Origin: Promethearchaeia archaeon
Lineage (GTDB): Archaea; Asgardarchaeota; Lokiarchaeia; Sigyniarchaeales; SOKP01
Assembly (NCBI GenBank): GCA_029856155.1
Contig: JAHQWL010000061.1
Location: forward strand, 1-30,815
Reading direction: 5' to 3'
DNA length: 30,815 bases
Shown here: positions 1-30,815 of the stretch, one piece after another
Numbering within the stretch: position 1 is the stretch's first letter
How the letters are laid out: each line of letters starts with the position of its first letter
Notes under the pieces: model-generated
What the model was told of the DNA's origin: nothing
The model's database searches: none
Seen by the model: the letters and a program-made list of their open reading frames with translations, nothing else
Position numbers and translations under genes: made by a program

Positions 1-643
1 ATAAATCATCAATAATTTTATTCAAATTCGAAATTGAATTTTGGATATCGGAGTTCTTTTTAAGCGAATCCTTCCTTAAACTGATCTCTCTACTGATTGT
101 CTTCAACTCTTTTGACATCTCTTCTAAAGATTCAAATATATATCGGTCATTTAATAACAAAGTTATTTTCTCTTCTTCTGATTTTCTTCTTGTATCTCCC
201 ATTACTTCCCAATATAAATCCTGTACCCAATCTTTGATTAAGGAATCGTTTTTTATTATACTCTGTTTATCAATATCATCATAATTGTCTAAATCATTTA
301 TATGGAATCCAGTAAAAATCTCTTCATTCGATTGCAACTTTTTTGAAAATTTTTTACATAATATAGAAATGGTCTCTTCAATTTCAGGTGAAATTTGCTG
401 ATTAATAATTATTGAGACCATTACCATTTCCGTCTTACCACGAGCCCAATCAGAGGCGATTTGAAAATAATAGTTCAATAACTTTAAATTTTCGAAAGAT
501 TGACTCAAAAATTCTTCCTTGTTCGGTTGATCCATTATATCATATATTCTATCTAATACTTCTCTATCCAACTGAGTTTTTGGAAAAGAATAAAAGATTA
601 AAGGTCCGATTTTAGTATGAAAATATGATAATATAACGATCAT
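1..643 (-). CDS. Longin/uDENN-like domain protein with a coiled-coil region; partial, runs off the left edge of the window
   Basis: Not in the ORF track. My translation from ATG at 643 is open to base 1: MIVILSYFHTKIGPLIFYSFPKTQLDREVLDRIYDIMDQ...NYYFQIASDWARGKTEMVMVSIII...ESLEEMSKELKTISREISLRKDSLKKNSDIQNSISNLNKIIDDL. The FHxxxGPxxxYxxP start and the FxIxxxxARG motif are typical of uDENN/longin domains (NPRL2, folliculin, SMCR8 type). Confidence 0.75.
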   Translation of the reverse strand, partial: MIVILSYFHTKIGPLIFYSFPKTQLDREVLDRIYDIMDQPNKEEFLSQSFENLKLLNYYFQIASDWARGKTEMVMVSIIINQQISPEIEETISILCKKFSKKLQSNEEIFTGFHINDLDNYDDIDKQSIIKNDSLIKDWVQDLYWEVMGDTRRKSEEEKITLLLNDRYIFESLEEMSKELKTISREISLRKDSLKKNSDIQNSISNLNKIIDDL

Positions 644-883
644 TCCTATCTACCCCCAATATTCTTCTTTTCTAAGATGTAATAAGAAATTCCCACCATA
701 TAAATTTCACATTTTTAGATTATACATCTAATATTAATTAGAAAATTAACTATAAATCTATTTAGCTTATCAGTTAATTATAAAAATTCTAAGATTATGT
801 TATAAAAGGCACCCTCCTCTAAATCCCTGGGTTTTTTTAATCCATTTCTCATAAAATGATTTTGTCTATTTCCTTTAGTACTA

Positions 884-1106
884 TTTTCTTTTTAAAGAGT
901 TAGGTATAATTTTACCCAATAATGAATTTAGAAAAGTAAAATGCCTCTATAACCAAAATAGATGAGTGGTAAGTGGATTGCTTAAGATAAGTACTTAAAC
1001 AATTTTTTCCACTCACTCCATCCTGTTGTTAAGATGATATAAAAATGAGACTACAGGATATTTAGATTTGTTTTCTTTTTAAAGAGATAGGTATAATTTT
1101 CCCCAA
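884..1106. repeat. Pair of 36-bp direct repeats (884-919 and 1071-1106) enclosing a stem-loop
   Basis: ttttctttttaaagagttaggtataattttacccaa vs ttttctttttaaagagataggtataattttccccaa, 34/36 identical, in the intergenic region between divergent genes. Confidence 0.85.
961..1022. other. Imperfect ~60-nt hairpin
   Basis: GATGAGTG(GTA)AGTGGA pairs with TCCACTCACTCCATC; inner stem TTGCTTAAG pairs with CTTAAACAA (one mismatch) around the loop ATAAGTA. Confidence 0.55.
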
Positions 1107-1265
1107 ATCTAGCATGAAATATAGATATTATTTTCCTTTCTTCTGTAACTTGGTATTAATCAATAGACTTACAAAAAAGTTCAAAATAAAAAAGACATAA
1201 ATAAAATACTAAACAGATTATTACTTAACTTCTAAAGAATATAATATAAAAAGAGTTGAAATCTA

Positions 1266-4200
1266 ATGAATTTAAGAAAAAAATATATAAGAACAGAATT
1301 TGCTATAATTTTCTTCACTTTTTTCATTTTAACTAGCACTAGTGTTCTAAACAATAATACTGTTAATATCATAGTTAATAATGGTGGTAGGAACTTGCAT
1401 CAAGCTACATTTTGGGATCTAACAGAAACACCAATCTATATTTTAGGAAATGGAGAATGGGCAGCAACCGCATTAGCAGAACCATGGTGTAGAGGCTCAG
1501 GTACATGGAATGATCCTTATATTATTGAGAATGTAACAATAAATGGATTAAATTCCAGCAGCTGTATAGAAATCTCTAGTAGTAATGTATTTTTCATTAT
1601 AAGGAATTGTACTGTTTTTAACTCTAGTGACACCACTAATGCGGCGGGAATAAGCTTAAATTTTGTAAATAATGGGATCTTAAGCCAGAATAATTGCTCT
1701 TTTAACAATAGGAATGGCATTACACTTCTAAGTAGTGATAATAACACAATCATTCAAAATACTGCAAATAATAATGGTGATTTTGGAATTAGGCTTTATC
1801 TAGCAGATAACAATTTTATTATCGATAATGAGATTAAATATAATTTGAATAATGGAATTACTCTTGATTCAAGTGATGATAATGTGATTTCCCAAAATAA
1901 AGCATTTAATAATGTAAATGGCATAAGACTTTCTTTTAGCAATTATAATAATATGACATTAAACCACTGCGATAAAAACAGTCAAGCTGGAATAAATCTT
2001 TATTCATATTCCATGTTTAATAATATATTTGAGAATTCTCTAGCTAATAACACTGAAAATGGAGTTTACTTATTTTTTAATAGTAATTTGAATTCAATTT
2101 TCGAGAATAATATTACTGAGAACAAAGACAATGGTATATATCTCTATAATAGTGGCAATACTACAATTACGAAAAATTTGATTATGAATAATAAAGATGG
2201 GATGCATTTTATCAATTCTAATTATACTGAAATAAGAGAAAACAAAATAATCAATAATTCTGATCACGGAGTGCAGTGTACAGGATGTTATAATAATGAA
2301 TTTAGTGAAAATTTTCTAGATGGTAATTTAAGGGGAATCGAAATAAGTATTGGTCAGGGTAACGAGTTATCAGGAAATTCTTTTATCAATATAATTGAAG
2401 ATGCTATAAGAATATCAAATTCCGCTCATAACAACTTTATGAAAGAAAATAATTTTGAAAATTGCGATACAGGTATAGCTATTGTTAACAGCAATATGAA
2501 TGAGGTCATTGAAAATATCTTAATTAATAATATGGATGGAATATGGTTAGCCGTTGCAGATAATAGTAAGATTTTTAGTAATACAATTTACAATAATAGT
2601 CAGGATGGACTTTATCTCGGTGATGATTGCGATAGTAATATTATTTCTGATAATCTTATCCAAAATAATAGTGGCAACGGAATAATTATATTTCAGCCAA
2701 AGTGTGATGAGAACCTATTTTATAAGAATTATCTGATAAATAATAGCATAAATGCATTTGATGGAGGCACGAATAACTACTGGAATAATTCCCTCATAGG
2801 AAATTACTGGGATAATTATACTGGATCTGATTCTAATAATGACGGAATAGGAGATACTGCCCATGATGTTCTCCCTCTTGGAGGAAGTCAAGATTTTCTT
2901 CCTATATTCGGTGATCCATTACATGACGGGAGTCCAATTATCATTGATGATTCAGGAGTAGAAGGAATTACTTGGCAGCAAGCCTCAACAAAAGCATGGT
3001 GTAATGGCTCTGGTACTCTTAATCATCCTTACATTATAGAAGATCTTATAATAAACGGTGAAAATTCAACTTCTTGTATTGAAATCAAAAATTCAAACGC
3101 ATATTTCATTATTGAAGATTGTCTTTTCATAAATGCTAGTGACGCCTATTCTGAAGCAGGTATAAAGTTAAGCCATGTTAATTATGGGCAGATTCTAAGA
3201 AATAACTGTTCACTCAACAATTTTGCCGGTATAGTCTTAGACTATAGTAACAATAATACAATTATTGGAAATACTGCCTTTAATAATTTAATATATGGTA
3301 TTGTTGTAATACGTTCAGAGAATAATACTTTAATAGAGAATACAGCAAAATTTAATGAAGAAGGGATTGAGTTATGGGTTAGTCCATTTAATGAAATCAA
3401 GAAAAACATTGGAAATAATAATACTAATTATGGTATAAGCTTAGGAGCTAGTAGCAATGAAAATAAAATTATAAATAATGTCTTTGAAAGTAATAATCTT
3501 GGAATTGCAATACAATCGAGTCATAAAATTAACATTTTCTCCAATAATGTATCATTTAATTCTGGTTCTGGAATATTTTTACGCGATGGTTCCAATAGCA
3601 CGATTCTCGATAATATCTTAAGAAAAAGTGGAACTGGTATTTACATGGATTCTTTCAGTAATAACAACAATATTACTAATAATCTTGTCGTAGAAAATGC
3701 TGACGGTATTAAAATTTTAGACGGTATTGGAAATTCAATCATTACAAATTTGATCTTATCTCAGGGTTCTGCGGGGATAAGATTATATAACGCAAATGAA
3801 ACTGATATAATGCATTCAAGCATTGATGGGAATTATTATGGTATCTTTTGCTCATCAACTTCCCATAATACAACAATTAGAAACAATACTATTACAAATA
3901 ATGCCCGGGGAATCTTTATTGATGTAGAAAGTTCATTCAATGATATATTTAATAACACTTTTGAATCTAATACTTTATATAATGCTAGAGATGATGGATC
4001 TAACAATAATTGGAATAGCACTTCAATGGGTAATTATTGGGATGATTACACCGGTTCTGATTTGAATGATGATGGATTTGGAGATGATCCCTATCATATT
4101 ACTGGTTCAGCAGGAAGTCAAGATTATTTGCCTATTTGGGATGATGGGGAAAGTATCATGCCTAATATAACAATAATTTCGCCAAAAAACAATGAAATAT

Positions 4201-4841
4201 TTGAGGAAGATGCCCCCTCATTTAACGTTATTATCCGAGATCCTAATTTGGATATGATGTGGTATACCCTTGATGGTGGATTGACAAATACTACTTTTTT
4301 TGACAATGGAACTATAGATCAAGGATTATGGGATGATTTTGGAATTGGTGAAATTATTATTAGATTCTATGCCAATGACACCATTGGTAATATTGGATTT
4401 GCAGAAGTGATCATTATTAAAGACATAGAAGCACCAAATATTATAATACATAATCCTACTGATAATCAAGAGTTTGGAGCTACAGCACCACAGTTTAACA
4501 AATCTATTACTGAGCAAAACTTAGATACAATATGGTATACGATTAATGGAACAACGAAATATATTATAACATCAACCTCAGGGACCATTGATCAGGTCGT
4601 TTGGGATTCATTTGAAAATGGAATAATAATAATCACATTCTATGCAAATGATACTCTTGGAAATGTTTCGTCTGAAGAAGTATCAGTAATCAAGGAAGTT
4701 ACACAAGGTCCTACTGGTCCTGATATGGTTTTAATAATAGTAATTGTTTCAATCGTGAGCGGAGTTGGCATTGCATTAGTCATTTTATTTCTAATAATGA
4801 AAAAACGAAAATTATCTGCAGAAGGATTGGATTCACAATAA
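1266..4841 (+). CDS. Large cell-surface glycoprotein: two tandem NosD/CASH right-handed beta-helix modules, two Ig-like domains and a C-terminal TM anchor
   Basis: N-terminal basic and hydrophobic signal/anchor. Module cap WCxGSGTxxxPYIIE occurs twice; many NNxxxNNxxGIxL parallel beta-helix repeats. Each module ends GNYWDxYTGSDxNxDGxGD (NosD-type end with a DxNxDG motif). Two PxIxIxxP...WYT...FYANDTxGN Ig-like repeats, then TM MVLIIVIVSIVSGVGIALVILFLIM followed by KKRK. Abundant NxS/T sequons. Confidence 0.85.
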   Translation: MNLRKKYIRTEFAIIFFTFFILTSTSVLNNNTVNIIVNNGGRNLHQATFWDLTETPIYILGNGEWAATALAEPWCRGSGTWNDPYIIENVTINGLNSSSCIEISSSNVFFIIRNCTVFNSSDTTNAAGISLNFVNNGILSQNNCSFNNRNGITLLSSDNNTIIQNTANNNGDFGIRLYLADNNFIIDNEIKYNLNNGITLDSSDDNVISQNKAFNNVNGIRLSFSNYNNMTLNHCDKNSQAGINLYSYSMFNNIFENSLANNTENGVYLFFNSNLNSIFENNITENKDNGIYLYNSGNTTITKNLIMNNKDGMHFINSNYTEIRENKIINNSDHGVQCTGCYNNEFSENFLDGNLRGIEISIGQGNELSGNSFINIIEDAIRISNSAHNNFMKENNFENCDTGIAIVNSNMNEVIENILINNMDGIWLAVADNSKIFSNTIYNNSQDGLYLGDDCDSNIISDNLIQNNSGNGIIIFQPKCDENLFYKNYLINNSINAFDGGTNNYWNNSLIGNYWDNYTGSDSNNDGIGDTAHDVLPLGGSQDFLPIFGDPLHDGSPIIIDDSGVEGITWQQASTKAWCNGSGTLNHPYIIEDLIINGENSTSCIEIKNSNAYFIIEDCLFINASDAYSEAGIKLSHVNYGQILRNNCSLNNFAGIVLDYSNNNTIIGNTAFNNLIYGIVVIRSENNTLIENTAKFNEEGIELWVSPFNEIKKNIGNNNTNYGISLGASSNENKIINNVFESNNLGIAIQSSHKINIFSNNVSFNSGSGIFLRDGSNSTILDNILRKSGTGIYMDSFSNNNNITNNLVVENADGIKILDGIGNSIITNLILSQGSAGIRLYNANETDIMHSSIDGNYYGIFCSSTSHNTTIRNNTITNNARGIFIDVESSFNDIFNNTFESNTLYNARDDGSNNNWNSTSMGNYWDDYTGSDLNDDGFGDDPYHITGSAGSQDYLPIWDDGESIMPNITIISPKNNEIFEEDAPSFNVIIRDPNLDMMWYTLDGGLTNTTFFDNGTIDQGLWDDFGIGEIIIRFYANDTIGNIGFAEVIIIKDIEAPNIIIHNPTDNQEFGATAPQFNKSITEQNLDTIWYTINGTTKYIITSTSGTIDQVVWDSFENGIIIITFYANDTLGNVSSEEVSVIKEVTQGPTGPDMVLIIVIVSIVSGVGIALVILFLIMKKRKLSAEGLDSQ

Positions 4842-4856
4842 TTAAAAAACATTACT

Positions 4857-4872
4857 ATCTTTTTTTCTTTTT
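4857..4872 (+). terminator. T-rich archaeal-type terminator candidate
   Basis: Run of Ts (atcttttttttcttttt) just after the stop at 4841. Confidence 0.35.
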
Positions 4873-5024
4873 AAAAACTAAACACCACTTGAAATTTTAT
4901 AGTATGATCGTGTTATAATTCTTTTAATTTGAAATGAAATAGGGATAGTTCCTTGAAATGATATATAATTATATTATAAAAAAAGATCTTTTATTATATA
5001 TAATGCAATATATGCGTGATCCAT

Positions 5025-5858
5025 ATGAATCATTTAGAGGGAACTTTTAAAGGAGTAAAAGGTTTAAAAATTTACTACAAATGTTGGATTCCAGAATCTC
5101 CTAAAGCGGTAATCCAACTTGTACATGGGGGATTTGAACATTCTGGAAGGTATCGAAATGTTGTAAATAAATTAATTCCAGAATCTTATGCAATTTATGC
5201 TAACGATCATCGTGGACATGGAAAATCTGAAGGAATAAGGAATTATGTGGATTCTTTTGACCAGTTTATTGACGATGAAAAAATATTCTACGATATAATA
5301 AGAGAACAACATCCCAATTTACCTATATTCATGTTAGGCCATTCTTTAGGTTCATTTATTGCTATTTATTTTACTAAAAAATACGAGCATCTTTTAAAAG
5401 GTCTCATTCTTTCGGGAGTAGGTACAAACCCTGGTAAAGAAACTGTCGGATTTTTAAAATTCTTAGCTCGAATTTTCTCAAAAATTGCACCTAAAATGAA
5501 ATTTAACCCTAGAATTGATGCAAAATTTTTATCCCATGATCCAGAAGTAGTGAAAAATTACAAAAACGACCCATTCGTTAATGCTGAAAAAATCTCTGCA
5601 AGGTTAGCTTATGAGATGGTAAAGAATTTTAATAATCTTAAAAGAGTTATTGGTGATTTTAAAATTAGTTTGTTAGTTCAGTGTGGCTCAGATGATAAAC
5701 TAATGAAAGGAGCTGAAGAACTTAATAATTGGCTTACCATGGATGACAAAACCATTAAAATCTATGATGGATTATATCATGAGGTATATAATGAAACTGA
5801 AAAAGATAGAAGAATAGTATTAAATGATCTTAATGATTGGTTACATAATCACGTTTAA
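5025..5858 (+). CDS. Alpha/beta hydrolase, monoacylglycerol lipase/lysophospholipase (PldB-like)
   Basis: VHGGFEHSGRY, DHRGHGKS, nucleophile GHSLG, acid GSDD, and YHEVYNE His motif. ATG 5025 is preferred over GTG 5016, which sits within the SD-like GTGATC. Confidence 0.9.
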   Translation: MNHLEGTFKGVKGLKIYYKCWIPESPKAVIQLVHGGFEHSGRYRNVVNKLIPESYAIYANDHRGHGKSEGIRNYVDSFDQFIDDEKIFYDIIREQHPNLPIFMLGHSLGSFIAIYFTKKYEHLLKGLILSGVGTNPGKETVGFLKFLARIFSKIAPKMKFNPRIDAKFLSHDPEVVKNYKNDPFVNAEKISARLAYEMVKNFNNLKRVIGDFKISLLVQCGSDDKLMKGAEELNNWLTMDDKTIKIYDGLYHEVYNETEKDRRIVLNDLNDWLHNHV

Positions 5859-6010
5859 ATTATTACCATTCTCGTTTAAAAACAAAAATTAAGTTATTAT
5901 AAGAAATTACTGTTAACTCCTAAGTGCTAATGTTTATATAAATGGAAAGTTGATCATTTGGATGTAGAAAATAGATTAATTTAATCGATTTCTATAAAAA
6001 GTGATCAAAT

Positions 6011-6532
6011 CTGAGTCAAATTATTGTTTTTTTCATTTTAGGAGGTATTATTTTTGTTATATGTTTTGGAATCATTTATTGGATTATTTTAAAAGTTCTG
6101 AATTTTTATAAACGAAGATTTCTCCCTCAAAGAGCAACTAATTTTAAATGCCTTGACGGACACATTGTAAAATCAAAAGGAGAATTAGTAATTGATAATC
6201 ATCTATACCGCCTTGGACTTGAACATGAATATGAAAATACAATAAGAATCCGAGGTAATTCAATCAAGTACGATTGGTATCTGCCAGAATATGATGTTTA
6301 TATAGAATATTGGGGTTATTTTGGAAAAAATTATATGAAAAGGAAAGAGGAAAAGCTTAAATTATATCAGAAAGGAAAGCTAAAGTTATTATCAATTGAA
6401 GATATAATGCTTAAAGATATTTATTCTAATCTAGAAAACAATTTAGCCAAATATACTAACTATGATAAAAATTTTAACACTAAAAGGCATTGTCCTAGCT
6501 GTGGAATGGAATTGGATGATCGATTTTTATAA
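6011..6532 (+). CDS. Membrane-anchored PD-(D/E)XK-like nuclease domain protein (resembles the domain of helicase IV/HelD-type proteins) with a C-terminal CxxC
   Basis: The ORF track gives only 6335-6532, but the frame is open from 6005: LSQIIVFFILGGIIFVICFGIIYWIILKVL (TM)...CLDGHIVKSKGELVIDNHLYRLGLEHEYE...KYDWYLPEYDVYIEYWG...YMKRKEEKLKLY...CPSCG. There is no ATG/GTG/TTG before 6335; CTG at 6011 follows the SD-like GTGATC. Confidence 0.75.
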   Translation: MSQIIVFFILGGIIFVICFGIIYWIILKVLNFYKRRFLPQRATNFKCLDGHIVKSKGELVIDNHLYRLGLEHEYENTIRIRGNSIKYDWYLPEYDVYIEYWGYFGKNYMKRKEEKLKLYQKGKLKLLSIEDIMLKDIYSNLENNLAKYTNYDKNFNTKRHCPSCGMELDDRFL

Positions 6533-6600
6533 ATTTTTAAATAGAATCAATATTGAAGTGTAATAAAAAATATAACAGTTCCTAATATTTATTTAGTAAT

Positions 6601-7290
6601 ATGCCTTTAACACCATATCACTTTGGACCTGGTTTATTTATAGGGCTATTATTTCTTAGCTTTATCGATTTCCCCACTTTTCTTATAGCAAGTGTAATAG
6701 TTGACATTGAACCTTTTCTTGTTTTACTTTTTAATTTAAATTATCCTCTCCATGGTTTTTTCCATAGCTTTTTGGGGGGTACAATAATTGCTCTTATCCT
6801 TACAGTGATAATGACTAAAATCAGAGAATTTTTCACTCCTCTTATGAGATTTTTCAAAATTGAACAAGAAATCTCTTTTAAAAAAATTTTATTCGCCTCT
6901 CTCCTTGGAATTAATATTCATATTTTACTCGATTCTCCTATATACACGGATATTAGACCATTTTTTCCCCTTGATTTTAATCCTTTCTACAGGATTACTA
7001 GTTTAGCTGGATCATTAGAAACAATGATCTGTGTTTGGTGTTTCTTAGCAGCTCTAATTATCTATATAATACGATTAATAATATATACGATAACGAATCG
7101 AAGAAAAAATCATAGTTCTGATGAAAATAATAACCTCCTCCAGAACCAACTTTCTCTCAAGTGTAAGTCGCCTTTTTCACCTAAAACATTTATAAATGGC
7201 TTTTTCAATCTTCTCTGCAGCGTTGCGTGGATTTTCAGCATGTGTAATCCCTCCTCCTACAATAATAATATCCAACGGAAAAGCCGATAA
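6601..7290 (+). CDS. Membrane-bound putative metal-dependent hydrolase (DUF4184/YdjM-like)
   Basis: MPLTPYHFGPG, DIEP, HGFFHSFLGG and HILLDS motifs with multiple TM helices. The C-terminal tail overlaps the convergent HPS gene by 114 nt. Confidence 0.75.
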   Translation: MPLTPYHFGPGLFIGLLFLSFIDFPTFLIASVIVDIEPFLVLLFNLNYPLHGFFHSFLGGTIIALILTVIMTKIREFFTPLMRFFKIEQEISFKKILFASLLGINIHILLDSPIYTDIRPFFPLDFNPFYRITSLAGSLETMICVWCFLAALIIYIIRLIIYTITNRRKNHSSDENNNLLQNQLSLKCKSPFSPKTFINGFFNLLCSVAWIFSMCNPSSYNNNIQRKSR

Positions 7291-7872
7291 TTTAGGAATA
7301 TCAGTGACTCTTATACCACCCGCTATTGCTAATCGTGGATGGTCTCGTAGCCGTGCTACGGATTCTAACTCAAACAAAGGCGCTCGTCGTGAAGCTTGGC
7401 GATCTAAGCCGCTATGCACGAGTGCATAATGTAATCTTATGTTTTTATATTTAAGGTCTATAAGGCCGGCTAATGTGATAGCAGGTGATCGAGACATGAT
7501 AAAATCTGCCATAATTTCTACGTGAAAATCATATGCGGCACGTAAAGCCTCTTTAATGGTAACATCATAAGCATCTGCTAGTATTGTGACAATATCAGCT
7601 TTCGCTTTAGCTGCCATTTGTACTTCAAGGTATCCAGCATCTGCAGTCTTTAAATCCGCACATACCAGTTTGTCTGGGTGAGCATCCTTTAACACTTGGA
7701 TAGCACGTATTCCTTCGGATTTTATTAAAGGAGTTCCAACTTCCAAAATATCTACAAATGGAGCCACTTGTTCCGATATCACCAATGCATCATCCAGTTT
7801 TTCAAAATCCAAGGCTACTTGTAATCGCGGATTTTGTTTTTCTTTCTTACTTTTCTTTGACACATCCATCAC
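7177..7872 (-). CDS. hxlA: 3-hexulose-6-phosphate synthase (OMP decarboxylase/HUMPS family)
   Basis: LQVALD, ILEVGTPLI, DLKTADAG (DxKxxD), HSGLDRQ, AIAGGI and IIIVGGGIT motifs. Confidence 0.8.
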   Translation of the reverse strand: MMDVSKKSKKEKQNPRLQVALDFEKLDDALVISEQVAPFVDILEVGTPLIKSEGIRAIQVLKDAHPDKLVCADLKTADAGYLEVQMAAKAKADIVTILADAYDVTIKEALRAAYDFHVEIMADFIMSRSPAITLAGLIDLKYKNIRLHYALVHSGLDRQASRRAPLFELESVARLRDHPRLAIAGGIRVTDIPKLSAFPLDIIIVGGGITHAENPRNAAEKIEKAIYKCFR

Positions 7873-8008
7873 TACTTATAATCACTATACACTTATTTTT
7901 TATATTTCAAATTAAAAAACATTATCCTAAATATTGATTAGTATTTGACGAAAGATTTTGAATTTATCCGCTTTTATAAGATCAGTATTAATATTCAACA
8001 TTATACCG

Positions 8009-9004
8009 TTATCTCTTCAAAGCAGAATTGATAGCGTAGCCTAAAATTCTACCTTTTATCGAAAAAAATTCATTGTAAAGTTTAAAAAGTTCTGAATCAA
8101 ACGAGGGATTGGCATTTAAATCAAGTAAGAAAAAATTAGAATCATCATCGAGCAACCAGTCAAATCTTACATAATCCATGCAATTGGTAATTATTTTTAA
8201 ATTACATAGTTTATCCTCGATTTTTTTTAATAAACTTGAATTTTGAACATCAGGTCTCTTATAGAACTCATCAACAGAAAGTGGGCTGTAATTTTTTTGA
8301 TCGAAGTCATAGAAATTTTTTGGAGTTACTTGTATCGTAAATGCTTTAACATCATTACACACATCATTCCCGATAATTAATGTTGTATATTCCCGTGCAT
8401 TTTTAACAAACTCTTGAATAAGGATAACCTCTTTTTGGCCTAAAATCTTCTCTATGTATTCAATTCTATCTATAACTTCTTTAAAGGAATTACAAATACT
8501 ATTTTCATCAAGGAGTAAAGAATCTCCCGAAATACCCATTTTCACAATAACTGGGAATCTTAATGTATTAACCTTTTCTTCTAAAAATCTTAAATCAATC
8601 CCCTGATAATACATCACTGTATTTGGATAATTGATTCCCAAATAATCGAATACATATAACATGAGATCTTTTCGTTCGAAAAATTCAACATTATTAGCTT
8701 GTCGACCTGTGTATTTTATCCCCAAAAAATTGAATATTTCAATAAAAAACGCATTTTTAGAGAAATCATTTTCATATCCATTATCTGCTAAATTAACGAC
8801 TAAGTCGATTTGGTCCTTATTCTGGAAAAAGTAATCGATGCTTTTGTTGTGACCATCTAACATTAAAATATTATATCTATCCTTTAACAAATCTAATTCT
8901 TTTTGAAAATCCTTAAAATCAGTATAGCCATCTATAGGTAATTTAAAATCATAAATTTTAACATCATTTATCTTGTCATAAAAAAGAACTACAATATTTT
9001 TCAT
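8009..9004 (-). CDS. ATP-grasp ligase, D-Ala-D-Ala-ligase-like
   Basis: DLVVNL, LGIKYTG, FPVIVK, LIQEFV..REYT, YDFDQK, DYVRFDW and LLDLNANP follow the Ddl-family motif order. Confidence 0.75.
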   Translation of the reverse strand: MKNIVVLFYDKINDVKIYDFKLPIDGYTDFKDFQKELDLLKDRYNILMLDGHNKSIDYFFQNKDQIDLVVNLADNGYENDFSKNAFFIEIFNFLGIKYTGRQANNVEFFERKDLMLYVFDYLGINYPNTVMYYQGIDLRFLEEKVNTLRFPVIVKMGISGDSLLLDENSICNSFKEVIDRIEYIEKILGQKEVILIQEFVKNAREYTTLIIGNDVCNDVKAFTIQVTPKNFYDFDQKNYSPLSVDEFYKRPDVQNSSLLKKIEDKLCNLKIITNCMDYVRFDWLLDDDSNFFLLDLNANPSFDSELFKLYNEFFSIKGRILGYAINSALKR

Positions 9005-9255
9005 TTATTTAATTCAACTTACTTCTCTAAGCAAAATAAATTTTAACTTTATTTATTCTTAAATTCTTATTTGATTTAAAATATCTTTTAATCATAGACT
9101 GATAAGAACTATATTAAATTCAACTAATTTTAAAGCATGAATAATAAGCGTCGTTTCAGACCCTTATTTAAAGGTTAAGAGAAAAATCTCCAAAATTTTA
9201 AATATCTTTAGTCTTATAATTGGATTAAATTTAATAATTAAGTAGTTGAGATTTT

Positions 9256-9588
9256 ATGGGAAAAGAAAAGGAAAAGGATAAGGACAAAAAAGATAAAGAC
9301 AAAAAGGATAAAGATAAAAAGGACAAGGATAAAGATAAGGATAAAGACAAGGATAAAAAAGATAAAATATCTGTTGACCAGGAATGGAAATTATCTATAA
9401 GTAAGGATCTTGATTCTCTAACGCATGCCTACGATAAAATTACTAATAAATTTAGAGATATTGATAATTATATATTAAAGGAGGCTATATCAAAAGAAGA
9501 TTTCATGGAAAAAGTACTTAAATACGTAGAAGATTTACCTGATGTGTCCAAACAAATATTTATAGCGTTCTTAGATTCAATAAAATAA
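9256..9588 (+). CDS. Small protein with an N-terminal Lys/Asp mixed-charge repeat and a helical C-terminal domain
   Basis: MGKEKEKDKDKKDKDKKDKDKKDKDKDKDKDKDKKDK followed by ~70 aa of amphipathic helices; T-run immediately downstream. Confidence 0.75.
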   Translation: MGKEKEKDKDKKDKDKKDKDKKDKDKDKDKDKDKKDKISVDQEWKLSISKDLDSLTHAYDKITNKFRDIDNYILKEAISKEDFMEKVLKYVEDLPDVSKQIFIAFLDSIK

Positions 9589-9613
9589 TTTTTTTTTTAA
9601 CTTTTTTTTATTT
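9588..9613 (+). terminator. Poly-T terminator candidate
   Basis: Two long T-runs directly after the TAA at 9588. Confidence 0.45.
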
Positions 9614-9707
9614 AAACAATCTTCCGAAAGATGAGTAGAATTATTTTTCTATATTCAATACATATTAAAGCTTAAATAAAACGTTGCCCCTTTAATTATA
9701 TAGAAAA

Positions 9708-10133
9708 ATGAGTCCAACAATAGAATTAAATGATGTTGTTAAAAAGAAGTTAGACGAATTTAAAGAAAAGTGTGGAGCAGAAACATATTCTGATGCGATT
9801 AATATCAATCTAATACAACTAAAATTACTTGAGGATAATCAAAGAATATTATCTGAAATTCGAGATACTTTGAAGAATTTAACTCTTATACCTCAACAAG
9901 ATACCCAAATGATTGATGCTCTGAGAAATTATGTAAATTCTGAGGATAAGGGAGATATATTGGGAATGTTTGTCAGACTTGTGGATTCAAAAGCCAATTT
10001 ACACAAACTTTTGGTATCACAAGGCAAAATTAGGGAAGCTGAAAACGTTCATTCCGAATGGAAAGCATTAGTCGAAGTTGCGAATTTACTTGGGATCGAA
10101 TCTGAACTTGAAATGATAAAAAAAGAAGAATAG
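9708..10133 (+). CDS. Hypothetical protein with an N-terminal ribbon-helix-helix (archaeal antitoxin/VapB-like) domain and a helical C-terminus
   Basis: TIELNDVVKKKLDEFKEKCGAETYSDAI matches the TIxL...KxxLxxLK...TYSDxI pattern of small archaeal RHH proteins. Confidence 0.6.
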   Translation: MSPTIELNDVVKKKLDEFKEKCGAETYSDAININLIQLKLLEDNQRILSEIRDTLKNLTLIPQQDTQMIDALRNYVNSEDKGDILGMFVRLVDSKANLHKLLVSQGKIREAENVHSEWKALVEVANLLGIESELEMIKKEE

Positions 10134-10367
10134 CTCTTTTCTTAAATTCAAGAATTTAAAATTTAGGTTTAGAGATTTCTTTCCTTAAACGATGAACTCT
10201 AATGCTCAGTAGCACTATGAATTTTAAGTTTAAAGAAAGAATGTAAATCCATGAGATAGTTGTTTCTAGATTAGATAATTCCTGTATTTTAAAGCAAAAA
10301 TCCTTTATTAATAAAAGTATTTTCCAATTTAACGAAAAATATTATAAAAGAAAATTAGTGGTCTCTG

Positions 10368-10658
10368 ATAACGAAGCCGATTGTACATGTTTTATTAAAA
10401 ACTGAGGAAGATACATATTGTGCTAAGTGTTGTAAAACGAGAAACATTATTGAGCGAATTTTTACAGATATACCAGAATTTAAACAAAAAATTGATATAA
10501 GTTTTGAAGATATTGACTCTGCTGATACTATAAAAAAATATGGGATGGTAGTTCCCCCAGCAATTATCATTGAAGAACGTATTTTATTTGAAGGTCATGT
10601 TCCGATTATGAAAAAATTAGCTCGAGATTTATTTGAATTGATTGAGCCAACTAAATAA
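10368..10658 (+). CDS. Small thioredoxin-fold redox protein (MTH895/Thioredoxin_3-like)
   Basis: Missed by the ORF track. Frame after TAG 10356: LITKPIVHVLLKTEEDTYCAKCCKTRNIIERI...IKKYGMVVPPAIIIEERILFEGHVP...EPTK*. CxxC plus YGxxxxPAIII..EGxVP is the family signature. Start is ATA 10368 or CTG 10365; no canonical start precedes the CxxC. Confidence 0.8.
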   Translation: MTKPIVHVLLKTEEDTYCAKCCKTRNIIERIFTDIPEFKQKIDISFEDIDSADTIKKYGMVVPPAIIIEERILFEGHVPIMKKLARDLFELIEPTK

Positions 10659-10746
10659 TCTTAATACTTTTACCTAAAAAAGTAAGTTAAAATAATAAAG
10701 GATCTAAAAAATAATATATAATCACCTAAATTGATTGATTATACTT

Positions 10747-11244
10747 TTACATTTTTATTTCACTTAAAATATTATCAAGATAATAGATATTTTCTTGTTC
10801 AACTTCTTCCAATAAAGCATTCGCTAATGAATATTTAAAGGCCCATACTTCCACGTTTCTTTCCAGTTCTTTTAATTTCTTAATAACTGGAACAAAATCA
10901 CCATCTCCTGATACCAACACCGCTGTATCATATGCATCCTCGTAAGCATATGAGATGATATCGATTGCTATTTTAATGTCAATCTTCTTTTCAATAGCAC
11001 CACTTGATGCAATCTTATTAAAGCTTGCTTTAATCACGTAACCACTTCGATTACTTAACTCCTCATACCACTTCTTCTTCTCTGGATTCATAGGATATAC
11101 GACACCTTCATATAAGAAAATATTCTTTAAATCTCGACCACGAGCTATGAAATTTTTTAGTGCTTCATAATCTACCTTGATGTTGTATTTCCTAAATCCC
11201 TTGAAAATATTACTATTATCTACAAAAACTATAATTCGTTCCAA
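10747..11244 (-). CDS. NYN domain (LabA/DUF88, PIN-fold) ribonuclease
   Basis: VFVDNSN, EKKIDIKIAID and LVSGDGDFVP acidic catalytic motifs. Confidence 0.9.
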   Translation of the reverse strand: MERIIVFVDNSNIFKGFRKYNIKVDYEALKNFIARGRDLKNIFLYEGVVYPMNPEKKKWYEELSNRSGYVIKASFNKIASSGAIEKKIDIKIAIDIISYAYEDAYDTAVLVSGDGDFVPVIKKLKELERNVEVWAFKYSLANALLEEVEQENIYYLDNILSEIKM

Positions 11245-11362
11245 TTCTAAACTCTTTTTGCTCTTACGAAACTAAATTACATATCTATTATTAAAAAAAG
11301 TTCTTTGAAGTAATAATCTTAATTATTACAATATTAAAAAAAAAAAATAAAGTTTGTATAAT

Positions 11363-12070
11363 TTATTGACTCTTAGAGGAATTTTTACTTACAGAAATAG
11401 GTTTCTCAAACATAAGGTTATATATCATATTTGCCCTTCGCTTGATTTGTTCTCTTTTAAGAATCTTAGCTCTATTAGAATTCTGGTATCTCTTCAAAGC
11501 AATTTTCTGCCATTTTTTCTTCCAAGAAGGAAAGCCTGTTTTAACAAAACGTTCACGATTTGGAAAATCTCGACATACCCAATTGAATAAGATAAAATAC
11601 CTTTCTATACCAGATTCTTTTGTAAGATTATGAGATTTAACTCCGAGTCTTCTAAGGTGTTGAATAAATCTACCTTCCACGGCATCTTGGAGCTCCCCTT
11701 CGATAATTGCAGGTTCATAGTAAATATCATTCTCATTAAAATACTCTCTAACAAGATCGAAACAATTACCCCTACATAGAAGAATTCTATCTCCCTTACC
11801 GTGGTTAAGCTCTCTAAGAGCTTTGATTACAATCTTTACTATATGTTTATTAGGGCGATCATCATCCTTATTGTCTTCATTATAGAGACCAACGGGGACT
11901 GATTTAAATATAATCTTTCCGTTTTCTACATCTCGAAAACCAATGAAAGCATTTCCGACAAGATCTCCTGTCCCAGCGTCATCAATTTCTATTGTTCTTC
12001 CCTTCCACTCGCTAGGATTATTAGTGGATTGGCACGACTCATTGTCGTTTTTGTCTTTTTTTGTCTTCAT
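11363..12070 (-). CDS. Uncharacterised protein with an RNase HII-like N-terminal motif
   Basis: IEIDDAGTGDLVG resembles the RNase HII GIDEAGRGxxxG motif; basic C-terminal helix. Confidence 0.6.
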   Translation of the reverse strand: MKTKKDKNDNESCQSTNNPSEWKGRTIEIDDAGTGDLVGNAFIGFRDVENGKIIFKSVPVGLYNEDNKDDDRPNKHIVKIVIKALRELNHGKGDRILLCRGNCFDLVREYFNENDIYYEPAIIEGELQDAVEGRFIQHLRRLGVKSHNLTKESGIERYFILFNWVCRDFPNRERFVKTGFPSWKKKWQKIALKRYQNSNRAKILKREQIKRRANMIYNLMFEKPISVSKNSSKSQ

Positions 12071-12187
12071 TAATTATTCAAATGTTTGGGGTCATAAATA
12101 ACTTGGGATTTCATTTTTTAGATAATTTTGTTTACCTATAGATTAGTACAAGTACTAGCCATACCCCTGAACATCAACAAAATAAAA

Positions 12188-12343
12188 TCAAACATTATCA
12201 AAAATCCATTTCAATTTACATTGACGAGAACAAAAAAATCGTTTTATTGGTTTTTGACATATATTAATATGATGATATTGTTTATTCCACTTAGTACCTA
12301 CGATCTCTTTACCACAGAATTCGCAATTAGGCATTAGTGCCAT
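12188..12343 (-). CDS. 51-aa TRASH/zf-FCS (eL24-like treble-clef) zinc-finger microprotein
   Basis: Below the ORF-track cutoff. MALMPNCEFCGKEIVGTKWNKQYHHINICQKPIKRFFCSRQCKLKWIFDNV*, with CxxC...FCSxxC. Alternative ATG at 12334. Confidence 0.75.
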   Translation of the reverse strand: MALMPNCEFCGKEIVGTKWNKQYHHINICQKPIKRFFCSRQCKLKWIFDNV

Positions 12344-12930
12344 TCTCTTTTTATTTAGCCAACTTAAATTCCTCTCTCTTATCCGATGCTACGTTTAATT
12401 ATTCTATAGAAACATAAAATAATGATCTCAAATAGAAAGAGTTTGTTAATGATAATGTTAGAAACCTTTTATAGATAAGGCTAAAAACTGAAAGAAATTT
12501 TCTCACTCCTATTGAAAATTTTTAATTTAATATAATGATTCAGTCAGAACTATGAAAAGATGGGGATTAGAAAATAAAATTCGCTTTTTATATCATTAGA
12601 AAAAATTCAAGATAAAGTGCGCTCTTACCAAAACTTGCTTTATTCACACAACTAATTTTATTAATGAACCAATTAAACTGCCTCTCTTTCTTTAAACTAA
12701 TGACACGCATGACAGCTTCATATAAAAATATAACCTTTAATTCACAGCTACGGATTATAACGGCTTTCAACTTTTCTCATTTTCTTTCGGGGTTATACTT
12801 CTGATACGCTTTGAAAATAAATGGAGCAAGACCTTTGAATTATTAATAATAAATTTAATAGTGATAATCTCATAAAAAATCTATGACCAATTATTTATAG
12901 AAAAGAAATTTTTAGGATTAAGAAAAAATC

Positions 12931-14448
12931 ATGATAATTGAAGAAATTAATAAAATTCCTAATTCTTTCATAATGAGAGATGATTTCGAATTTAAGTATT
13001 ATGTATCTGGTACTTGGAAAAAGTCGTCTTCTGGAAAAACAATAGTTATTAAAAACCCTTATAATGATGAGATAGTAGGAGCTGTGCAAGCATGTACTAC
13101 TGAGGAAGTTAATCAGGTTATAAATGCTGCAAAAGAAAGTTTAGAATGTTGGGGAGAAAAGACTCAAAGAGAACGAGCAGATATATTAAGAAAAGCAGCT
13201 ACTTTAATGAGGGAATGGGCTAATCCTTTAGGGTATATAATGATGAAAGAAATTGGTAAACCCCTAAAAAGTGCAATATCGGAAATAAACCGAACTGCCG
13301 AGTTATTTGAAGCCACAAGTGAAGCGGGATTGCAGCAAGAAGGAGAAGCTATTTTTGGAGATGCATTTAAAGGTTTTGGTAAAGATAAGATGTCAATGAC
13401 ATATAGAGTTCCTTTAGGTGTGATCCTATGTATTGGTCCCTTTAATTATCCGTTTAATCTTACGGGATCTAAAATCGCTCCCGCGCTAATGGCAGGAAAT
13501 ACAGTTGTAGTTAAACCTCCTTCCCAAGGAGCTATCAGTCCTTTATTCTTCGGATTAATTTTAGAAAAAGCGGGAGTTCCTCCAGGAGTCTTGAATATAA
13601 TCACCGGAAAGGGATCTGAAATTGGTGATTATTTAGTACAACACCCCTTAGTTAGTATGGTAAGCTTCACTGGATCTTCAGAAACGGGAAAACAAATTGC
13701 AAGTGTTGCCGGAATGAAGCCATTATTGCTAGAATTAGGGGGAAAAGATGCTGCGATCGTATTAGATGATGCTAATCTAGAATTAACTGCTGATGCAATC
13801 GTCTCAGGAGCTTTCTCATATAGTGGTCAAAGATGTACCGCTGTAAAAAGAGTTCTTCCAATGCCTGGAATTGCTGATCAATTAATAGAATTAGTGAAAA
13901 CAAAAGTATTGAATTTAACTATAGGAAATCCCGAAGAAAATGCTACTATCGGACCTCTTATAAGTTCAAAACAATGTGATTATGTTCAAGGTCTGATAGA
14001 TGATGCTTTAGAAAAAGGAACTACTTTAATATGTGGAAATAAAAGAGAAAAAAACATTATGTGGCCAACCTTGTTGGATAATGTTACTACTGAAATGAGA
14101 ATAGCTTGGGAAGAACCCTTTGGCCCTGTATTACCATTTATACGAGTTCGTAGCGCTGAAGAAGCCATAGCTATATCAAATAAATCAGAATATGGCCTAC
14201 AGGGTATGATTTTCACAGAAAATATTGACTTAGCATTTAACATTGCACAAGAATTAGAAGTGGGGACTGTTCAAATAAATGGAAAAAGCGAAAGAGGTCC
14301 GGATCATTTTCCCTTTTTAGGGACTAAATCATCAGGCTTGGGAACACAAGGAATAAAATATTCAATTGAAGCAATGACTAGACCAAAAGTCATTGTTATG
14401 AATTTATCTGAGAAAGGAAAATTGGTAAAAGAATGCAAATATGATTAG
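12931..14448 (+). CDS. gapN: Non-phosphorylating NADP-dependent glyceraldehyde-3-phosphate dehydrogenase (ALDH family)
   Basis: PLGVILCIGPFNYPFNL, KPPSQG, FTGS, LELGGKDA, catalytic SGQRCTAVKRV, EEPFGP, ERGPDHFPFLG and GTQGIKYSIEAMTRPK motifs. Confidence 0.85.
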   Translation: MIIEEINKIPNSFIMRDDFEFKYYVSGTWKKSSSGKTIVIKNPYNDEIVGAVQACTTEEVNQVINAAKESLECWGEKTQRERADILRKAATLMREWANPLGYIMMKEIGKPLKSAISEINRTAELFEATSEAGLQQEGEAIFGDAFKGFGKDKMSMTYRVPLGVILCIGPFNYPFNLTGSKIAPALMAGNTVVVKPPSQGAISPLFFGLILEKAGVPPGVLNIITGKGSEIGDYLVQHPLVSMVSFTGSSETGKQIASVAGMKPLLLELGGKDAAIVLDDANLELTADAIVSGAFSYSGQRCTAVKRVLPMPGIADQLIELVKTKVLNLTIGNPEENATIGPLISSKQCDYVQGLIDDALEKGTTLICGNKREKNIMWPTLLDNVTTEMRIAWEEPFGPVLPFIRVRSAEEAIAISNKSEYGLQGMIFTENIDLAFNIAQELEVGTVQINGKSERGPDHFPFLGTKSSGLGTQGIKYSIEAMTRPKVIVMNLSEKGKLVKECKYD

Positions 14449-14570
14449 TTCTATTAAAAATTATAAAATCTCTTTAAAATAGATTTTAACATAGTAAAAA
14501 ATATTTTTATTCACTAAAACGAAGGATTAACTCAAAGTATCTTTAATTAACTTGAAATCTCTCTGTCAGA

Positions 14571-15422
14571 TCAGTTGTTTGTCCTTTTACTTAATTTTCG
14601 TTCAATATTCATAGTGTCTAGGTCAACCACTACACAATTTAAAAAATTTTCGTGCTGGTGAGATTGCCCTGGTTGAATACATATCGTTTTACCTATTTGA
14701 GAATGCCATTTACCTGAAATATCGGGAGACTCGTGAATATGACCATGAAGTGAGAGTCTTGGTTGATTTTCTTTAAAAAAAATATATTCTGCTTTCGAAC
14801 CTACCTTTCGATCGTCATGAGTTACATCAAGATCGATATTAGCCGGGGGATTATGGAAAATGTAGATTGAATTATCCATATCGGAAGGATTTACGAGATT
14901 TCTAAGCTCATCTTCAATTGTGGGGAGTGTATCCACATACGAGGCCCAATCTTCAATTTTTTTGAATCCATTTGGAGTGGAGAGATATTGCCTGCCAATT
15001 TGTTTTGGAAGCTCAAAATCTTTGGTATCTTTCCGTGCCCTATCTTTTAGACCAAACGGGAGGTCTGAAACCCAGTTCATTCCTATAAATTCATATTTGC
15101 TTTCTTCAATCTGGAATTTGGTTTGAGCAATATTAACTACATAAGAATATTTTTCGCATGTTTTTTGAAATAAATCATCAAATATTCCCAAATCGTCATT
15201 TCCTAATAAACCTAAATAATATATCCCCATTGATTCAAATCTCGAAAAATACTCATCAAGAAATCCAGTTATAAATCTATCTTGATGCAATAAATTCCCT
15301 CTAAATATAAGCATATCTCCTCCATTTATCACGGCATCAACTTTTAATGAACTTGCCATTTCGAAGATTTTATTATGTTTCCATTCAATTCCGTGGATAT
15401 CAGTAACATATAATAATTTCAT
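14571..15422 (-). CDS. Calcineurin-like metallophosphoesterase (Icc-related)
   Basis: TDIHG, GGD, GNDD, FHNPP and HGHIHE motifs. Confidence 0.9.
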   Translation of the reverse strand: MKLLYVTDIHGIEWKHNKIFEMASSLKVDAVINGGDMLIFRGNLLHQDRFITGFLDEYFSRFESMGIYYLGLLGNDDLGIFDDLFQKTCEKYSYVVNIAQTKFQIEESKYEFIGMNWVSDLPFGLKDRARKDTKDFELPKQIGRQYLSTPNGFKKIEDWASYVDTLPTIEDELRNLVNPSDMDNSIYIFHNPPANIDLDVTHDDRKVGSKAEYIFFKENQPRLSLHGHIHESPDISGKWHSQIGKTICIQPGQSHQHENFLNCVVVDLDTMNIERKLSKRTNN

Positions 15423-15535
15423 AATTCTTTCTTTGGTGAGTATTTACAATTAAAACTTATAATCAATTTTTAATTTTAGGATTTATAAAAATCGATTAGA
15501 TATTTTTTCTCAAAAAATACGAGTTAATATAACAA

Positions 15536-16747
15536 ATGTCCTTACAATCTCAAAACTATGATATCATCATAATTGGAGCTGGTCCTGGAGGTTCTACTGC
15601 GGCTTATTTATTAGCGAGAAATAACTTTAAAGTTTTATTAGTTGATAAAGAATTTTTTCCTCGATACAAACTTTGTGGTGGCTTACTATCCTTGAAAACA
15701 CTTCAATTAATAAAAAAAATTTATAATGAAAGCCCTGAAGATTTGATTAAAAATAAGATTATTGACTATTATACACCATTTTATGAAATTACATATAAAA
15801 ATAAAAGAGTAATATCAAAAAATAAAGGAACTCTTAACCTTTTTCTCGTCGATAGAACTATTTATGATAATTATCTTTTAAGTAAAGCTAAAAATCTAGG
15901 AGTTGAGGTGCTGGAGGGCATAAAGATTGAAAAGATTGACATAGACAACTGTAAAATAGAGTTGCATCATGGAAAAGTGATCGAATCAAGACTTTTAATT
16001 GGAGCAGATGGAGCTAATAGTATTGTTAGAAGAGAATTTATCAGAAAAAAAATCATAAGAAATAAAGATTGGCAATTTAATCTTGGTACAGGCTTAGAAT
16101 GTTTTGTAAATCGACGAGATTTGAAAAAAGATCAATATGAAAAACTAATACTAACACTGGGATTTGCTAATTATGGATATAACTGGTTATTCCCAAATAA
16201 AGACAAAATCATTCTGGGGGTTGGGGCTCTTAATAGAAAAAATAAGGGTAAATTTGTGAGGGCACTTAAAAATTTCATCTCAAGTTTAAATATAAATACA
16301 GAAAAAATCTCTCCAATAATAGCGCACCCTGTCCCTTATGGAAACTTTTCAATTAAATGTGTTTATAAAAATAAAACAATTCTCATTGGAGACGCTGCTG
16401 GAATTGTAGATCCTTTATGGGGGGAAGGAATTTATTATGCCCAGAAAACAGCTGAATTCGCTGTTCTGACAATTATTAAGCATTTCGAAGATGAATCTGT
16501 TCCTTTAACTCATTATGAAACTCTGCTACGTAAATCGATTTATTCAGAATTTAAATCTACTTTAAAAAAAAGATGGCTATTATATAATAAGTTGAATGTA
16601 CTCTTAAAGTATTATCCTGTGCAAATATTTTTATTAATATACAGAAAAATATTGAGTTTTTTAATACATAGAAGCGGATCACTTAGAGAGTTATTGAAAA
16701 AGCAGCATTTATTGGTCAGCATAAGCCCAAATGACTACGCTTCCTAA
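15536..16747 (+). CDS. Geranylgeranyl reductase family flavoprotein
   Basis: GAGPGG, PRYKLCGG, DRxxYD, IGADG, YNWLFP and IGDAAGIVDPLWGEGIYYA motifs. Confidence 0.9.
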   Translation: MSLQSQNYDIIIIGAGPGGSTAAYLLARNNFKVLLVDKEFFPRYKLCGGLLSLKTLQLIKKIYNESPEDLIKNKIIDYYTPFYEITYKNKRVISKNKGTLNLFLVDRTIYDNYLLSKAKNLGVEVLEGIKIEKIDIDNCKIELHHGKVIESRLLIGADGANSIVRREFIRKKIIRNKDWQFNLGTGLECFVNRRDLKKDQYEKLILTLGFANYGYNWLFPNKDKIILGVGALNRKNKGKFVRALKNFISSLNINTEKISPIIAHPVPYGNFSIKCVYKNKTILIGDAAGIVDPLWGEGIYYAQKTAEFAVLTIIKHFEDESVPLTHYETLLRKSIYSEFKSTLKKRWLLYNKLNVLLKYYPVQIFLLIYRKILSFLIHRSGSLRELLKKQHLLVSISPNDYAS

Positions 16748-16755
16748 ATCCTAAT

Positions 16756-17010
16756 TTAAATCAACACATGAATAATATTCGAAATGATAGAAAAGCAATT
16801 AAACTCACAATTAAAATAACACAAGCTTTTACTTTTCCAATTCTTGATAATTCTTGAATAAAATAGAAAAGGAATATACAAACCATATATAACAAATGAT
16901 GTAATAGAACATAATAGAAAACCGAAAATATTTAATAGTGGAAGATTTTGAAAATATTTAATTCCTAAAACTGTTACTATTGGATCCATAATAAGTTGAA
17001 AAAGAATTTC
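16756..17010 (-). pseudogene. Frameshifted membrane-protein remnant, possibly DUF422/CruF-like
   Basis: ILFQLIMDPIVTVLG...YFQNLPLLNIFGF loosely matches DLxxDP...G...PLxNFxGW. A further hydrophobic segment (KVKACVILIVSLIAFLSFRILFMC) lies in another frame. Confidence 0.3.
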
Positions 17011-17124
17011 ATAAAAAGTCGAACTTTTTTATATTACTATTCATTATACTGATTTGTCAATGGAATGAAATTCCATTTCAATTAAGGCTTTTTACAGGCC
17101 TTTTATAATATAGAGGTGTGAAAA

Positions 17125-17931
17125 ATTTCTCCAAAAAAAATTAAGGGTAAACTAATGGGAAAAGTAATGGGTTTATTTATGCAAGGATTTTCTGATGAAG
17201 AAATAATGCAACAAACGGGGATTGATGAAGAAACTTTATCAATAATAAAGGAAAGACAAGGGAGAATGATGGACAGAGCACGAGAAATGAGTGCAATGTA
17301 TGGTGGCTCTCTCCCGCAACAATTTGCTACTCCTGGGGCTCCACCAGCAGCGATAGCACCAGAGATGACAACACCGGCAGTGACAACGCCAGGAATTCCA
17401 ATGCCCCCAAGCCCTGTAATGGTTAAAAAAAAAAGTAAAGTGCGTGTTTTTTTTAGAAAAAAGCAAGTTGTAATATTTCTCATAGGACTTGCTTTTGCCG
17501 CTGTAGCCGCTACGATAATGGGAATTCTTTGCATGCCATATACTGCTTTCTGGTGGTTAATAATTTTAGAAATGATAGGAGTTAATATTCTTTTCCAAAT
17601 TGTTCTTGGTATTGTTGCTTTTAGAGCAACATTTAGTTCTAGGACTTATAAGGCAGCAGCTTACGCTGATTATGATGGAGATGGTAAATATGACGAAGCT
17701 GCTTTCGCATCAAAGACTGTATCAGGTACTAGCGTTAAGCTAAGAGCATTAGCAATAACATTTTTGATCTTTTTAGGTCTTTCAGTATCAGTTATATTCC
17801 AATTTGGAATTAGTGTTCAAGGCATTTTTGAACAGACTGATATTTCTTTAGGTGGTGATGTAATTGCTGCATTCTTTGTTATTCATAGTTTAGGAGCATT
17901 AATTGGTGGATGGGGTTTAACTAGAGGATAG
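17125..17931 (+). CDS. Multi-pass membrane protein with a Pro-rich cytoplasmic linker and a DxDxDG loop
   Basis: About four TM helices; PGAPPAAIAPEMTTPAVTTPGIPMPPSP linker; DYDGDGKYDE between TM segments. The first ATG is 17155, but GAGGTG at 17113-17118 is positioned for an in-frame ATT at 17125 (xSPKKIKGKLMGK). Confidence 0.75.
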   Translation: MSPKKIKGKLMGKVMGLFMQGFSDEEIMQQTGIDEETLSIIKERQGRMMDRAREMSAMYGGSLPQQFATPGAPPAAIAPEMTTPAVTTPGIPMPPSPVMVKKKSKVRVFFRKKQVVIFLIGLAFAAVAATIMGILCMPYTAFWWLIILEMIGVNILFQIVLGIVAFRATFSSRTYKAAAYADYDGDGKYDEAAFASKTVSGTSVKLRALAITFLIFLGLSVSVIFQFGISVQGIFEQTDISLGGDVIAAFFVIHSLGALIGGWGLTRG

Positions 17932-17986
17932 AATTTTATATTTTTTCCTTTTTTTTTCTTGTTTTATTTTTATAAATGAAAATCTT

Positions 17987-20900
17987 TTATAATGGCCTTG
18001 AAATTTCCTTGAAAAGCTTTTTGATAAATCCTTCAAAATTATCCTTAGTATATTTTACATTGAGTAAATGCCAGAGAACGCGAGGTATATTTTCTTCTTT
18101 TTCATATACAGGAATAATTTTTAAGATCTGTTTTTTCCTCATTTGAAAAGCTGCTTGCCATTCATCATTCACAGCTTGTGATTGTAAAGAGTTTTCTGAA
18201 CAATATAAAATAAACACATTGCATTTTCTGAGTGCTTTTTCCATATATTCCACTATATTTTCTCCACTATCTCTTTCCCAAAATAGAACATCGTCTATCT
18301 CTTCATATTTTTTTAAATGTTCCGCGATTTTTGGAATTTCGAAATAATCTGAATCCTGCGTAGAATAACTTAGAAATATTTTATAATTCCCTTTTTTTAC
18401 TTTCTTAGGTGAAATTAGCGGGAAATTAATCTTATCTTGGGAATCGGGTATTAAGGATCTTCCTTCCCATCTCTCATATGATTGTAATAGATCATTGATT
18501 TTTTCATCAATAGGTTTCAATTTTTCCATTTTTTCCATTAAATCGGTGCTTGTAATTTCTTCTCCAAATGCTTCTGCTGTTTTACGACGCTGTTCTTCTA
18601 ATTTTCGTTCAGCTTCTTGCTTCTCAAGTAATTCAGCCAAATCTTTGCGTATAGAGACACTATCATCATAACATTTATCAAATAAAAGTCCTTCTTGATA
18701 GAGGCTTAATTTATATCCTAAAGAATCTAAGGCATTATAGAATAATGAAATTCTTTTTTTCAGACTATTCTTGAAGAATTCGTCAACTTGAGAGGGTGGT
18801 ATTTTTGGTAATCGTTTCTCAACGTTTCTAAATTGTTGATATATGAATTGTTTTGAAAATCTTTCTAAATGTGGAATTGAATTTAATTGCTCCTCTTCCT
18901 CCTCTCTTTTAGTTTCTTCTTCTTCAATTTTCATGGAAAGAACTCTTTCTTTTTCCCTTTCTCTTTTCTTTTTCGCTGTAAACCTTGCTGCTTTTTTAAC
19001 AACTATAATTGAAACTGCTAAAAATGATACTATAATACTTAAGATTATAATTAACCTAATAATCGGACCGAGATCTAAAGGTTTCTTAACTGCTTCAACC
19101 GTTGCATTCCAATATACTATCATATTTCCTTCGCAAAATTCTTGTATTATATTTTCTCCGTTTTCCTTAATAAAATCTTTAATAATGAGATTATTATGAC
19201 TCTTGTATAATTTTACGCCAATATTATTGTTATAAATAGAATTATTTATAAGATAATTGTTACTACTCAAATTTAATTTAATCCCGTTCTCACAATTAAA
19301 TATTTTATTTTTAGAAATTGTATTATTGTTGCTATTATCAGAAGAATTATCTAAAAATGGAGGAGTCTCATGAAAGGCTAATATATATTTGGATATAAAA
19401 AACTCAGAACCCAATGAGATAAAATGATTATCAATATGATCATGAGCAGTCCAAGGGGGTGTATTATGATCAAGTCTCTCTATAAAATAATGGTTATTTC
19501 CTGATGAAAAATGTTGATCATTCCAAGTAATTAGATAGTTATCACCATGTGCCATGTGAACTTCACTAGCCCATTCTTGAATATTATCTCGAAATATTAA
19601 AATATCATTCCAATCGGCAATTCTATATGCCGGTCCAAACTCATCCTTTACGGCATCATCCAAATCCTCAGTATTTGTATGGAGATAATTAGTTACTCGA
19701 AATAACTCAGAAATTGAATAAGATCCTATTAAATTAATTCCATTCTTACAATTGGAAATAATATTATTCGAGATATTGTTATAGTTGCTATAATGGGTAT
19801 AAATTCCAGTATAAGTGCAATTCTTTATAAAATTATAATCTATATGTGTATCATCAGTCTCATATAAAAATATTCCATGATTATTGGTTGACTTGTTGTT
19901 GGTAAGTTTATTATTAGATATTGTTAAATAATCACAATATTCAGAGCTAACAGAACGATCTTTAGAGTCCACTACTTTATTTTCAATTACATAATTATAA
20001 TTACTCTTATATAATTTTACTCCGATATCACAGGTATAAATAGAATTATTTAAAATAGAGTTGTTTTTACCAAATTCCAAATTTACCCCATTCTCACAAT
20101 TAGATATCTTATTATGTGAAATATTATTAAAGCTGCTATAATATGAATAAATTCCATTAGAAACACAATTATTTATTGTATTATTTTCTATTATGGTTTT
20201 ATTGCTATAAAATAAAGTAATTCCATCATATAGATAATTAAAAATCCTATTTCCTAAAATATTAGTATTGTAACTATACCAACTATTTATTGCTGAATCA
20301 ATAGAATCGATTGCAAAATTGTTTTTAATATCTGTATTATTACAAGAATTAATAATAATAAAATAATTACTACCAGATGCATTATTTTGAGAAATAATGT
20401 TATAATTACAGTAATTTAATGAAATAGAATTGAATATATCGATATTTTGAGTAATGTTAACAAAGTTACAACTATATATATACATACTGTAGGATCCTCC
20501 ACTTATATTATTTAGCGAGATAGTGATAAAAGAACTATTGAACAAATGGATCCCGCGTGATATACCGGTTTGTTGTATTATATTTTCTTGAATTGCAAAT
20601 GAACTACTTGATCTAACATTAATACCTCTCGATTCACCCCAAGTAGGACCATTCAATGATATGGAATTATTTTTTATTTTTCCATTCGTAATATTATTTA
20701 AAAAAATTCCACCCTCTAAACTTGAAGAACCATTATTAGCTAACGTGCAGTTTTTTATCTCAAAATATTCTTGAGAATTCTCAATTGTAATGCAAAAGTC
20801 TGTCCCACCGGCATCAATTTCTAAATTTTGAATTATATAAGGATCAGAACTAGTTCCTGAACCTATACAAATTCCTGCAGCCTTTACATCTGTCCAGTTA

Positions 20901-21100
20901 TTGTTTATGTAAATTTTTGGTGAAATTTTAGAAATTTTAGGTTTAGTTTTTTCAAAACTTTTTATTTGGTCAAAATTTAATACATTATTACTAAATCTGT
21001 GGACATTTCCAATATAATTAAAGCAGATAATAATAAAAGTTAAAATAAAAATTTTCAAAATTAAGAATTTCCTATTTCTTTCTTTTCTTGTTAAAATCAT
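17987..21100 (-). CDS. Receptor-like membrane protein: NosD/beta-helix ectodomain, TM, coiled coil and C-terminal TIR domain
   Basis: N-terminal signal/anchor; GSGTSSDPYIIQ cap and parallel beta-helix repeats; TM IIRLIIILSIIVSFLAVSIIVV (aa ~680-701) followed by KK..KKKR; E/K/R-rich stalk. TIR: KIFLSYS..D...LFWERDSGENIVEYMEKALRKCNVFILYCSENSLQSQAVNDEWQAA...IIPV....IP. Confidence 0.9.
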   Translation of the reverse strand: MILTRKERNRKFLILKIFILTFIIICFNYIGNVHRFSNNVLNFDQIKSFEKTKPKISKISPKIYINNNWTDVKAAGICIGSGTSSDPYIIQNLEIDAGGTDFCITIENSQEYFEIKNCTLANNGSSSLEGGIFLNNITNGKIKNNSISLNGPTWGESRGINVRSSSSFAIQENIIQQTGISRGIHLFNSSFITISLNNISGGSYSMYIYSCNFVNITQNIDIFNSISLNYCNYNIISQNNASGSNYFIIINSCNNTDIKNNFAIDSIDSAINSWYSYNTNILGNRIFNYLYDGITLFYSNKTIIENNTINNCVSNGIYSYYSSFNNISHNKISNCENGVNLEFGKNNSILNNSIYTCDIGVKLYKSNYNYVIENKVVDSKDRSVSSEYCDYLTISNNKLTNNKSTNNHGIFLYETDDTHIDYNFIKNCTYTGIYTHYSNYNNISNNIISNCKNGINLIGSYSISELFRVTNYLHTNTEDLDDAVKDEFGPAYRIADWNDILIFRDNIQEWASEVHMAHGDNYLITWNDQHFSSGNNHYFIERLDHNTPPWTAHDHIDNHFISLGSEFFISKYILAFHETPPFLDNSSDNSNNNTISKNKIFNCENGIKLNLSSNNYLINNSIYNNNIGVKLYKSHNNLIIKDFIKENGENIIQEFCEGNMIVYWNATVEAVKKPLDLGPIIRLIIILSIIVSFLAVSIIVVKKAARFTAKKKREREKERVLSMKIEEEETKREEEEEQLNSIPHLERFSKQFIYQQFRNVEKRLPKIPPSQVDEFFKNSLKKRISLFYNALDSLGYKLSLYQEGLLFDKCYDDSVSIRKDLAELLEKQEAERKLEEQRRKTAEAFGEEITSTDLMEKMEKLKPIDEKINDLLQSYERWEGRSLIPDSQDKINFPLISPKKVKKGNYKIFLSYSTQDSDYFEIPKIAEHLKKYEEIDDVLFWERDSGENIVEYMEKALRKCNVFILYCSENSLQSQAVNDEWQAAFQMRKKQILKIIPVYEKEENIPRVLWHLLNVKYTKDNFEGFIKKLFKEISRPL

Positions 21101-21261
21101 TGGTTTTCACTTTCTTTATTAATTTAAAATTTTAATGGGAAATCAATTTGAAATTTCAGATTTGTCATCCCAGAAGGGGAAATCTATAAAATCTTTTACA
21201 ATAGTTAGCAATAGGATTGGGAAAAACTTCAAATTATCTTATAAATCTAATAACATCAACT

Positions 21262-21990
21262 CTATTTTTGTGTCTTCTTTAAATTTTTCAATTTTTTCAA
21301 TGTCCTACGAACGTCTTTATCCTGTGGATTAAGTTTTTTTAGTTGTTTATAACAATAAATTGCGTTTTGATATCCTCCTAACTTTTGATAAAGTACCCCC
21401 ATATCTTTCCAAACTTCCCTATACCCCGAATTGATTTGCACTGCTTTCTCATATGATTCTATAGCCTTTCTATAATTCTCCATCTTCTCATACACATTTC
21501 CCATACATTTCCACGCTTTAGAATGATTCGGATGAAGTTCAATTGCTTTTCTAAAATTTTCAATAGCCTTATTATAAACATTTGACTCTTTAAAGCAAAT
21601 ACCCATACCAATATATGCTGAAGAATAGTTCGGTTTAATTTTAAGTGCTTCCTGGAATTTTTTTATAGCTTCATTGTATTTTCCCTCTTCCTGCAATTTC
21701 TGACCTTCTGAATTGCAAGCTTTTGAAGCCCAATCCTCATAGGGGATATGACCCGTAGTTGATGGTCTATATGTGGTATAGCTGGGTTTATATGATGGTG
21801 TATAACTTGGAGTTGATGGATAAGTTGGCTGAATCTTGGGTTGTTGGGATTGAAGGATCATATCTGCCTGCTTCTCAAACATTTTATTATATTTCATGGG
21901 AGATGATGAATATTCTAATCCTCCTAATCCTCCATGTGCTTTTTTAAAATCATTCTTAAGTTGATCTATTATCCTTTTCTTCTCACTCAA
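21262..21990 (-). CDS. TPR-repeat protein with a Tyr/Pro/Ser/Thr-rich linker
   Basis: About four TPRs (GKYNEAIKKFQEALKIKP, AYIGMG..AIENFRKAIELHP, AWKCMG..AIESYEKAVQIN, VWKDMG..AIYCYKQLKKLNP); linker QPTYPSTPSYTPSYKPSYTTYRPST; TTG start. Confidence 0.88.
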   Translation of the reverse strand: MSEKKRIIDQLKNDFKKAHGGLGGLEYSSSPMKYNKMFEKQADMILQSQQPKIQPTYPSTPSYTPSYKPSYTTYRPSTTGHIPYEDWASKACNSEGQKLQEEGKYNEAIKKFQEALKIKPNYSSAYIGMGICFKESNVYNKAIENFRKAIELHPNHSKAWKCMGNVYEKMENYRKAIESYEKAVQINSGYREVWKDMGVLYQKLGGYQNAIYCYKQLKKLNPQDKDVRRTLKKLKNLKKTQK

Positions 21991-22421
21991 TTTTAATCAT
22001 TTTTTTTTGAATTTCGTCAACGATATATATGAATTAAAATGATATTTTTGTTTTTAAACTTTTATGTGATAATCGGAATCAAAAATATTAGTAATTTCAT
22101 GTAAAAAAAACCTTGTTGAACTCTTTATAATTGATTTCTAGATCATATATGATAATCGATATGCAAAAGATCTAGATCTTATTCTGATATAGTTAATTAT
22201 CATCATTCATTCAATTTTGGGTGTATTAGCTGCAATTACAATTTGGATTCTGTCTCAAAAATCAAAAAAGGGTAAATTAACCCCCGAGTTCCTTAAAGCT
22301 TTAGAGCACAATATTTTTAATTCTCAATTTATATGGGTTTTTATGAATAATTTTTACTAGTAATCTTTTTATTTCTTCCTTTTCTATGATATTGTATTAA
22401 AAAAATAGAAAGTTAAGAGTC

Positions 22422-23270
22422 TTGATTCAGTTGGAAGCTTTGTTAGGTTTTATTATGATTTTAGCTATTAGCCTTTTGAGTTTAATAGGTGTATTTATGA
22501 TTTCACTTAAAGAAAAGACTTTAGATAAGCTACTATTTATTCTTGTGGCATTTGCTACCGGTACAATTCTTGCTACAGCGCTATTTGATTTAATTCCTGA
22601 ATCTCTCCACCATCTCGAAGAATTAAATGCAGGGGGGGCGGGGATTGTTGAAAGTCTTCTATTCGCAATAGTAATTATAGGGTTTGTAATATTCTTTGTA
22701 CTGGAACGTTTTATTTATTGGTTTCATGGACATGCTCATGAAAAGGATGACCAGTTAGTCTGTTATGATACTCTTACAGAAGGTTTAGATAATATTGTAG
22801 ATAAAGGGCAAAAGATTAAAAATTTCGCACTTCTAAATTTAATTGGTGATGGTTTACACAATTTTTTAGACGGTATTATTATAATGGTCGCATTCTTAAG
22901 TGGAATTGGGAATGGGATTATTATAACTCTTGCTGTATTATTCCATGAATTACCACAGGAAATTGGAGATTTTGGAATCCTTATATATGGAGGATTTACA
23001 AAAAAGAAAGCTCTTTTGTTTAACTTTTTAAGTGCTTTGGTTGCATTGCTTGGAGGATTATTAGCTTTTTTCTTATCTGCTCAGATAGACATATTTAATT
23101 TCTTCTTTTTAGCGTTTTCTGGTGGTGGTTTTTTGTACATAGCTAGCACAGAACTCATGCCGGAACTGTTAAAGGAAAAGAACTTGAAGAGATCAATTAT
23201 CCAATCATTATTATTCTTGAGTGGTGTTATTCTTATAATGATCTTAATTATCGTTTTACCACATGAATAA
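22422..23270 (+). CDS. ZIP-family metal (zinc) transporter
   Basis: AFATG..DLIPES, His loop HGHAHE, TM4 GDGLHNFLDG, TM5 HELPQEIGDF, and GGFLYIA..ELMPEL. Confidence 0.92.
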   Translation: MIQLEALLGFIMILAISLLSLIGVFMISLKEKTLDKLLFILVAFATGTILATALFDLIPESLHHLEELNAGGAGIVESLLFAIVIIGFVIFFVLERFIYWFHGHAHEKDDQLVCYDTLTEGLDNIVDKGQKIKNFALLNLIGDGLHNFLDGIIIMVAFLSGIGNGIIITLAVLFHELPQEIGDFGILIYGGFTKKKALLFNFLSALVALLGGLLAFFLSAQIDIFNFFFLAFSGGGFLYIASTELMPELLKEKNLKRSIIQSLLFLSGVILIMILIIVLPHE

Positions 23271-23325
23271 AATTAATAAATACTTGTCAGATCATGGCAA
23301 TAATATCTAAATCAAGGGGACTAAA

Positions 23326-23865
23326 ATGAATAATGAAGAATTACCACGCCCTGGATCAGTAATGTTTGATTTTCATTATCAAGATGAAGAATCTAAGAAA
23401 AAGACTTTAAATAAATGGAAAAAATTAAATAAGTATTTAATGGTACCATTGTATAGAGCAAAATTGTTACCATTATTAGGGTTCGGAAAAATTTTTCTGA
23501 TTTTAAAGACTAAAGGATGGAAAACAGGAAAAATGAGGAGAACTCCGTTAGAATATAGAAGATATGAGGGAACCATTATTATCTTTGCAGCAAGAGGTGA
23601 AAGTGCGACGTGGGTTAAAAATATGCGCTCAAATCCAAATGATGTTTCAGTAATGTATGGATTTCATCATTTCAAACCTCGGATAGATTTTGTGTCTGAT
23701 GTAGATCAAAAAAGTGCAATTATGAAATGGTATGTAACGAAATTTGGTAAGGCAGCAAAAGTATTGTTTGGTTGGGATTCTACAAAAGATGATCCAGATA
23801 CTACTAATTTCTCAAAATTGATAAGTTTGCTGTCTATTGTCTTACTTCATAAGAACGATAATTGA
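23326..23865 (+). CDS. Deazaflavin (F420H2)-dependent nitroreductase/quinone reductase family protein
   Basis: LILKTKGWKTGKMRRTPL and WVKNMRSNP are the DDN-family motifs. Confidence 0.85.
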   Translation: MNNEELPRPGSVMFDFHYQDEESKKKTLNKWKKLNKYLMVPLYRAKLLPLLGFGKIFLILKTKGWKTGKMRRTPLEYRRYEGTIIIFAARGESATWVKNMRSNPNDVSVMYGFHHFKPRIDFVSDVDQKSAIMKWYVTKFGKAAKVLFGWDSTKDDPDTTNFSKLISLLSIVLLHKNDN

Positions 23866-23913
23866 CCTATTTATTGCCCTCTAGAATAAAAATCATAGTG
23901 ATGTGATTTATTT

Positions 23914-24348
23914 TTATGACTTAATTATTGGTTTATTTTCACAAAATCCAACAATTAATAGAATAAGAATTACACTACACGCCAGAAGTTCAAATGCGCC
24001 AAAAGGTAGAAACACAATTGCAAGTATCATTGTAATGAATAGACTTACAAAACCAATCCAAAAACCCCACAATAAATTTTTAAAAAGTCCTACTGTGGAA
24101 ATAACTCGCATTAAGCTGAATGCCCAGAAAATGGGTGCTAAAGATAAAGGTTGAGATTCTAAGAGCTGTTGAATAAGAGGAACATAAAATTGAAAAAATA
24201 ATGAAATATTAGGAATCAGATTTAATACCATAAGGACAATCACAATGCTATCTAGTATTTCAAGAATAGAATATATCAGCATTGAAATTGATGCTACAAA
24301 TAAAAACTTATTATTCTTAATATTAAGGTGATCTTTGGAAGCTTTCAT
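23914..24348 (-). CDS. Hypothetical membrane protein (3-4 TM)
   Basis: 144-aa hydrophobic ORF with ATG start. Confidence 0.7.
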   Translation of the reverse strand: MKASKDHLNIKNNKFLFVASISMLIYSILEILDSIVIVLMVLNLIPNISLFFQFYVPLIQQLLESQPLSLAPIFWAFSLMRVISTVGLFKNLLWGFWIGFVSLFITMILAIVFLPFGAFELLACSVILILLIVGFCENKPIIKS

Positions 24349-24488
24349 AGATGAGCTTATATTATAATGCTATTCTTTTTTAATTTCAATTATTAATATT
24401 TATGATTTCTTTTTTAATTTTGGGAATAACGCTTCAGTTTTTTTTATATTCAATTTGTTTTACACCAAAAATAATGAAATTCGAGAAT

Positions 24489-25367
24489 TTATTCTCTTCC
24501 TAAGATGAACTTAAGAAATAAACCCCAGTCTTTCATATGTACAAAAAATGCAGGGATTTTTTTTCTATATTCCTTGTATGAATCTCCAAATCGATTAATT
24601 AATTCTTTTTCTTCCACAAAATAAATATGAATATACATCCCAATGTATAATATCAGAAAGAATGTAATTGAATAAAGAGTTAATTGAATAATCATTCCTC
24701 CAAAGCAAAGCAATATAAGACCACTATATGTTGGATGCCGTAATACTGAGTAAATTTTATGATCCTGTAATTCACTCTCTTCTGGGAAATAAAGGTAAGT
24801 CACTGTCATATAATCAAAACCAAAAGTTTCAATGGCTCGAAACATCATCATCATACCTAATAAGCAAAAAAATCCTCCTAATATGAAACGTATATATCCA
24901 AGGAGTAGAGAAATTGGGGTAAGATATGATGTTAAAGGAGTTATAAATATTGAGAAGGGAAACTGGGACCAGAAATTAAGATCCCATTGATGAAAAGGAA
25001 TTAAATTATGCACTACAATAGAAAAGATAATAACCACACCTCCAAATCCAAAAAGAAATACTTTTTGATATGATAACTGACCATACTTCGCTTTTAAACG
25101 GTCTCGTTGGTACCACATTTGATATACTAAGAATATTGCTATGAACCCCATTAGAGTCACTCCTAAAACTGGAAAAATGAGAATGAAATAAATTAATGCC
25201 CCCTCAACAGTAATTATAGTTGGTAATAAATCAAAATAGATTTGGATCATTAGACTAAGAATAAAAACGAAAAGACAATATATCGGTAGAATAAATATCT
25301 TTTTGCCTGAAAATTTTGGTAATTTTTCTCGAAATTTATCTATTCCTTTTAACTTCAATCTTTTCAC
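24489..25367 (-). CDS. Isoprenylcysteine carboxyl methyltransferase/PEMT-family membrane methyltransferase
   Basis: IYSVLRHPTYSG and EEKELINRFGDSYKEYRKKIP motifs, with an extended multi-TM N-terminus. Confidence 0.85.
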   Translation of the reverse strand: MKRLKLKGIDKFREKLPKFSGKKIFILPIYCLFVFILSLMIQIYFDLLPTIITVEGALIYFILIFPVLGVTLMGFIAIFLVYQMWYQRDRLKAKYGQLSYQKVFLFGFGGVVIIFSIVVHNLIPFHQWDLNFWSQFPFSIFITPLTSYLTPISLLLGYIRFILGGFFCLLGMMMMFRAIETFGFDYMTVTYLYFPEESELQDHKIYSVLRHPTYSGLILLCFGGMIIQLTLYSITFFLILYIGMYIHIYFVEEKELINRFGDSYKEYRKKIPAFFVHMKDWGLFLKFILGRE

Positions 25368-25500
25368 TGGTTTAGTTAGGTTTTATTTTCTTAATTTTTG
25401 AAAAATCCAACACAATTTATGTAAAAGATTGGTTTATTATTAATTTATGAGCGAAGTCTTTTTCTGAGTTTTTGAAAGAATGTTCCTGTATTTTTCTGAT

Positions 25501-25522
25501 ATTTACGATATTTATCGTAAAT
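25501..25522. promoter_or_regulatory. Perfect inverted repeat, operator candidate
   Basis: ATTTACGATA-tt-TATCGTAAAT (10-bp arms), about 57 nt upstream of the ATG at 25579. Confidence 0.65.
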
Positions 25523-25578
25523 TTAAGTGTTTTAAGGAATTAAATCAATTAATATAATAAAAATTAAAAGTGATTAAT

Positions 25579-25755
25579 ATGGAATTTGAAACTATAATTT
25601 ATGAGAAAATTAAAAAAATTGGGTATATAACGTTAAATAGACCCGAAAAGCACAATGCATTGAATTTTCAAATGCTCGATGATTTAGATGCGGTACTTGA
25701 TTATGCTGAAGCAGAATCAAGTTTTTCAACAAATTCGACCAGAATTTTAACATAA
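25579..25755 (+). pseudogene. 5' fragment of enoyl-CoA hydratase/isomerase (crotonase)
   Basis: MEFETIIYEKIKKIGYITLNRPEKHNALNFQMLDDLDAVLDYAEA followed by unrelated sequence and a stop; SD-like GTGAT precedes the ATG. Confidence 0.85.
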
Positions 25756-25907
25756 CTAAAACAAGCTAATCGAGTTTTTTACAAAAGAAAATAAATCCTT
25801 ACCATATCTATGCTTAATTAATAGTAGAAATTATTATAATATCAATTTGCAGTTAATAATCTAAGATAATATGTAATAAAATAAAAAAATTTGAATTAAA
25901 ATATTAA

Positions 25908-27809
25908 TTAACTCCAAGTATATATACTTAGATTTTTAATTATTGAGTCGTAGGCCTTAAATGCATAATCATTTTTATTTGACCCAAAAACATTAATTGT
26001 ATATGAATACGAATTGTGAAACGAAACTCTACTTGATTGAAAAGCTAAGATAACATAAATAGTGGAATTTGTCACAGATACAAAAGAATTTCCCATTGTA
26101 TATATATAAAATATAAAATCAATTTGAATTATTTCTAAAATAGAATCCTCTAAAAGGTAAACCTCCCAAATTCCATAACATTTATCTACATTTATTTTTG
26201 CCGAGTCTCTAGCTACAATATGATTTACAGATGCATTTTTGAGAATTAGCTCTGAATCATTAATACAAAAAATTTCACGCACATAATAATCTTTTATAGT
26301 TAATCTAGCAGTTCCGTTTATCTCTATCAATCTCAAAACTCTCTGTGAAAAAATAATATTTACGAGAGTTGTAAAGTTCACATAACTCCCAGTACCAGTA
26401 AAGCCTCCCGAACCCAAATTTAATGAACCATCATATATAATTACGCCTTCATTTAAATACCGAATAGTACAGTTTTCAACATATGCTACATCTCTCCCAC
26501 CCAAAGATAAATCATTTATAAATGAATTAGCAATGTATATATTATCTCTAGCCAAGTTTGTGAAAAGGTAATAAGTCGAAATGCTATATATATCACAATT
26601 ATTAATCGTTATTGAATTTGTAGTATCGCAGTCTAAATCAGAGATTTTAGTATTTATCATAATTAGTTCACTATTATCAAAGCATCTTAATTTTGCGTGA
26701 GAAAAGTCATTATTCTCTAATGTTAAAAAAGAAGAATCCCTCAGTGTTCCGCAAAATACTGAGAAATGTGTAAATGTTAAGGACGAATCAGTAAGGTTAG
26801 CTATGGTTGCTCTGGAATTGTCATGAAGATAAACCGAACAAGAAAAATTGTTCATATTTACAACCGCAGAACTATTTGTTGCAACTGATACTAATAAAGG
26901 AGTGGTCACAACCGAATTGATTAATCGTGTGTTGTTAATATAATTTGTACCTGTAATTTTACCTCCATCTATATTTGTGGTTCCTGAGTATGCTACAATT
27001 CCATAATAATAATGACTTGTAACAGTACATTGATCCAAAATAACTCGTGTCATATCATAAACATCCAAATTCTCGAGAATAGATCCGTAAAAACTCAAAT
27101 TTGCATACCCTTTTACAGTTACACTTTGTAAAGTAGAGTTTTCTATAGTTCCAGTAATCTTTATGAGAGGTGAAGTTGTTTCAATAAAAATTGACTCAAT
27201 CCCAGGTAATTTACAATCCTTTATGAATAAGTCACATCCTTCCGTTATTTCAATATGATGAATAGTAGAATTATTTATTATTGAAAGCGAAGTTTGGTAA
27301 TAGAACACTCCTGGAACTATGTAGGGTGGACTTACTGCTATATAATTTATAGAAGAATTCTTGATTATGGCTGAGCTATAATCAAAAAGCCTAAGTTCTT
27401 CAAAAGTACAGTTTTCAACTATTAGAGAACTCTCATCATGTAAATAAATGATAAGTCCCGTATAATTGATGCTTTTAAGAGATAATTTCACATCATTATG
27501 CAAAGAAATTGATAATAGTCGAGTAGCATTATTAATTGTACAATTTATACAATCAGTTGAGTTAACAATAGGATAACCATTAACTTTTCCACTAGTGATA
27601 TTTAAAAAATTACTAATTACAACATCTCCGTATGTAAACTTTACAGCGTATTCAAGAAAATCTATAGATGAATTCTCCACATAAGTATTAGATTGTGGAC
27701 CTGGAATGCTTGGTGATGGTCTAAAGAATAATATATAAATGAAACTAAAAGATATTAATACAATGGGGATTATCAAAATTGTAGCAAATATTTTATAACC
27801 TTTTTTCAT
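25908..27809 (-). CDS. N-terminally anchored beta-solenoid surface protein
   Basis: MKK plus a TM helix, Pro linker, and repeats of the type LxDxSxxxIxNS/C; internal duplication (GIVAYSGTTNIDGGKITG..YINNTRL vs GVIIYDGSLNLGSGGFTG..YVNFTTL); many NxS/T sequons. Confidence 0.75.
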   Translation of the reverse strand: MKKGYKIFATILIIPIVLISFSFIYILFFRPSPSIPGPQSNTYVENSSIDFLEYAVKFTYGDVVISNFLNITSGKVNGYPIVNSTDCINCTINNATRLLSISLHNDVKLSLKSINYTGLIIYLHDESSLIVENCTFEELRLFDYSSAIIKNSSINYIAVSPPYIVPGVFYYQTSLSIINNSTIHHIEITEGCDLFIKDCKLPGIESIFIETTSPLIKITGTIENSTLQSVTVKGYANLSFYGSILENLDVYDMTRVILDQCTVTSHYYYGIVAYSGTTNIDGGKITGTNYINNTRLINSVVTTPLLVSVATNSSAVVNMNNFSCSVYLHDNSRATIANLTDSSLTFTHFSVFCGTLRDSSFLTLENNDFSHAKLRCFDNSELIMINTKISDLDCDTTNSITINNCDIYSISTYYLFTNLARDNIYIANSFINDLSLGGRDVAYVENCTIRYLNEGVIIYDGSLNLGSGGFTGTGSYVNFTTLVNIIFSQRVLRLIEINGTARLTIKDYYVREIFCINDSELILKNASVNHIVARDSAKINVDKCYGIWEVYLLEDSILEIIQIDFIFYIYTMGNSFVSVTNSTIYVILAFQSSRVSFHNSYSYTINVFGSNKNDYAFKAYDSIIKNLSIYTWS

Positions 27810-28028
27810 CTTTCCCCTCTATTTTGATTTTATTCCTATTTTTTCATAGTAATTAAGAGTTAAATGTATTTAATAGATATTTAAATTTATTTATCATAAG
27901 AAAGTGGGGATTTAGTTTAATTGAATTCTTCTAAGCTTAATTAAATAAATTAAAACTATTCAAATATATAGCTTCTTCTCCTGTTATTAGTTTTTCTAAT
28001 TTAATCTGCTAGAACTAAAAAATTAAGA

Positions 28029-28442
28029 TTACAGATTAAATAATCCCTCTTTCACTCCTAAAGCTCGCGAAAAAATTCTATTTATTGCCAATTTTTTTCT
28101 TTTTAATTCTTTTATATTTACTTTATGTGAGATTTCTGCTAAATATCGAATAATTTCGAGTAAGAGTTCAATAGTGTCTTGTGGATACTCAACATTTAAT
28201 ATTCCAGCTTTGTTCCCCTCCTTTATAATTGAAGTTAAAATTGGTATATAGATTTTCCTCCCAACAGCACCAAAAGTTCTTAACACAATGGCGGAAGTAT
28301 CGCGACTTAAAAAATTTATAACCTGAATTGGTGGAATCTTATATATTTCATCATTTTCTTCTTCATCACTGCTTCCTAACATAAAGTGGATTATTTTTTG
28401 GATTTTTTCTACAGCATTTAAGTCTGGATTCTTTATGATTTT
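28029..28442 (-). pseudogene. 3' part of a TetR/AcrR-family regulator; HTH missing
   Basis: The frame extends upstream of the track ATG as KIIKNPDLNAVEKIQKII and contains PILTSIIKEGNKAGILNVEYP, typical of TetR C-terminal domains. It runs directly into the crotonase repeat, with no HTH. Confidence 0.65.
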
Positions 28443-29150
28443 ATTAAAAAAATCGGCTATATAACGTTAAATAGACCCGAGAAACATAACGCATTGAATT
28501 TTCAATTACTGGATGATCTAGATGCTGTACTTGATTATGCTGAAGCGGATGATAAAGCAAAAGTTATTGTACTAAAAGCTAATGGGAAAAGCTTCTGTTC
28601 TGGTTTTGATCTTAAGGAGTCATATTATATGACAGTACCAGAAGGTGGATGGAAATATAAAAATTCTTACGAAATTCTAAATAAAAAGATTTATGCAAAA
28701 TATCCACGCATATTTAATTTTCCAAAACCTACTATTGCACAAATTCACGGTTATTGTACCGATGCGGGATGTTACCTTCAACTTTTGTGTGATATCTCTG
28801 TGGCCGCAGACGACGCTATCTTCGGACACCCCGCCCAGAAATGGGGTGGAGCTCAGAGTATGCCTCTGTGGCAATTTTATTTAGGCGTTAAAAAAGCACG
28901 ATATCTGTTAATGACTGGTAGAACAATAACGGGAAATGAAGCAGAACAAATAGGTCTAGTTAGTTTAAGTGTCCCACGAGAAAAATTAGAAGAAGAAGTT
29001 AATAAAATTGCTAATGAAATTGCTCAAATACGCCCTGATGGAGTTTTGCATAATAAAATCTGCATGAATACAGATTTACGAATGAGAGGAATTGATGCGT
29101 TATTTGATTATTATGGTCAGATGAATCGCTTTAGTCGATTTGTGCTATAA
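28443..29150 (+). pseudogene. Enoyl-CoA hydratase/isomerase lacking its first ~10 codons
   Basis: IKKIGYITLNRPEKHNALN...GKSFCSGFDL...PKPTIAQIHGYC...LLMTGRTITGNEAEQIGLV. Upstream in-frame stop at 28419, and no ATG/GTG/TTG before TTG 28494, which lies inside the conserved N-terminal motif. Confidence 0.75.
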
Positions 29151-29268
29151 ATACAATTTTAAAAAGAATGCAGAATTTGTGAAAAAAATATCCTCACATT
29201 TAATAATAATTTGAAAGTTCTTTAAGCTATTGAAAATTTTACTACTATCTATAAAAACTAGACTTTTT

Positions 29269-29886
29269 TTATTTAGGAAAACCTTTAGTATCCCCTTCTA
29301 ACTGAATACCTATAGTATTTAGGGCCATACTTACTAGATTATACTGACCGACGGTAAAAATCAAATCTAAAAGTTGGTGTATACTATAACTCTCGGTAAG
29401 AGTCTTCCAAGTAAGATCACTAATAAAAGAGTCATAATAAAGCTCGTCTACCGCTCTTAACAAAGTTGCATCAAAATTATTCCACACATTTGAATCTGGA
29501 CCTTTTATGATCCCTTGAATTTCATCATCTGATAGCCCAATTTCTTTTCCTATTTTGACATGTTGAGCCCATTCGTATTCTGATTGGCAAAGCCAACCAA
29601 TACGAAGTATGAGAATCTCTCGTTCTCTTGCAGGAAGAGATGATTTGACCAAAATATGGCTAGCAAATACAAGCCATCGTTTAAGTAGTTTTTCATGTCT
29701 AGCTAATGTTTTAAAAATATTGATAACATGACCGGTTTTTTCATCAACCAATGGTTTTAAGATGTTTTTAATTTCTTCATTCCACTCTGATTCTTTTAAT
29801 GGATAAATTCTGGGTTGTTTAAGCCTTACCCTTTCTCGAGCAATATTATTTCCTTGTTTTTGAAATTCTTCTACTTTTTTTGTAAT
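29269..29886 (-). CDS. Carboxymuconolactone decarboxylase/AhpD-like family protein
   Basis: NIFKTLARH, LPAREREILILR, SEYEWAQH and LLDLIFTVGQY motifs. The family-typical PRIYPLKESEW lies upstream of the track's TTG 29751. Probable start is ATT 29886, 8 nt after GAGGTG. Confidence 0.85.
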   Translation of the reverse strand: MTKKVEEFQKQGNNIARERVRLKQPRIYPLKESEWNEEIKNILKPLVDEKTGHVINIFKTLARHEKLLKRWLVFASHILVKSSLPAREREILILRIGWLCQSEYEWAQHVKIGKEIGLSDDEIQGIIKGPDSNVWNNFDATLLRAVDELYYDSFISDLTWKTLTESYSIHQLLDLIFTVGQYNLVSMALNTIGIQLEGDTKGFPK

Positions 29887-29958
29887 TGTTTTTACACCTC
29901 AATCTCATTACTATAATTAATTTTAAAAAATGATGCTTATATCTTATATATCTTTAGT

Positions 29959-30759
29959 TTATCCTATTCTTGAACTTTGACCTCCGTCAACTGGGAGTAT
30001 AGCGGAAGTAATAAATTTTGCTTCATCTGAAGCCAAGAAAAGCGCGGCATAAGCAGTGTCCCAAGCATCTCCCATTCCCCCTTTTAAGGGGACCATACTA
30101 TCCCTCTCTTTTATTAAATCTTCTTTACTTATCCCTCTTGCTCTTGATATTCCTTCAATAGCCATGGGGGTATTTAAGTATCCAGGCATGATAGCGTTGA
30201 TGCGGATTCCTTTCTTAGCATATTTCATGGCTAATTGATGAGTTAAAGAATTGACTCCTGATTTTGATATTTTATAAGCGACTAAAGGAGTAGCACAGAC
30301 AGCTGCAATAGAAGATATATTGATAATAGAACCATTTCCCTGTTTTTCCATTACAGGTAATATATATTTGCATGTGAAAAACATTCCTTTCAGGTTTGCA
30401 TTAAAAATTTTATCCCATATATCTTCACTCAAATTTACCAAACTCTTATCTCCCTCTCCAATCCCAACATTATTGACAAGGATATCGATTCCTCCATATA
30501 AATCGACACATCTCTCCGCTATTTGAAGACAATCCTCCTCTTTTATAATATTGGCTTTAAAAGTGAACGATTCTTTACCTTCCTTATCTATCATCAACTT
30601 TGTTTCTTGAGCAGAATCAATATTTTGGTCAACAAGCATTACCTTGGCGCCCTCACGGGCAAAAAGAATTGAAATCGCTCTTCCGTTGCCTATTGTATCT
30701 CCCGATTGTTGTCCTGCTCCAATAACTATCGCAACTTTATCCTTCAAACGATCTCCCAT
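29959..30759 (-). CDS. Short-chain dehydrogenase/reductase (FabG-like)
   Basis: RLKDKVAIVIGAG..GNG, DILVNNVG, NISS, YKISK, NAIMPG and LPVDGG motifs. Confidence 0.92.
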   Translation of the reverse strand: MGDRLKDKVAIVIGAGQQSGDTIGNGRAISILFAREGAKVMLVDQNIDSAQETKLMIDKEGKESFTFKANIIKEEDCLQIAERCVDLYGGIDILVNNVGIGEGDKSLVNLSEDIWDKIFNANLKGMFFTCKYILPVMEKQGNGSIINISSIAAVCATPLVAYKISKSGVNSLTHQLAMKYAKKGIRINAIMPGYLNTPMAIEGISRARGISKEDLIKERDSMVPLKGGMGDAWDTAYAALFLASDEAKFITSAILPVDGGQSSRIG

Positions 30760-30815
30760 TCTATTCCACTCTTATATTCATCTTAGTTTAGGTACAATTC
30801 TTATTACTTTTAATT

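Follow-up and report, generated by a model that had tools for sequence, protein, structure and literature searches.

A Toll-like-receptor-like architecture in a Lokiarchaeia protein: beta-helix ectodomain, single transmembrane helix and TIR domain

To our knowledge, the known prokaryotic TIR proteins act intracellularly, where they answer cytoplasmic cues either as defence enzymes or by making a signal. The coupling of a TIR domain to a sensor outside the cell is regarded as an innovation of animals. The gene P0001 raises the question of whether an archaeon may have joined the two, and how a signal would then be passed on inside the cell. It lies on contig JAHQWL010000061.1 of the Promethearchaeia archaeon assembly GCA_029856155.1 (SOKP01), of which positions 1 to 30,815 were analysed and are referred to as the window (Table 1). 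The source genome (G000) is a MAG of 104 contigs with a contamination estimate of 5.7%. P0001 is read here as a single-pass surface receptor, with a beta-helix and its insert outside the cell, a catalytic-type TIR domain inside and a nucleotide signal read by a SLOG-domain protein, a reading to which an even chance is given.

Table 1. Features of P0001 and its upstream neighbour in the window.
Feature	Residues	Coordinates	Strand	Basis or remark
Whole gene P0001	1-1037	17987..21100	-	1037-aa type I or N-anchored membrane protein
N-terminal signal peptide or signal anchor	1-35 (core 12-30)	20996..21100	-	Hydropathy peak 2.48
Ectodomain, right-handed parallel beta-helix, N-terminal part	36-462	19715..20995	-	NosD, Beta_helix
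Non-solenoid insert in beta-helix, ~120 aa	463-583	19352..19714	-	P0001-P0003 only
Membrane-proximal beta-helix turns, C-x-G-N cap at end	584-675	19076..19351	-	NosD/Beta_helix stretches
Transmembrane helix	683-701	18998..19054	-	Hydropathy 3.26, sole internal peak
Cytoplasmic juxtamembrane helical domain	702-900	18401..18997	-	AlphaFold2, six helices
C-terminal TIR domain	901-1037	17990..18400	-	TIR_2 2.8e-16, model fold
Ser974 codon, family-invariant	974	18179..18181	-	Alignment to Cat1 S68
Glu980 codon (GAA), candidate catalytic residue	980	18161..18163	-	Alignment to Cat1 E74
TPR protein, soluble, upstream co-directional neighbour	242 aa	21262..21990	-	TPR_1 1e-31

The gene, its ectodomain and its membrane topology

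P0001 reads as a single open frame that starts with ATG and is not interrupted by any stop codon. Its full-length orthologs P0002 (71% identity) and P0003 (59%) come from independent assemblies (GCA_048939845.1 and Logan SRR26538807), where they are 1034 aa long, collinear and accompanied by the same neighbour genes. The Asgard origin of the gene is indicated by its homologs, which are labelled Promethearchaeota, Lokiarchaeota, Hermodarchaeota or Helarchaeota. An assembly chimera or a decaying pseudogene, in which a surface-protein gene was fused to a TIR gene, could be suspected from the number of contigs, the estimated contamination and a fragmentary second family copy in G000. However, the frame is intact and every region of the gene is under purifying selection. 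The collinear orthologs with the same neighbours in two other independent assemblies rule out a chimera for practical purposes, and the probability of this explanation is negligible.

An earlier note on this DNA had predicted a signal or anchor, an ectodomain, a transmembrane (TM) helix and a TIR domain in one ORF, a layout borne out by the frame, the Pfam matches and the hydropathy profile. The ectodomain matches Pfam NosD (9e-46; 156 bits against a cut-off of 23.6 bits) and Beta_helix (1e-35), and eight of its stretches match the NCBIfam para_beta_helix repeat. Asn makes up 17% of its residues. The note had described an Asn-rich solenoid of ~600 aa; Asn richness and beta-helix were recovered, whereas the solenoid is not unbroken but interrupted by the insert. 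The similarity to NosD is that of the generic parallel beta-helix repeat alone: P0001 is not a NosD ortholog since it scores 69.4 bits with NosD_copper_fam (TIGR04247), far under the 300-bit cut-off.

No credible match to the insert was found in Pfam, the PDB or the Atlas, where the feature search reached at most 0.86. BLAST retrieved it from P0001-P0003 alone, with no second copy in the genome, and an AlphaFold2 model built on these three sequences had a pLDDT of 44.7, which is too low to search for related folds. The sole PDB profile match, to Vps38 (E 9e-4), spanned a helical region and was judged spurious. The membrane-proximal turns are 73-82% identical between orthologs, and a C-E-G-N motif similar to the P0001 cap is found just before the TM helix in other family members.

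Exactly two hydrophobic segments (aa 12-30 and aa 683-701) were detected by hydropathy. The first is flanked by net charges of +4 before (N-flank MILTRKERNRK) and 0 after, the second by +1 before, on the outside, and +6 after, on the inside. These flank charges point to an N-in, ectodomain-out, TIR-in topology. In vivo, P0001 would be a type I single-pass protein whose TIR domain is cytoplasmic. The single internal TM helix, with its excess of positive charge on the inner side, had been proposed before, over ~18998-19063 instead of 18998-19054, and the TIR domain and the ectodomain were indeed predicted on opposite sides of the membrane. There is no clear A-x-A cleavage site in the N-terminal segment. 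The asymmetry in N-x-S/T sequons, 23 outside and 0 inside, was discarded as topology evidence, composition predicting 17.8 +/- 3.5 and 1.2 +/- 1.0, respectively.

Among the three orthologs P0001-P0003, dN/dS was lowest for the TIR domain (0.11-0.20, strong purifying selection) and rose through the juxtamembrane domain (0.19-0.28) and the beta-helix (0.40-0.52) to the insert (0.58-0.68). The ectodomain of P0001 evolves faster than its TIR domain, which lends indirect support to the receptor reading. Its N-terminal part and the insert are only 51-55% identical between orthologs, compared to 69-74% for the neighbour genes.

Archaeal NosD-type beta-helix surface proteins share with P0001 an ectodomain matching NosD and Beta_helix, and a TIR-less cousin in the window (1266-4841) has the same signal, beta-helix and TM layout. 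These proteins carry a short tail past the TM helix whereas P0001 has a 336-aa cytoplasmic signalling part. Since Asgard genomes are rich in beta-helix surface proteins, whether or not these bear a TIR domain, the ectodomain of P0001 may be structural or adhesive instead of a specific sensor. The whole protein could then serve mainly as a structural or adhesive surface protein, in the cell envelope or in contacts with other cells or partners, whose TIR tail acts in local regulation or anchoring, and the location of some paralogs beside other surface proteins (see below) would fit. This is unlikely, however: the cytoplasmic TIR is the most conserved and most constrained part of the protein, it recurs on unrelated ectodomains, multi-TM modules and soluble LRR modules in the pattern of a shared output, and its clade is linked to a SLOG gene.

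The cytoplasmic domains and the putative active site

What had been described as a ~200-aa charged stalk between membrane and TIR domain turned out, in the AlphaFold2 model, to be a folded region of six helices and not a simple linker. Its helices have a pLDDT of about 75-97, and a disordered linker at aa 888-901 falls below 50. No Pfam family matched aa 702-900.

The C-terminus matched TIR_2 (PF13676) over aa 908-1019 (E 2.8e-16), with 60.5 bits against a 28-bit cut-off and 65.4 bits in the whole-genome scan. PF01582, the animal/plant-type TIR model, scored far lower (22.9 bits, cut-off 21.3 bits). The AlphaFold2 model including the TIR domain had a pLDDT of 86.5 overall and above 90 within the TIR, which consists of five strands alternating with helices. 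Foldseek returned 23 PDB matches at E<=1e-3 and, among the matches listed, all were TIR domains, in agreement with the TIR fold that had been proposed. The best were SPARTA TIR-APAZ, Hydra TRR-2 (PDB 4w8g, TM 0.78), MyD88, SARM1 and AbTir; TLR2 was also retrieved. In the literature, no paper was found on PDB 9m0n, a TIR-TPR protein that is the best match by sequence.

The motifs IFLSYS (from aa 908) and SQAVNDEW (from aa 974) and the Glu980 codon were read in P0001 as the earlier note had given them. In the family profile alignment, Ser974 and Glu980 fall on S68 and E74 of Cat1. Position 974 is Ser in all 66 family TIRs and position 980 is Glu in 63 of the 66, so that the catalytic position assigned to Glu980 is upheld. 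In the model, this residue lies between strands 261-266 and 293-298 (beta-C and beta-D), at the start of helix alpha-C. S68 and E74 line the NADase site of Cat1, whose E74A mutant is inactive (PMC12162218), and the glutamate position of alpha-C is critical for the NADase activity of TIR domains (PMC7075850). The sequence suggests that P0001 carries an intact NADase-type active site and might cleave NAD+. P0001 shares its TIR fold with Cat1 (PDB 9mud), SPARTA, SARM1 and AbTir, and it is expected to be activated, as they are, by assembly. The inputs of Cat1, SPARTA and SARM1 are cytoplasmic (cA4 on CARF, an Argonaute guide-target duplex and the NMN/NAD+ ratio, respectively), whereas the sole plausible input of P0001 is extracellular.

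Alternatively, P0001 could be a TLR-like scaffold, its TIR domain recruiting soluble TIR adaptors (Ank-TIR, LRR-TIR) through homotypic interaction and its catalysis being dispensable. In fold, the domain resembles the non-enzymatic TIRs of Hydra TRR-2, MyD88 and TLR2 just as closely, and G000 encodes a soluble Ank-TIR protein as well as LRR-TIR proteins. An intact paralog on contig C79 (9227-11626), adjoining an active-looking one, has Gln at the catalytic position, hence non-catalytic members are kept. Nevertheless, the near-invariance of Glu980 and Ser974 points to selection on catalysis and TIR_2 outscores the animal-type PF01582 by far, which makes a pure scaffold unlikely.

Family distribution, architectures and likeness to TLRs

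P0001 belongs to a large family, centred on Lokiarchaeia, that is apparently restricted to Asgard archaea and undescribed. A survey of the architecture across Asgard genomes, as the earlier note had advised, found the TIR clade in 93 of 400 genomes, with up to 9 or more copies each. When 185,579 species were surveyed, the family TIR was present at all 51 signature-matched loci. Literature searches gave no description of Asgard ectodomain-TM-TIR proteins, consistent with the note's statement that no characterised example was known. In public data, the family amounts to several hundred clusters.

The family TIR is found behind beta-helix, periplasmic-binding, SBP_5 (SBP_bac_5), PKD and propeller ectodomains, and it also follows multi-TM modules at the N-terminus or forms part of soluble proteins with LRR modules. 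A large ectodomain and a single TM helix located 110-210 aa ahead of the TIR are present in about 58 of the 82 database proteins that carry this TIR. G000 encodes at least four intact membrane paralogs, P0001 being one of them. The ectodomains of the others combine Peripla_BP_6/ANF_receptor or PKD with a beta-helix, or are unassigned, each followed by a TM helix and the TIR. These arrangements suggest outer sensor domains that can be swapped on one common TIR output. The recurrence of this TIR after genuine ligand-binding domains (Peripla_BP_6/ANF_receptor, SBP_bac_5) indirectly supports a receptor function for P0001. The C79 paralogs adjoin FG-GAP and PKD surface proteins; the fragmentary copy is located on C82.

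Animal TLRs and Hydra TRR-2 resemble P0001 in their solenoid ectodomain, one TM helix and cytoplasmic C-terminal TIR. Like the P0001 family, animal TLRs are multigene, with variable ectodomains and a conserved TIR. In contrast with the LRR or Ig-like ectodomains of animal TLR/IL-1 receptors, that of P0001 is matched by NosD/Beta_helix models alone and contains an inserted domain. P0001 also differs by the ~200-aa helical domain between TM helix and TIR, and its TIR_2-type TIR has retained the catalytic Glu, a residue of which most TLR TIRs make no use. An adaptor of the MyD88 type, through which animal TLRs signal, is not known for P0001. LRR-bearing members of the family are soluble, unlike TLRs; the LRR+PCI+TIR proteins P0181 and P0313, considered as true TLR look-alikes (LRR-TM-TIR), have no TM helix. 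The likeness thus appears to be one of topology and not of descent, an identity of ~20% being no evidence of shared architectural ancestry. Asgard archaea have probably built a TLR-like receptor logic independently, which has expanded into a multigene receptor repertoire and may be wired to a SLOG-domain reader.

A putative nucleotide relay and its candidate reader

The composite active site of Cat1, SARM1 and AbTir is made of two TIR domains and forms in assemblies only. By analogy, contact with a ligand or a surface would gather the P0001 ectodomains, and the TIR tails would then meet and could form such a two-TIR site. The clustered TIRs would cleave NAD+ into a nucleotide signal. In G000, this signal might be read by a single RelA/SpoT-TPR-SLOG protein, many sensors thereby converging on one reader.

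G000 contains exactly one RelA_SpoT-TPR-LSDAT_prok(SLOG) gene (C92, 82817-85387), which is unlinked to P0001. In genomes with an ortholog of this gene (>=48% identity), a TIR-clade gene lies within 2.6 kb in 12 of 14 cases, and within about 700 bp in 10. In genome G216, four TIR-ending genes form an array that terminates with the RelA-SLOG gene, and two of the four encode beta-helix receptors (995 and 979 aa). This neighbourhood of TIR clade and SLOG gene in related genomes suggests a nucleotide relay similar to that of Thoeris. In type I Thoeris, a catalytic-Glu TIR makes the signal and a SLOG protein reads it, as is presumed for the P0001 family, and multiple ThsB may serve one reader, just as the family has several TIR genes per reader gene. 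However, ThsB is a soluble protein that detects infection from within the cell, whereas the P0001 TIR is membrane-tethered behind an extracellular domain. Moreover, the Thoeris ThsA is a SIR2-SLOG protein encoded next to the TIR gene, while the candidate reader in G000 is a RelA/SpoT-TPR-SLOG protein encoded on a different contig from P0001. Among the 93 Asgard genomes that contain the TIR clade, 23 have a detectable homolog of the RelA-SLOG protein and 70 lack one; this protein is therefore not the general output of the family.

This absence would fit a surface-triggered abortive infection, in which the ectodomain would sense an attaching virus or damage to the envelope and clustered TIRs would use up NAD+, so that the cell is arrested or dies, with neither messenger nor reader. 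NAD+ depletion on oligomerisation is the best-documented use of prokaryotic TIR domains, SPARTA and Cat1 are top fold and profile matches of P0001, and an arms race would give fast-evolving ectodomains and a multi-copy family. Conversely, binding domains of the amino-acid or peptide type, as found in paralogs (Peripla_BP_6, SBP_5), would make odd suicide triggers, and P0001 lies outside any defence island. Its own neighbourhood is metabolic, and no defence island and no defence or SLOG/Macro effector gene was found within the 30.8-kb window. The PADLOC match is ThsB-like but weak (E 6.4e-4, 17.3 bits), Pfam ThsB_TIR scored 17.5 bits, under its 21.2-bit cut-off, and no link to viruses was found. 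Abortive infection is considered rather unlikely.

Extended from P0001 to the family, the receptor reading implies a dedicated transmembrane signalling system in Lokiarchaeia, with a single TIR output that is common to dozens of receptor types and produces an NAD-derived messenger read by SLOG proteins. This wider proposal is tentative. Its inputs would be beta-helix, Venus-flytrap-type, SBP, PKD and propeller ectodomains, in addition to multi-TM modules. If true, the system would be a prokaryotic counterpart of TLR signalling in those archaea that are most closely related to eukaryotes, and it would sense the outside world (nutrients, partner cells, viruses) instead of serving intracellular antiviral defence only. 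Should clustering switch the TIR on, P0001 would provide the first path in prokaryotes by which an event outside the cell leads to an NAD-derived messenger. It would offer a way into the question of how Asgard archaea sense partners, nutrients or viruses, a question relevant to syntrophy models of eukaryogenesis, and cultured Lokiarchaeia would allow ideas on the origin of TIR-based receptor signalling to be tested.

The upstream TPR gene also precedes both orthologs of P0001 (71-72% identity). The predicted complex between its product and the cytoplasmic part of P0001 had a score of 0.00 and was counted neither way. The last 20-55 nt at the end of C92 are absent elsewhere in the assembly, and joining this contig to another was dropped. 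In 97%-identical relatives, the RelA-SLOG gene is preceded by a multi-TM TIR gene of 830-840 aa, which is not assembled in G000.

Architecture, topology and evolution of P0001

The receptor-like gene P0001 is a single uninterrupted frame. The Pfam families NosD (9e-46) and Beta_helix (1e-35) cover most of residues 1-660, eight parallel-beta-helix repeats are recognised by NCBIfam, and TIR_2 is found at residues 908-1019 (2.8e-16, 60.5 bits against a cut-off of 28 bits). P0001 was rejected as a NosD ortholog, its 69 bits being far too low against a threshold of 300. A Kyte-Doolittle scan identified two hydrophobic segments only, residues 12-30 and 683-701, whose flanks carry net charges of +4/0 and +1/+6, respectively. 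From these charges, the positive-inside rule predicts a cytoplasmic N-terminus, an outside segment of residues ~31-682 and a cytoplasmic C-terminal part of 336 residues. As no clear signal-peptidase site was found in P0001, the first segment may be either a cleaved signal or an anchor; the ectodomain is outside under both options. The uneven distribution of sequons (23 outside, none inside) matches composition-based expectation and was discarded as topology evidence.

The Toll-like-receptor-like layout described from sequence alone in an earlier note (solenoid ectodomain, one internal TM helix, charged stalk, TIR) is confirmed by the frame, the Pfam matches, hydropathy and the TIR model, and its motif positions proved exact (table). 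Two parts of the description need amendment. The ~600-aa solenoid is a beta-helix but is interrupted at residues 463-583, which had gone unnoticed. The stalk is present, but was modelled by AlphaFold2 as six helices (pLDDT mostly 75-97), the first of which runs on from the TM helix for 38 residues; a disordered linker (residues 888-901) joins the helices to the TIR.

The segment that breaks the solenoid is not beta-helix. It is kept in both orthologs, P0002 and P0003, and is absent from all other proteins collected and from the remainder of the genome; no credible relative was found in Pfam, PDB or Atlas. Its AlphaFold2 model, built from only three sequences, was useless (pLDDT 44.7). Nei-Gojobori estimates of dN/dS among the three orthologous genes were 0.11-0.20 for the TIR, 0.19-0.28 for the stalk, 0.40-0.52 for the N-terminal beta-helix and 0.58-0.68 for the insert, the highest of all parts. 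As a candidate ligand site that would set specificity, the insert stands out. Compared with assembly GCA_048939845.1, the flanking genes are 69-74% identical, whereas the N-terminal ectodomain and insert are 51-55% and the TIR 78% identical; the outside has therefore evolved faster than the local background and the inside slower, the pattern expected for a receptor. A mainly structural role of P0001 ranks last of three rival explanations.

Features of the window and of the remainder of its genome
Feature	Location	Size	Description
P0001	window 17987-21100 (-)	1037 codons	receptor-like gene
IFLSYS motif	P0001 residue 908
SQAVNDEW motif	P0001 residue 974
Glu980 codon (GAA)	window 18161-18163
TPR gene	window 21262-21990 (-)	242 aa	soluble; directly upstream of P0001, same strand
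4-TM gene	window 17155-17931 (+)	258 aa	helical N-terminus, Pro-rich linker, ~4 TM helices; convergent to P0001; no Pfam family
Metallophos gene	window 14571-15422 (-)		calcineurin-like; near P0001
TIR-less cousin	window 1266-4841 (+)	1191 aa	NosD/beta-helix; N-terminal signal, one C-terminal TM helix (aa 1155-1173), cytoplasmic tail of just 18 aa
ORF	window 25908-27809 (-)	633 aa	no Pfam match at E<=1e-4
ORF	window 11363-12070 (-)	235 aa	no Pfam match at E<=1e-4
TIR protein	contig C81	1262 aa	Peripla_BP_6/ANF_receptor + beta-helix + TM + TIR
Tandem TIR genes	contig C79 7656-11626 (L008)		two family members
C79 member 1		799 aa	PKD + beta-helix + TM + TIR; Gln at catalytic position (DVKDQW)
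C79 member 2		512 aa	ectodomain without assigned domain + TM + TIR; catalytic Glu kept
TIR_2 fragment	contig C82
Ankyrin-TIR protein	contig C4 33382-34635 (L009 5001-6254)	417 aa	soluble ankyrin repeats + TIR_2; C-terminal half without assignment
RelA-TPR-SLOG gene	contig C92 82817-85387 (L013 10818-13388)	856 aa	RelA_SpoT + TPR + LSDAT_prok (SLOG)

The TIR domain and its putative active site

The AlphaFold2 model of residues 702-1037, which rests on a 66-sequence alignment, has a mean pLDDT of 86.5, and the C-terminus does model as a TIR fold (pLDDT above 90). Its top Foldseek matches in the PDB are TIR domains only: SPARTA TIR-APAZ, the Hydra Toll-related receptor TRR-2 (target TM 0.78), MyD88, SARM1, AbTir (0.75) and TLR2. 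A profile built from 61 family TIRs gave two PDB sequence matches, 9m0n (a TIR-TPR protein, E 3e-7) and 9mud (Cat1, E 1e-4). The latter aligns the family segment lkSeavkdEw with LKSDWCWDEL of Cat1, and counting residues along the chain identifies the counterparts of the family Ser and Glu as Cat1 S68 and E74. Both are among the residues lining the Cat1 NADase site, and loss of in vivo activity is reported for E74A and S68A (PMC12162218). Across the 66 aligned family sequences, Ser974 never varies and Glu980 is kept in 63, the exceptions being one Gln and two Val. Together, model, Cat1 alignment and conservation support the earlier claim of a catalytic-position Glu980, and P0001 is best described as carrying a putative catalytic TIR. 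Signalling by this TIR as a non-catalytic scaffold is the second-ranked rival.

An Asgard family of TIR proteins

P0001 belongs to a family and is not a singleton. A scan of the whole source genome (4.1 Mb, 104 contigs, 97% complete), with frames then extended and domain-scanned, gave six TIR_2 matches including P0001. The TIR of the ankyrin protein is from a different clade than the receptor family. The C79 pair is preceded on the same strand by genes for a 1581-aa FG-GAP protein and an 860-aa PKD protein, and the TIR-less cousin in the window is 26-29% identical to P0001 across the beta-helix.

A full-length query with P0001 recovered its two orthologs from public data, 71% and 59% identical, together with ~17 longer proteins that combine a beta-helix with a TIR. 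The TIR alone matched 967 clusters (50% identity) at E<=1e-3, 484 at <=1e-10 and 125 at <=1e-30; in nearly all of them it forms the very C-terminal end of the protein. Hydropathy divides 82 proteins that have a P0001-type TIR (570-1815 aa) into three groups: ~58 combine a large ectodomain with a single strong TM helix placed 110-210 residues ahead of the TIR, ~22 begin with a multi-TM module and have a long cytoplasmic region, and two are soluble LRR + PCI + TIR proteins. Ectodomains are in majority NosD/beta-helix; others include type 1 periplasmic-binding/ANF_receptor with FN3, SBP_bac_5, FG-GAP and other propellers, and TSP3 repeats. Source names are Asgard throughout. Seven short proteins (~260-600 aa; P0123-P0126, P0230, P0233, P0266) carry two to four tandem TIRs of this family, which could make them ready-assembled TIR oligomers.

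Of 400 genomes of the phylum, 93 carry the TIR clade (E<=1e-10), with copy numbers that reach nine or more; they are concentrated in the window's own family (78/134), order and class, with one match outside the class. A single peptide pattern, scanned against one genome per species (185,579 prokaryote species), confirmed 51 loci, each of them in an Asgard MAG or an 'uncultured archaeon' bin; such a pattern maps the close clade, and distant bacterial relatives may exist.

A candidate SLOG-domain reader and the proposed function

The source genome has exactly one RelA-TPR-SLOG gene. It lies 100 nt from the end of its contig, so its upstream neighbour is lost, and it is unlinked to P0001. Orthologs were sought in the same 400 genomes and their coordinates set against the TIR-clade matches; the linkage statistics come from related genomes, where a TIR-clade gene lies within 2.6 kb of an ortholog (at least 48% identity) in 12 of 14. 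The distance is ~700 bp or less in ten of those 12, the TIR gene being mostly upstream on the same strand (convergent once); the remaining two of the 14 orthologs are at or near contig starts. In one genome (G216), the genes for an SBP_5 protein and for four proteins that end in a TIR lie co-directionally in an array closed by the RelA-TPR gene; two of the four are P0001-type beta-helix receptors (995 and 979 aa). In relatives whose copies are 97% identical to the RelA-TPR-SLOG gene of the source genome, an 827-840-aa TIR gene (827 aa in G223) comes before it. The assembly of the source genome (G000) lacks this TIR gene, perhaps because repeated TIR sequence broke it there. A RelA-TPR-SLOG homolog is detectable in only 23 of the 93 genomes carrying the clade. 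Gene order is good evidence that the TIR clade and the SLOG gene would work together. In Thoeris, a SLOG domain reads the TIR product, and by this analogy the linkage suggests a nucleotide relay.

Of the explanations weighed, the likeliest is that P0001 is a surface receptor whose clustering would activate a catalytic TIR to make an NAD-derived signal, the SLOG protein being a plausible reader in this genome; we give this explanation about an even chance. The earlier receptor interpretation is supported in part, by topology, TIR fold and Glu980. Surface-triggered NAD+ depletion by P0001 is the first-ranked rival.

Like a Toll-like receptor, P0001 would place a solenoid outside, one TM helix in the membrane and a TIR inside, and its family is multigene with variable outsides. 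P0001 does not belong to the Toll-like receptor family: its solenoid is a beta-helix, its TIR is of the TIR_2 type and its LRR-bearing relatives are soluble. We know of no adaptor for the P0001 family. In chemistry P0001 is probably closer to prokaryotic TIR NADases and Thoeris, although, unlike Thoeris, it scores under the ThsB model thresholds and has no adjacent effector gene. Full-text searches on Asgard or Lokiarchaeota TIR, transmembrane, NADase or SLOG proteins yielded no description of such proteins. An Asgard defence survey has TIR solely in lists of system names (PMC11291487), and a TIR survey counts only 118 archaeal TIRs and gives single-pass TIR receptors for animals alone (PMC7075850). 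TIR signalling itself is known; what would be new is an extracellular, transmembrane input to it in Asgard archaea.

Nucleotide systems sometimes use phosphoesterases as signal-terminating partners. Synteny with the receptor in GCA_048939845.1 extends to the Metallophos and 4-TM genes (74% and 69% identity): the TPR gene, the receptor, the convergent 4-TM protein and Metallophos follow one another there as they do in the window. The TPR protein (very conserved N-terminal ~50 aa, Pro/Ser/Tyr-rich linker, four TPRs) has the same position in all three orthologous loci (71-72% identity), the TPR-receptor pair being retained in the second ortholog locus too; at such evolutionary distance this synteny is by itself weak evidence of partnership. 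Bacteria have two-gene TIR + TPR defence systems (bioRxiv 10.1101/2023.05.26.542521). A TTTTAAAT box ~25-30 nt ahead of the P0001 ATG suggests that the gene may have its own promoter.
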